Origin: Thalia democratica
Taxonomy: Eukaryota
NCBI GenBank assembly: GCA_965202585.1
Contig: OZ241832.1
Coordinates: 29,946,001-30,010,000 of the forward strand
Direction: 5' to 3'
DNA: 64,000 nucleotides
The notes beneath the pieces are model-generated. The model was given only the letters and a program-made list of their open reading frames with translations, was not told where the DNA came from and ran no database searches. Positions within the stretch are counted from its first letter, which is position 1; each line of letters opens with the position of its first letter. Positions 1 to 64,000 of the stretch are shown piece after piece. Made by a program: the position numbers and the translations under genes.

Positions 1-1092
1 AAGTTTTAATTTATTGTTTAATGTTTTCTTCGTAATATAACGGTGAAATAATTGTAAAAGTAGTATGGATAAGTATTCGGATTTGTTATTTCTAAGAAGT
101 CTTCTAGTATAGTCTATGTGTTTTCAATTAACTGTAATTTTTAGTCTGGTAATATTTTTTTTTATTCTCCAAATTTCAAAATGACAATTAATTATTTTAA
201 ATAGTTCTGAGCGTGAATTTTTGTTTAGGAAAGTCAGTTTGAAGTAATTTTTTTATTTATAGATGATCACTATAGTTATCAAAAACTAAATAATCGTTTA
301 ATTAACCTTTCAAACACTTTTAAAATTGTATATGAAAAAAAAAAGAAAACAGTAATAATATTTTCAATTTATGCCTTGATTGAAAGTTAATTTTGTGTTT
401 AATGAATTTAGTGTTTAGAAAAAACAGTTTCTGTTTAAGAAAAACAATAAAATCACTTTATTTATGCATTTAGATTTTATTTAAAGCATTTGGTAAGCTT
501 AACTACTACAATCAGTGTAGAATAAAAGAAAATTTGTTTTACGCATACAAATATTTATTAGCAGATTTTGTGTAACATAAAAAAGAATGAAAAACTGTTA
601 CGCTAAATTTTAAAAATATATTGTAATAATGTATAAAAAAGATGTTAAAATAATAAGAAAAGTACAGACATAACTTAATCTGAATAACTAGTTTATTATA
701 TTAAAATTTAAGAAATAAGAATTAGCTCGTACAACAAACTATTTTTTTAAAAGTCTGTTCATTTAAATAATGCACTATCACACGGCATAATTTGTATTAT
801 TTAATGGCAATATAAACTTTATATCTTGTTCACAGAAATTAATTAGTTAGATGATAATTAGTCATTTAATATTTAAGTCTATTACAAAACTCAATAAAGT
901 ATTATATAATTTAATTGAGCAACTTATTTTAATAAAAATGTACAAAGCTTAAGTTTTCTAAAACACTAGTAAGTTTAAATTACTTATGTGTTTAAATATC
1001 ATTTAAATAATACTGTTTTGTAACAAACGATGCTTTTTTTGTAGATATTTATTCACTGCTAACCTTGTAAACTTTTACACTATTCAAAAAAG

Positions 1093-2049
1093 ATGAACAA
1101 CTTCAAAGGAGATTTTCAAGTTGCTATCGCTTGGTTCCTGTTGATTTTATCAGCATATCAAGCAACAACGAGCTTAATCTACACGATCAAAATGCACAAG
1201 TCTTCAAAACGATTGGAAAACGTGCTGGTTTTACTGTGCAATATTTTCTCAATACCATGTACTGTCTCATACTTTATAGTCACAATGAATTACCAACGTG
1301 AAAACTCTTTGTTATTAAGTAGTAGTCTGTGTAAATCTTCTACATTCATTCTAAAATCAGTGGTTATTGCAAACAAATTTGTCTACACCTTGATATTAGC
1401 TTTTAGATACATGGTACTAAAACAAAATAAAGACGAAAACGAAAATTATGGTTTGATTGCCAGACGCGCTTTTAGATTAGTTGCTGGTGTTTTCGTTACT
1501 TTGTTGTTTCAAGCCTTATTTGACCACACATACACATCGCATATCAATGATGAACACTTTTACTCGCAAAATGACTTCAGCAAGCATCTGGCTTACAATT
1601 TAGTAACTGCAGGCTGCTTTTTCGTAGCAATTGTACTGCAAACTACTATTTTGGCCCTAACAATACGGCCAAGTGATGACCGATCAGAAAACAACCAAAA
1701 CAAACCAACTTTAAAGTTGCAGAAAAACTCAAGAAGAAACGTATTATGCACTTTAGTAATTTACTTAAACGACTTGGGACTTATTGCTGTACAGCTCATG
1801 ATAAATTTTGTTCAAATACCGATGACTGTTGTTTTGTTGACCAACGTAGTTCTATACTGCGTCACGTTGACATTTTCGTTCGAAGACTACAGAGCAAGAA
1901 CTTTTCCTTTCAAGTTATTAAAACCCGACAAAGCCTTTGAACGGCAAGTTGTTCAAACAATAACTGTGAAAGATCATATACTTTTAAAACCGGAAAGCTT
2001 CAAGTTAAAAGTACTTCACACATACAGAAAACCAAGTAAAAAATATTGA
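1093..2049 (+). CDS. Intronless orphan seven-transmembrane (class A GPCR-like) receptor, 318 aa
   Basis: The only long ORF in the window. It has seven hydrophobic segments (FQVAIAWFLLIL; NVLVLLCNIFSIP; FILKSVVIANKFVYTLILAFRY; LVAGVFVTLLFQALF; LVTAGCFFVAIVLQTTILAL; VLCTLVIYLNDLGLIAVQLM; IPMTVVLLTNVVLYCVTLTFSF). There is a Cys at the top of TM3 (SLCKS), a DRY-like FRY at the end of TM3 and a basic third intracellular loop. Confidence 0.75.
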   Translation: MNNFKGDFQVAIAWFLLILSAYQATTSLIYTIKMHKSSKRLENVLVLLCNIFSIPCTVSYFIVTMNYQRENSLLLSSSLCKSSTFILKSVVIANKFVYTLILAFRYMVLKQNKDENENYGLIARRAFRLVAGVFVTLLFQALFDHTYTSHINDEHFYSQNDFSKHLAYNLVTAGCFFVAIVLQTTILALTIRPSDDRSENNQNKPTLKLQKNSRRNVLCTLVIYLNDLGLIAVQLMINFVQIPMTVVLLTNVVLYCVTLTFSFEDYRARTFPFKLLKPDKAFERQVVQTITVKDHILLKPESFKLKVLHTYRKPSKKY

Positions 2050-5000
2050 AAAATTGTTACATGAATTCCAAGCTGTAAAAATATTTTGTACAATTAATCG
2101 TAGTTTAGTACAGGAGTCGGCAGTCTTTAATATTGTCATGCTTTTACAAACGTACTTTAAATTTTACGGTTTAAACATATTTTAAATAGTGAATTTTACG
2201 TGAACAAAACAAATATTTACGTAATTATAAATATTTTTTAGAACTATCTTTAAAAACCTAAAACGATTATTTAAAGCAAAAAATCTAGCATAAAACAGCT
2301 GTTTTAAATTTATGTGTGTCATTTTATATTTTTTATAATCGTTTTGTACAAGCAAACCATTCTAGAATAAACTATAACTTTGATAAAAAGTCATGACCAA
2401 TAATAAATCGTATTACTAAATTTAAAATATTTTCGGTTGTGTACTTTCATACTATTAATTGTAATGTTGAAAACAAGGTATAGTATCATAATAATACTTT
2501 TATAAAAAAATTAACATGTTTTGCTAGATCACAAGTATTTATCAAAGTCTAGTATTTCAAAAAGGAAAAATTTTTAAAGGGTTTTTTTTATGAAGTGTTA
2601 AGTTTTTTAGAAATTTTACAAATTTGATAAAGTTCGAAAATAACTTTCGAAAGATATACTTTACAAGATAACTTTTTATCATCAAATAGTTTTTCGATAG
2701 CTAAGTACCGTATATTGCTATTCATGTTTTTGTTTACTCAATCTGTTATGACCTTTTATTAAAAATTACAGTAAACAGAATAAAAATAAATTAACGGAGG
2801 TTGTTATTTTGTTATAAACTCACATAAAAGTATAAATAGTATCAATATATTTTAACTAAACTTTTGTTTAGTAGTTATACGAGTGTCTAAAATCAACAAA
2901 TTGTTAAGCAAGAAGCACTCTTTAAAAAGATAAGCAGTACATTTTATTGAAAGTAAAAACTTACTTTTGAAGTAAGAAACGTATAAATGTTACGTAACAT
3001 ATGAAAAAATAAATTTAAGGTTAATGTATAATGATATTTGTATTACATCAACGACAGAAATCTAACAACGCAACAAGTAGCAGTATACTATTTTAATCCT
3101 TACTTTTAAATAGATATAAGTTGAAAATATTTGTGAGAAGAGAATATTATTTTTAGAAATATAAATTATATTTGTAGTTGCAGTAACAACTGTTTAAAGC
3201 AAGTGCAATTTCTTACTTTACTTTGATAAAAACGAAAAACAAAATTTGATAATTTATAGTTTTTTATTTTTGAATCAAGTCATGGTGTTTTAAAGTAAAG
3301 TTGCTTTAAAATAGTTTGTCACTATTTATGTTGTTTTAAGTGAAAAAAATTGTTTCCTTTTTTTTAGTAAATATTAAAATGGTTAATACAAAATTTTTAT
3401 ACTCTTTTTTCAATACTTAAGGATTTAGAAATATGTTAAAATCAAAAATTTTAAGTAAATACATTAGTTTATGCTACTTAAACATAAATTCATATAAATT
3501 TGTTACTTAAAAATTATGTTAGTTACAGTGTAAATAATTATTACACTACTATCAAACAAATTAATTTAAAAATAGTTTTATCATACAAATACAATGGTGG
3601 TAACATAAAAAAATATTTTAAAACAAAGTATTATTTAAGTACAGTTGACTTAAATATTTTCAAATGCCTTTAATAAAGACTATTTTTTTAAGTAAGTCGA
3701 AATTATAAAGTGCTTTTACTTAAAAATTCGTCAGTCAATAATACTAATATTAAATAAAAGCTTTAAATGACCATGAAAAATAACGAAATGTTTTGTAAGC
3801 ATTTTGTTTATTTGCATTTAAATTGAAATTTAAAAATAATCAAGTGATTAATACGGTTTGACAAATAATCGGATATTTGTAACTTTAAATAGTTTTCCCT
3901 TCATATGATTAATTAATTAATTTTCCCGTAATTAACATATGGTAAACTATACTGTAAGAATTCTTTCTTTTAAATAACAAATATATTTATTTTAATTATT
4001 TGTACCCTTGCACGTCAAACAAACGTATAAAGTGTTTTTATTAATTGTTACTAAATAACTTACAGCTCTTAATTGACAGAACAGTTTATATGAAACACTA
4101 TTTACGATTCTTTCTATAAATTTTCCTTTAGCTAAAAAGTTAGTTGTTTTTTATTTTAATCGTGTAAGTGACTAGAATAATACTTTCTAGGGACCTTTTT
4201 ATTGTTGTTTCTATATATTAAAACAATAAAATAACACAATCTACTCTTAACAACTAAAACTAGTCAAAACAATTGAACATTATATTAAATTTGTTTTTAG
4301 CAAATATTTGTATAAGTAAATCATAGTAGGTATTTTTAATGTAGTTCACAAGATCTACTAAAATAGTGTATATACCAAAAATAATCAGTTAAATATAAGT
4401 AATCTACCATACTTTAAATTTTTATTGTGTTGCTAAAATCATTATATGACGTATATTTATACTTAAAAATATAGTTCGATTTTAAAGTGTAAATTTCATA
4501 ACTCCCAATACTTTATTGTTAAACGAAAAAAAAAAAAACTTTTTCACTTTTTGTTATTTTTTTTTTGAATGTGTTTCACATTAGTTGTCTGCTAAGAACT
4601 TACCAGTTATAAAACAATCAAAAGAAGGACAGCTAATATTGAAAAATACTTAGTTTAGCAAACTACTTTTCGCACAAACAGCTTGTCAGTTCGTAAAACA
4701 GTTCTGAAGCAATGCGTAAAGTTATGAAAAATAAATCGTTCACAGTGAAAAGAGTTGATACTAAAAGCATATAGCATTTTATAATATGCATACAAAGAGT
4801 TGTTATACTAAGACACAAGCTAAAGTCAAAACATCTGACATTTCATAAAGTTTTATATGTCAGATATTTTTTGTAAAAAGTTGTGTAAGACAAAAAATAT
4901 ATATTTAATTCATAAAACAAAATTTGAATTTTTTTAACTAGCTGATGCTTTTCAAAAATTTATTTTAAGAGGTTATTACATAATTTATTCTCTAATAGTA

Positions 5001-8000
5001 GAGTACTGAACATCAATCAAATAAAAGTATCCATAGTTTAAATAAAATTAAAGTTGATTATTTGAAAATTAAGTATAAGATAGATTTAAATAAATTTTTA
5101 TTTTTATTTTTATGAACTACAATTCTATAACTGTTTTTTATTGTAGTTTTGATATACTTTGTCGTAATAATTTTGTAAAATAATGTTATCGGAGTAATTT
5201 TATAAGTATTTAATTTCTCAACTTCTTCCACTTATTTAACTATCTCTCAAAACAAATAACTGTAAAACAAGCGTTTAGTAAAAAAATTTAAAAAAATATT
5301 ATATAATAATTTAAAAAGTTTTGATTAAAGATAAATATTTTTAAGTAGATATCTATTTGAAAAAGATTATCTTTAACAGAAATTAGTTGTAGAATTTAAA
5401 GCAAAATAGTTTTGCATATTTCTTTTGCAATTTTTTAAGTATAAATTCGAAAATAATTTATTCCGAATAAGAAAAATAAATCCAATACAAAAAATACTGT
5501 GCTGGAAGGAATAGGTATGAGGTAATTTTCAAATAACTTATATAATTTAAAAAAGTCAACTCTTTTAAAAACTTCAAATTCAACTGAGTAAGTGCTAAGT
5601 AACGTATATTTTATATATTTTGCAAAACATGAAGCTTGTAAATTATTGTTTTTCTGTATTTTTTTGAAAAAAAAAAAATTTGTAAACTTTTTATAATATA
5701 CACTGTTAGTGCTGTTGTAAGCTTTGTATTTTTCTTTAGTATCAATGTTATATGAAATACATCATAGTTATACTTTAATCGATAAAACAAGCACTATAAT
5801 AAACTATTATCTTAAAAGCGCTATGAATTTACTAGTTACTAATAACATAATTTTTTGTAGTTAAACAACTATTTGTAGTCATTGCAAAACAGTTATTCTT
5901 TTAAATTGAGTTGAAAATTTTTCTTATAAGCAAAAATATATATTAAATTTACATAACACCTTAACATACACTTCTGAGTAATGTTTTTTTTTGTTTTTAC
6001 ATCAAAGATTAGATTTCAACATAACAACAAGTAGCAGAAAACCGCATCGATCTTTACTTCTAAATTAAAAAACAAAATAAATGTCATGTAATTTTCTCTC
6101 TAATACTAAAAAAATACAAATTTTCAATAAAGTTTTTTCTTGTAAAGGTTTTTTTTTGCAATAACAAAAGAAAATAAAGTTTCTTGTATATCCTGTTATA
6201 AAAAACATTTAAAATATGGGCTTAAAACTAAACTTGTTCGAAAGGTCTTTATATTTTTTAACAAGAAATTCCTTGTTAGTTTAGAAGTTTTTTAGAGTTT
6301 AGCATGTTAATATAAAAATATTCAAACTTATTTTTACAAAAATATATATTTTGAAATAAAAGTATATGTTATAAGCCAATTGTCATATATAACTGTCTTA
6401 TTCATATAAAATATCAACAAGTTACTATATTTGATAAGTTTATTTTAACTCTTTTAAACTTAATATTGAAACTTTAAAGACTTAAAAAAGCTTGTATTAC
6501 TTTTCTTATTAATAGTATTTTTATATTAGACGATTGAAAGTAAAAATGCTAAAAGTATGATTTTTAAACACTTTATTGTATATTTTAAACCTTTTACCAT
6601 TTTAATACTTAGAATTCTTTAACGCTTTTATGAAAACTATATAAACACATACTTAAAAAAAATTCTGTTTAAAATTACTTATTTTAAACCAGTATGCCGT
6701 CGCATCTTATAAAGCTATTTTACACTTCTTTTTATTTCAAACTACATGTATTTAAAAAGTTAACCGACAAAGATTGTTTTTATAAGAAACGAGCAATAGA
6801 TTGATAACTCTATTTTTTGAGAAACTTTCTTTATGAAAAAAAATTGAAAAACGTTAGTTGAAGCCATATATATTATTAAAATGTTAGAATAGTTTAATTA
6901 AACGCTAGTGATAAATACAGCTGTAAACAAAGTTTAAGTCATACTAAAAGTTTGATTTCTTGAGAGAAAACGTATATAACTTATCTGTTAAAGCTTGCGT
7001 TTTGTGAAAAAAAGAGACCTTAAAGTTATAAAAAGTAACAAAAAGTCTTATAACATAGTTTAAATTTTCACAAAATATGTCAATTAAATTAATAAATAAT
7101 AGATAAATAAATTGAATACTTTTTAAATATACATACAATTAATATAAAACTTTAAAAAGCAAGTGTAAAATACATAAAATTTTTCTACCAAATCTTGTTT
7201 AACTTAAAGAACGATTTGAGTCTGCATGTATGTTGCCAGATCTTTAAACTTTTTAATCTAAAAGTTATTATCTATAAACGCATACACAACAACAATTGAA
7301 AAAATAGCTTAAGTAATACATAGATTAAACATTTATTTAGTTTGACATTTTCGAATTAGTTTCTTGAGTTAAAGAAGTTATTTTCCGGAAAATTTAACAA
7401 ATAAAATAATTCATAGTTTATTAATACTATTTATTAAAAAAATTTATTGGTAACTTCTAAAATTTAATCTTTAGCTTTCGTATTTAGTACTTTAAATCAA
7501 TAGCTTATATACGCTTACTTTTTATTAAATATGTACATCTATTATTTTAATTTAAGTAAAACATTATTTCAAGTTTTTTTGTGAGTAGCTTCGGACTGAA
7601 AGTCAGTTAATGAATGGTTATGTTTAAACTCATTTTTCTTAGATTTTCAGTTACTATCAAAAAACTTTTTAGTATTTTTTTAATTATTCTTATTTACAAA
7701 AAAACTAAAAATTAAGTAAGACTTTGTTTTAATTAATACAATTAACTAATACAAATTTGGTTGTTTTTTTTTTGGCAAAAGTTATATAATGAAAAATAAA
7801 TCAAGTAAATTTAGATAAAGTTCTCATTAACCACTCGATTTCTATACTGAAAAACTTAATCAAATAAATGGAGTGATTTTTAAATAAGTTTTCTTTTATT
7901 TAAATGTATTTGGTAAGCAGTTTATACTTTAGTATATAATTAAATTAAAAATATATCTTATTTATTTACTAAAGCTGTACATAACTTCAACAACTTTGAA

Positions 8001-11000
8001 TGAAATTAAGCAATTAAACTTAAACAATTATCTTTTATTTTGAACATTTATTTTTCTTATTAATGCAACTGTAAATTTGAAACAACTATACCTTTAACTT
8101 TACAGTATTATTTAGGGTTTAATAGAAATTTAAAGATAATAGAACTATACGTTTTAAAATATTTTTATACAATTGTAAACATTTTATATTTTAAAACATT
8201 TATTCAATTTTGGTAATTTAATGTAACTTTCGGTCCAATCTGTCTTCTTTCGTTTTCGAATTTTCGAAATCTCAAAAAGTAATTTTCTTCAGTTTTGGCA
8301 TGAATTATAGTTAACAAAATTAGTTTTATGTATAATTTTTATTTTTATCAAAACTAAGATGTTGTTTTTTGAGTTGAGACAAAAACTAAAAGTCGTTAAA
8401 TAACTAGTAATTCTTTTAAAAAACATTCAATTAGCTACAAAATGTACAAAACTTATAGAAATATGAAAAAGTAAGTTTCTAATTTCATTATTAGTATTTA
8501 ATGTCAACAGCATCTTTTTTAAATTAAAATCTTTTTTTTTTACTTTTTAAGATTTTAGACATTAATAAAATTTAAGAAGACAAACAATTTACGTAAGCTT
8601 CTTACATAAATTTCTTGTCTGTGTCTTTTCTGTAAAATAGATACTACATGCTGTATTGCTTAAAGTAAGTAGAAATTAAAAATTTAAAGTAAAAAAAGTT
8701 GTTTAAGTGTAAAAGTGGTTGTATAATAATTTTTTATAGATTATTTCTATTTTTGTTGAACAAAAAAAAAACGTTTTTATAGACTATCTTTTACGAGTTT
8801 AAAATTTCTAAAAGTTTAGCAATCATCAATGCTTACATAATTTTATTTTTGTTTTGGGTTCAGTATTCAAAAAAAAAAAAGATTTGGCATATAAAAACTC
8901 TTTATAATATCAAAAACATAATTACTAGTGTAGTTTAATGTTCATAATACGCAAATTAGAAATAAGAAAAACGTATTAAGAAGTATATTTTTTGAATAAA
9001 AACGTTAAAGAAACAGTATTAAATATATAGTATAAATAGTAGAGCTTAAATTTATAAAGTCTATTTTATTTTAACATTTTATCACTAAAACAATAATATT
9101 AAAAAGTAATTATAATGCAATATATTACAATAATAGTAACATTTACTTCTTAATACTAGCTAAAAACAATTTACAAAAAAATAGTTTTGAAAACACTTGT
9201 AAAAAAAAAGAAAAAAAGTAAATATGTATTAAGTAACAAATGGTGTATAATTATTTTATTCTAAAGCATTTTGGTCATAAAATCATTTACAACTTTAAAT
9301 TTTAATATTCTAAAAAATATAAAATGTTTTTATTAATAACCGTTAACACTTAAACTATATAGATATTTTTAATTAAAACAAGTTTTTATGGTTGAGATAC
9401 TGTTTTTACATTGGTGATGTCTCATACTACAGTTTTGTCTTATTTTTTAGTCATTTAAAATTATATTTTCGTTTAGTTTTATTTACTTTCATTTTTCTTT
9501 TTGCTTAACAGATTGTTTTATTACTAAAGATTTAAATATTTAAACGATAAAAAAACTATGTGTGATAGCTCGTAAGAAACTTTATAAGCATGTGGTGTAC
9601 GACTCAATAACCGAAAGGTTCCTTTGTACACCTGGTCCTAAGACCAAACTTTTTGAGCGCTTTTTTTTGTCGTTCAATAAATAATATACATAATTTTATT
9701 AAAATAGTGCATAGTTCATTAGTTCAAATTAAACTGTTTCCTTTATCAGTGGTTACAAAGTTCTCACCTATGCACATATTGTACATGCAGTTTTAAATAA
9801 AGATTTGACTTTATTAGTTTTATGTTATTAAATAATCTTGACCATGAAAACTTTAGGTATACAGGCTAACTAATTAAAAAAAGCATGTACCTATACTGTA
9901 TTATAATATTATAAAAAGCTAATTAGTAATACTTATTTAGAGTCTAAATCTAATTTTTTCAAACTTCATCAAAAAACTTCTTGAAATCATTATCAAAAAC
10001 TTGATGTTTTAAGTTTCTAGTTCATATTGCTATATTTAAAGTTAAAATAAGTTTTAGTAATAAAACTTCATGTTTTGTGAGTTTTATTAAAAGTAGAAAT
10101 CATAGGTAACCAGTTTAGTAGTATCATATTTCAAGTTTAAGTAATTCCTTTTATAATAGTGATTTTAATAAGTTTATACCTATGCAACTTTATTAATTTG
10201 CGCAGAAAAATAAGTAAGCTAGTTAAATAATGATGAAAATACCACTTTGATTAAATGAACTCTATTTTTATTTAGTTCTCCATAAGTTTAAATAATGAGT
10301 TAATTATAATCTACCATAGTACTAAAAAGCTCTTTTTTTGCTAACTGAAAAAATTGTCAAACATTTTCCACAAGTTAATAAACACTGCTAAATAATAATT
10401 TCAACTTGATTTTAAATATATGGTTTTAAGATAATACAGTTAAGAGCTTATTTTACACTTTAATGAACTTGTTAAAGTCTTAAAAGAGAGTATAAACAAA
10501 CAAACAAAGTATCTTATAATTTAACTGTTAAATAACAGTGTGTAACAAAATTAGGAGTCAACTGTAGTTAGACATAAGCTTAATTTCAATGTTTATTTAA
10601 CTTAATTATGGTTATTAAACTAAGAGTTTAAGTATAATGCTATAAATTATACCTACATGTTATAATATTTTAAACAAACTCTAATATATGTGGTATACTT
10701 AAGTCTAGCGATGCAAAATTACATGTCTAACAGCTACCTCGGATGTTAGTATTGTATTTTAGTTTTTTGTTTGTTTGTACTTTATTTGTTATATACTTAT
10801 ATTATGTTTGCATAATCGCATTCCGTATATTTCCTATGGTTTTATAAGTAACGGTTCGAAAATTATAAATTAATTAAAAAACTATTGTTACAAATTATAG
10901 TTATAGAAGATAAGGAATTTTTTGAACAGTTTTCAGTTTAAAACTGTTTTCTATGCAAAAACACTAATATCTGAAAAAAAAAGTAACATTTAAGTTTTAT

Positions 11001-14000
11001 TTATTATTTTTGTAATAATAAAATGTATTATACATGTTGTATATAAAAATACTATATACTAAAAATTAAAGAATTTTTAGTTAAGGTTTTTTTTTTAAAT
11101 TACAGGTATTAGGTTTTTCTGTGAAATTACTAAAATATATGTATAGATGTGAATGAAATAAAAGCTTGATTAAACTAATGCTTGATATAATAATAAAGTA
11201 TTAAAAATTTAGTACCCTTTTATATAAGTGTTTTTTACAGGGATTCACCTGTGCAGCCTTTTTATTTCTGCAGGAAAGATAAATAATGGTCAAAATTTCA
11301 GTTTAAACACAACTTTTTATTTAGTTATCAATAAGTTTAAACACAAGTTTCCTTACAAATCACAATAAAAAAAACATCTCCTTAATTGCAAGTTAGTAGA
11401 TATTTCTATATCATAATGTACGCTTAATTTCAAAATTAATACGTTGAATAGTCTAATTATAATTAATTATATAACATTTTAAATATTTTATCTATGACAT
11501 TATAAACATGTTCAGTTCTTAACAAAATTTAACTTTTAAGAGGGTTGTGTAATAAATATAGAAGTTAGTTGTAATTTACTATAATTTCATTTGTAACATT
11601 TACTTAGGCTAACTACGACCATTTAATTTATAGTGTTAGTAAGGCTTTTACTTGTTATATGTTTTATAAATGACTCTAGTTCTGTTGACACTCTATTACA
11701 TAAACTTTATTTATCTTTTTCAAACAAATTTTATAAGTTGTTTTATAGCTTTTACACGCCACAAAAGAGTATTCTCAAAAACAACTGTAGCTAATAGCAT
11801 TTAATAAATTTTAATTGTAGTTTAAAGTTTTATTATACTTATTTTCAGTTATATAAGCAATTATCACATAAACAAATTTAAAACAGTTTAAAACTATTTA
11901 AAGAAAGTGTTGTGATGGCAATTATGGATTTAAAATCTTAAGAAAAATTCAAGAAAGAGTGTTAAAAAATACAAAAATCAAGAATTGCATCGAAAACAAT
12001 TCTTTAAACTGTTTTAAGTTAAGCTTAATGTATTTATAGGATAGTTACTAAATGTAAAAAATTCCAGCTAGTAGTTATTAGACTTATTTTTTGGTTCCCA
12101 TATAGCTTGTATTGGGGTGGTTTTCATAAAATTAAACTCCGACAAGATAAACGTTTCTTCAAATCAGTTAAAATCTTACTATTTTTTTCACTTATTATGG
12201 TATTTGTCAAGTTGAAAAAAGATTTTACAACTAAAAACTCAAAGGTAGCTCTGTATTTGAAAACACCCTAGTAGCCGGTCCTCTAGATAATAACTTATGA
12301 ATTTCTTTAAGAGAGTACTTTGGTAGTTGTACAGTGTACAACAATAAGATCAAAGTGTAACAAAATTAAACAATATACTTTGAGCTGGTTCAAAAGCTTA
12401 TCAGAACTTGTATGTTATAATTATCAAATTTACTCACTAGAGTACTTTTAAACTTCTAGTTGATTTCTAAACAAATTTAAGTATTAAGAAAAATGTTAAG
12501 AATGTTTTATAACTTTTTTGTGACGGACAAGTGTATCTTAGACAATTTTTTTTTTCGTACCAAACGCCTTGTAACTTTATCTTCTATTTTATTTAGCAAA
12601 TACTATTAACTGACGGTCTCTGATTATAATTTTTATCAGTATAAAATTAAACCTACTGCATTTTTCTGTTTAGTATTATTTTAGAGTATCTTAGACAAGG
12701 TTTTCGAAACTTATATCTAAAAACACCGCATTGGCAAAAAAAAGCAATTACCTCTCTGATAAGGGACCGGTAGGAAAGTTTGATAACATCTAGGGTAAGG
12801 TTTTAGTCTTTTTGCCAATTTTTAATTACAACCTTTTTACTCTTCATTACAACCTATTGCAAGTTATACCTATTGAATACATATAGATTACCTATTGCAA
12901 GTTAGTCGCTGCCGCCTTACAACTTACCTCCCTTTACTATCCTATAAATATTCCAAATTTAAAATTAACTTAATTTTGGGTGTTATCTGAGATGTATTAA
13001 CGTAGTTATGTCCTTAGTTAAAAACTTTATGTTATTAAACTTATTTTTTTTTTTAATACCTAGTTTAACATATGGACAATTGTTCTGTTTATCTAACGGC
13101 CAGAACTCTAAAACATTTTTGTCCAGTTGACCTGATTTGGTAGATCAAAAATGAAAGCTATATTGTAAAAGTCACTTTTCTTGTAAAGTTAATAAGTTAA
13201 ATGATTTCCGTTATTTAAATAACCTGTTATTTTTTAATCTAATTTTATTATTCGCTGTTTATTAATTCAATGTAATAAACTAAATTGCACTAACACCAAC
13301 ATAAACTTTTGTGACACTCTGCGACCTAGTTTCGTCCTTATTAACCTAGTAACAAACTTTTATTACCTAAAACTATTTAATTTTAATAATTTAGCTATGC
13401 TTGGTTATGGTTTTATCTATTGTTATAAATATTATAACTTTTCCAATTATTCAGTTAAAAATCATAGTTTGAAAAAAATGATAAAAAATGTCATTCAAAG
13501 TATTTTAAGTGAAATAGTTTTTCCGTATAAATGATAGAAATTTTTACAATTTATGCGTTATACTTTTTAATTCAATAAAAATTCTATTTATTTTTTATAA
13601 CAGTTCATAAAGACTAATAAAACCGAATTAAACATATCTAATTAGAATTGTGTATAAAAAAATTTATTTTTAATACTTGTTACTAGTTAAGCATGTTTAA
13701 ATCTAGTTACTCTAAAAAAACATTTTTAATATATGAAAATAATTAGATTTTAACTAAATTAAAAGTCAGTTCAGTTTTTTAAATAAAAATCACTTAATGA
13801 CTGGGTATTTATAGCGAGACTAAAAGCTTGAATTTTTAGTATTTCACGAATTAGGTTAGCTACAAATCAGTTTTTATAACATTACAATCGAAAGAAAGTT
13901 TTATGAAGCTTTTAACAATTATTTTCACAAAAAAGACTCACAAATTCAATAAACAAGGTATATTTCACGCTTTAATTAGCTGTTTACAGGCCAAATATAA

Positions 14001-14639
14001 GAAACGATTTCAAAGTTTTATCAAAGTGACAAAAAAAATCATGAAGTTATTCAAAAGATGGATAATTAAACAAAAGTAAACATCAATTTATTATTTAGAA
14101 TAAATATAAACGATAATACAGTATTTATTCGTAAAAGCAAAAAAAAAAAAAGCAAAATTAAAGATTAATTACAGATGAAAAAGAAGTTAAAATTAACGTA
14201 ATGCGAATACCATTGGTAAAATTTTAAGCTTGTTGTAAAATATTTTGCTTATTTTCTAAATACTTTATATAATTTTTTTCAATATAATGTTAGACTTATG
14301 TGTAAACAACGGAATTGTTTTAAAATATACTTTCATAATAAAGTATTAATTAAAATGGGATGAAGGTAGTCTTCCTCTTTTGATTTTAAAGACCGGACAG
14401 GATTGAATTTTAGATAAACAAAAATAAAAAATGGTTAGAACCATCAACAAAAATCAGTCTCAGTCTTATACAAGTATATCTTAATAAATATACTTTTATG
14501 TATATATTAATAATGAAGATTTTGTACTTGTTTTACTGTAACATAAACACTTAAAACTGTGAAACTGCATATAAACTAATTTTATAGCAAATTATAAAAA
14601 ATACTGTTGACTTAAAATTATTTGACGCACCGCTTTAAA

Positions 14640-14883
14640 TTAACTCATCGACGCTACACTGCATGTGCAACCAACCGGAACGTTCAAAATGGTCGTTATC
14701 CAAATTTCACCGCCATCAGCGACGCTTCTTTTCTTCACTTCCTTGGGCACTGTCACCTGAAAAGAGTACCTCCTGTTGCCGTCTTTCACAAACGAGCCGA
14801 AGCCGTCCCTTTCAACGCAATTCCTGCAGTTGCAACAGGCCATCAGTATCCTGGCTGGAATCCTATCGTAGTCGTAGTCATAA
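14640..14883 (-). CDS. IL17-like: IL-17-like terminal exon (cystine-knot core)
   Basis: Acceptor TTTACAG at 14885-14884, phase 2. Encodes YDYDYDRIPARILMACCNCRNC...VPVGCTCSVASMS-TAA and contains ORF 14640..14843. Confidence 0.88.
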
Positions 14884-16141
14884 CTGTAAAAATGTTGAAA
14901 TTGTTAGCATATGAAAAACTAAAAGTATTTTGTTAGAAAGCTTTTTGTCTCAAATAATTTTGAGTAAGTTTCTGTAACTTTTATTTCTTTTTATTTGTAA
15001 AAATTTTATTTGTTTATCTCAATGACAGTCAGTTTTTATAAATTTAAGATATTTTTACCATAATATACTACAACAAACATACAGTTATAAAATATAAAAT
15101 TTAGTAACGATTACTTCCTTAAATTTAACCTAATTTTTGATACAAAATATTGTAACAAACATACTAGTATGACCAAGGTGAAGAACTTCTTTTATTTATA
15201 GGAAGTCTGTAATAACTAGAACCTTGCCATTGTTCCTCAATAAAATAGTTTGAATAAGGACACATTTCACCATCTTTTATGCATATTTCTTCCTTTATAG
15301 AATATTTTACTAGTTTTAAAAGTATAAGTCAAAGTTTTAATATATATATGTAGTTTTTTTTATACTTTTTAGAAAATGTAAGTATTCTAACATTACTTTT
15401 AAATACTTATTAATTTTATGTTTTTCTTATAAAGCATAATTTGTTTTGAATTCAGGTAAAGTATATATATTTTTTCTTTTATTTTCTTCTATTAAAAATA
15501 GAAAAAACTTAAGGTTTTTAAAGAAAACTGTTTATTAAAATGTTTAGTCGTTTCTATATCTAAAGAGTGTTTGAATTATTTATACACTTACTTTTGGTTT
15601 GTAAGTGTTTTGTCTTCTCCTGCTTATTCTTGGTAATCCAGCACTAGTTCTGCAATACAAATTTATTTAAATTTTGTAACTTTTTTATGAACATTCAAAA
15701 GTAAGATAACTAGTAATAATATTCTACCTGTTAGATGGATCGCTGTCAACAACTTTGACGGATTCCATTATCAAAAACAACAAGCAGATAGTAGTTATGA
15801 CGAGTTTCTGAAAGAAAAAATCATTTTACATCAAATTGAGTAAATGATAGGAATCATATGATAAAAAACGTAGTTATTAATTATTTTATAGTTTATATGC
15901 TCAAAGCACTAATATTTTAATAACAAGCTCTGAAGCGTTATTCAGTTTTGTCAGCTATCGATGCATTGTCAAGGAATAGGTTGCATGAAACCCGAATTTT
16001 AGAGCTAGTTTCATTAAAAAATAGTTAACTTTAAACCTCTTAATAACATTAAAAAATACAAATAACAACATTTTTAATATTAACCACACGTGGTAAAATT
16101 ATATTTACTTAAAACATTACGTAAAACTTTTAACTGACCAT
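14640..16141 (-). CDS. IL17-like: IL-17-family cystine-knot cytokine, multi-exon secreted protein
   Basis: Hand-built model: ATG 16141-16139 followed by donor GTCAGT (tentative), then exons 15807-15728, 15649-15592, 15292 (or 15309)-15165 and 14883-14640, with compatible phases and GT-AG ends. Protein: MKLVITTICLLFLIMESVKVVDS (signal peptide)...RISRRRQ...NKRSSSPWSYYYDYDYDRIPARILMACCNCRNCVERDG...LNVPVGCTCSVASMS*. This matches the IL-17 signatures NRSxSPW, W-x9-R-x-P-x-x-I-x-x-A-x-C, CxCxxC and VxVGCTC with correct spacing across a splice junction. Confidence 0.85.
15165..15292 (-). CDS. IL17-like: IL-17-like internal exon
   Basis: Encodes EEICIKDGEMCPYSNYFIEEQWQGSSYYRLPINKRSSSPWSY, donor GTATGT at 15164. 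The 5' boundary is either 15292 (AAG acceptor) or 15309 (TAG acceptor, which needs an extra exon). Confidence 0.8.
15592..15649 (-). CDS. IL17-like: IL-17-like internal exon (basic propeptide-like segment)
   Basis: Acceptor TTGCAG, donor GTAAGT. The only open frame is (R)TSAGLPRISRRRQNTYKPK and it is phase-compatible with the upstream exon. Confidence 0.7.
15728..15807 (-). CDS. IL17-like: IL-17-like signal-peptide exon
   Basis: Acceptor TTTCTTTCAG, donor GTAGAA. Encodes KLVITTICLLFLIMESVKVVDSDPSN, a hydrophobic core followed by small residues. Confidence 0.72.
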
Positions 16142-16182
16142 AGTTAACTGTTTTTTGTCTAAGTAGAAGTTTTTCAACAGGT

Positions 16183-16198
16183 GTATATAATTATATAC
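16183..16198 (-). promoter_or_regulatory. Candidate TATA box of the IL-17-like gene
   Basis: Perfect 16-bp palindrome GTATATAATTATATAC about 42 bp upstream of the putative ATG at 16141. Weak evidence in such AT-rich DNA. Confidence 0.3.
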
Positions 16199-16739
16199 TT
16201 TGAAATAAAAAAACCAGTCTTATATACGGTTTTGATTTTTTTTCCTCATGTGTTTTTTTAAAACTTAAAGTTCAAATACTACTTTTGAGCTTTTATTTAG
16301 TCTCTAGTTCACACTAAGTCGTTTAAATAATTAAATAGTTTTTAGTTACGATGATAATAAATTGTTTAATATCATATTTAGAAACTTAGCTTGTTTGCTT
16401 TAATTCAAAACTCCTTTATTTAATAGTGTTGGATGAAAATTAAATAGGTAAACACTACCTATCTGTTTTGCGTGAACAACCTATTGTATTTCAGGAATAA
16501 TAGCATTTCAAAGTTGACGACTGTAAATATTCGCTCCGTTCGCTAACAAATCGAAGTATTTTATGATTAATATGTGTTCAAATGGATTAGGCAAATATAT
16601 AAATTACTTTTGTAAAATGTTTATACAATTAAGGCATTTTGAGTAAAGAGTTTGTATTTAGAAGTAAGTGCGTACCTAAGAAATTGCATAATCAAGTAGG
16701 AAATTACTGTGTTTTAAATTAGTAGGAGTCTAATATTCA

Positions 16740-17420
16740 CGAATGGTCAAATATGCATGAAGACGCTTTTGCGCGAAGAAAATTTTGCAAGAAGGGATAT
16801 TTTTGCACGAATAAATTTTTGCACGGCGTCATTTTTGCTCAAAGGGCCAGATTTGCACAAAAACACTTTTGCATGCGTAAAAAAAAAACTATATTATTTC
16901 TTTACATTTTACTATTTTTTTACTATCACTATCACCCCTAACCCTTATCCTCGGTCGATAACATCTTTTTTGTTTTTTTTTAGTTTTTTTTTATAGTTTA
17001 TTTGTTATAATTTTTCAGCTTTTTTTTGTGATAAATAACTTTTATTGATTTGAGAACAAAAATTTTTTTATCACTGTTAACCCTAACCTTTACCCTGATT
17101 GCTTACTGTTTTTTGTTTGTTTGTTTTTTTATTAGTTTAATTTTTTTCTATACTTTTTTCTAATCTTTGTTTTGATATATTTTTCTGTAGTTTTTAATTT
17201 TTTGTTTTTTATTTTATATTCACATTTACCCCTAACTTTTACCTTCAGTCAGTAACTTTTTAAAATTTTTTTAATCTCGTCCAAAAATGACTCTGCGTGC
17301 AAAAGTGTCTTTGTGCAAAGTGACCCTTCGTGCAAAAGTGACCCTTCGTGCAAAAGAGTCTCTTTGTGCATATTTTACTCTTCGTGCAAAAAAGTTTTTG
17401 TGCATACTTGACCCGTTACC
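16740..17420. mobile_element. Non-autonomous foldback/MITE-like element with long modular inverted arms
   Basis: The left end GGTCAAATATGCA (16745) mirrors the right end TGCATACTTGACC (to 17413). Both arms are tandem 17-19 bp units with a TTTTGCAC / GTGCAAAA core in opposite orientation (e.g. CCTTCGTGCAAAAGTGAC x2). The T-rich interior has CCCTAAC motifs near 16936, 17080 and 17229. No clear TSD. Confidence 0.7.
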
Positions 17421-20400
17421 GTTTTAGGTATTGTAATACAAATATTAAAACTAGAAAAGAAACAAAACTAGAAACTGTTTGTTTTTTTTTAAAGTGTTTA
17501 TTTACAAACAAGAAAAAAATAGTTTATTTCATACTAAAACTTTCTCATTGTTTACATTAATTAATTTTTTAGATATCTTTCCCAATAAAAAGTGTTAAAA
17601 CAAAGTTTTACCGATTTTTTTTAGAATTTTTTTTTGATTATTGTATTACTTAAACAAATACCGAAATAAACTTTGTATATTGGTTTGGTAAACTATAAGT
17701 TTAAGTCATCACAGATTAACAAACTTTTCTTAAGGGGTTACACTTTACATGTCTCATTTACTTAGTTTACTTTGCTAGTTTGTTATAATTGCGTTTAAAA
17801 TAAAGTTTGTTCATGATATTGATATTCATAGTTAAAGCTATTGGGGACTAAAACGTAACTTAAATTATTTTTTTCAAAAAACCGTATTACTTATTTTTAG
17901 TTTAGAAACTTATTTCATATAATACAAACTTAGTTAAAATGAATATTAGTTATATAAATTTAATTTACTCCGTTAAAAAATATAAGTACGTCTGTTATTT
18001 ATTTTGCACTAGCTTGAAAATACTTAATTAAACACGCAGTTTCAAAACAGATATGTATTATATACGTCACTAATTATGATACTTTATAAGTTAATGATGT
18101 TTAAATTTTTAAAAGTATTTATTAACATTAACCCTCGTGGGAAAAATACATTACTTTAAAGTTCATGCAAACTAATTTTCGAAAAGTGATATTTTTTATC
18201 ACAAGTCTTAAAAAGTACTATCAGTCGATTTATTACGGCAATATCAAACTAAGCAAAACAATTACGAAAAAATTTGTTGGAAAGGGCGCAATAAAGAATG
18301 ACTAGTGATTTTTTGTTTGCAGACTTGAAACTTAATAGCACAAAAAATAGTGAAATTTATTCATAACACAATGTGATACAAATAACTTCTATATCACCTC
18401 ATCTTAAGTTCATATTTACCAAGATTAAATTTACTTAGTGACAGTTTTATCTTGGGAAATGTTTTAAATTTTTTTATTCACACAATTTTGTTTTAATAAG
18501 TGTTTACTTTTTGGAAAAAAATGTTATTTAAGAACTAGACCATCTATAATTGAAAATTTAGTTTGTAAACAAATACAACAGTTTCATTTTTAAGAAAAAG
18601 CTTTTCGTAATTCTTATTACTTATTATAAAGCTAATAAAGTTATCGACATTTAGTTTTGTGAAAATGATTTGAGCGAAACTGAAAATATTTTACAAAGTC
18701 AAGTACAGGTGAAAATAAAGTTGTAATTATTAGTTATAAATTAGCTCAACAAAATTTATTGTAATAATTTAATTAAATATTTACAACTATGAAACAATAG
18801 CAGTAATTGTTTATTACTACTTAGATGGGTACTCAAAAGTCTTTTAAAGAGTGCCTAACAATTTAAACATAAGCTATTAGAGAAATGCAGGGGCGTGTCT
18901 AGACTATTTTCAGTGCTTTTGCACTTTGTTTTTATACAGCAGTAGAATATTTTCTGTAGTAGCTTTTAATAATACACTTTTATAGTTTACATAAATGTCT
19001 AAAATCTCTTAGGAACATAAAAATGTTAAAACTTCAAAAAATTAAAAACTACCAGCAAAACAGAATGCAAAACATTAACAAGTAGTCCAGCGGTTCAATT
19101 TTTAATGATTAGTTAAAACAAAAACTTTAGTATTGTTTTTAATGACAATGTAATAATGTTTCTCTACACTGTGAACCTAACATAAATAACTAAATATTTT
19201 ATGCATAAAAAATAAGCAACTAGTTGCAAATAAAAATTAGTAATCACCTTGTCTTAATAATAGAAAACAATATTTAATGATATGTTAATAAATTAATTAG
19301 TTTAACAGTTACAGTTAAAATAGTTTACCTAAAATCTAATTTAAATCAAACACAGATTATAATTTTGAAAATTAACTAATAGCTGAGGCGAAAAATAATT
19401 TTTTTAAATGATTAAAACAAAGTAAAACTACGGTATTTATAGTATTGTAAAAATTGAAAACAATATGTTATAATTCAAAAATTTGCTAAATAAAAAATGA
19501 TTTTCTTCGAGTTTTAAAGTCATTCAAGTTTTTTTTTTGCTGATTTTGAATGAAAAGTTTCTCGGCTTAAATTGTGCAGCTTTGTAATTATAAATTTTTA
19601 GAATTTTTATGCTGTTTATATTTTTTTCTAAAAAAAAATCTTATAAAACTATGTAGTTTTTGACATAGTTCTTTTAAAAATGTAAACTAAACTTTACTTG
19701 ATATAAAAATTCAACATACAGATATGAATTCTTAGTAAAATTTTATAATTAAAAATTAATTTTCATTTTTTTTATAACGTTTATCCCAGTTTTTTCAGGG
19801 GTTGCACAGGAAAGAGAAAACCAGTCTAAACACGTCTCTGGAGGAATGTTAGAAAACTTATGCAAAGTTTGTTATAAGAAATTTAGTTTATTTAATACAG
19901 TGTGGAAAAAGAAAAGTAAACTTTATACAATTGTTAAGGTAAAAAGTTTATTTTAACTTTAATTATTGTTATGAAATTAATAAGTTCACAATATATGTTG
20001 ATAAAGTAAACACTATTTTAGTTGTTTAGTATAAAACATGTTTTCATCTTAAAATATTTTGTAGTTTTTTAGTCGACTTACAATTTAACTTTTTAATTAA
20101 AGCTCAAAACTAAACGTTATTTACAAAGACTCATTATATCAACTGTTGTGGAAAGGAAGACAAACAAATTTGTTCTAAAAAAAATAAAATATAAAACGTA
20201 GTTTGATTAAACTAACATTATGGTAAACTTATGCTATAAAAACAAAAGTATAAATACAGCTTGAATTTTTTACCACAATTTTTCCTAATCCTTTTATAAG
20301 ATATCTATAAAAAACAGAAAAATGCTTGTACTGTATAATAAAGATAGTCTATCAATTAACAAAATAATAACTTTAAAAATAAAAGTTAATTATTTTAGTT

Positions 20401-23400
20401 TGTAGTGTAAATTATGCAAGTTTAGGAAAAGTTTTAGGACAAGATTTTAAGAGAATACTTTTTAATATCTCATTTAGTTTGGTTTTTAAACAATTTTTAT
20501 TTGTGGTTTTTCTGTGTATAACAATTTTTTTATAATCTTTCTCAAAACATTTTCTTAGTTGTTATGTTATATGCTTATTTTGTATCTTTATCACTGTCGT
20601 AAATTTTTTATAATTGTTGTTTAACAATTTTGTTAAATAACCATGGTCAAGTATATATAAAATTGAGTCTAGCTAAAACTAAACTTATTGTTTTACTTAC
20701 TACTTATAAAATTTTATACATATTAATTTGAATGACGCAGGTTTTAAATAGATAAATTGTGTTTAATAAAGTAAGCAGTGAATGTTTTTGATATACTTAC
20801 ATTAAATTTGTTTTTTAAGGTCGAACAAGCAGAAGAAAACTAGCTTAAATAAGCTCGAATATTATACGCGTAGTTTTAAAACAAACTTGCATTTGTGCGT
20901 TAAAAATTTCTAAATTTTTTATTTTGTTGTCTTAAAAACTTTTAAAAGTGCTTTTTATTATAAACTCATACGCGAAAGCAATAATTTTTTATAAAATTCA
21001 TGGCGGCTAAGTTTTAAAAACGAATTTTTTCTCCGAAATCTATCAAAAGATTTAAGTTATTTGTTTTTGTTAAAGGTAAAAGTAAGTTTTCAAACGCATT
21101 TCGTTTAGTATTTGTCTTAAATGATGTTATACATAACTGAAGAGTAATATTTTTATCTGATTGTTTTAAACTAAATAACATGAGAAATAGTGAAAAGTGT
21201 TTATTACACAACGTGATATTAACAACATCTACATGACCTCATCTTAGCTTCATATTTACCTAAATTCAATTTACTTAAATAAACTTATCTCTTTTCAAAA
21301 CTTCACCTATTTCTTACCTACACAAGTTTGTTTAGACAAGTGTTTAATTTTGATAAACAATATACTTAACAATTTATAGTTGAAAGTTTAGTTTGTTATC
21401 AAACATAGACGTATTGTTTTGAAGAGTAAACTTTTCGCAGTTCTAATTACTTGGTAAAAATTCTAAAGTTGTTAGCATTCAGTTTTGTAAAATGACTTAA
21501 TCAAAACTAAAAATGATTTTAACCAATCCAAACAAGGTGATAAAAAAGTATCGTAATTATAAGTAGTTGACCATATCTTAATTTAATATTCACTAAGATT
21601 AAGTTATGATTATATTCTCTATAAAGTAATTAATGTTTATTTTATTTTGATAAGTGTGTTTAATTTAACTAAAAGGTATATAAATAATGTTTTTAATTTC
21701 GAAAATGAACATAATAGTATTGTTTTGAAGTAAAAACTTTCCCAAGTTGATTTAATTTAGTATAAAACTTACATAATTTTTTAAATTTAATTTAGTAAAA
21801 GATGTAAGATCTTCTTCAAACGGAATTAAGCTCTTATACTCGTTAGGTAACGAGATAAAGGTAATTTTTTCATACTTATGATTACGATAAAGTTTAAATA
21901 ACTAATTGCTTGTTTTTTCTAATTATTTTAGCACTAGAAACATAAAAGTAAATATTGAAAATAACAAGTTATAATAAACTTTTAATAAAGGATTTGTTAA
22001 GTTCAAACAACATTTCACAAAGTGATCGAATTCAGAGGGTTTTATAGGCTTTTTACAAACTTTAATCCTGTAAGTTTTATTATAAACAAATGTAGGTATA
22101 CTGATCATTTATATTTATGATAGTAATTTAACTACGTGGTAAAAAAAATACCTATATTTCTTTATCGTACCATGTTTTAAGGTTTACTATTTTTAACTAA
22201 TAACATTCTTATAATTAATAAGTAGCTCATTAGTAGTTGGTCAGATGTGAACCGTTATACACAAACAATTAACTCATGTCTTATTTATTTTGCTAAAATA
22301 ACTAGTGAAAAACAATTTCAATATAAAAACATTATAAAAACTACAAGCTGTTTATCTTAAAACCGTTGAAATATTTGAGTCTATAAACTTTCTGAATTAA
22401 ACAAGGTGCAAATAAAAAATCAATGCACTAAGGGTTTTAGAATATTTATGCGATAAATATAACACCTTACAATTTAATTGTGCTAAAAACTATGATTGTT
22501 TACTTTGCTATTTAAAAACATCAAAATATATTAGATTTTTTAGCTAAGAAACACAATTTTTTTTTAAAGTTCGAATTTTTTATTACAAAGTTCTACCAAA
22601 AGTTAAGGTATAAAGGTGTGTTCGTTTAAAAGTATTTGTCAACTCAAAGCATAAATAGTTTAAACTGTTTTATGTGATATTAGTAGAGAATTTTTTTAAT
22701 GTATATTTTTAACCTAAATCTAAAATAATTAGTTTATAATAATATCAATTCAACATAAAATATAGAGTATGTTACTGGATTAACTATCTTATTTCATTAG
22801 TTAATTTTAATCTTTTAAAATTTTAGTAGTTTGAAAAAGTTTAACAAAAACTGTTTTTTCTTGTTGTTTTCATATTTTTAAATTACTGCCTATTAAAAAT
22901 TATCTTGTTTAATATTTACAACTCTACAAATACATAAATGGGAAGGTAATTTATAGTGTCTGTCATATGCACTATTAATTCATAATGTTTGATTTGTGAC
23001 CCAATAAACATTTTTTATAACAAAAAGAGAAATCTTAGGTCGTAAGTTTTTTAAGATGAAAATATAATACAAAAACTATAACAAGTCTATTAGTGTTCAA
23101 AAATTTTGTTACAACTTACAATCGATCAAATTCGAGTATATACTTATTTTAGTGCAACTTTTGTATAATGAAGCAGTACAGTTTAAAAAAAAAAGTTATT
23201 TTGATAAATAATAAAAGACTTACTACCAGTCGAGATTGGCTGTGCGTTATTGTGTATAAAGATTATAAAAAAGTGGTAATAATAAACTGAAAAAATAGTG
23301 ATAAAATAAATAAATTAAACAGATAGTAAATAAAATTACAAATAAATAAAGTAAATAAAAATTCATTCTGCTTCTCATTTCTTCATCTTCTTCGGTTTCT

Positions 23401-26400
23401 ACTTTAAGTATGTTTAATTACTGAGTTGTTACAAGCATAGACATTTCAAAAATAAGATTACGTGTGATTTTAATAAAATAAAGTTGTTTGTTGTGAGTTT
23501 AACATTAAATATATATTTTTTAATATATTATATATCCATATATATATATATACAAAGTTTTAGTTGATAGTTATTAGTAATTAATAAAAAAAAAATAAGT
23601 ATTTTTAAGTGTTAAGACTTATTTTAATTAAATTAGGCGTTTCTAACGAAAACCAAACTACAAATTACTAAAAAAAATAAGTTAGGTAACAGAAACTCTT
23701 ATACAATTGACTAATTTTGATAGTCGTCCTATTTTGTGGCGTAGTTTTATTTTAGTTTAAAATTTTTGGGTGTTTTCAAAAGCTGTTTGATTTTTTTATA
23801 ATCGATTAATTTTTTTAGTTTCTTTCCCACTACTTATATCAAAGGAGTTTATCAAAAAGAAAACAAAAATATTTTTCAAAATTTATTTATATTACTTAAC
23901 TTTAAATACTTTAAAAAAATGTTTGTTATTATAGAAAAATATGCAATGACAAAAACAAAAGTAAAATACTGCTTTAATAATAAGGTATCAATTTTTTACT
24001 TTAAAATATATCTGTAATTTACAAGCTCAATCGCGTAAGTATGTACTTCAAAATGTTAGCATGTTTCTAGAGCAAATCAAACATTAATAATATGCATATA
24101 TATTCTACAAGTTCTCTGTGATATGTAAGTGTTTTTTGACAAACTTATTTTCTTACTAACGCCTTGTAAATTGTATTTGTCGGTTTCGTTAGCAATAAAT
24201 TACCAACTGAAAAACTCTGATTTTTATCAATGTGAAATTAGATCTAATACCTTGATAAAACTGTTTAGCTTATACTTTAAAGTATCTAGGAAAAAATACC
24301 AAAGTATACCGTTTAATTACCCCTTTCCAAAAAATTGAAAAAAAATCACCTATTAATGATCAGGAACCGGCAAACAAATCTCAGAAAATTATGTAAGTCA
24401 TAGTTCTGCTGTCAAATTTTCAGTTTCAATTTTTACTTTTTATTACAATCTCCACAATATTCGATGTAGAGTTTAATTATCCCGTCAAAAATCCCTTAAA
24501 CCTTTTTCTGATCTTCATTATCCACCCCAGGATATTTAGTGTGATTTAGTTATTGCAACTTTTAAGGTTATTGCCCCAAAAGGTTGTATTATTCCAATTT
24601 TTTATAAGTGTCCATTAATAAATATCTAGTATATGTTGGATATTTACTTGTTAATTTTTTGCTACCTCAGTATTAATGATCAAATACTAAAGAGCAAACC
24701 AAATTTAGGAAAATTGCAACTAAGTAGTATAGTTGCCCAAAAAAGTGCACACTGCACTGCCCATTTAGTTTTTATCCTGAGTTATTGATAGTGTTAAATA
24801 TCGCCTTGTATAGGAAATTTTACTGCTTATTGTCATTTACTGTCAAAAACTTTTAAGTTGCTTTCTCTCTCTGCATATCTTACTAATAATTGTCAACCAA
24901 ATAAACGCTTACCTAGGATTACATGAAGTCCTAAAACATAAAAAAACTTGAAAACTTTTAATTTTTGACTTTTATAGCTGATTCGATTACATGCAGTGCG
25001 TGTGCGAAATTAAAGTCTACAAGAACTTTCTAGTTAATTGTCAAATCCTAATGTCTTCGTTTTATCTAGATTTTGCATAAACTTATACTTACTTGAAAAT
25101 ATCAGTTCAATTAAGTTTTAGTTAAATGTAATTGTAATAAAAAGTATGCTAAAAAACGAATCCGATATTTAGTTTGGAGTATTCAGTAATTTTTAGTTAA
25201 ATAATAGTAAATCTTATTAAAGTTTTGAAACCTCAGTTAATCTTTTAGCTAAAACAAGTATGCAATTTGGTACTAGGTAACAACTACTTAATAAGCAACC
25301 TAACTTACCAAGCGACAATACAATATAGCTCAGCTTAAGCAACATTACAAAGTTGATACTGTAATAATGCTAAAAAAAAAGACTTATTTGCTTTAATATT
25401 ATACGAAGTATTTTCAAACAACTTTAATTAATTTTGTTTTATAAGCTTAGGGAATTATTACAGAACTTGCTAAAATTTCAAAAGTTAAACGCATAAAATT
25501 AAAAATATATTAATAATCACAAGGAAAAATCATGTTATTTAAAACATTTATAACGGTTTTATCAATTACTTTTAATGAACTATTGTTTTATCGGCAAAAT
25601 AATAGAAAAACACAAGCAAGATTAATAACTCTAAATAAATACTAAAGAAAACAAACGAACCATTAACCATTTAAAAAATAGATAGTTTTTAATGATTTAA
25701 ATTTGTAATTAGGTGATTAGGACGACGTTAAGTCGCAGAATGTCAAGAAATGGTGCTTTGATGTTAGTCCGGTTTCTTTTAGTGCTAAACAAATAAAAAC
25801 TCGTTTTAACTTATGTATAGTATAACAAAAATGAGTATATATTTAATACCGATTTTACTGTAAAGTTGAAAAAAGAGTTTTAGGTTCCTTGCTTTTCTGT
25901 AGACAGCAAAACTGTCCATAAATAATTAGCATCAAAATAACATATAAGTAATTCGAATATAAAAATCTTAAACTTAGAATATAATTACGTCAATATATCT
26001 AAAAGACCATCCAATTTAAGTTAATTTGAAATTGGAATATTTTGAGAGAATAGTAAGGGGGCGACAGGTGGTAGCAACAAGTGGCTGACATAAGGTTTTT
26101 TGGGGTTCAGAATGAAGATTAGAAAAAGGCTTTAGGAAAAATTGACGGGAAATTTAAGACTTATAATAAATATAATGAGACTTGTAATGAAAAGTAAAAA
26201 TTAAAGCTGAAAGATTGTATAGTGGTTTGAAACTTACAAAAGGTATTATGCTACTAGCCTTCCAATTTTGGATTATTAAGGGCATATTGTTTCTAATTTG
26301 GAACGGAACGATCTAGAAATGATAGGATATTTTGTATCACAAAGATTAAAGTAAAAGCTATAGTTTTAAAGACAAGTTTATAGAAGTATATGCAGCAATC

Positions 26401-26984
26401 TTAATGTCTGACTAACTAGAGAATGCTAATTGACATTATTTCGTTAACAAAACCAACATAAACAATTTATAAGGCGATTTGTTCAAACAAACTTTTCTAG
26501 AACAAAAAACTGTAGTTTATTCATAAACTATTTGATTACTTAGACTAGTTAAGGAGGTTCTCGAATTACTAAATTCAGTACAGTAAAGTAAAAACTATAG
26601 ATAAACTTTAAAAAACATTAAATATATTAAAATAGTATTTGTTTTACTTTTCACACTTAGTGGTGCTGTACATAGTAAAATAACTTAATAAATTTCTTTT
26701 AATTTCAAAGTTTATTTTTTATTTTTTACACAAAAGAATGCTTGATATTATTGTACTTTCATAAATTTGTTCTTTCTTTATTTTTTTAATTTGATTAAAT
26801 TCTTTAATATTATTCGGTTTCTTCAACCTGTTTTTTAATCTTTAGCGTAGAATATAGCACTAATCAAGTAGTTAACTAGTCTGAACGTATTTTCTTCTAC
26901 ATTTGTTTGATCTTAGACTAAATACTAAAATTATCTTAGACTATATTACAAAAATTTATGCAAATAATTTCAGAAGCAAACATT

Positions 26985-26990
26985 TTTATT
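26985..26990 (-). terminator. Candidate polyadenylation signal of the CAF1-like gene
   Basis: AATAAA on the minus strand about 260 bp downstream of the stop codon at 27247. The motif is common by chance here. Confidence 0.3.
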
Positions 26991-27246
26991 GACATAATAC
27001 AAAAAATTATATGTAAGACGGAACTTATAAGTCAAACAATAACACAAAACACGGAAATAAACTGAAGTAAGAAGTAGCTGAATGTATAAAATTTATAAAT
27101 GTTATGCATATTAAATAAGTTTTAAATACAGCTCATTTACACATCAGTTATTTTCAGAGTATTCTGTAATGACTTATAGAAGATAATGATACTTCTAACT
27201 TAGTATTACGGGTTTCCGATAGCATTGAACTCTTTAGCTCTCTTGT

Positions 27247-27621
27247 TCATTGACCAAGCGGGGGAAACTCTTTTCTATCGTCAATGTTAGGGAGTTTTTG
27301 TTGCAATTTGACGTTGTTAGCAGGAAGGCTTTTCTTGCTTATCTTGTTGAAATTCTTCTTTCTCTTCTTTTTCTTCTTTTTCTTGTTTTTCCGTTGTTGC
27401 AACTTGACGCGCTTAGCTGGATCATTTTCTTTAATTCGCTTAAGGTCACTCCCCATATTCCACAGGATGTTCGTGAACAGTCCCAGGTTGATGTGCTGCA
27501 GCTGTGTGAGAATATGGATGTACAACCCAACTGTCATGTACGCGTCATCAAAAGCCGGGCAGTTTGTGTTTATGACGTGAACATGGCATTTTCTGCATAT
27601 ATACTCTAATTTGTTTCTCGC
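27247..27621 (-). CDS. CNOT7-like: CAF1-like terminal exon with poly-Lys tail
   Basis: Acceptor TTTTCACAG, encodes ARNKLEYICRKCHVHVINTNCPAFDDAYMT...RKNKKKKKKKRKK...LPNIDDRKEFPPLGQ-TGA. Confidence 0.9.
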   Translation of the reverse strand, partial: ARNKLEYICRKCHVHVINTNCPAFDDAYMTVGLYIHILTQLQHINLGLFTNILWNMGSDLKRIKENDPAKRVKLQQRKNKKKKKKKRKKNFNKISKKSLPANNVKLQQKLPNIDDRKEFPPLGQ

Positions 27622-29098
27622 CTGTGAAAAGATTGAATACTTTTTAGGATATAGTTTTTTTGTCTTAAATAGATTTAACTACGATATAAGTAATATGAAT
27701 TATTAAGTATTCACATGTTTAAAAATATAAACAAAACAAGAACTAACAATCTCTAAAAAATCGTCGCAGGAAGTTACTAAATGCTTCAAATCTATGTAAT
27801 TTGGAAAGTAACTAGCTACCATATAGTTGAACTGTTTTACATTCTGTATTTTGTAATAATCATCTGTTGCTAACTTCAGAACGTAAGCCAAATCTCGGGA
27901 TCTAAAAGTTTAAATGTTTTTTCATGTATTAGTTAAGTTAAAAACAACTAATGTAAAAATTAAGGTTAAAAATTTTAACTTATTTTGTTCGTCATTCAAT
28001 ATCAAAGCATTTATTTACTAAGCTTTATTATTAAGACTGTTTTTTATACAAGGTTTCTTATAACATTCTTAGATATGTTCTAGGTTTTTTTTTTTTTACT
28101 TTTTCTTAATATATATATATACCCTTGAAACGTGACCCAAAACAAGTTTGGATTTTTCATCAATCTTGTTTTCCGAAGAAAGTTTTTAAATTCTGGAATT
28201 GTGATACCGTACGTCTCGTTCAGTGACAAATCTATGCCTCTACCTTTCATATATTCAATTGATTCTTCTGTTGATAGATCACCCCTGTATTATAAGTGTT
28301 ATAGAGTTATTATACTAGAGCTTTTTAAATCGCATATGTAATGTAAAGTTTTTATGATGGAATGCGTTCTAAATTACTTACGCTATTAATAAAATCATTA
28401 TTGAAGCATTATTTCAAATTATATAAATTTTATTAAAAAAATATATATAACTTAATTATCTACAAGTATTTACTGATAGTTTACCTAAACCTAAACCATA
28501 ATACCTTAAAATATTGTGACTCATATTTATGTTTTAAAAAAAAGGCAACATAAAATGTTTTAAAGATTAAAAAAAAAACTAACTCTCTTGGAAATTTCAT
28601 AACAAAGTTCTCCCTGTAACGTAGTCTGTAATTTGCATCCCAGAATGACATCCCGATAGTAACGGGATTAGTAACATCACAATTCCTCTTCATTATTTCA
28701 AACGCTGCCTGACTTCTATTTGGTATCTTATAATCTTTATCAGTCCCCATGGGATCTCCTGGGTATTCTGTGTCCTAAAAATAACACATACTAAGGTGTT
28801 TTGTTTATTAGCAAATTGTTTAAAGTCGTTGTGAAATATTCTTCGATACAAACAATACAACACAAGAAAGTAAAAAAAAACCCCAACTTTTTCTTTCTTA
28901 GGTGTAAACTGAAGCAAAACAAATCATTTTGCTTTTTGTTCACAGTCCTTTTTTTAGTAAGTAAAACGATGTTTAATAAATACAAGTTAGACTAACCAAG
29001 CCTACATAACGACAATAGGGTAAAATATTTTTTAATTTTTTTTCAGAATTAGTTAGGTTCACAAGAGTAGCTTTCGGTTGGTCAACTTCAGTTTCCAT
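27247..29098 (-). CDS. CNOT7-like: Divergent CAF1/POP2 (CNOT7/8)-family DEDD 3'-5' exoribonuclease with basic C-terminal tail, about 327 aa
   Basis: Exons 29098-28997, 28774-28584, 28284-28123, 27901-27748 and 27621-27247 join in frame (984 nt including stop) with GT-AG ends. CAF1-collinear motifs: RYVGL|DTEYPG (YVAMDTEFPG), IMKRNCD (LLRCNVD), DLSTEESIEYMKGRGI (DMYAQDSIELLTTSGI), WVTFQGSRDLAYVLK (WLSFHSGYDFGYLIK), YFPNYIDLKHLVTSC (FFPVIYDVKYLMKSC), PAFDDAYMT (QAGSDSLLT) and LWNMGS (LYGLGS). Confidence 0.9.
27748..27901 (-). CDS. CNOT7-like: CAF1-like exon 4
   Basis: Acceptor CTTTTAG, encodes SRDLAYVLKLATDDYYKIQNVKQFNYMVASYFPNYIDLKHLVTSCDDFLEI, donor GTTAGT. Confidence 0.9.
28123..28284 (-). 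CDS. CNOT7-like: CAF1-like exon 3
   Basis: Acceptor ATACAG, encodes GDLSTEESIEYMKGRGIDLSLNETYGITIPEFKNFLRKTRLMKNPNLFWVTFQ(G), donor GTATAT. Confidence 0.9.
28584..28774 (-). CDS. CNOT7-like: CAF1-like exon 2 (catalytic DTE motif)
   Basis: Acceptor TTTTTAG then DTEYPGDPMGTDKDY...MKFPR(E), donor GTTAGT. Overlaps ORF 28481..28750. Confidence 0.9.
28997..29098 (-). CDS. CNOT7-like: CAF1-like exon 1 (METEVDQPKATLVNLTNSEKKLKNILPYCRYVGL)
   Basis: Ends in YVGL followed by donor GTTAGT, directly before the DTE exon. The upstream acceptor at 29120-29119 means the exon may start at 29118. Confidence 0.75.
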
Positions 29099-29302
29099 TT
29101 TTTGAGTAACACAAAATACTGAAATTAATTGTTTTTGAATAAGTGTCTTGGTTTCTCCCAGTTTACTGTCATCAAATTTTATAAAAACTTATTTGAAAAT
29201 TGTTACTTTTGGTTCTTAATAAATCATCTTTACAAAATAGAATGCCAACATACATTAATTTTTCACAAAAGTTTGTTAAATTTTTAAAAGTTTAAACTCT
29301 AC

Positions 29303-29380
29303 CATTCTCCACGTTGTTATAATATTTAATTTTATTGTACTCATGATTAAAATTCAAATAATCTTGTAAGAATTTAAATA
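29303..29380 (-). CDS. Possible additional upstream exon of the CAF1-like gene
   Basis: 78-nt phase 1-1 open segment (FKFLQDYLNFNHEYNKIKYYNNVEN) with AG/GT ends. It joins in frame to the acceptor at 29118. No start codon located. Confidence 0.3.
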
Positions 29381-32300
29381 CTACATTAGTAAATCATAAG
29401 TTATTACTTAACACTGCACTACCAATTAATATGCTTAAATTATGTCATTGAAACAGCTATGAGTTTAGTTAGTGTTAAAGTGATATAGCAAAATTCAAAA
29501 AAGTAACTGTTTTAAACTAATCACATCAAAGCACATGTGCTTATCAAATTCAATCAGTTAAGGTTAATTAATCTGTTTTATTATAAACTAAACAATAACG
29601 AGCTTCTTTAAAATTAGCTGCACTAGGATAGCTATAGATTGACTTAAAAAACATATTGTAATTACTATTGAAAAACAAGCCACCTTAATTGTGTCAATTA
29701 AGGTTTATAAAATTAAAAACTAGTTTTTTTTTTGCTTTTGATGGTCAACTATATGAGCAAATTTCAAAAAATTTCATTGCTTTACGACCAGTTTTTTATT
29801 GTGTGTTTAATTAATCTAGAAATACTTTATGAAGTTATTTGAATTTAGGTTGTGATGTGTAAATGACTAGTTTATATTTATGTTAAATTTTATAAGAGTA
29901 ATGTCTTGAAATAATTTTTAATTAAGTAGTATATTTAGAATTACTTTTTATAAGTAAAATAAGTTTTATTAACAAAAAAACTGTTTTTGTGTGTGTTAAA
30001 TAAACGCTACACTTTTTAAAAATCAGAAACACTAACAATTTTTGTTGATTTTTATTCTATTGAAACAGTTTTGAAAAGATATAAGTAATGTCTTTAAAAC
30101 TATTTTAAAACTTTCTAATTGTTTCTAATGTTGGCTATTTACGACTAAATAAATAAAATTTACTAACTATATATGATTTTTGAATAATTTGGATACGACG
30201 ACAAATCATATTTTAAGATTAAACAGAAATTATAGAATATACAAAGACATAGAACGGTTAAAATTATAGTATTTTTTAAAAATAAGTAGAAGTTTCTCAA
30301 CATGTTGAAATTTTAAAAGATTTTCTTTTTTTTTATTAAGCAGTTTATTTTAATCAATCTTTAGCTTTTAGTTAGTCAAATGTTTAACTGTATATGTAAG
30401 TATACATTAGCGATTTTGTTTTCAGTACATATGTTTTTAATTTGTATAGTTTTCATATTAACATGTTACGATGAAACTTAATTAAACTTGAACATAAATT
30501 TGTAGTCTGACAAGCTGATTACTTATTTAAAAACAATAAAAAAACATATTAACAGGTTGTAAAGTTTAGAAACTTAACTTGTTAGAAATTTCTAATTTAA
30601 TTTTTTTTATGTATTTTGAATCTCACAATATTTTTTGTGAGAAATTTATTTTAGCAGACAGTACCAAAAGTATACCAAAGTTTAAAATATAATAAAAAAA
30701 GTCCTTTTTTTTTAAATGTAAGAAATTTTTCCAAGGCAGCCGTCATGTGATTATTTTATCTGATAGAATAAGTGTTAATTGATTTTAACTAGATCTATAC
30801 TTCTAAGACACTTGATTTTCCTACAAACTCTAATTGTTAACTAAGTTTAAACATCTGGGTTCTTAAATGTAGTAAAAAAAAAATTATATAAATATTTCTC
30901 AAAATTTAAATTGAGTTTAAAAAATCACTTAATTTTCTAAATCGTTATTTTTTAAAAAACCTTGAAATAAATATCAAAACTATTTTACAGAAATTTATCT
31001 TGAAATCTTATATATTTCTAAATTTAACCTTCAGTAAAATGTTTAGATTACAACTTGATTTAAAAATTACCTCATTATCTTTATGCAGCTTATCTGAATT
31101 CTTTTAAGCAATATACAGGCCCTTTAACAGTATGTTAATTTAATTAAAGGCAAGTAAAGCTTTCGCTAATACCAACATATCTTGCAAAAAAATTGCTTGC
31201 TTTGCCATTGAAAATAAAGTACTATCACAATTTTTCTACTTTTTAATGTACTTTAATTTAAAATCAAATGTAACTTTTAAAGTATGTCTACAATTTAATA
31301 AAATAAAATAGTTGAGTTTTGTATTTTTAACTGTTTTTTATTGATGTTTTTAATTCAGTTATCGAAACTTATTTCTGTACACTTCTTTTTTTACTTTTTA
31401 TCTGAGCTTAGTATTCTTATTGTGTTAAAAACTTTACTTAGTTTTTATTCTTAAAATATCTAACATCTATAGAAATATCGCAGTTTTTGACAATTTTACT
31501 CAGAATTATAATTTTTCATTTTTCTTAAATAATGCTAAGTTTAGATTGTTTTAATAAGTTATAACAATATTAAAATAACTATAATTAACGCTCTAAAAAA
31601 TTTAAAATTTGAACTCATCGAATTGCATTAAAATTTTATTAACAAAATTTAAAATTATGAATCAAAAGATTTTAAAGCATCTAGATTAAAAAAAAAAAGA
31701 TAAATCATATAGTTTAGCTGTTAAAAACTTTAGTAACATAAGTACAGTAATTAGTGTTATTAACTAAATAATAGTTTGACCTTTACAATAACTAATTTAC
31801 CAGCATTCAACTTAGATAGCAGTTTAAACGCATTGACCTTAGTAATTATCAGCTAAAACCGTTAAAGTTCGGTTATTGGTGAAAAGCAAAAAATTTACGC
31901 CGAAATCAAACGTTTAATACTATGTTACAATTGTTATATAAACGAAAACTTTAATATATTAATAAATTAGGTTAAATAGACTTTTTTCTAAACGTTATTT
32001 TTATTCCTTGGAGATAATGAAAACATTAACAGTTTAAACCAACTTACATATTTCACATAAAAACGATCCATAAAAAAATAGTTTATTTAGCAAAGGAGTA
32101 TTAACAATTAAAATTATTGTACATATATGGTATACACTAAATACATCTTTTAAATTTACTTTATGTTTTGATATTTTTACCGTAAATTGTTACATTTTTA
32201 TTAAATAATTTCTAAAATAAAATGTTAAATAAAAATATACTTAGGCTGAACAACATTAAGTCTTTAAAATTTATATAATTATTTAAAGTACATGACTAGT

Positions 32301-32779
32301 TTAAACTTTTAATACTAGTTAAAATTTAATAAAAGTATGTATATAAATATTTATTTTTTTTCATTTATATTAAGTTATGAATAAATTTAGCTTTTCAATT
32401 AAATTTTTAACTCATGGAATTCAAAAATTTTTAAACTCTTAGAAAAGTTCATTGTTTTAATATTTTTTATGTATTCAAGTACGACTCGCTTTATATTATT
32501 AAACTTCTGTTTTAGTCAATTTTATCTAATATTTTTCTTAGTCCTGACTTTGTTCAGAACATTTTTGAGTGTTTAGCCAAATAATAAATACATTCTGAAA
32601 GCAAACTCATGAGAAAACTAATTACAAAAGTAATATAACACATTATCTTCTAATTATATTATGTGCACACAAACTAACTTGAGATCCATAGCAATTAAAA
32701 AAAACAAATACCATTTTATGTAGAACACTATACAACTTCGAAATAATCTAAAAAATAAACTAAAACAAATATTATCAGT

Positions 32780-33480
32780 GATAAGTGCCAGAAAATGTTG
32801 AACTAGTTAAATTAGGATCAATCTTAGTCTTTCTCACAAACGAAACTTCTTTTATCCGATTCTTGTTCTTAGCATCTGTAATATATAACAAATTTATATT
32901 CAGATAACTATATACGGACGAAGGTAAACTGTCCATACATTCTTCACCCGACTTATATCTAAAGTGTGGATCAAGTGATTAGGTGCATCTCCAAAATTAT
33001 GTATACCGATTAACAGACTAAATATATATATAATTTATTGAAAGACAGAAAAAAATTCTCAAATATTTGGTCCTAGGACTCGGTGCATTAAAAACCTTTA
33101 GGTTATCAAGTAACACACCTGGGATACCTTTTTACGTCTGATCCAGTACTAATATACATTTCAAACGTTCATACTAGTTTTCATTTAAAAATTGATACGA
33201 TAAATATAGTGCTTTTAAAAACGAGTTACTTGATATTTAAAAAAACATCGATAAAGTTTTTCCAATTAAATACTCCCATAGGTACTTGTTTATTCAATAT
33301 TCTTATTCTGTATTTTACCTTAGATTTGAAGATTGCTATAAAGCTAGCAATATCAGAACCTTTTGCAGATTTATCTCGTGTATTTATAAGTAGCTCCTGT
33401 CTAAACAAATAGTATTGTTTTCTTTTCCATTTCCGATTTGGTAAAATGTTTTTCTTCAGGATATTAAACTTCCCAAACAT
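32780..33480 (-). mobile_element. Degenerate CR1/L2-type LINE reverse transcriptase remnant
   Basis: Broken frames contain KYLRIFF (KYLGI-like) and LDISRVKNVWTVYLRPY (CR1 LYxxYVRP-like). Includes ORF 33226..33480. Confidence 0.4.
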
Positions 33481-33649
33481 AAGCTATAAAGCTAACAGTA
33501 CTTACTTTAATGTTTTTAGTGTTAAAATAAGTATAAAATTTATAGATAATAGTCTCCCTTATTAGAAAATATTTGCTGGAAATTGTTAAGTTGATGATTA
33601 TTTAATTCTCTCAAACTGTTAAGTAACTCTAAGGGATTTAAGGTTTTCT

Positions 33650-36070
33650 GTTCTAAATGATTTTTATTTTAGCGTTCGCTGACTGTGCACAATCGTTCAT
33701 TATTGCAGAACAATTGCACAGGTCACTGCTGCATTTACAAAATTTGTTTAGTGTGTATCACATAATTTTTGATTACAGAATACATCTTTTTATTACTATT
33801 AATATAATATTCAGAGCTTATTATAAAAGCATATTTATCATTTAATTCTTCTATTTTTTTACATTTAGTCAAACTACTTAGCAAAAATTTTAAGTTAGGG
33901 TTGCGTTAAAGCAGTGGTTCCCAACCTTTTTGATGCCCCGCACCCCTAAAGTCTCTTAATTTGATCTCGCACCGCTAACACCAGTGGCGTAGCGTGGTAT
34001 TTTGGTCAGGGGATGCGCAAATTTTTATTAAAAAATCCCCCAAATTAAAACTTTTGTAATTAGCTATAAAAAAATCTTTCTATAAGTAATATAATTGAAA
34101 TAAATTCATTTAGTAAAATAAGTTCGTAGTAACTGTTTTAAAAAATGCTTATATATTAAAAAATTAAACAATTTAAAAAAAGTTTAAATTTCATTAGAAT
34201 TACTTATACTTGCACAAATGTAAACTTACTAAATAAAAATTGTTTTTACTACTTACAGTAAACTTTATACCTTAAAAAATGAATATATTCAATAAAACAA
34301 AAGTATCTGTTTTATTTACGAAATAATATTAATCTCTTTAATATACAATACAACAGTGATAACAACACCTCATTGCACATAATTTAAATAAAATTACACA
34401 GAAGTTAAAATAGAACAACTTTATAATTATATAAAAATTGGTTTCATTAAAGCTGAAAACAAGTTTTCTTAAATGGTATAACATACAGTAATTGCTGTGA
34501 ACTTTACAATTTACTGATGTTAAATCTTAAGCACCACTTTCTGCACAACTAAGCTTAACAAAAGATTACATTATAAATGTTATAGACTTAACAGAACCTG
34601 TTCTTAACAGCTAATAAAAAGCCTGCTGAAGATACTAATTTTTATTTAAGTATTTTAATTAAAATAGATGCTAGCTCATAAACTGTTTTAAAAAATTAAT
34701 GGCCAGTTAAGAAAATAAAATATTTAAAGAAAATATGATTAAAATTCACAGGTGTAAAACTCTAAAAAAGCTTTACTAAAATGTTAATTCTAAACTGACA
34801 TCTATTAAATGAAATTGGTAAAATGAATTTACTTCTAGAAAAGCGCTCTTGCTCTATGACATATTGATAAAATTAGTTTATTCAGAAAATTAGCGCAAAC
34901 TTCTTTTTATAAAAAAATGTATTTTTTAACTTTGTAAACTTTATCATAGATTGAAAATCTCCTTATTTATCATACAAAAATGAAAAGCCATCTCGCACCC
35001 CCAAGGGGTGCGAGCACCCCTGGTTGGGAACCCCTGCTTTAAAGTTTTTGTAAAATGTTTTTTCTACATGAATACAACAATAAAATGTGTAGATGTTATT
35101 TAAGCATTCTTACAGAGCCGAAACGATGCCACCTTCCTTATCTGTGCGTCCTGAAGTCAATGTTGCTGTTTTCGTCTAACAGATGTTCGTTAGTTTCTTT
35201 TTAAGTAGAATTTGTTTTAAAAGCAACACATAGCTTTAAAATATTATATTTTTAAAAATATTTTCCTAAACATAAGTTTAATAAGCAGCAATTCAATATT
35301 TTAGATATGTTTAAAAAGTTGTTATTCATATTGATGTTTACGATTTAAGTTTTATACAACTATTACCAGATTGTTTTTGACTAAGTTTAGTCCTCCTATT
35401 TTTATTGGTGTATTTGTGGTTTCGAACACCGAGTCTTTGCAGTTCAATCACTTCTTTGTTAAAAGCTCCTTTCCATTTCACACTACTGTCTTTAACAGTG
35501 CAACATAATGTCAACAGAAGCATTATTGTATTTTCGTGTAATAAGTATTATGAAACATGTATGTGTGGCAACGTTTAATTTTTTAGTGCGGTTTAGTTCT
35601 GTAGGACCTGTATTGATAAATAAAAACAATAAACGCGTTTGGAATCTTATTTCATTTCGAAATCCTAATTTTTTTTAAATGTTCTTTTTAAGTTTAACTT
35701 TCTATTTTGTAATTTTATAACAACGATTGTAATAGAGAAATTCGATTTAAAACTTTATTAAGATTCAGCCACTTAGCAAGTTTTCTTTTACTTTTGTTGA
35801 AGCTTATAAGTGCAGCTGGTCAATGAGACAATCCTGTTTGTCAAACTGCTGCCACACTTTGCTTCATAACGTTTCATTTGCTGAGCCAAACTTTCCAGGA
35901 TTTATTAAACGCTATTAGTCAAAGTTGGTCTGGTAAAGTAACCTGCTTATTTCCCTCTTCTGCAACAACTGCCAGGTTTTTAGAGTTTAAATACTCAACA
36001 TCATTTTGAGTTTCAGAGCTGTTTCTAATTATTTATTTATTTACAATCTTTTAAATATCAGTTTTTTTTT
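33650..36070 (-). pseudogene. Degraded MULE (Mutator-like) DDE transposase, interrupted by a hAT element
   Basis: Minus frames give GRTDKEGGIVSAL*ECLNNIYTFYCCIHVEKN (D...CxxH) and NDCAQSANAKIK (catalytic-E region). Collinear with 55215-56480. Confidence 0.7.
33912..35036. mobile_element. Non-autonomous hAT (Charlie/Buster-type) element
   Basis: TIRs CAGTGGTTCCCAACC ... GGTTGGGAACCCCTG. 8-bp TSD CGTTAAAG / CTTTAAAG with central TA. The paralogous copy near 55470 lacks the insertion. Confidence 0.85.
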
Positions 36071-36099
36071 TGTTGAGCTAAAATTAATTATTAGTCTTC

Positions 36100-36340
36100 T
36101 TCTTCGTACACTCAATCAGCAACTGATGAAACTTGTTTATTTTGTGCATTTTAAAAACAAATATCTTAACACATTTTGTTCTATTTTCATCCCTTTACCA
36201 TGGTCCTTCAGGTCTCCCTGTGACCTTTCTACCGTTTGGGTATGAACCCAGCGGTTAAATAAATTGACAAAATTGATACTGTGATTGACTATATAGTTTC
36301 AATTATACTCCATCGACACCTTGTTGGCGTCTACAAGGCT
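36100..36340 (-). pseudogene. Merlin/IS1595-like transposase C-terminal fragment
   Basis: Nucleotide homologue of 37470-37770 (shared TTGGCGTCTACAAGG and CAGGTCTCCC anchors). Confidence 0.6.
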
Positions 36341-36369
36341 ATCAATGCTTTACAATGAATATATCTGGT

Positions 36370-36960
36370 ATGATTTACAAGCATGCATCTTCTAGCTGTT
36401 GTGGATTAAGACATAGGTGTTGAGTCAGTTTTTTAGCTGAATTTCTACCAAAAAAGGGTTTAACATTTTTAAAGACAATCACTTTTATATATTGAGCATC
36501 AGTAAAAGGTTTTTTCTCTGCATTAACTAATGTACTACTTCTTTTGTAGATAATATTGCAGGAAATATTATAATTACTTTGCCTTTTGGCTTGAAGTTGC
36601 GCCACACCGTCACTTGTACCACTTCATGTGACCAGAGTTTTCTTCAATTGCAATGAGCATCAAATTTATCATCTATTATTTGAGTGGCCAGAAATAATTT
36701 TCAATAAAAACTAATATCTAAAGTTTTTTCAAAAAATAACACTTACATCTGCAACAACGTTTTCAAAATCTTTCCCATACATATTAACCATTTGTTTGAA
36801 GCCACAGGCTATATCTAATGCAGTTTTTGTTTTAATTTTTTGTAAATGAAGAAATGTAGAAACAGTATCTTTTTTTAACCTGCTTATGTATGATATGCTC
36901 AAACCTGCAAATATACAATTTTCCAAACCACTTTTTCTATAGTTATTTTCTCTAATTATT
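36370..36960 (-). pseudogene. Degenerate DNA-transposon coding fragment (probably NOF/MULE-related)
   Basis: The block GCATGCATCTTCTAGC...GAATTTCTACCAAAAAA recurs at 52125-52320 and 61975-62170. VWRNFKPKG resembles MWCNLKPKG near 51250. Confidence 0.45.
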
Positions 36961-37469
36961 TTTCTATAGTTAGCCTAACAGAATTATTAGGAAAGCTTAA
37001 TACGAGTCTACTTTCCATTAAACTGATCTTTGCATCAATTTTTTTTAGTGACCGTCATCTCTACTTACTGAATCAGTTTTCACTGCCTGACATATTAGAA
37101 ACGATCTTGCGCATTGCTACACATACATTTTTAGACACGGTCTTTAATAAATTCTTGCGACAGCTAGTATAGACTTGTGTATTTGTAAATGTTGAGTACC
37201 TGTTGAGCAGCATTAAACACTGTTAGTCAAAGTTGGTTTGGAAAAAGTTGAAAATTTGAGTAGTTAAGTTTATTCAACGATTGTTACGTAGATGACACTG
37301 TTTACTGTCCGGTAAGATGACCCGCTTATTCCCCCCTTTTGCAATAACTGCCAAAAAAGTGGATATACTCAACATCATTTTGAGTTTTAAAGCTGTGTCT
37401 AAATATTTACTTACAATGTTTAAAAAATCAGGTTTTTTTTTGTAGTGCTAAAATTAAATATTAGTTTTC

Positions 37470-37770
37470 TTCTTCGTACGAGAATGACTTTGCGCTCTCA
37501 ATCAACAACTGATGAAATTTGTTTATTTTGTGCATTTTTAAAAACAAATATCTTAACACATTTTATTCAATTTTCATCCCTTTGCCACGACCACTTATGT
37601 GATCCTTCAGGTCTCCCCAAAACCTTTCTACTGTTTGGGTAAGAATCCAACGGTTAGAAGGATTGACGAAAATGACACTATGGTTTATTGTATAATGGCA
37701 GTAATCCATCGACGCCCCGTTGGCGTCTACAAGGATGTTATTGTACAATGTTGGGTAACATATTTTCATA
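37470..37770 (-). pseudogene. Merlin/IS1595 (ISXO2-like) transposase fragment
   Basis: ORF 37563..37769 contains HYTINHSVIFVNPSNRWILTQTVERFWGDLKDHI, matching the H-x-x-V-N-H-S...F-V-x-P...TQxIExxWxxxK signature. Confidence 0.8.
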
Positions 37771-38070
37771 TAACAGGTGCTTAAAAAACTGACTTGATTA
37801 TTTTGAAATCATCATGTTTGGTCAAAATAGGTCTTATCAATTTCTTTAACAGTATTCTTCTCAGCCTTACTTTCGTCGAACAACTACTGTTTTTGTTGTT
37901 CATTTTACTTATCGATATCCATTCTAGCTTTTCGTGTAAATTTTCTGCTGTTTGAAAGAGATTGTACTCGATTTTTTCCCGTTTGACTGTTGAAACATAT
38001 CGGTGATAAATTTAGTTATTCGGAGTTTCTTTTGTTCAGGAAAAACTTTCAAATATTGAGTTTGTTATTC
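37770..38070 (-). pseudogene. NOF-type MULE transposase C-terminal fragment
   Basis: Homologous to 49580-49910 and 51300-51430, which follow the STNSILES motif. Confidence 0.5.
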
Positions 38071-38499
38071 TATTTTAATCATTGTCCACATGTCTACAAC
38101 TCTTTCAAACTGTCCTTTAAAAACTTTGTGGTGAAATCTTCTGTTGTTAGAGATATCTTTGAACTCCAAGGTTCTATAATGTTAGCATTTTTGTAGGTTT
38201 TAGCTTTTAAAGAAACCTTGTATGCGTTCATTTTACTTTGCAAAATATCGTTGTCAAGCTTTAAACAAGACCTTTGCACAGGTAAACTTTTCAGCCTCAT
38301 CAGTAGCAACATTAATTTATACACTTTATATTATTGATAATATTCTTAATTTTATTTCAACCTGTGTTTGGCACCCAGGATTTGATATGGTTGCTGTAGA
38401 TTTGATCCAGATTCAGTGGAATACTTGCAAATTAAAAGCTAATTTAATGTTTGTCCTTTTATTTCTGCATTGTTAAATATATGTTTAGAATATATGTAG

Positions 38500-38950
38500 A
38501 ATGAAATGAACTGTTGAACTCTCTTTTCATGTTTGATTTCTGTAAATAGCTCATATTAAACTTTCTCAAACTAAATATTATGTTTATATTGATGTATGAC
38601 ATCTAAATTTTGCTATCAGGTTTCAACTTTCAGAAGATTTTTTGATACCATGGAAGTTAGCTTCTTAAACTCTATAATTACTTCACTGGTTACATCTAGA
38701 TTGTAATCTTTAAAATCCTTGTAGATAAATGGATTCACAATCCATTTAAGGTTTTTACAATCATCCAACACACTTTTTGGGAAATATAAAGAAAAATTGT
38801 CAGAAAGAAGGTTGAGACGACTAATTACGAATCTCTTTAGTTAACTTTCTAGATCAGGATGTCCAGTTTCCCATTTGCACGTTTTCAAAAAGTTTCTAAG
38901 ATCTGGTAACATGGGAAAATCTTCACAGTTAACTTTTGTCTACCCAATGT
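38500..38950 (-). pseudogene. hAT Buster/ZBED5-like transposase C-terminal remnant
   Basis: Minus frame reads RLNLLSDNFSLYFPKSVLDDCKNLKWIVNPF, matching the family motif L..L...F..YFP...WIxNPF. Confidence 0.7.
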
Positions 38951-39559
38951 TTTAATTATTCATGGTAGTTGTTTTTACAATAAAATAAATCTCCCCCTGA
39001 ACTTTAGAGTGATTAGTATGTTTAGCTCTAAAAAAAAAGAACTTAAGTAGTGAACTCCACCAAGCCACTCTAGATCATTGAAGTGGTTTGCACTTTCACT
39101 TTTGTTCTGAATAAGAAAGTTTTCTTTTGTTTATTTTGATACAATAAACTTTTGAGGACTTTTCTTCGTGACAAAAATCGAACTTCTGAATGAAGGATAA
39201 GTGTGTCGTGTTCTGCTAAGAATTTTTTGTCATTACTTACTTTGGATGTTGTCTAGTTTCATTTATAATCATCACAACGTCGGAAAAACTTTTTAGTAAA
39301 GTACGTTGTTCAGATTCTTTTCATGTCATTTTTAGCTACTAGAGTAACATGCAGTGAAGAAACTAATAATCAAGATCATTTTGTAATAATCAAGATCATT
39401 TTGTTTTTTGTAAGCATTAAGTCCTTTGTGTACTCCAACCTTTGCAGCTACTCCATCTGTAGTTTTACTTTGCAAGAAGGTGGGGTTTTCTTCTTTTATA
39501 CAAACTGTTGCTCAAAGAAGCTCAAACTTTTGGCTTAAAAATTGTTTGGTTATGACAGT

Positions 39560-40134
39560 TCAACTATGTTAATATTTTTATTTTGGTGGTCAAGTTGATT
39601 TCTATTCGCATGAGGTCTTCCATGAGCACAAGTCTAAACTTTACGAAATATCGAAATGAACGGAAATTTTACCGAATATCAAAAAGAGAGGAAGTTTCAC
39701 TTCCCATGAAATACGATTGACATGTCGAATTTACCAAGGTAAATTGATTATTTTAAATTGAAATTAATCAAGTTTGTTGTATCATATTTAAAATTTTTGT
39801 AAACTAAACTACTACTATTAGTAATTATTCTGTACAAAATAATTAATCTTTCAAGGTTTTTAATTTAAATATATTATTAATTTAATTTAGATATATTTTT
39901 TTAATTAATAAAATAATTAACAGTTTGCTGCGATTAATTCGAGTGCAGCTGATCAACTTGAGGAAGGCGATCAGAGGTTGTATGAAGAGCGAGTTGGAAG
40001 CCCTGGTGTGTGAGTCCTCATCATAGGGAAAGTACCTGATGTGTTGATTACTCCTAACCCATTTAAAATTTTAAGCCGCTTAGAAGCTACAATACATCAT
40101 CAGTTTTTCGCCTCTTTGCTCAAATTTCTGCAGG
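39560..40134 (+). repeat. Duplicated unit with a conserved GT-AG intron (copy 1)
   Basis: Donor ACCAAG|GTAAAT at 39738/39739, acceptor TTAACAG|TTTGCTGC at 39922/39923 and a second donor CTGCAG|GTAAAT near 40134. Homologous to 63560-64000. Confidence 0.6.
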
Positions 40135-40874
40135 TAAATTTTCTACTTAAATTTGATTCAAAGGAGATAGCTAGTTTAATATGGTTCCATTTTCTATAAA
40201 CTTTTTAAATATTTGTTATTGAGTCTAATTAACACATAAACTATACAACTACCTACATTTTAATACGTAAAAATAAAACATGTTAATAGTTCAAAAACAA
40301 CAGGATAGAATACAAATAAAATCATTAATATTCTAATAATACTAAAAAATAATATTTATGTAATTTTAATATTTTATTCACTACCAAGTTTAGGTGGCAA
40401 AAAAATACAACCTTGTCAAGTCTTAACTGTGTTGTTTATTTATAATCTTATTTAAAATGAAAATCTAAACCAAACTAAAATATTTCTTTTTCGAAAAATT
40501 CAAGTGTAAAATTGGGTAAAACTTATACTAATATTAAAGCAATTTGAATTAAATTAATTTAACTAGTCATAATTTGAATGGAATTAAGAACTATGTAAAA
40601 ATTAGACTTTTAACCAAATATCAACAAAACATTAACAAAACTCAAAACTTAATTTCTAAAAGTCGAAACCTATTTTGTATTAATAATATAAAGTACTATA
40701 AATTTTTGAATAAGTTTTAAAATGTTTATTTTTACACTAGCACATGTCCTATGTATTAACTGAAATAGTTTAAGACGACTGTTTGAAGTTTAATTTTTTT
40801 AAGGAATTTATTATCATTAATTTATTCACATTTTAGTCCAAACACACAAGTTTCCTGAGTACAAACTACAGAAC

Positions 40875-40985
40875 TAAAAGGAAGTGTTTCAACGACCGAT
40901 CACGTGCGAGCAATCAGACAACCGACAGATCACCAATCACATTAAGCGAGTTTGTTGACGAATGAGCAGATCACTGAACGTTTTA
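40875..40985. promoter_or_regulatory. CpG-rich promoter-like motif cluster
   Basis: GGAAGT (40880), CACGTG (40901) and CCAAT (40933) lie in a locally GC/CpG-rich island. A palindromic GTCACGTGAC and a donor CAG|GTAATT occur near 41480-41495. Confidence 0.35.
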
Positions 40986-42356
40986 CGATTTTAACTGTTT
41001 ATTTTTATTCGTATCTATTTTCTGAATTTTTATAAAACTGAATACACTGAGTAGTTGTTTTATTTTACTCGCTTAGGTATCAGGGACAAATATCTCTTTT
41101 AGATGGGGAAAAGGTTTAAAGAACAGGTTACTAATTGTTTTGTCTGAATTAGACATAAAGTATTTACTAAAATTATGTCAAATTAACCACCAGGAGATGA
41201 CTTGCATAAGTAGCTGTTTAAAAATAAATTATTACGATTATTCCTAGTTAATGTTTTAAAAGATCGCATGAGATTTAGACACGTTTAGTCTTCTAAGAAC
41301 AATAATTCAAATGATCGTACTAATTACTCAATAATATTGATGAAAGTTTTTTTTTTTACTTGGTTTTCTTAAATAGTGGAAATATATCGTTGCTAGTTTT
41401 AAGTAACAATTTTATTGAAAATCGATTAACATAGTTAAATATTTTATCAGAAAAATCTAAGTCTGATCAGTGTTTTAGTGTCACGTGACCAGGTAATTTG
41501 AAAGTTTTAATGATATAACTTCAGGGTTGCCACACACTAAAGGTAATTTTCAATTTATAGAAAACCTCAATAAAATTTTGATTTTTCTTAAACTCAATGC
41601 AGTTTTGACTTTTTCTAAAAGTTTTAAGATTTTAAAAGAATTTTCTCAGGGAAATTTTTTTCTAGAATGAGATTTGGTTAACCCAGTTTCAGTATTTTAC
41701 TCAAAGGTTTATGTGCTTAAAAATTTTCAGCGTTGCGGCTAGTTCTTCAATATTCTTAGAATTAATATTGTTATTTTTAATATTTGTCTTGACTAATGTT
41801 AACCATAACCAAACACTTTGGAAATATTAAAGTTGTGGTTAACTTTTCATTTAAATTCTCTAATAAACTATTAATTTTTAGTCACTTCAAAGTAGTTATA
41901 TAAAACTATATTGTACTATAAGTTATTATTTATTAAATAAGCTTTACAACTACTTGTTTTCAGTAAAAAGATAAATTAAAATCCAATAAAAACTTAACTA
42001 TTATTTATAAAGTTAACTAACATGTTTACACAATATTGTGCACAACTTTTGTTTAACATCTCAATTGATTAAATTTTTTTAAATAGTTTTAAGAATAGTA
42101 AGCATCTAATGCAGATTCAAACCATTACAACCTTTCTTTTATTATTAAAGAAGAAAAATGAGGTATTGTTTGCACCAGAAGCAAAAAAGATTAAGGATTT
42201 TAATTAAATGTCTCATTAAATTGTAAAGTACCAGCATTGTTTTACTTATTCAAATTACTTAATTATGTTCAGCATAAAGAAGTATATGCGGAATAGGCTT
42301 AAAAAAGTTTTATTAAGACTAATTTCTTCTGTTTGAAAAACAAGAATATTTTTTGC

Positions 42357-42605
42357 ATAGAGCTTGATCCCGCCCGATCAAAAGAAACCCGAAACAGTTG
42401 CCACCCTCACTTTTGAACGGGTTTCATTTTTGTACGAATCGTCTTTTATTCACCAGTATTTACTTTTAAAAAAGTCGTCATTTTTTAAACGTGTGAAAAT
42501 TTTGGTAGTGATCTACCGAATACAAGACTCGGATTCAAATTCTGCTGAACCCTAATTTAAAAAAGAGATTCAGATCCGGCCGAATCCGAAATTTCGGATC
42601 TAGTA
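42357..42605. mobile_element. Probable hAT-like MITE remnant
   Basis: Short GC-rich unit with GATCC/CGGAT subterminal motifs, similar to 44330-44530. Termini are only weakly inverted. Confidence 0.3.
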
Positions 42606-43799
42606 GACCATTCTAAACTTATTAAATTTTACTCAGTTGTTTGTCAAAAGTAAAACTAATTAATGATTTCACACTTTAGTTGATAAAACAGTGCTTTTTC
42701 ACACTTATAAAAGCCTTCTCAACTTTGATTTAGAGTTTGCACACAGTTTAAAATCTATAATAGATTATTTTTGTTAGACTCGCAAAAAAAATTCATCACA
42801 TAGTTAAGGCGTTTAATCTCAGCTTTTTGGATAACCGCTCTTACTTATTCATCATAAGTTTAGTCTTTTTATGCTTGCTCATGAACCTAACTCGGTTCAA
42901 ATAACATTTTGGATTTTCGCTTACTAGTATATAAAATAAATATACTTGTAGGTAATTTAATTTATTTCATTTTAATAAGGTTTTTCTCAGGTCAGTTCAG
43001 TGAAATCTTATCTGCAAAGCTTAGGCCTTACCAGGATTTCGTTTTCTAAACATCTCTATTAAGGTTATCTTGAAAACTTATGACATATATTTTATGGATA
43101 AAGTATGGAGTTTTTAGTAGGGAGGTCAAGTTTACAAAGAGTAGAGAATTATTTAAAACGTCTTTTGTTTGGTTAATATTGTTTTCAGTCTCCATTTAGA
43201 TGTAGTTGATCATTTATTTAATTGTTTTATAAACGGTTTGTGACAAATATTGTGGGACATAAATAATAAATTTCACTTTTTTCCTAATTAAAAAATAAGT
43301 CATGTTACTGTGTCTATTTTGGAAAGCCTGTAAAACAAAATAAAAAATCTCAAATATAACAAAGTTTTTATATAACGGTCAATTATTAATAATAATAAAA
43401 AAAAGTCCTTCTTAAATATTTAACACTAAACATTAAAACAGGTGCTTGCATACTTTAAGCTATATACTTTTGTGTGATTTTTTTATATATATTTAACTAA
43501 GAATATTAATTAATGACATATATGCTTTAACTTCAATCATTTTAATACTTTATTTTCAAAACAAAGTTCTAAAGAAGAAAAACAAACTGTTAGTAATAAA
43601 ATCTTAATTTAATTAAAACAGATTTTAATCTTTTTTGATGTTCTATTTTTTTGAGTGAAAGATTGTTATGAAAACAAAATCTTAAAATAACTGAAGTTAT
43701 ACCATTCTCTTTAAAATAACATAGGGACCTTTAATTGTTATTTATCTTTAAAACATATATTTCTTTTACCGCGCATTAGTTGAATAAAAATTTATAGTG

Positions 43800-44530
43800 C
43801 AAACACTGTGTTTGGCATTAACGGGAAATCAAGGGTGAGCACACTGGCCAAAACATTCGTAATTACATTCGGGATATGCTTATCAATTGGAATATTACCT
43901 TGGATCATGTTCACGTTTTTTTTGCGAGACAATTCAAGAAACATTAAAAACACAAACAAAACAAAAAGCCTTGCTTCTTGTTTAATATAGGGCTACAAGG
44001 CGAATCTCATCATATCTTATGCTACAGAGACTTAAAAGCTAAAATCAGGTGTCCGGTACTATGTTGCTAAATATAAAAACAATTAAGATTCGATTATTAC
44101 AGCTAAAGAATGGCAACTGGTACACCACATTATTCTACTGTTCGAACCTTTTTTTTCAAACAAATGAGTGAAACTATGCATTGCTCTCAAGCGTGATGCC
44201 GCATGCAAGATAACTGACGAAGTTTGTTAACACTTGAGAAAATTCAGAAGAACTATCAAATTTTCGTAAAACTTAAGCCAAAAACATAGGAGAGGCTTGC
44301 AAAAGAAGGTTCAATGCTAAGGTTGGGCAACGTTTTTAATCGGGCCGGATCCGGATATTTTTGTCATTGGCAAGTCGGAGCATTTAGGATTAGTGATTTA
44401 CCTGATCCAGTATCTGGATAATGTCTTATTAAATCAGGATCCAGCTGGATCCTAGTTTGAAAGAATTAACCGGATCTGAATGGATACTGGTTTTAAATCG
44501 AGATTCCGATTCTTTAGATTTTTTTAAACC
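43800..44530 (+). pseudogene. hAT (Ac/ZBED1-like) transposase remnant plus a hAT-type end with CCGGAT subrepeats
   Basis: Plus frame ITAKEWQLVHHIILLFEPF (eW..i..l...LePF motif), followed by TAAGGTTGGGCAACG and several CCGGAT/GGATCC motifs. Confidence 0.55.
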
Positions 44531-46749
44531 TGCATAAAAAAAAAAGGATTTTGTTGATATAGAAATAAAGTTCAAGTATGTTTTTCCTTTAATATTTGAA
44601 TTGAAAAAGTTAAGAAAATACAGCAAATCTCTATTTGGTAATTTAAACAATATTTGGTTGTTTCAGCTAACAGTATGGTCTAAATCGAATAACGTATAAC
44701 AAAAAAAGTATTATATACAAATAACTTTTCAAGTCTTTCTACTTTGTGTTACATTTAAACATTTTTTTTTTCGTTTGTTCATAGTTTCGCATTTTTAACT
44801 AGTTAAATTTCAGTTAAACACCGTATAAATATACTATATACCTTTCTACTGAAAAGGTATACAGTTTCACTATCTATACTTTTTTGATGCTGTTTTAAAA
44901 CACTGACACGTTTAATAGCTGTAACATAGAATTTATGCTTTACATTAATTAGATATATTTTACAAATGATTTAAGTTAGCTCAGCATCACAAGGAAATAA
45001 TCTCATTTATAATTTTTATATGTTTTTAAAATTTATCTCATTCTTTTAAAGTGTAAATTAAATGTGTAAGGTTAACTATATTTATGTATTTCGTTTGTAA
45101 TAAAGAAAACAACCATAAGTTAGCAACGTATGACAAAAAAATCAAATAAAGTGTTTTAGTTTGGTAGATTCCATACCAATCTCCTTCTCTCTTAACTTTG
45201 GTTATTTTTTATTACTTTTTGCGCTAGTAAACAACGAAATATACTATAAACTCATCTAATAGAGAAATCAATATAAATTAATAGTAGACCTAAATTAACG
45301 TTAAACAGGTCAACTTTAACAGTACTTAAAGATAAAAAAATTTAAAAGATTGTTTTAACACAAATATTTTTAACAAATCTTTATCAACAACAGAGTATAA
45401 TATAAAATTAAAAAAACTATTAACAGTCTAAACAAAAATATATAGTAAAAAAAAGTCATTTGAAATTAACGACATTAACTTCATTTTAAGCTGCTAGTTT
45501 TATACTTGTGAGAATTTGTTCGTGTTATCTTCTTCAAGATTTTTTATAAAAAAACACTTTGTTTAATGATCATGTTCTTGAAAATGTACACTTTCTTAAT
45601 GTTTTATATTTCCTCTTTTCGATTATATTACTGTGATAATTTAGTTTACTTGCTTAAAACTCCGCGCGCTACCAATTTAATTTTTATTAGTAGCGCTGAG
45701 GTTAAAGGTCAAAAAAGTCTATTTGTAAGTTTTCTTTGAGAGGAAATAATAGGTGTTTCTCTTAAAGTCTACCAACTAATTTTCAAAACATATCTTTCTA
45801 CCTGCTGGATCCTACTGAAAAGTGGCTGCCTCACCACTAATAGTTAGTTTAACTAGTGTGTCTTAATTTTTTATAATTTATGAGTTTTGTTATATATTAT
45901 AATAGATATCATTCACAACAGTGGCTTTAGTAGGAAATCAGTTTAAATTTTAAAGTCCTTAACTAGTCAATTATTTCAATTTGTAATAAGTTAACTTCAG
46001 TTTTAAAAAGCTTAAAAGAAAATTTTTATCTATATTTTAGGTGAAGTAATTTCTAAATACTTCATGAAAGTTAGGTTTGGTAATAACTGAAGTCCCCAGA
46101 AAATGTTTATTTTTGCAAGGGGTAGAGTTTGAGACTGATGTTTTAATACCATATGAAATAAAAGTCAAATAGTTTTGCTGTTTTACTTGAATGTTGTTTG
46201 TCAGTAAAAATAAAAATTCAAGTTATATTATATAAATTAAAGTTGCTTTAAATGGTTGAGATTCATCAGAAATACTAGGTTAAATTTTGTCTGATTATAC
46301 AGGGTTGCCACATACTACTAAGTCTACTTGGGCTACTTAAAAAATGTTTTGAAACTCAAAAATATTAAAAATTATGTTGTTTGTTAAATTCATAGGTTAT
46401 TTTTATGGTAATTTTAGGTATATAAGCTTGGTATATTATGTAAAATTTTGACTCACAATAAGGCCCTATTTAATTGTAAATTAAATCTACTCATGCTAGT
46501 TTTTGCTCACTCAGGCTGACTTTTTTTGCCTTAGAAAGTGGTGATTCTGATGATATTATGTATATTCATTTTCAGTTAGAGGGATCAATTTACTTATTAC
46601 ATAATTTTTTAACAATCTGTGTCTACCTGCACTTTGATATACTAATCTTAGAATTTTATAAGTACATTATGTAGAACTGTTTTTACAATTTAATTTAGTT
46701 TTATTTATCTTAGATAGTTTAGCTAATTATTAATACCTAAATATTGTAA

Positions 46750-47107
46750 CAGGGTTGCCACTTTACCTGGAATCCTGGGAAAACCTGGAGTTTGACAATT
46801 TAGGCAAAAATAACCTAAAAAAACCTGGAATTTAAGAAATTTTGAAAAAAACCTGGAATTCTGAACAAAAAACCTGGAAAAACTTGGAATTTTTAAGAAC
46901 TTTAACATGTTCAGTAGTAAAATGTCATCACCAAAAATTTTTTTATTAAAAGTCAAATTCTAAGTAGCTTTACAGTATCTTTTCAATTATTTTATACTAT
47001 TTAAAACTGTTTCTTACCTTAAATTTAAATTTAAACTTAAAATAAACCCAAAAATGTGTTCTTTTAAAAACCTAGAAGAATTTTTGAAAAAACAAGTGGC
47101 AACCCTG
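46750..47107. mobile_element. MITE with CAGGGTTGCCAC terminal inverted repeats
   Basis: CAGGGTTGCCAC at 46750 and GTGGCAACCCTG ending at 47107, with internal AAACCTGGAA subrepeats. Solo ends of the same type occur near 41522 and 46300. No perfect TSD. Confidence 0.8.
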
Positions 47108-47699
47108 TTGTAGTCTGCTAATTTGAAGAATTTTACCTCAATATTCTTTTGAAGTTGTAAAAGAAACATTTAATAGTAAAGACAATTTATCCTTAAAATG
47201 TTCAGTAGACATTTTTTTAATCTAATATTTTTAATTAATACCTCAGGTTGTATCACTGTTAGACTTCTAGGCCATCTGAGTAAACTCTTTTTATACAAAA
47301 TTCAATGAATCCTATAGTTTTGTAAATTATATAATTTTTTTATCCTTTTTGAGATTAAATCTCTTCTGTAAGAAGTATCATATAAAAAATGTACTGCATT
47401 TTGGTAATTGCCTAGGATGATGTTGCACCAATATCAAAGTGAAAAATAGTTTCATTTTGATATTGAAAAGCTCTTAATCTATAATAAACCTTAATTTTAG
47501 AATTGTAACTTATGAAGTATGTATCAGCTTACTGTACCCTTAAGGTAGCACTAATTTTTTTTATTAAAAAAAATTTAAAGTTAGTTCTTATGTATGTAAA
47601 GTTAAAATAATGCACACACACAGACCTTAATAATAAAGACTGGTGTAAAGTACGCACCTCTTGTCAAGTACCCAAAATTTTTTTTTAAATTTTTAATTA

Positions 47700-48740
47700 T
47701 AATTCAAAACTATGGCTCAACAATAAATCTAGAAAAAGGAAGGCTTTGCCTGATTCTACCATTAAATTGTGAAATGGCTGTTGGAAGTGTTTGAACAAAA
47801 AAAGGTACCTATGTACATGTAGTTCAAATTTTTTACCCTTATTTTATTACCTTATCTTTGAGGTCACCCCAGAACCTTTCATCTTTCTGGGTGTAGACCT
47901 CTTTATTTTCCAGATCAACAAAATGTTTGTTGTGGTTGATAACTTCATGTTGTAATTCAATAGTTGGCCGTTTAAGTCAATTAAAAACTCAATTGAGTTA
48001 TACAATGACCAGCTGTCCGTCATTATAGTTGTACCTGGCTTGTGGGCTATTATTAGCGGTTCTAAGGTGTCCATATCCCTTCTTCCTCCCATTCCTAACA
48101 GCACAGCAAATCTAGGCTTACTGCCCCTGTAAACGTTTAACAACTTGTCATTTAATAAGATCTCCTAATGGGTTTATTACAAAAAGGTAAAGTGTTATAA
48201 CTTACCACAAATAGGTTGGTACAATCTATTGTTAAAGTTGATGGCTATTTAGCATGACTAAAAGAAATAAATTTAATCCTAACCTTTCAACTTGACCAAA
48301 AGTCCAAAAATATTCTTTTTCACCAACTCTCTACCACTGTTGTTTTTGGTCTGGATGACACATGGGTCTCGTCAATATTTGCAATTTTTCCAGTCAATCT
48401 TTTCTTGGATAACAAGTGCGTTTTCACATACCTTTGCATTAACAGTGTTGTTATTAATTTCTAAATGCCTGCTGACAGTTTTAAAATCAAAATTCTTCTC
48501 AACAAACTCCATAGCTTGTTCTGTAATGGTGTAGTATTAGATCCTGTAAATGTAGAATAATACAAAATAAGTATTATAAGGTATAAATAGTATTTTGTAA
48601 GATATTGTTTAAAACATCTCAAACTGAATACTGAATGAAAACTGAAATGCACATAAACCTCCTTTTACTCAGAAATACTGGCACCTTTCTTTGCTGCTCC
48701 TTTTGTTGCATCTAATACTGCCTTCTTTTTTCATGTTAAA
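47700..48740 (-). pseudogene. Intron-containing Merlin (IS1595-like) transposase pseudogene
   Basis: Fragments in order: IRCNKRSSKERC; GKIANIDETHVSSRPK/NNSGR (first D); WTFGQVE-R, intron 48283-48127, then GSKPRFAVLL...RDMDTLEPLIIAHKPGTTIMTDSWSLYNSI (second D); and ERFWGDLKD in a shifted frame. Confidence 0.8.
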
Positions 48741-49449
48741 ATGTTTTTAATGTTTTGTTATTTTATTAAATGATCATAAGCAGCAAAATAAATTAATAGA
48801 AGTATTATTTTTATGGAGAATTTAAACTATAGCTGTAAAAAAGACTTAAAATGTAGCAAGCTTGGCTACATTTTAAGCTGTTCCACGACCTGATGAAGCT
48901 ACAGAACAGATCGAAGGTTTTCTTCTTTTGTTGATTTTCTGCTTCAGCCAGCAATATGCTGTGTGAAATTCCTGGCGTGAAGCTTGTGGCTCGAAACAGC
49001 TGAGTTATAGTTTTTATATGATTCTTCATATTTCCATTTATCTAATAACATGTCACCAAGTAGACCATGTGCTCTGTAAAAGAAAGCATCTTCATTGCAT
49101 GAGGTAGCACAGGTGAACATTGACTTTTTTAATAAAACATTTAAAAATGAAGTTCACTTGTAAGTTCAATCCTCATCATGATTGTTTGTGTCCTTTAAGT
49201 TTGAGTGTTTTCCACACTTATATACTTTATATCTGTTTATTAACACTTAGTGTGTTGCTTTATCTTTTACTGTTCCACCATATTTGCAAGCTGTTCGTAG
49301 TATATATTTTAGTAGATTGATAAAAGTTTCTTAAATTAAGATGCTACTTGCGACTTTGCAAACTAGGCTTTAAAGCCATTACTTGTTTTTGAAATCCTTA
49401 CCCTGTTTTGTTTTAAAAAAGTGCTGAAATAAATAGTGTTTTCAAATGA

Positions 49450-51650
49450 AGGTTATTTTAGTGTATTTTAATAACCATTTTGGCACATCAATATCCTCTC
49501 TAAATCATCTGATATTGAAAATAAAGTTTCATTTTTAATTGAAGTGTTGTTGTACACTATTGGGTAACAGTGTTTCATATTACAGGTGCTTAAAAAGCTA
49601 ACTTCATGATTTTGAAATCTTGATGTTTAGTCAAAATAGGTCGTATTATTTTTTAACAGTCTTCTTCCACTCTGCCTTGCGTCTAACTTTTTTTTTCACT
49701 TTCCTTATTGATATCTATTCTAACTTTTTGTGTAACTCTTCTGCTGTTTGAAAGACAATTGTACTTTATTATTTTTCTGTTTAAATGTTGAGACATATTG
49801 GTGATAAATTTATTTATTCGGACTATCTTTTGATTGGGAAAAATATTGTGTTTTATTACCTTGAATCACGATTCAGAGATTGAGTTTGTTGATCTATTTC
49901 TATCATTGTTATAACATATATTTGTCCACCACGGACTAATTATCATCTATTTTTTGGTACTATATTAGAAAATTTCAACAGACTAATGCGCATGTATTAG
50001 ATATTTATGTTATAGACCCAGGAATATAGTTTTGCTTATTTCATCGGTCTTATCGACGCTCTTTTTTTTTACGTTTTCAAATTTTCCTAGTTAATAACCA
50101 TTGTTTAACGAATTTACAAAGTCTCTTTCTAACAAATAAAGTTCCATGTTATATATATGTCTCTTCTATTTCTTGCTCTTTGTCACTGTTCGTATAGATT
50201 TTTTCAAAAGGTTTTGTTCTTTGCTTAAATAATCATTACAACTTCAAACTCATTTACCTTTTTATATAAAAGACCATCTACTTTGTTATCGATCACTTTT
50301 TTAAGTTGGCCTTGAACATAGTTTGAGGGACTATTGTAAATAATTTTTGAAAAATTGTTGCCAGTTTAATATCATCTGGCGGAGAAACTAGATAAGCTTC
50401 TAAATATGTCATCGTGTAAGACAAAAAATTCATTACACTTCATTTATGTAAGAATGAATTACCTTCAAATTCATTTTGCATTCTTAAAGTAAAAATTGAT
50501 CCTATCATGTTGATGATGAAGTTAATCATCATCAAAGAGAAGAACTGTTGAAAAATAATTAAATTTTAACAAATACAGCTGAGTCAATAACTACATAATG
50601 ATGCGATTGCAGTCTAATGACATCTTAATTGGCGAATTTTAAAAAGTTACCTAGTAAACTTTTCCTGAACAACGAGCTCTACAAAAAAGTGTGTGAGGAG
50701 ATATTCTTTAAGTCTCCTGTTTAGATGTCTTGTTCGTTGCAATATTATTTTAAGAAAGCTTTCTTTCAACACCTCATACAATTTATGTCAATTATTATGT
50801 CAAGTATTGCATACTTACATCGGTGTATCCATTTTTAGTCAATCTAATACATTTTCAACTTAAATTACTGTTTTCACTATAAATAAGTTTACACTCCTCT
50901 TCTGAAACTGGGATATGATATTTTCTTACTCATCTTCAGAACTACATGATTCTGAACTTATATTGCATGCTTGTTTAAGTTGTTATGTTAAGGATCAAAA
51001 TAGTTTTTTCTTCTTGTCCAAGTTGTCTAAGTCTTTGTTTTGTTTAAATAACAAAACAAATAAAAAACAAACTTGGAAATTGTTACGATAATTTTTGGTC
51101 CACTATAAAGCTTATGTGCTGTTGCTGTCAAGCCTAAGGGATATTATATTTTCCCCATCCAAGGACTAAATGTAATATTTATTGTTAATGAATAATAATG
51201 TACTACCATATTTTGTTTTAAAATTATGTTGCCTTTTGGCTTAAGGTTGCACCACATCGTCAGAAAAAAAATCATCAGAAAATTCTGACGTATCAGTGAT
51301 AAATTTAGTTATTTGGAGTTTCTCTTGATTAGGATATATTTTTTGTTTTACAACCTTCAATCACGATTCGAGTATTGAGTTTGTTGATCTATTTTTATCA
51401 CTGTTAGAATTTAATATTTTTGACCACAACGCACTAACGCCCATGTAGTAGTCATTTAGGTAAACAATAATCTCAGGAAGATGATATTTGTTAATTTCAC
51501 CAGTCTTTTCGGCGTTTAGCTCTTTTTTAACGTTTTCAAGTTCTCCAAGAAAGTAATGTTTGAAACTATTATTTAATAAATTTTGAAAGTTTTGATCTAA
51601 TAGATTAAATTTCATTCTGTTAATGTGATCTTTTTCCCTTTTTTTAATCA
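49450..51650 (-). pseudogene. Degraded NOF-FB-type Mutator-like transposase fragments
   Basis: ORF 51361..51651 reads NKYHLPEIIVYLNDYYMGVSALWSKIL...RSTNSILES followed by LKVVK (LWS...TNxxxESW/FxxxK, catalytic E). HYYSL...IP near 51150. Duplicate of the TNS region near 49880. Confidence 0.65.
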
Positions 51651-52099
51651 AAATGTTCTCGAAATTTTTCTATCAATTCTTGGTACAAAGCTTAAGTTTT
51701 GCTATTCAATCTTTCAGCCAAAAGTACATAACAATTAAACATCAGCAACTGTATCAGGTAGATCACTGTCATTTGAAAAAGGAATTTTTATACTGAGTAA
51801 ACAAATGTAATAGTCAAATAACAACTTATCTTTATATTTGTTGATTAAATAACCAGTACAGAACAGTTAACATGAATAATTGAAAAATTGCCATTTCTCA
51901 TTTCGATTAAAATAATTTCTAAAGCTTTTTAATGAATTATAAAATTCTCAAAGGGACACATGAAATTTCTCTATGTAATTGATTTTTTGTAATATTTTAC
52001 TTATCTAAATTAAGTAATTTCAAGTAGTAGGTCAAGATCCAACTTTTCATGTTTAGTGCGTAATTGTTTAATTTGCTTACTTAATTTGTTAAGTAGAAT

Positions 52100-54450
52100 T
52101 CTTAGGTATATCTGTAAAAATATCTGTACAAGCATTAACTTCTAGCTATTGTTGAGTCAGACATAGGAGTTGTGTCAGTTTTTTTTAATCTGCATTTCTA
52201 CCAAAAAAGGTTCTACAATTTTAAAGACCATCACTTTTATGTCTTGAGGACCAGTAAAAGGTTTTTTCTCTGCATTAAGTAATGTACTACTTCTTTTGTA
52301 GATAATATTGCAGGACTATTTGTAGTAAGTAATATTTAGTATTTTGAAAAAAATTGGAAATTATGCTCTACTTTCTCTCCTATATAGAGTTTTTCTAATT
52401 GTATTCTTTGATTGGAATCATTTACAGGCAGTATATCATTAGCCTTTTTAATATTTAAATTATCAAAAAGGAACCATAAATGATCTGGAAAATTTGTAGT
52501 TGATAAACCAATATTAAACTACATACTAATTACTTACTAAAAAGTGATTTTAACTAAATTAACATACATTAGATGTAAGCATTTTTTTTGCTTTATACAT
52601 AGAATAGACGTCCCAATAGTTTATCTCCCTAATATTTCCTGTACTATTCCTCTTCGCTGTTGTTATAAGTTAATATCTACTTTGATGTGGTTTGTTATCC
52701 CACAGAAATTGGACCTACAAAGTAACTGCTCTTTTTTAAGTTTGTTTTACAATAACATTAGGATAAATTAATTACTAACTAGTTTTTTAGGATATCTAGG
52801 TTGATTCTGTTCAAAATTTGGTTTTATTTTTCTCTTCCTTTTTTTTATTGGTGAGTCAGATTCTGTTGCTTTTTCATGGTTTTCTGTATTTGCATTTTAG
52901 TTTTCTTTTTTAACTTTGAAATGCCTGATACCTCTAACAGCACGAGTTAGCAAAAATTTAACACTATTTTGTTAAACTAAAAGTTATTATGTGAATCTTA
53001 ACAGTTGTTTCCCGGGCTTTGGCCGAACCAAAATACTTTGAATTTTTCTTATCTTTTCCTTCTGACGATTTTTTTTTTGTTTCCAAACCTGTTTTATTGT
53101 TTCAATTTATTTTTTTGTGTTGCTTGAACTATTTTTTAAGTAAGCTAATTCTTCTATATATGTTTTACTATCGTTGCAATATTCATTAGCTTTATGTTCA
53201 CATAAATTTGTTCAAGTTGGTTTACAAATTAATTCCAAAAAGCTGATTGTTTTGGTGGTGGTTATTTTACCTGCAGACTGTTCTAGGTGTACGGGTATGT
53301 CAAGCACTCTTGTTTTAATTATTTTAGATTTTTCCAGTTTGTGTGTTTTAAATAGAGGGTAGGCGTAGGCTAAATCATTACATTGAAAATTTTATGCTAG
53401 TGTACCTTTGATTTTAGTGTAGATTCCGTTTTTAATTGTTATTTCGACTGTGTGACCAAAACTTGGTTTACCTCCACTTTTGTATCTTACCATAAACAAC
53501 TCTTATTGGAGCTGCAACTTGATTGTGGCTAAATATTTCGAGCTATTTTTTCAATTCGAGGTTTAATGTCTAAGTCTTCACGCATCAACTCATCTACTTT
53601 AATAAGCTTGCATTTATTTGTTTTTGTTTTTGATGTCAACTAGACTTGAGAAACCTCTTTGTGCAAGATAGCTGGCAGCCGCAAAATGCACTGATTGGAA
53701 ATAAGAAAAAAAGATTACCCTTTTCACAACCCTATCTCAAAATTTGAATAAAAATTGTTACTTTCAACAGTTGTACAGTCTATATGAAAATTTAAGTCCT
53801 TTAAATATAATGATAGATTATTAACTTGCTTGTTTATTTCAATTAAACTTTCTAAAAAATGTTTAGACTCAAATTCTGAATGAAAAACGACCCCCATATG
53901 GTCATAAAGTTTTTGGCATTAACTAAATCATTGCAACTTTGTAGCCTTGCAAAACAAAATACAAATTTGTTTTTATTATACCTTTTGTTGGTTACCATAC
54001 TTAGATAATTTGTGATAGCTTTTATTGTATGGGCACTACAAAGATGGATAATTATAAAATAAGAAAAAGCTAAAGCTTTTTTGACCTTTGTACTTACCTC
54101 AAATGATTTTTGTAAATATGACATAAGGTCACATTTATTGAAAAACTCAACTGATGTATGAACAAAGGCCCATGAGAAGTCCACCTCAATTTTTTTTACA
54201 AGTTGTGAACTGCGCAAATTTTGATCAAGTAATTGTGAAAATTTCCCTAGCCAAACTTTTATAGAATGAGTTGAATGGTCAGTGAGTATGGCACACTCAT
54301 TTCAGGACAAACCTCGAAAGAAACTTATATACTAGGCAAACAGACAGAGTATTAAAAAGGTTGTGTATCTTTAAATTTATTTAATAAACTTCCAGTACAA
54401 TCAAGTTGCAAACTATTTTGATTAAAAACTATTGTTTATTTTCTTGTTTT
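52100..54450 (-). pseudogene. Second degraded NOF-type MULE transposase copy
   Basis: ECAILTDHSTHSIKVWLGKF...KIEVDFSWA (second D)...NKCDLMSYL...IIHLCSAHTIK (CxxH) in and just upstream of ORF 53852..54217. Downstream frames are broken. Confidence 0.7.
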
Positions 54451-55214
54451 ATACACTTAAATGCATCTTGATGTACTAGAATTAATCTTTAGGAGGTGTG
54501 ATCTTTCTCTTATAAATTTCACTGTTATTGTAAATGTTGTAATAAACGCTCGTTTATAATTATAATAATTACCCCTTATTTAGACGACAATTGAGCCTTA
54601 CCTCCCTTTCTATTGCTTTTAAAGAAGAGTACTAGAGTTTTGTGACTTGAAACTATAGGAAAAGATCTAGTCTTTTTTGGTCCATTATAAAGCTTATGGG
54701 TTTTCAATTACAAAGTTGCGCGTTTGTTTTTATTTAAACTAGCCTTTTTATTGAGGACGCTAGAACCCTACATACATATCTATTATTTTTAAAGAAGTGT
54801 ACTAGAATTTTGTGACTTTTTGTTTTATGTTATTTTATCAAATAGATCACTAAAGTTTGTAGTGATTCAAAATGCGGTCAATCTTATTGGCATACTGGAT
54901 CCCTGTTCTGTCACACTTGACACTTGGTGGAAGCAAATTTTTATTAAAAGTGTATTTGTATTCATCATCTTTAATGCATTTTTTGATATTAATGTTATTA
55001 CTTTCTTCAACTGAATAAGAAAAATGGTCGCTTTCAAAAACTTATTTATACAAACAATCTATAAACTCTTTATTTATACTATTCAATTCAAAACTACCAC
55101 CAGTAAATATAAAGTCACCCTCATTAGAAAAAAATGCTTGAAGTTTGTTTGATGATTGTTTAATTTTATCAAACTATCAATTAACTCTAATGGAGTTAAA
55201 GTTTCTAGTTCTAA

Positions 55215-56480
55215 ATGATGTTTTATTCTAGCGTTGGCTGACTCTGCACAATTGTTTGTTATTGCCGATCACTGCTGCATTTACAAAACTTGTTTAGTGT
55301 GTATTACATAATTTTTGAATACAGAATACATCTTTTTTACATAATCTTGAACATTTTTATTACTATTTATATAATATTCAGAGCTTGTTATAAAAGCATA
55401 TTTATCATTGAATTCTTCTATTTTTTTACATTTAGTCAAACTACCTAGAAAAAATTTTAAGTTAGGATTACTTTTAAGTTTTTGTGAAATGTTTTTTCTA
55501 CATGAATACAACAATAAAATGTGTCAATGTTATTAAAGCATTCTTTTACAGCTAAAACTATTCATCCTTCCTGATCTGTGCGTCCTGAAGTCAATGTTGC
55601 TGTTTTCGTATAACAGATGTTCTATATTTTCTTTTTAAGTAAAGTTTGTTTTAAAAGCAACATTTTAATAGCTTGAAAATATTAGATTTTGAAAAATATT
55701 TACCTAAACATAAGTTTAAGAAGGAGAGATTTACTATTTTAGATATGTTTAAAAAGTTTTTATTCATATTGATAATTACGATTTAAATTTTTTACAACTA
55801 TTACCACATACATTGTTTTTGACTAGGTTTAGTCTTCTTATTTTTATTGGTATTTTGGTGATTTGGAACACCGAATCTTTGCAGTTCAATTTTTTCTTGG
55901 TCAAAAATTCCTTTCCATTTCACATTACAGTCTTCAACACAATGTCAGCATAAAGCATTATTCTTTTTTCGTGTAATAAGTATTATGAAACTTGTGTTTG
56001 TGGCAACATTTAATTTTTTCGTGCAGTTTAGTGCAGTAGGACCTGTATTGAGAAATAAAAACAATAAAAGCGCTTGGAATCTTATTTCAATTTTAACTCC
56101 TAATTTTTAAAATGTTCTTTTGAAGTTTTACTTTCTATTTTGTAATTTTATAACAACAATTCGAATTTAGAAGTTCGATTTAAAACTTTATTAAGATTCA
56201 GCTACTTAGCAAGTTTTCCTTTACTTTTGTTGAGCCTTTTAAAGGCAACTGGTCAATGAGAAAATCCTCTTTGTCAAACTGCTGCCATACTTAGCTTCAT
56301 AGCGTTTCATTTGCTGAGCCAAACTTTCCAAGATTTATTAAACGCTATTAGTCAAAGTTGGTCCGGTAGGATAACTTGCTTATTCCCCCCTTTTGCAACA
56401 ACTGCAAAAAAAGTGGATATACTCAACATCATTTTGAGTTTCAGAGCTGTTTCTAATTATTTATTTATTTACAATCTTTT
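55215..56480 (-). pseudogene. Degraded MULE DDE transposase (copy lacking the hAT insertion)
   Basis: SGRTDQEG, ORF 55281..55514 (FLGSLTKCKKIEEFNDKY) and TNNCAESANARIK. Collinear with 33650-36070. Confidence 0.72.
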
Positions 56481-57399
56481 AAATATCAGGGTTTTTTTAA
56501 ATATAGAACCCTATCATGCTGATTCCAAATTTCAATAGGAAAGGTAGGCTGACTACTGGAAGCTATAATTTAGTATTAGCTTGTAACTTTTATATTCAAA
56601 AAATATTTAATTATGTAATATATTTCAAGCTTAAACCCAGTGGTTGACACATTTACAAAAAAAAGTATTAAAATATAAAAGCTTCAGTTTATTTCTGTAA
56701 GCATTGTATAAAACTGAACTTGTCAAAAATCTAGAACACAACGAATCATGTTGTCAACAACCCTTCTGAAGATTTGTTTTTTTGCAAAATAAATGCTATT
56801 TTTGTATTATCAATTTCATTGATTTACTAATTCTAGAATTATGAAAAGACCTTTCAGGTAAGAGATCTATCCAAAAACCTAATCTGGAAAAACATAATTT
56901 TATATGTAACTTTCTATCATTTACATACTGACAAAAATAACAACTTGTAAATGAATAACAGTATTTTATAACCTTTAGTTTTTACTAAGAGACTCATAAA
57001 ATACAAATTGGTTCATAGAACAGTTAAAAGATTTCAAAGTAATGGCGTGCGTACCCAATGCATTGCTCAAATTTAAGTTATTTTCTTGCGGTGTTATCTT
57101 TAATAAATTTTGGTTGTTGTCCTTTTTTATTTTCGTTTAGCTAGATTTTTTAACCCTCTATTGTGGATATATTTCATTAAAAATTGTTTTCCTTCATAAC
57201 TTTTTGAAACTAAACTTTCAACATCAAAACCTTCTAGGGAAAAATGTATTTTTGTTATTAATGCTTCATTCGGTTTACTTACAGCAAACTGATGCACTAC
57301 CAGTATAATTTTTTATAATTTATTTTAATTGGTGTTACTTTCCTGGTCATTAACATCAAGATCAAAATTAAAGTTTATGATATTTATTTACAACATATT

Positions 57400-58350
57400 G
57401 GAAAAGTAAAACATTTTCTATGTCATAATCAAAAAAGGAAACGTTTAGGTATTACAATTTGTTAAAAGAAATAAAGAGAAATATCTTTGTTAAGGCATTT
57501 CTGTTTGATGTTATTTATCAAATGGATCACAAAAATTTGTTGTGATTAACAATGCGGTCAATCTTATTGGCATACTTGATCCCCGTTCCGTGACACTTGG
57601 TGAAGCAAGTTTTCATCAAAATTGTATTTGTATTCATCAACTTTAATGCATTTTTTGAATACAGACAAACTAAATTTCTCAATGCAACTGGCTTCTGAAA
57701 GAAGAGTTGTTGTGTTTAAAGGTGAGTAAACAAGTTACCAAGCAAAATTTTTGTTACCCAGAAGTATGGAGTTAGTGGCCTTTTCCCCGAGCCACTAGCT
57801 CAATACAGAGTGTTTGCGAGATATCCTTATAGTTTTCATAAAAAGCTCACAGGCAAGTGCTGAAAGAGCAATGAGACTCCTTTTTTATTACAACACCACT
57901 CTAAACACAGCATTCAAACTGATTTATATTGTCAAGAATTATTGAAAGGAGTAAGCAATCTATCTGAAAATCTTAAGTTGGATAACTTTATTTCTCTATT
58001 CACTGTATGTTGAAGATGGTTTGACTGTATCACATCATTGAAACTCAATTTATATTTTCTTACAAGTTATCAGACAACAGCTTTTCGTTTATTTTATCCG
58101 TTGTTATCCTAGTTGATGTAACCAGAATTTTCTTCAATTGCAATGAGCATCAAGTCAACTTTTTTTATCTCTTTCAAGTGATCAGACAACTGTTTGACAT
58201 TTTCTTCACCCTGCCTGTGTTTGCCACCCAGGGCTTGTTTTACATTTGATTCAGATTCAGTGTAATACTTGCAAATTAAAAGCCTGTTTAACTTATCTAG
58301 TTTTATGTTTTCCATTCACTCCACTTTTTGATTTTATCCGGAGTATACTT
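57400..58350 (-). pseudogene. Degenerate transposon-associated coding remnant (possibly vertnin/OTU-like)
   Basis: GIKYANKIDRI block is duplicated at 54830-54990, and LLICKYxTES...LGxKHR is duplicated at 38340-38460. The domain assignment is only a weak resemblance. Confidence 0.3.
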
Positions 58351-59329
58351 TTGGATGGACGTCTTTAACAAAACTATCTTTTTTATTTTATTGATTTTCT
58401 ATAGTTTATTTCAATAATGTGTAGCCGTTGGCTACGTTTTGAAATTTTTTGGTACTTATATCAGAAAATTTTCTTTAAAGATTTGAAATTTGTTAAGGGT
58501 CTTTAAATAAATTGTAATTATTTAGATATATTTTGCTAGGAGATTTATCTTTATTCAATATTTAAGCTGTTGTTTGCTCGTTGCAACAAAGACAATTATT
58601 TTTGATATCTATAAAGTTTATTACTTAAAAGTCATTAGTGTCAAAGACCTGCATATTTTGAATTATTTGTTCTTCCAAATAGTTTGATTGTTGTACAATT
58701 TATATCATTCAAAAAAATTTTCTAAGCAAGATTAGCAACAAATTTTTAAATATTTTGGTCAAGACTATTTTCAAAATTATGCTTTTTATCATCTCCTTTA
58801 ATTTTAAGCAGTTACAAAAAAATGTGTATGATCATTATTATTATCTGTTACAAATGATTTTTTTAAATATATTATCATTTAAATTCTTTTAGTACTTGAA
58901 AAATTTGTACAGTTTTAAATGACTTGAATATTTAATACTTCGATATTTTTATATGTTTCTATAGTTGAATTAACGACACGCCATGAAAAATTATACTTAA
59001 CATTTTTGAATTAATGTTATTTATTGGTATGTTTCTCTAGCAATTGAGGGAACTTACCTATATATTTTTTTATTTAGGTGGTGGTATAATCGGTTAAAAC
59101 CGCATTAGCAACTGTAGCAGGTAGAAATATAGGTAATAAAAGAAATATTTTTCAATATTAAAAGTCCTGTCTACACTTGAAACTGAACTTTTAGTTGAGC
59201 AGAACATGTGGCCATGTCACAAACTCTGTGAAAATAAAGGTTAAATTAGTAAAACACATACATATGCATTTCTAAGCTCCTCACATTTTACAAAATAAGG
59301 TATATAAGATTTATAACTGCGCAGTTTAT

Positions 59330-59720
59330 TCAAGCATTGAAACTTATAATTCCTAACTATTGCACTAAGGTAGTCAAGTGTTTCCATCAATTGATATCTT
59401 TCCACAACTTTTTTGATCCTTTCCTCTCTTTTTCGAATGTCATGTCCTTTCCAGGAAGAGGATCTTGCCGCTTTTGCAACCAGCCTTTCTTGCAGAAGTC
59501 AGCCCTTGCTCTCTCTTTAATGACTTAATGCACTTAAAATCACTCGGATTTGCGCAGTTGAACTTATTCTGAAGACTTCTGTACCAGCCTTTCAGAGCAT
59601 TGTTAGTTTAATGCTCTCCTGACAGTTTTTGAAGGTACACAATCCATAATGAAATAGGAAACAAGGGATGATGGTTGCTTACTGGAACTCCCTAGGTATT
59701 GTTTCGTAAAAATTCTTCAC
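59330..59720 (-). pseudogene. MULE transposase C-terminal remnant (TNNxxEGWH type)
   Basis: Minus frames give TNNALKGWYRSLQNKFNCANPSDFKCIKSLKREQG and RIKKVVERYQLMETLDYLSAI. Confidence 0.65.
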
Positions 59721-59849
59721 ACATTTGAAGATGTCTTTTGCTTTGGTTGTTCTCTTAAGATCTTAACAAAATAGTCCTTTTAATTAGAGAGAGATTTTCA
59801 AGGGACTAGCTTTGATATTACCAATAACTTGGTCCAAAATATCACTAAT

Positions 59850-60960
59850 TTGACTCTGATTAACATTATTTGATAATAGTACTAATTCAAGATATTTTGA
59901 AGCTTCTTTTCCCAGAACAACTTTTGTCATTTTAATACACATAGATTATCACCACTTCAGCATTTGTATTCTCAAGATTTATTATTTTTAAGTTTATTAG
60001 AGAGCCACAGATCATCTACATCACACTGTTGAAAAGACACACCATCTACAACCTCATAAGAGTGACAAGCTCTAACAAAAAATGCAACAACACCAGATTG
60101 ATTACTATTAGACAATTTATTTACAAAATCATATCCATACATCTTACCTACAAAAGGTCTTAGATTAATTAGCCACGTTTGACACACACAAATCACATCA
60201 GGTAACCCCTCAACTACACTCGAAAGTCATCATTTTTATAAATATTTGCATTCAAGCTTCTTATATTCATAAAAACAATACTAATACAATTTTTTGTTAA
60301 ATTTCACACTATACAAATCTAAGTTACTCTCCTTGTTTATTTTAGAAATACTAGGCTTAACAGATTCATAAAAACAATCATAATTAAATTTATTAATATC
60401 CTGAAAGGAGAAAACAGACTTCTTTTATATATCACAATAAAACTTGTAATCCCCTTGTTTGTATAGGCTTAGTTTCATTTCATTTTCAGAAGCACACTCA
60501 CATTTTTTGGAACCATAAAAAACAAGATAAAACATTTTCTAAGTTTTTTTCAACTAAAATACATTTAAAACATACAGATATTTTTAGTTCACAGGTTTTA
60601 CAAAAAATGGATAAATCATTTTTCACATTTCCGCAAACCTTTTAATTGATACAAAAGAACATTTAAGATGTATCCATTTAAAACAGCCTTCACATAACAA
60701 ACAATCATCTTAATTAGAAAAATCTTTATATAAGATTTGCAGAAATCATCACTCCCAACATTAATCAATCCAAGGTTATTTACACAGTCTATAGAATAAA
60801 AAGGATCTTCATTGACAACATATAAACTAAACTCATGTTCAGATATTCCACAACAATTTAAATGGAACTATCTCTGTATGTTGTGATATTATCAAAACAA
60901 ATGGAATTAGTTTTTGGAGGTTCAAAATCTTCTTGACATACACTGCATACAAAATCAATA
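59850..60960 (-). mobile_element. CR1/L2-type LINE 5' remnant (ORF1 piece and APE endonuclease start)
   Basis: ORF 59972..60196 reads ICVCQTWL...GYDFVNKLSNSNQSGVVAFFV (ETWL / GGGV-type APE motifs). A Cys-rich CSVCQ start near 60950 fits a PHD-type ORF1. Confidence 0.65.
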
Positions 60961-61369
60961 GTTACTAAACTATACGCACCCGTCTAAATATATTTAGTAT
61001 AAAGACAAGCCAGTTAGTTATAAGTTATTTTTTATAATATTTTTAGATCTTTTACACAGCGAACTAAGATAGCCTTGCTTGATTCCTTATACACTATCAA
61101 AAAAAAAAAAAGATCACCAGACTACTAAAAGAAGTTTTAGTCATTATTTTTTTGGAACCTTATTGTATGGTAAAGAAGATCCCCGGCTGAACAGATTCTC
61201 ATTAATGTACACCTTCTTAATATTTTTGCTGATGAAGTTAAGATTAGCAATTGCAAACTTTTTTTTCTCGTACATGATCTTAACCTTCTGCTCAAACGTA
61301 TTTTTGCATTTAAGGAAATAGAGATCTAAAATCATTTTTTTTAACACTCATTTCTTTTCATACTCCCTT

Positions 61370-62170
61370 TAAATGGTCCTTAAGGTCTCCACAGAATCAT
61401 TTTACCATTCAGGTATGTATCCAATGGTTTAAAGGATTGACAAAACTAAAACTTTATAATGATTGACTTTATAATGGAAACAATCCATCTACCCGTTGGC
61501 GTCGACAAGATTACTTATGTTGTTGTAGGCTGACCAGGAATCTTTCATTATAATTGATCCTTTTCTTATGTGTTTTTTAATGACCGGCTCAAGGTTTGCC
61601 ATGTTCCTTATACCGCCTAACCAAGCGAAACTCGAAAAAATATACTTCAAAGGAGAAATTCCTATTTAATACTAGTTTAAAACTTTTTAAAACCAGGAAG
61701 AAAATGTTGTTTGGTCTTTTCACCATCCACGTTTTGTCTTATGTCAGTACATTCAGAATGGAAATATTTTTCAAAACTATTTCTTTAAGACATTTGAAAA
61801 ATATTTTTCCAATAAATGAACTAAATCACAAGTGCCTTACTCATCATGACTGTTTTTATCTTTTATATTTTAACATTTACTAGGTTCTCAATCTAATTGT
61901 ATGCAGACCAGGAGTTGCTCATAATTGTTTTTTTACCTTTCTGATATGTTTTACAATTAATGTTTCTGATATGCTTTACAAGCATGCATCTTCTAGCTAT
62001 TGTGGAGCCAGACATAGAAGTTGTGTCAGCTTTTTAGCTGGATTTCTACCAAAAAATACGACATTTTTAAAAACAATAATTTTTATATCTTAAGCATCAG
62101 TAAAAGGTGTTTTTCTCTGCATTAAGTAATGAGCTACTTCTATTGAAGAAAATATTGCGAGACTATTTTT
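61370..62170 (-). pseudogene. Merlin fragment followed by NOF/MULE-related fragment (repeat of the 36100-36570 blocks)
   Basis: CCGTTGGCGTCGACAAG at about 61494 and GCATGCATCTTCTAGC at about 61982, in the same order as at 36320-36390. Confidence 0.6.
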
Positions 62171-63559
62171 AGTAAGATCTTTTAAGTGTTTTTGAAAATT
62201 TACCGTGTTCAAGAATTTAACTTAAGAGTAGTTTTTTAAAAACTGTTCAGATTTATACTGCTGTTTTACCTATTTTGACACAAAATTTTATACTTTTCCT
62301 AAAAATTCTTTAACTGGATGAAACTGAATACTTCTAATTTTACCTATATTTAGTTAAAGTCTATTTTCTTCAAGCCAGTTTGAGACTTTTTGAAGTTCAA
62401 AATTAAGGTTGTCCACTGTCTTGTAAATATGTGTTTTTACATGTTCTATCCAGTAAGGTATCGTTTGCACAGTTTAATACTTTTAAACTAGTATTGTTTT
62501 GCGAGTCATTAATGTGTATAATAAATAAAGGAGGTCCTAGGTCCTGAACCTTGTGGTACTCCTACGTCAATTTTATTCTTCGGTTTTATTTTCAAGGAAT
62601 CAGTATGAAACCAACGTCTGCATTCTTTTTATTAGCAGAGAGTCATATATTATTGTAAAAAACATTTTATATAAAAAAACACTTTATTAGCAAACTATAT
62701 ATTCATATTTTATTTTTTAATTTTTCTTCTTCGTCGAAACTTGTTTTTCCACATTGCTTAATTTTGCCAACAAATCGTTGCTTTTCACTTTTTTCTTGCA
62801 AATACTTACTAAGCTATTTTAGTGTTAAAAACATTATACATGGTTCATCAGATGTGTGTTGGTTTTAAAAAATATAATTATTGCATACACTTCTTAATAA
62901 CAGGCAAATCAAATTCATCTTTTATTAAACAATTTTTTTTTCTATAACAGTTCTTCATCTTAGGTTCATTACTTATCTGTTGACTAACAAGTTACATTAA
63001 AAGCTTTTACCTCTTGATATTAGTTTTAAACAAAACTACACAACAAATATATTTTGTTTTGATTAAATTGTAAATTGGTCTTGAATTAGAATTTACATAC
63101 TTCAGATTTAAAAAACAAGAATCATCATTTCTCTTTCAATATTCGTTTTTTTCTTTGTTTTTAAATTTTCACATATTGACTTGAAAGAAGTTCTTCTAAG
63201 ATTTTTTGCTCGTTATTTACCAGTAAAAGCTATATTGATTTTTTTTTTCAACTTCATAACAAGCAAGTATATTGCCTAGTCTTTTTCTACTGTACTTGAC
63301 GTTTTCCTTTTATATCCCTGTTCAAGAAGATTACCAATATCTAACAATTTTCTCAGTTGTACAAATTATTAATCTATTTCATTTTTAAGTAGCAAAAGTT
63401 TTCTTCATGTGGATAGAGCAATTGTATATAATTTGTATTCAAACAGCCCAACATGTTTTTTTCATTCCTTTTTTACAAGTAATTGCTCAAAGTAGCAAAA
63501 AATGATGGCTTAAAAATTGCCTTTCCGAAAAATAAACTTTTTTAGATATGAATTATGAA

Positions 63560-64000
63560 TTGATAACTTGATATTTTCTTTTTTAATGGTCAACTCGATT
63601 TATATCCGCATGAGGTCGTACACGAGCACAAGCTGTCGCCAAGCGTAAATTACCAAGTTCAAAAAAGAACAGAATTTTTCACCAAGTTCTAAAGAGTAGA
63701 AATTTTCCCAAGTTCCACTTCCGATGAAATACGATTGATACGTTCATTTTATCAAGGTGAATTGGTTATTTTGAATTAGTTCCCATTTTATTGTTTAGTA
63801 TACAAAATGATTGTAAATTAGAATAACACAAATAGCAATTATTCTGTAGATAAAAAATATTGTTTTAATATTTTTAGCTTAGATGATTTTTGATTAGTTT
63901 TTTTTTATATATAATTTTATTAACTAACAGTTTGCTGCAATTAATTTGAATGATGCTGATCAAGGAATGCGAACAGAGGTTTTCGTGAACATCCAAGTTT
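63560..64000 (+). repeat. Duplicated unit with a conserved GT-AG intron (copy 2, truncated by window end)
   Basis: Donor ATCAAG|GTGAAT near 63757 and acceptor CTAACAG|TTTGCTGC at 63930/63931. Homologous to 39560-40000. Confidence 0.6.

Follow-up and report, generated by a model that had tools for sequence, protein, structure and literature searches.

We modelled from sequence a gene of five exons on the minus strand (29098..27247) of the window, by which we mean the whole 64-kb stretch of DNA analysed. Its frame of 984 nt has 327 codons and encodes a protein of 327 aa. Every intron is of the GT-AG type, the donor reading GTTAGT in three of the four, and the exons of this CAF1-like gene are richer in GC (32-41%) than its introns (19-27%) and the window (26%). 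Exon 1 (28997..29098) encodes M1 to L34; its start codon and N-terminal helix region align with the CAF1 N-terminus, and its donor is GTTAGT. Exon 2 (28584..28774) opens with DTEYPG, which corresponds to the ExoI D-x-E. Exon 3 (28123..28284) encodes the central CAF1 segment, and exon 4 (27748..27901) holds the putative ExoII Asp in the context SRD. The last exon (27247..27621, 375 nt) encodes the end of the CAF1 domain, a basic linker and a C-terminal motif, and it closes with the stop codon TGA, read from the sequence at 27247..27249. The 3' end of this exon, at 27247-27300 of the minus strand, reads QKLPNIDDRKEFPPLGQ followed by TGA, and the protein ends in ...LPNIDDRKEFPPLGQ before the stop. 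A pattern scan placed the first AATAAA 3' of the stop, a possible poly(A) signal, at 26985..26990 on the minus strand, about 257 nt downstream. A 23-bp unit is present twice at 26910-26956, in the presumed 3' UTR or the region downstream of the gene. A tblastn search with the spliced protein detected no second CAF1 copy in the 64-kb window, and an Rfam search of the window gave no match. The window is poor in ORFs; the longest one lies at 1093-2049 on the plus strand, runs uninterrupted for 318 aa with several long hydrophobic stretches and may encode a single-exon multi-pass membrane protein or receptor.

For family assignment, we compared single exons with all PDB sequences by phmmer, an approach in which each match is weak alone. 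The top match of exon 3 was residues 110-158 of yeast Pop2 (E 1.4e-3), followed by S. pombe Caf1 (E 0.26). Exon 4 matched CNOT8 best (E 0.085), with CNOT7 next (CNOT7 residues 151-194), and exon 2 matched Pop2 (E about 0.9, residues 62-87). CAF1-family proteins were the best or near-best PDB matches for exons 2, 3 and 4, and the matched segments followed one another in colinear order. The CAF1 part of exon 5 had no match in the PDB, and a Pfam scan of each exon separately returned no family at E up to 1. Taken together, the per-exon matches are convincing: judged by its sequence, the gene product is a divergent CAF1/POP2-family protein. An earlier note on this DNA had described a CAF1-type deadenylase, and the colinear matches of exons 2 to 4 to Pop2, Caf1 and CNOT7/8 in the PDB bear out the CAF1-type part of that description.

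The catalytic residues were assigned at three levels of directness. The ExoI metal ligands, D35 (28772-28774) and E37 (28766-28768), both within DTEYPG, were read directly from the sequence. D155 (27892-27894) pairs with the ExoII Asp in the GYDF of CNOT7/8 in the HMMER alignment. As exon 5 lacks a PDB match, the ExoIII segment was aligned to CNOT7 by eye. In this alignment, the H-x4-D of CNOT7 faces C224-P-A-F-D-D229; the would-be ExoIII Asp is present (D229, 27544-27546, minus strand), and Cys224 (27559..27561, minus strand) stands at the position of the DEDDh general-base His. Since the acidic ligands appear to be kept while a Cys replaces the general-base His, nuclease activity of the Cys224 protein is plausible but not assured. 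For the same reason, we retain the term CAF1-like and treat the label "deadenylase" as uncertain.

We compared the predicted protein with CNOT7, CNOT8 and yeast Pop2, the deadenylase subunits of CCR4-NOT. They share colinear sequence similarity across exons 2 to 4, the DxE, the ExoII Asp, the ExoIII Asp aligned by eye and a domain of about 260 aa. The window protein differs in being very divergent, in having Cys for the general-base His and in carrying a basic tail of 65 aa that ends in FPxL. To our knowledge, human CNOT7 has no FPxL tail. The best explanation of the gene product is a lineage-restricted, strongly diverged DEDD protein that would have kept the acidic metal-binding residues.

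The folded domain would cover approximately residues 1-262, and the tail comprises residues 263-327, with 20 Lys among its 65 aa and a net charge of +20. The last 15 residues of the tail are slightly acidic, in contrast to the basic remainder. The Lys/Arg-rich stretch, R280-K300 (27331..27393, minus strand), holds a 9-bp (3-codon) tandem repeat that encodes the poly-Lys; TRF placed it at 27353-27391 with 4.3 copies. We predicted the structure of the exon 5 piece with AF2. The overall pLDDT was 52.8, which is uninformative for the domain. In this model, the Lys-rich stretch forms a helix (pLDDT 76-80), and the last 29 residues or so form a coil with pLDDT mostly below 50. The predicted coil fits a short linear motif displayed in an accessible tail. 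It is equally conceivable that the poly-Lys serves as a nuclear or nucleolar localisation signal, in which case the protein would be kept off cytoplasmic ribosomes.

The tail ends in a candidate SERBP1-C-type RACK1-interacting motif (27250..27291, minus strand), P314-N-I316-D-D-R-K-E-F322-P-P-L325-G-Q327. Human SERBP1 ends in ...APDVDDPEAFPALA before its stop. In a proteomics paper (PMC9971285), the C-terminal peptide of SERBP1 is given as SSASAPDVDDPEAFPALA, with the stop codon directly after it; this agrees with the residue numbers used in PMC12823453 and confirms the SERBP1 sequence quoted in the earlier note. In cryo-EM maps, SERBP1-C (residues 393-408) is seen on RACK1, which it contacts through F404, L407, P396 and V398 (Huso, Niu et al., Nature 2025, PMC12823453). 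Binding of the SERBP1 C-terminus to RACK1, on which the original proposal relied, is thereby established for both the FPxL motif and the P396/V398 contacts.

When the two ends were aligned, A-P-D-V-D-D-P-E-A-F-P-A-L-A of SERBP1 faced L-P-N-I-D-D-R-K-E-F-P-P-L-G of the window protein (followed by Q), with 6 identical residues. All four RACK1 contact positions have a counterpart, namely P314 (P396), I316 (V398), F322 (F404) and L325 (L407). F322-P-P-L325 forms the F-P-x-L/F tetrad, and P314 and I316 lie at -8 and -6 from the Phe, as P396 and V398 do in SERBP1. Both proteins have the spacing P-x-[IV]-D-D-x3-F-P-x-L, and in both it is C-terminal, as had been claimed. The motif Leu is followed by two residues in the window protein, compared to one in SERBP1. 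Like SERBP1-C, the tail therefore places at the extreme C-terminus an acidic run, F-P-x-L and a small residue, preceded by a Pro at -8 and a beta-branched hydrophobic residue at -6. The hosts are unlike each other: SERBP1 is a disordered, RG-rich hibernation factor, whereas the window protein would be a folded DEDD nuclease-like enzyme, and homology between them is undetectable beyond the motif. The 22-aa tail gave no match in the PDB at E up to 10, and a two-sequence tail profile matched unrelated proteins alone (ArsC-like, VipB); SERBP1 was retrieved by neither search. The resemblance is thus one of a short motif and not of detectable homology, and it could reflect convergence or chance.

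A chance origin would mean that a drifting, low-complexity tail, fed by a microsatellite and without docking function, had been picked post hoc from a very large scan. We therefore estimated how often such motifs arise at random. A bare FPxL carries low information: the probability of one anywhere in a 400-aa protein is about 7%, a figure consistent with the counts in a recent preprint (10.64898/2026.08.26.747346), and at the C-terminus it is about 5e-4 per protein. The extended pattern is much rarer at the C-terminus, at about 1e-8 per protein in its strict form and about 3e-7 in a looser one. The end-anchored BLOSUM62 score of the window tail against SERBP1 is 36, a value attained by one in two million random C-termini. 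The probability of a score of at least 36 is between 5e-7 (simulation) and 4e-6 (tail extrapolation) per protein. The 14-residue match is well beyond chance within one proteome. However, approximately 1 to 4 chance matches with scores of at least 36 would be expected if about 1 million proteins were scanned, an estimate derived from about 250,000 windows. With one or a few chance matches expected across a protein set of that size, the SERBP1 match alone is not decisive. A chance origin also draws on the tandem repeat behind the Lys stretch, whose length varies between close relatives, and on the HMMER searches with the tail, which placed unrelated PDB proteins above SERBP1. Against it stands the local composition, since the motif codons have 50% GC in surroundings of 26%.

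A homologue provided a separate view of the tail. We searched 1.84e9 representatives with exon 5 using phmmer, a search blind to the tail match. The sole true homologue was P0002 (86 aa, E 1.9e-4, 40% identity); the other matches, P0001 and P0003, were spurious repeat-protein artefacts. P0002 sits on L001, a Tara Oceans metagenome scaffold of 573 bp with 27% GC. Its exon starts at the same phase-0 intron position as exon 5, 20 residues before the conserved Cys. Over the alignment, the homologue is 37% identical to exon 5 of the window and keeps C-P-A-x-D-D-A-x-M-T-V and L-W-N-M-x-S-D. The Cys224 codon has its counterpart at L001 238-240, within the C-P-A-x-D-D-A common to both sequences. This identity indicates that the His-to-Cys substitution is old and has been retained, and is no recent defect.

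Beyond the domain, the homologue lacks the poly-Lys, and its linker is unalignable, with a 17-residue indel; K-L-Q-x-K ... E-F-P-x-L is then again common to both. Its C-terminus is EEFPVLA-stop, with the tetrad FPVL and, as in SERBP1, a single residue after the motif Leu. Scored against the end of SERBP1, its last 7 residues reach 25, with a probability of about 1.2e-5 for a random C-terminus. The codons differ between the two sequences for the conserved Pro (CCC/CCT) and Leu (CTT/CTA), an indication that the constraint lies on the protein and not on the DNA. The P-x-[IV]-D-D half is lost in the homologue, where F-T-F-T-E with a 1-residue gap puts Phe at -8 and -6, followed by acidic residues. 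What remains common to the two proteins is a hydrophobic residue at -6 followed by an acidic run and then by F-P-x-L with a small residue, at the C-terminus. The earlier note had suggested looking in orthologues for an FPxL that is kept while the linker drifts. This holds in one homologue for EFPxL-A and fails for the upstream half, and the "identical spacing" to SERBP1 may thus be partly luck. As the two sequences are the only ones available and are homologous to each other, the conservation of the tail amounts to one observation. It nevertheless weighs against a chance resemblance: a homologue found without reference to the tail keeps the terminal EFPxL-A across approximately 63% divergence, with synonymous codon differences.

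Further searches did not enlarge this set. Word-indexed searches gave no new relatives, whether queried with exon 5 or the alignment, no related loci were found in JGI metagenome contigs or IMG/VR viral contigs, and the ESM Atlas returned scores of 0.83 or less, which are noise. Public protein sets hardly cover the lineage, and the window's own protein seems absent from them.

At close range, we compared the locus with sequencing runs and with contigs of a related organism, referred to here as organism B. Three runs (X1-X3) contain the locus including its introns, and hence are DNA; no RNA run containing the locus was found among the sequencing runs searched. Relative to the organism B contigs, exon 5 shows five synonymous changes (G250, I255, L256, A304 and I316) and one non-synonymous change (H239Y). 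In the linker and motif, all changes are synonymous, I316I being the only variant in the motif, which again argues against a tail that drifts without function. Over all listed coding changes against the close relative, 6 are synonymous and 2 non-synonymous, showing purifying selection on the CAF1-like gene. Over 27145-27540, an organism B contig has 9 bases fewer. This corresponds to one unit of the coding repeat, an in-frame length polymorphism. Read depth over the tail is similar to that of the flanks, so the tail is not a fragment of a repeat or transposable element. X1-X3 also hold a diverged second version of 27538-27823 (the region of exon 4, intron and exon 5), which differs at 32-33 positions and by 6-7 gaps over 290 bases and is present at about half the depth. 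A further contig of 2.7 kb in these runs has about 87% identity to 27434-27582. Both are probably paralogues or very divergent haplotypes of the CAF1-like gene. The joints in the run contigs do not match the introns; they originate from the diverged second copy.

These data also bear on whether the motif is made at all. If the terminal exon were mis-modelled, or the gene unexpressed as a young pseudogene, the C-terminus discussed here would never be translated; that no RNA run with the locus was found, and that the same DNA runs hold diverged extra copies, would fit such a case. However, the frame of 327 codons runs unbroken through all five exons, whose splice sites are canonical, the coding changes against the close relative are biased towards synonymous ones, the length change of the repeat stays in frame, and the intron position and exon content are common to the Tara homologue. 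We regard a mis-modelled exon or pseudogene as very improbable. Chance resemblance, for which the size of the scan and the repeat-fed linker speak most directly, deserves more weight, and we consider it unlikely after setting these points against the conserved terminus.

Deadenylation factors often carry PAM2 motifs; those of PAN3 and Tob, for example, direct them to poly(A) tails. The tail could in principle be a PAM2-like ligand of the MLLE domain in poly(A)-binding protein and recruit the nuclease to poly(A) in the same way. The E-F-x-P of the window protein does correspond to the C-terminal half of the consensus LNxxAxEFxP (PMC7356810). The consensus includes Leu3, Ala7 and Phe10, and neither the window tail nor the homologue conforms to it. 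Leu3 and Asn4 are absent, with N and I in the window protein and F and T in the homologue. Ala7 is obligatorily small in PAM2, a bulkier side chain being sterically unfavourable (PMC7356810), and this position is Arg in the window protein and Glu in the homologue. Moreover, Pro12 is Val in the homologue, and the element common to both sequences is FPxL, not EFxP. A PAM2-type function accordingly has very little to recommend it, and we give it scarcely any weight. An EVH1 ligand was also considered. Such ligands have the form FPx-hydrophobic-P and need the final Pro; since neither the window protein nor the homologue has it, this reading was rejected.

A more general alternative accepts EFPxL-[GA] as a real, selected short linear motif and assigns it a partner other than RACK1, such as another WD40 or hydrophobic-groove protein, a scaffold that substitutes for CCR4-NOT, or an import/export factor that works with the basic stretch. 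A short FPxL could fit other grooves, and the linker, strongly basic with a net charge of +20, looks like a nuclear localisation signal. Furthermore, the homologue keeps the core of the motif and not strictly the upstream contacts specific to SERBP1 (P at -8 and V/I at -6). On the other hand, among the pairs considered here (RACK1-interacting motifs, PAM2/MLLE and EVH1 ligands), the arrangement acidic-x-FPxL-small-COOH is documented for RACK1 alone, in SERBP1, and the Tara C-terminus matches the last 7 residues of SERBP1 far better than a random C-terminus would. We hold a partner other than RACK1 to be rather improbable, about on a par with chance resemblance.

The RACK1 site in question is used by several other proteins. 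The ZAK motif FPPLIK and the FPxL of LARP4 bind the same RACK1 site as SERBP1-C (PMC12823453), and a second group likewise described a single RACK1 cleft for short linear motifs shared between proteins (PMC13293227). A recent preprint showed that an FPxF motif is required for RNF10 activity, counted putative FPxL-type motifs in 4.5-6% of ribosome-associated proteins and predicted RACK1-interacting motifs in CNOT1, CNOT2 and CNOT4 (bioRxiv 10.64898/2026.08.26.747346). As proposed here for the window protein, ZAK, LARP4 and RNF10 are enzymes or RNA-binding effectors that reach the 40S head by means of a short linear motif, and the FPPL core of the window protein is that of ZAK. In contrast to the C-terminal motif described above, those of ZAK, LARP4 and RNF10 are internal, and ZAK and LARP4 combine theirs with a second RACK1-interacting helix. 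This second motif (S-aromatic-A-x-hydrophobic) is absent from the window protein. The predictions for CNOT1, CNOT2 and CNOT4 share with our proposal the idea that mRNA-decay machinery reaches the ribosome via the RACK1 FPxL site. They concern bare tetrads in scaffold or E3 subunits, whereas the window protein presents an extended SERBP1-like match on a nuclease-type subunit. We found no description in the literature of such a motif on a CAF1-type nuclease. The earlier note had spoken of a possible undescribed route to ribosome-coupled RNA decay; the word "undescribed" still fits for CAF1-type nucleases and needs to be narrowed for the docking principle, given the FPxL motifs known in ZAK, LARP4 and RNF10 and predicted in CNOT1, CNOT2 and CNOT4.

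Together, these results give about an even chance, in our judgement, that the tail is a SERBP1-type RACK1-interacting motif on a CAF1 paralogue, which would tether the protein to RACK1 on the 40S head. From the sequence we infer RACK1 as the partner, the association with the ribosome and any RNA-trimming activity. According to this model, F322 and L325 of the FPxL core would insert in the hydrophobic cleft of RACK1 blades 2-3, and P314 and I316 would lie over blades 3-4, like P396 and V398 of SERBP1. The nuclease domain would consequently be anchored at the 40S head, next to the exit site of the mRNA, and the Lys-rich stretch may add non-specific affinity for rRNA or mRNA. The protein would also compete for RACK1 with the other proteins of the cell that carry RACK1-interacting motifs, of the SERBP1, ZAK and LARP4 types.

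A broader hypothesis, which we put forward tentatively and consider clearly less probable than the tethering itself, is that this is a CAF1-family nuclease that acts independently of CCR4-NOT and lives on the ribosome, docked to RACK1 by its SERBP1-type C-terminal peptide. It might trim or deadenylate RNA co-translationally. If the Cys variant is inactive, it might instead act as a competitor that gates the access of other proteins with RACK1-interacting motifs to RACK1.

Only in 2025-26 did work on SERBP1, ZAK, LARP4 and RNF10 reveal that ribosome-associated factors share the FPxL site of RACK1 and compete for docking there, and the link of this site to mRNA decay has so far been a prediction from the bare tetrads in CNOT1, CNOT2 and CNOT4. 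Should the motif prove non-functional, the case would serve as a caution on reading short motifs from very large scans. If the proposed docking is correct, the protein would provide the first natural case of a decay-type nuclease fused to a RACK1 anchor and would add a new class of client to this recently defined site. It would offer a compact construct, a nuclease domain with a 14-residue anchor, for ribosome-coupled RNA trimming. It would also represent a natural experiment, indicating that a decay enzyme can be connected straight to the 40S head in the course of evolution.

Follow-up and report, generated by a model that had tools for sequence, protein, structure and literature searches.

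Has the CAF1-like gene at this Thalia democratica locus left the CCR4-NOT complex, and if so, what would its product do instead? CAF1 in animals is normally a highly conserved subunit present in one or two copies, and the textbook way to tell complex-dependent from complex-independent CAF1 functions is through its M141 contact with NOT1. The original prediction saw here a CAF1 paralogue whose surfaces facing NOT1, CCR4 and BTG/Tob are all substituted, and read it as a stand-alone nuclease that has left the complex, with the canonical CNOT7 elsewhere in the genome. Our answer, which we hold with modest confidence, is that the locus probably encodes an intact, maintained and very diverged CAF1/POP2-type DEDD protein that derives from a lineage-specific expansion and acts outside the standard CCR4-NOT deadenylase; this reading is drawn from sequence comparison.

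A five-exon gene of the CAF1 family

We consider the gene model before the function. The window, by which we mean the whole 64-kb stretch of DNA that was analysed, contains on its minus strand, from 29098 to 27247, a gene of five exons and 327 codons (Table 1). All eight splice sites (four donors and four acceptors) are canonical and the introns are GT-AG, as judged from the ORF list and a splice-site check. At the base composition of this AT-rich DNA, an open spliced frame of 327 codons has a chance of about 2e-11, and the whole window holds only one unspliced ORF of at least 130 aa. The span proposed originally, 27748-28774, covers the motif-bearing exons 2 to 4 and leaves exons 1 and 5 outside; exon 1 aligns with the N-terminus of the canonical CAF1 proteins and of clade A (see below). 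No RNA run was found that covers the locus. A related DNA contig is about 87% identical to the locus, with different intron lengths and with contig joints that do not fall at splice sites. As read from its exons and splice sites, the locus is a real, intact CAF1-like gene.

Table 1. Exons and selected codons of the CAF1-like gene, in window coordinates.
Feature	Position	Strand	Content
Exon 1	28997..29098	(-)	Codons 1-34; ATG at 29098; N-terminal helix; ends one residue before the DTE motif
Exon 2	28584..28774	(-)	DTEYPG (D35 = human D40, E37 = E42); altered beta-L1 segment DPMGTD; MKRNCD
Exon 3	28123..28284	(-)	Helix alpha5 = KNFLRKTRLMKNP; Q151 = human H157
Window-human pairs in exon 3			K131 = A137, N132 = E138, K141 = L147, P143 = E149
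Exon 4	27748..27901	(-)	SRDLAY (D155 = human D161); TSCDD (D198 = K203 by MAFFT)
Exon 5 and stop codon	27247..27621	(-)	NCPAFDD (C224 = H225, D229 = D230); last helices; Lys-rich tail
Codon R64	28685..28687	(-)	Aligned with human C67, a CCR4 LRR contact
Codons R135-K136-T137-R138	28164..28175	(-)	Aligned with human M141-T142-S143-G144
Codon C224	27559..27561	(-)	Replaces the DEDDh general-base His225

Does the product belong to the CAF1 family? Against an HMM built from 111 canonical CAF1 proteins, the spliced product reaches 138 bits and 200 shuffles at most 4.4 bits, which bears out the assignment as a CAF1 paralogue. The match to its nearest full-length relative, P0002, is 124 bits; P0002 in turn scores 74 bits against PF04857, and its PDB matches at E<=1 are only CNOT7/8, Caf1 and Pop2. 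The family is recognisable only after splicing, because searches exon by exon gave nothing significant: single exons stay below the Pfam thresholds, and the best single-exon PDB match is Pop2 at E = 0.9. An exon-wise genome scan with PF04857 did not pick up the locus either. The four metal-binding acids (D35, E37, D155 and D229; human equivalents in Table 1) are kept under both aligners described below. In the family tree the window protein groups with divergent paralogue clades, apart from the canonical set, at 99% SH-aLRT, whether or not the other long branches are included, and its terminal branch is the longest of all (2.3-2.5 changes per site).

The separate canonical CNOT7 that had been expected does lie in the same genome, on C6 at about 74.0 Mb (G000:C6:73,998,668-74,006,037), so that the window gene is not the sole CAF1. 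This orthologue keeps LMTSG, scores 350 bits against the canonical-CAF1 HMM and has a GC3 of 0.73, as against 0.42 for the window gene. Judged by the canonical copy and by the tree, the window gene is not the CNOT7 orthologue. Nor is it a single escaped paralogue, as had been supposed, but one of about 25 CAF1-like loci in the genome, many of them with Arg or Lys at 141. This expansion is lineage-specific and stands apart from the single canonical CNOT7 orthologue; the window gene would have arisen in it. Clade A of the expansion, with a member on C5 at 31.41 Mb, has an intact DEDDh, and the sub-clade of the window gene replaces both active-site histidines. Two sister loci (C8, 54.29 Mb; C4, 67.87 Mb) are degraded, being truncated or carrying stop codons. 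PARN-like genes with a GHN-type motif occupy separate loci (C6, 15.5-15.7 Mb, and C240).

Partner-facing surfaces and the active site

Human numbering is taken from a phmmer alignment of P0073 to full-length human CNOT7 (PDB 4gmj_B). Residues are compared in two independent alignments, one of about 125 CAF1 sequences made with MAFFT L-INS-i and one made with hmmalign on the profile of the 111 canonical proteins, and column frequencies are counted among 111 other CAF1 proteins. Whole-protein alignments are used because MAFFT with the exons as separate rows misplaced exons 1 and 5. The three motifs on which the predicted substitutions were based, IMKRNCD, NFLRKTRL and TSCDD, are present on the minus strand, in exons 2, 3 and 4 respectively. 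MAFFT equates C67 with R64, L71 with V68, M141-T142-S143-G144 with R135-K136-T137-R138, and K203 with D198. Since hmmalign concurs on all of these except 203, which becomes Glu, the changes of C67 to Arg and of M141-G144 to R-K-T-R stand without any shift. Position 203 lies in an ambiguous loop of variable length; it is acidic under either aligner and never Lys, and the predicted Asp is thus right in its charge, the exact residue depending on the aligner.

The next step is to ask how unusual each change is. Column 141 holds Met in 45 of the 111 proteins, Ile in 32, Thr in 10, Leu in 8, Val in 6 and Phe in 3, and never Arg or Lys; column 143 is Ser in 103/111 and column 144 is Gly in 92/111. 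Columns 67 (C54, T14, A9, L8, K5) and 203 (E30, D26, K19) vary widely, so that only the substitutions in the NOT1 helix clearly exceed normal family variation. The genome's own canonical CNOT7 has Tyr at 67 and, at 203, Glu (MAFFT) or Phe (hmmalign). Among the three surfaces said to be substituted, the NOT1 surface is therefore diagnostic, while C67 and K203, which vary among bona fide CAF1s, are poor markers.

CAF1 contacts the NOT1 MIF4G domain through A137, E138, M141, T142, L147 and E149, and the engineered M141R mutation alone abolishes NOT1 binding in human cells (PMC3510486). Helix alpha5 of the window protein is strongly basic, with the changes A137K, E138N, M141R, T142K, S143T, G144R, L147K and E149P. 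By this comparison of sequences none of the six contacts in alpha5 and the loop is kept, at least three having become Lys or Arg, and S143-G144 is lost; the Arg at M141 does reproduce in nature the laboratory mutant. Several alpha7 contacts with NOT1 (I184, L187, F188) differ in bona fide CNOT7 proteins too. On the CCR4 side, where the LRR contacts C67, L71, M107 and the beta-strand A48-P50 (PMC8216464), the window protein has R64, V68 and a Leu at M107, and the VVARP of beta-L1 becomes DPMGT or a three-residue gap, depending on the aligner. Lys203 is a BTG/Tob-binding residue, going by the K203A result cited in PMC4656213; a search of the genome for the BTG domain PF07742, run without a positive control, gave no match.

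These substitutions suggest that docking on the NOT1 MIF4G domain and the CCR4 LRR in the known way would be lost, so that the protein would act outside the standard CCR4-NOT deadenylase. Could it still be a canonical subunit that binds NOT1 or CCR4 through other sites? The wheat TaCAF1Ia proteins, which are without the canonical motifs, nonetheless bind CCR4 and reach NOT1 through another of its domains (PMC9788937), and canonical CAF1s themselves are variable at several of the positions that touch NOT1 and CCR4. We nevertheless rate such a subunit as quite improbable: every alpha5 and loop contact is changed, where M141R alone is sufficient in human cells, the nearly invariant S143/G144 motif is gone, and the complex can draw on an orthodox CNOT7 with strong codon bias.

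The active site has lost its two histidines as well, with C224 in place of H225 and Q151 in place of H157 under both aligners. The functional roles of H225, the DEDDh general base, and of the CAF1-specific H157 are described in PMC8216464. Column 225 is His in 105/111 CAF1s and never Cys, and Cys at this position is common to the window protein, the C8 paralogue (54.29 Mb), the C4 pseudogene and P0120, a metagenome protein described below. With the partner docking sites and two active-site histidines changed, the protein probably works outside standard CCR4-NOT, and whether it is an active nuclease is itself uncertain, given the Cys at H225 and the Gln at H157. It may be a 3'-5' exoribonuclease with altered chemistry, in which the two-metal site is intact and Cys stands in for the general base; alternatively it may serve as a module that binds RNA and has weak activity or none. 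The C-terminal tail has 66 residues, is Lys-rich (38% K+R) and ends in KEFPPLGQ; against Pfam it matches no family at E<=1, PAM2 included. By eye, the tail end recalls the EFxP core of PAM2, without the Leu3 and Ala7 spacing of that motif. The basic tail and its conserved EFPxL end may serve localisation or a new partner.

Is such a diverged gene maintained? Among the exon polymorphisms listed, which combine haplotypes and a paralogous contig, there are outside one loop at least 8 synonymous and at least 2 non-synonymous changes (P = 7e-5), a synonymous excess that suggests constraint. From one haplotype to another, codons 201-216 are hypervariable and contain indels that compensate one another. 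That these codons are an intron was considered and rejected, since both the C8 paralogue and the metagenome relative conserve them as coding sequence. This relative, P0120, comes from a marine metagenome. When exon 5 is searched against 1.84 billion representative proteins, P0120 is the sole true relative retrieved and the window protein itself is absent; the two other matches, to TPR or repeat proteins, are attributed to chance. P0120 is 38-40% identical to the window protein and keeps the DEDD acids, Cys224 and the end motif (EEFPVLA in P0120). A scan of JGI metagenomes with the last-exon alignment gave 363 pattern matches, none of them confirmed.

The same data bear on whether the window gene could be a duplicate that no longer functions or is decaying, with a frame that is still open by chance. 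Its branch, the longest in the family, the two missing catalytic histidines, the low GC3, the degraded sisters on C8 and C4 and the hypervariable codons 201-216 would all fit such a history. The very small chance of the open frame, the 8/8 canonical splice sites, the synonymous excess among the polymorphisms listed and the motifs kept in P0120 speak for a maintained gene instead, and leave decay a slim chance.

Extra NOT1 genes and a possible second scaffold

We turn to the scaffold with which CAF1 would interact. Three loci in the genome have both the NOT1 MIF4G (PF16415) and the Not1 C-terminal (PF04054) domains, two of them extra NOT1-like genes on C6 (28.35 and 28.375 Mb). In a numbering where the NOT1 residue is the 4gmj_A chain index + 1088, the canonical copy on C4 (42.87 Mb) keeps K1208, P1209, V1251, F1252 and P1257, whereas both C6 copies have K1208Q, V1251S, F1252Y and either P1257D or P1257E. 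NOT1 P1257 is the 'central knob' that touches CAF1 A137, M141 and N171 (PMC3510486), residues that are K, R and D respectively in the window protein.

Because the two NOT1 paralogues have Asp or Glu at P1257, which contacts M141, a switch of scaffold competes with the stand-alone reading. On this view the divergent CAF1-like proteins, perhaps with that of the window among them, would dock on one of the two C6 NOT1-like scaffolds through a charge-swapped interface, CAF1 Arg/Lys141 lying opposite NOT1 Asp/Glu1257, and form a parallel CCR4-NOT-like complex. Specialised roles of NOT1 paralogues are reported in Plasmodium (PMC8562791). The proposal depends on one complementary residue pair, with no covariation statistic, and the NOT1 paralogues might instead pair with other family members, e.g. 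the intact DEDDh clade A; we consider it unlikely, though not negligible. A wider version, which we find distinctly doubtful, would have a second, parallel CCR4-NOT-like system built of Arg/Lys141 CAF1-likes on Asp/Glu1257 NOT1s and insulated from the canonical one, with the sub-clade of the window gene as a 'DEDD-Cys' variant recruited through its own EFPxL peptide.

The idea of a stand-alone nuclease off CCR4-NOT thus keeps the support of the lost NOT1 surface and becomes one possibility only, given the extra NOT1 paralogues and the atypical wheat CAF1s that join CCR4-NOT. Our preferred reading, a maintained CAF1-like protein that acts outside the standard deadenylase, is compared below with known systems.

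Known CAF1 systems and the meaning of the locus

Human CNOT7 and CNOT8 (CAF1a/b), the DEDDh deadenylase of CCR4-NOT, are of the same family, have the same four acids and are collinear with the window protein over about 260 residues. The window protein differs from them in its alpha5, which reads KNFLRKTRLMKNP and so has M141R and no SG, in its changed beta-L1 and C67, in H225C and H157Q, and in the extra tail. Saccharomyces cerevisiae Pop2 has a degenerate SEDQ-type active site and still bridges Ccr4 and Not1. It, too, is a CAF1 whose natural active site departs from the standard, and its solved structure is one of those that the divergent family matches, but it is a mirror image of our case: in Pop2 the partner surfaces are retained and catalytic residues are gone, while the window protein keeps the acids and has lost partner-surface residues and the histidines. 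PARN, TOE1/Caf1z and PNLDC1 are DEDD nucleases of the CAF1 superfamily (PF04857) that act without NOT1, outside CCR4-NOT. They are the functional analogy for the stand-alone reading, and no specific relation to them is seen, P0002 matching only CNOT7/8, Caf1 and Pop2 structures.

The wheat TaCAF1Ia proteins are also a lineage-specific, heavily duplicated, atypical CAF1 subfamily beside typical CAF1 genes, and bind CCR4 and NOT1 via new sites without DEDD motifs (PMC9788937). The window protein, in contrast, keeps its DEDD and belongs to an animal. Plasmodium NOT1-G (PMC8562791), a duplicated scaffold with a specialised role, is a precedent for the two extra NOT1 genes, whose tie to the CAF1-like gene of the window is putative.

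The genome offers a natural experiment, in which many M141R-equivalent CAF1-likes, an orthodox CNOT7 and extra NOT1s with an acidic matching contact occur together. The Cys-for-His active site is a candidate for new chemistry in the DEDD superfamily. If the pairing of the divergent CAF1-likes with the C6 NOT1s is true, it would show how a central mRNA-decay machine can duplicate into insulated modules; if it is false, the locus would still clearly exemplify a nuclease family that evolves fast and is probably specialised, in a marine animal that has been little studied.

Gene model and CAF1 membership

The window (contig C8 of the 802-Mb assembly G000, positions 29,946,001-30,010,000) is AT-rich (GC 21-32%), and five exons in it, all with canonical GT-AG borders, join into a single frame of 327 codons on the minus strand. 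At this base composition, an open frame of such length would arise by chance with a probability of about 2e-11. The original prediction, which spanned 27748-28774, matches exons 2-4 but omits exons 1 and 5. The 66-residue Lys-rich tail, ending in KEFPPLGQ, matches no Pfam family; its terminal EFPxL peptide is conserved in P0120, a marine-metagenome relative that ends in EEFPVLA. The only unspliced ORF of at least 130 residues in the 64-kb window has 318 residues and no Pfam match.

None of the single exons matches CAF1 in Pfam, their best PDB match is Pop2 (E = 0.9), and an exon-wise PF04857 scan of the genome misses the locus altogether. The spliced protein scores 138 bits against an HMM of 111 canonical CAF1 proteins (best of 200 shuffles, 4.4 bits) and, by phmmer, 124 bits against P0002, its nearest full-length relative, and 65-80 bits against named CNOT7/8 and CAF1 proteins. 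P0002 itself carries PF04857 (74 bits); its matches among solved structures are limited to CNOT7, CNOT8, S. pombe Caf1 and Pop2, with neither PARN nor TOE1 among them. Judged from sequence, the CAF1 identity of the spliced protein is unambiguous.

Locations of the window gene and related loci (exons, tail, ORF and contig matches in window positions; C1 to C254 are contigs of G000)
Feature	Location	Strand	Remarks
Exon 1	29098-28997	-	window gene
Exon 2	28774-28584	-	window gene
Exon 3	28284-28123	-	window gene
Exon 4	27901-27748	-	window gene
Exon 5	27621-27247	-	window gene; includes stop
Lys-rich tail	27250-27447
Unspliced ORF	1093-2049	+
2,686-base contig, matches	27434-27582, 27825-27908, 28121-28174, 28635 onward
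CAF1-like loci	C1:78.66-78.80, 32.45, 0.62-1.0, 79.5-79.6 Mb; C254
CAF1-like loci	C5:31.41, 6.8, 16.4, 68.7, 68.8, 83 Mb
CAF1-like loci	C4:8.4-10.1 Mb; C6:0.15 Mb
Clade A	C5 31.41 Mb; C1 78.66-78.80 Mb; C254; C1 32.45 Mb		two exons, DEDDh intact
Clade B	C1, C4, C6		about nine copies, several with in-frame stops
C5 group	C5		long N-terminal extensions
L016	C1 79.58 Mb		Asn at 141; assigned to none of the named groups
Window sub-clade	window gene; C8 54.29 Mb; C4 67.87 Mb		C8 partial copy; C4 pseudogene
Canonical CNOT7	C6:73,998,668-74,006,037	-	seven exons
PARN-like loci	C6:15.54, 15.58, 15.68 Mb; C240:8.7 kb, 55 kb		GHN motif, PF04857
NOT1 L049	C4:42.87-42.89 Mb
NOT1 L050	C6:28.350-28.359 Mb
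NOT1 L051	C6:28.374-28.383 Mb

A divergent family beside a canonical gene

Pooled searches with PF04857, P0073 (a protein named CNOT7 by a source) and the window protein detect about 25 CAF1-like loci in several clades, not counting the canonical CNOT7 or several genes of the PARN type. The window protein groups with clades A and B (99% SH-aLRT) and away from every canonical sequence, and this grouping persists without clade B and other long branches. The divergent family has few database relatives, each of them from a marine metagenome or metatranscriptome assembly. The window gene is a member of a lineage-specific atypical CAF1 family. The PARN-like loci suggest that this branch of PF04857 has also multiplied in the genome.

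The canonical CNOT7 orthologue, which had been expected elsewhere in the genome, is present on C6. With P0073, tblastn and manual splicing recover 255 residues and do not locate the last coding exon. The motifs DTEFPGVV, LMTSG, SVYDFGY and HQAGSDS are kept. Against the canonical HMM the protein reaches 350 bits, the tree places it within the canonical CAF1 proteins, and GC3 is 0.73, compared with 0.42 in the window gene. The last exon recovered has its end and donor site duplicated in tandem immediately downstream (C6:73,998,6xx).

No RNA run covers the locus; polymorphism was taken from DNA contigs covering it in two organisms or strains. Outside codons 201-216, the exon differences listed include at least 8 synonymous and at least 2 non-synonymous (H239Y, E108K); P = 7e-5 for 8:2 among these, taking 20% of possible changes as synonymous. 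These listed differences, of mixed sources, are suggestive of constraint. The loop surrounding the K203 equivalent (codons 201-216) diverges heavily between two haplotypes: the second, seen in both sampled organisms, has at least 12 listed substitutions in the loop (window 27585-27618 and 27751-27755) and a compensating +1/-1 indel pair, with the rest of the gene nearly identical. A 2,686-base contig (runs X1/X2), about 87% identical in exons, with other intron lengths and half depth, suggests a close paralogue absent from the assembly.

Partner surfaces

Human CNOT7 numbering follows the alignment of P0073 to 4gmj_B (human CNOT7, 285 residues), in which D40 and E42 fall as in PMC8216464. Two independent alignments are used, one by MAFFT L-INS-i (about 125 sequences) and one by hmmalign against the canonical profile, and columns are counted over 111 other CAF1s of fungal, plant, protist and animal origin. 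Both aligners confirm the earlier hand alignment of C67 with R64 and of M141-T142-S143-G144 with R135-K-T-R138. They also agree on L71 = V68, A137 to K, E138 to N, L147 to K, E149 to P, H157 = Q151, D161 = D155, H225 = C224 and D230 = D229. The K203 equivalent, in a variable-length loop, is acidic under either, being the Asp originally read in MAFFT (D198) and Glu in hmmalign.

M141 lies centrally in the NOT1 interface and, as the original prediction held, M141R alone abolishes binding (Petit et al., PMC3510486), an effect upheld in mouse cells (PMC4726497). Column 141 is always uncharged in the 111 proteins (M45, I32, T10, L8, V6, F3); Ser fills column 143 in 103 of them, Gly column 144 in 92, and Leu or Met column 147 in 98. 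In the window protein, helix alpha5 reads KNFLRKTRLMKNP, with five basic residues against none in human CNOT7. Clade A and the C5 group share with the window gene Arg or Lys at 141 and a deleted or replaced SG motif. It is reasonable to regard the canonical NOT1 interface of the window protein as probably disabled.

The other two surfaces had been weighed through C67 and K203. C67 and L71 do contact the CCR4 LRR (PMC8216464), and K203A abrogates Tob binding, as cited in PMC4656213. The columns themselves, however, are naturally variable (67: C54, T14, A9, L8, K5; 203: E30, D26, K19), and the canonical orthologue of this genome has Tyr67, Met71 and, for K203, an uncertain Glu (MAFFT) or Phe (hmmalign), not Lys. 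The two substitutions, as aligned, carry little weight. The CCR4 surface is better judged from the beta-L1 strand (A48-P50), whose pairing partner is the first LRR of CCR4; VVARP becomes DPMGT or a three-residue gap in the window protein, depending on the aligner, and the change is present in all divergent paralogues aligned (clades A and B).

Active site and NOT1 paralogues

The four acidic ligands are intact, H225 is replaced by Cys and H157 by Gln. The same Cys occurs in P0120 (EKCPAADDA), the only relative found outside the genome, which lies on a Tara Oceans scaffold, as well as in the C8 paralogue (NTSCPASDDA) and in the C4 pseudogene. Because the residue is conserved in P0120, which is only 38-40% identical overall to the window protein, the comparison argues for a maintained feature, not decay. 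The original reading of a stand-alone nuclease is weakened because both histidines are lost, and it is rivalled by partner switching.

Three NOT1 genes are present in the genome, all of them encoding both a MIF4G and a C-terminal Not1 domain. Numbered as 4gmj_A chain index + 1088, which reproduces K1218, V1250-F1252 and P1257-W1258 of Petit et al., the C4 gene is orthodox (K1208, P1209, V1251, F1252 and P1257 kept), and the tandem pair on C6 carries K1208Q, V1251S, F1252Y and P1257D or P1257E. NOT1 P1257 is the knob touching CAF1 A137, M141 and N171 (PMC3510486). It is plausible that Arg/Lys141 of the atypical CAF1s faces the acidic 1257 found in both C6 copies, a candidate compensating pair, although this is one position pair and not a statistic. 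Plasmodium, too, reportedly has NOT1 paralogues (PMC8562791). Wheat TaCAF1Ia proteins demonstrate that an atypical CAF1 can keep its place in the complex by using new sites (PMC9788937).
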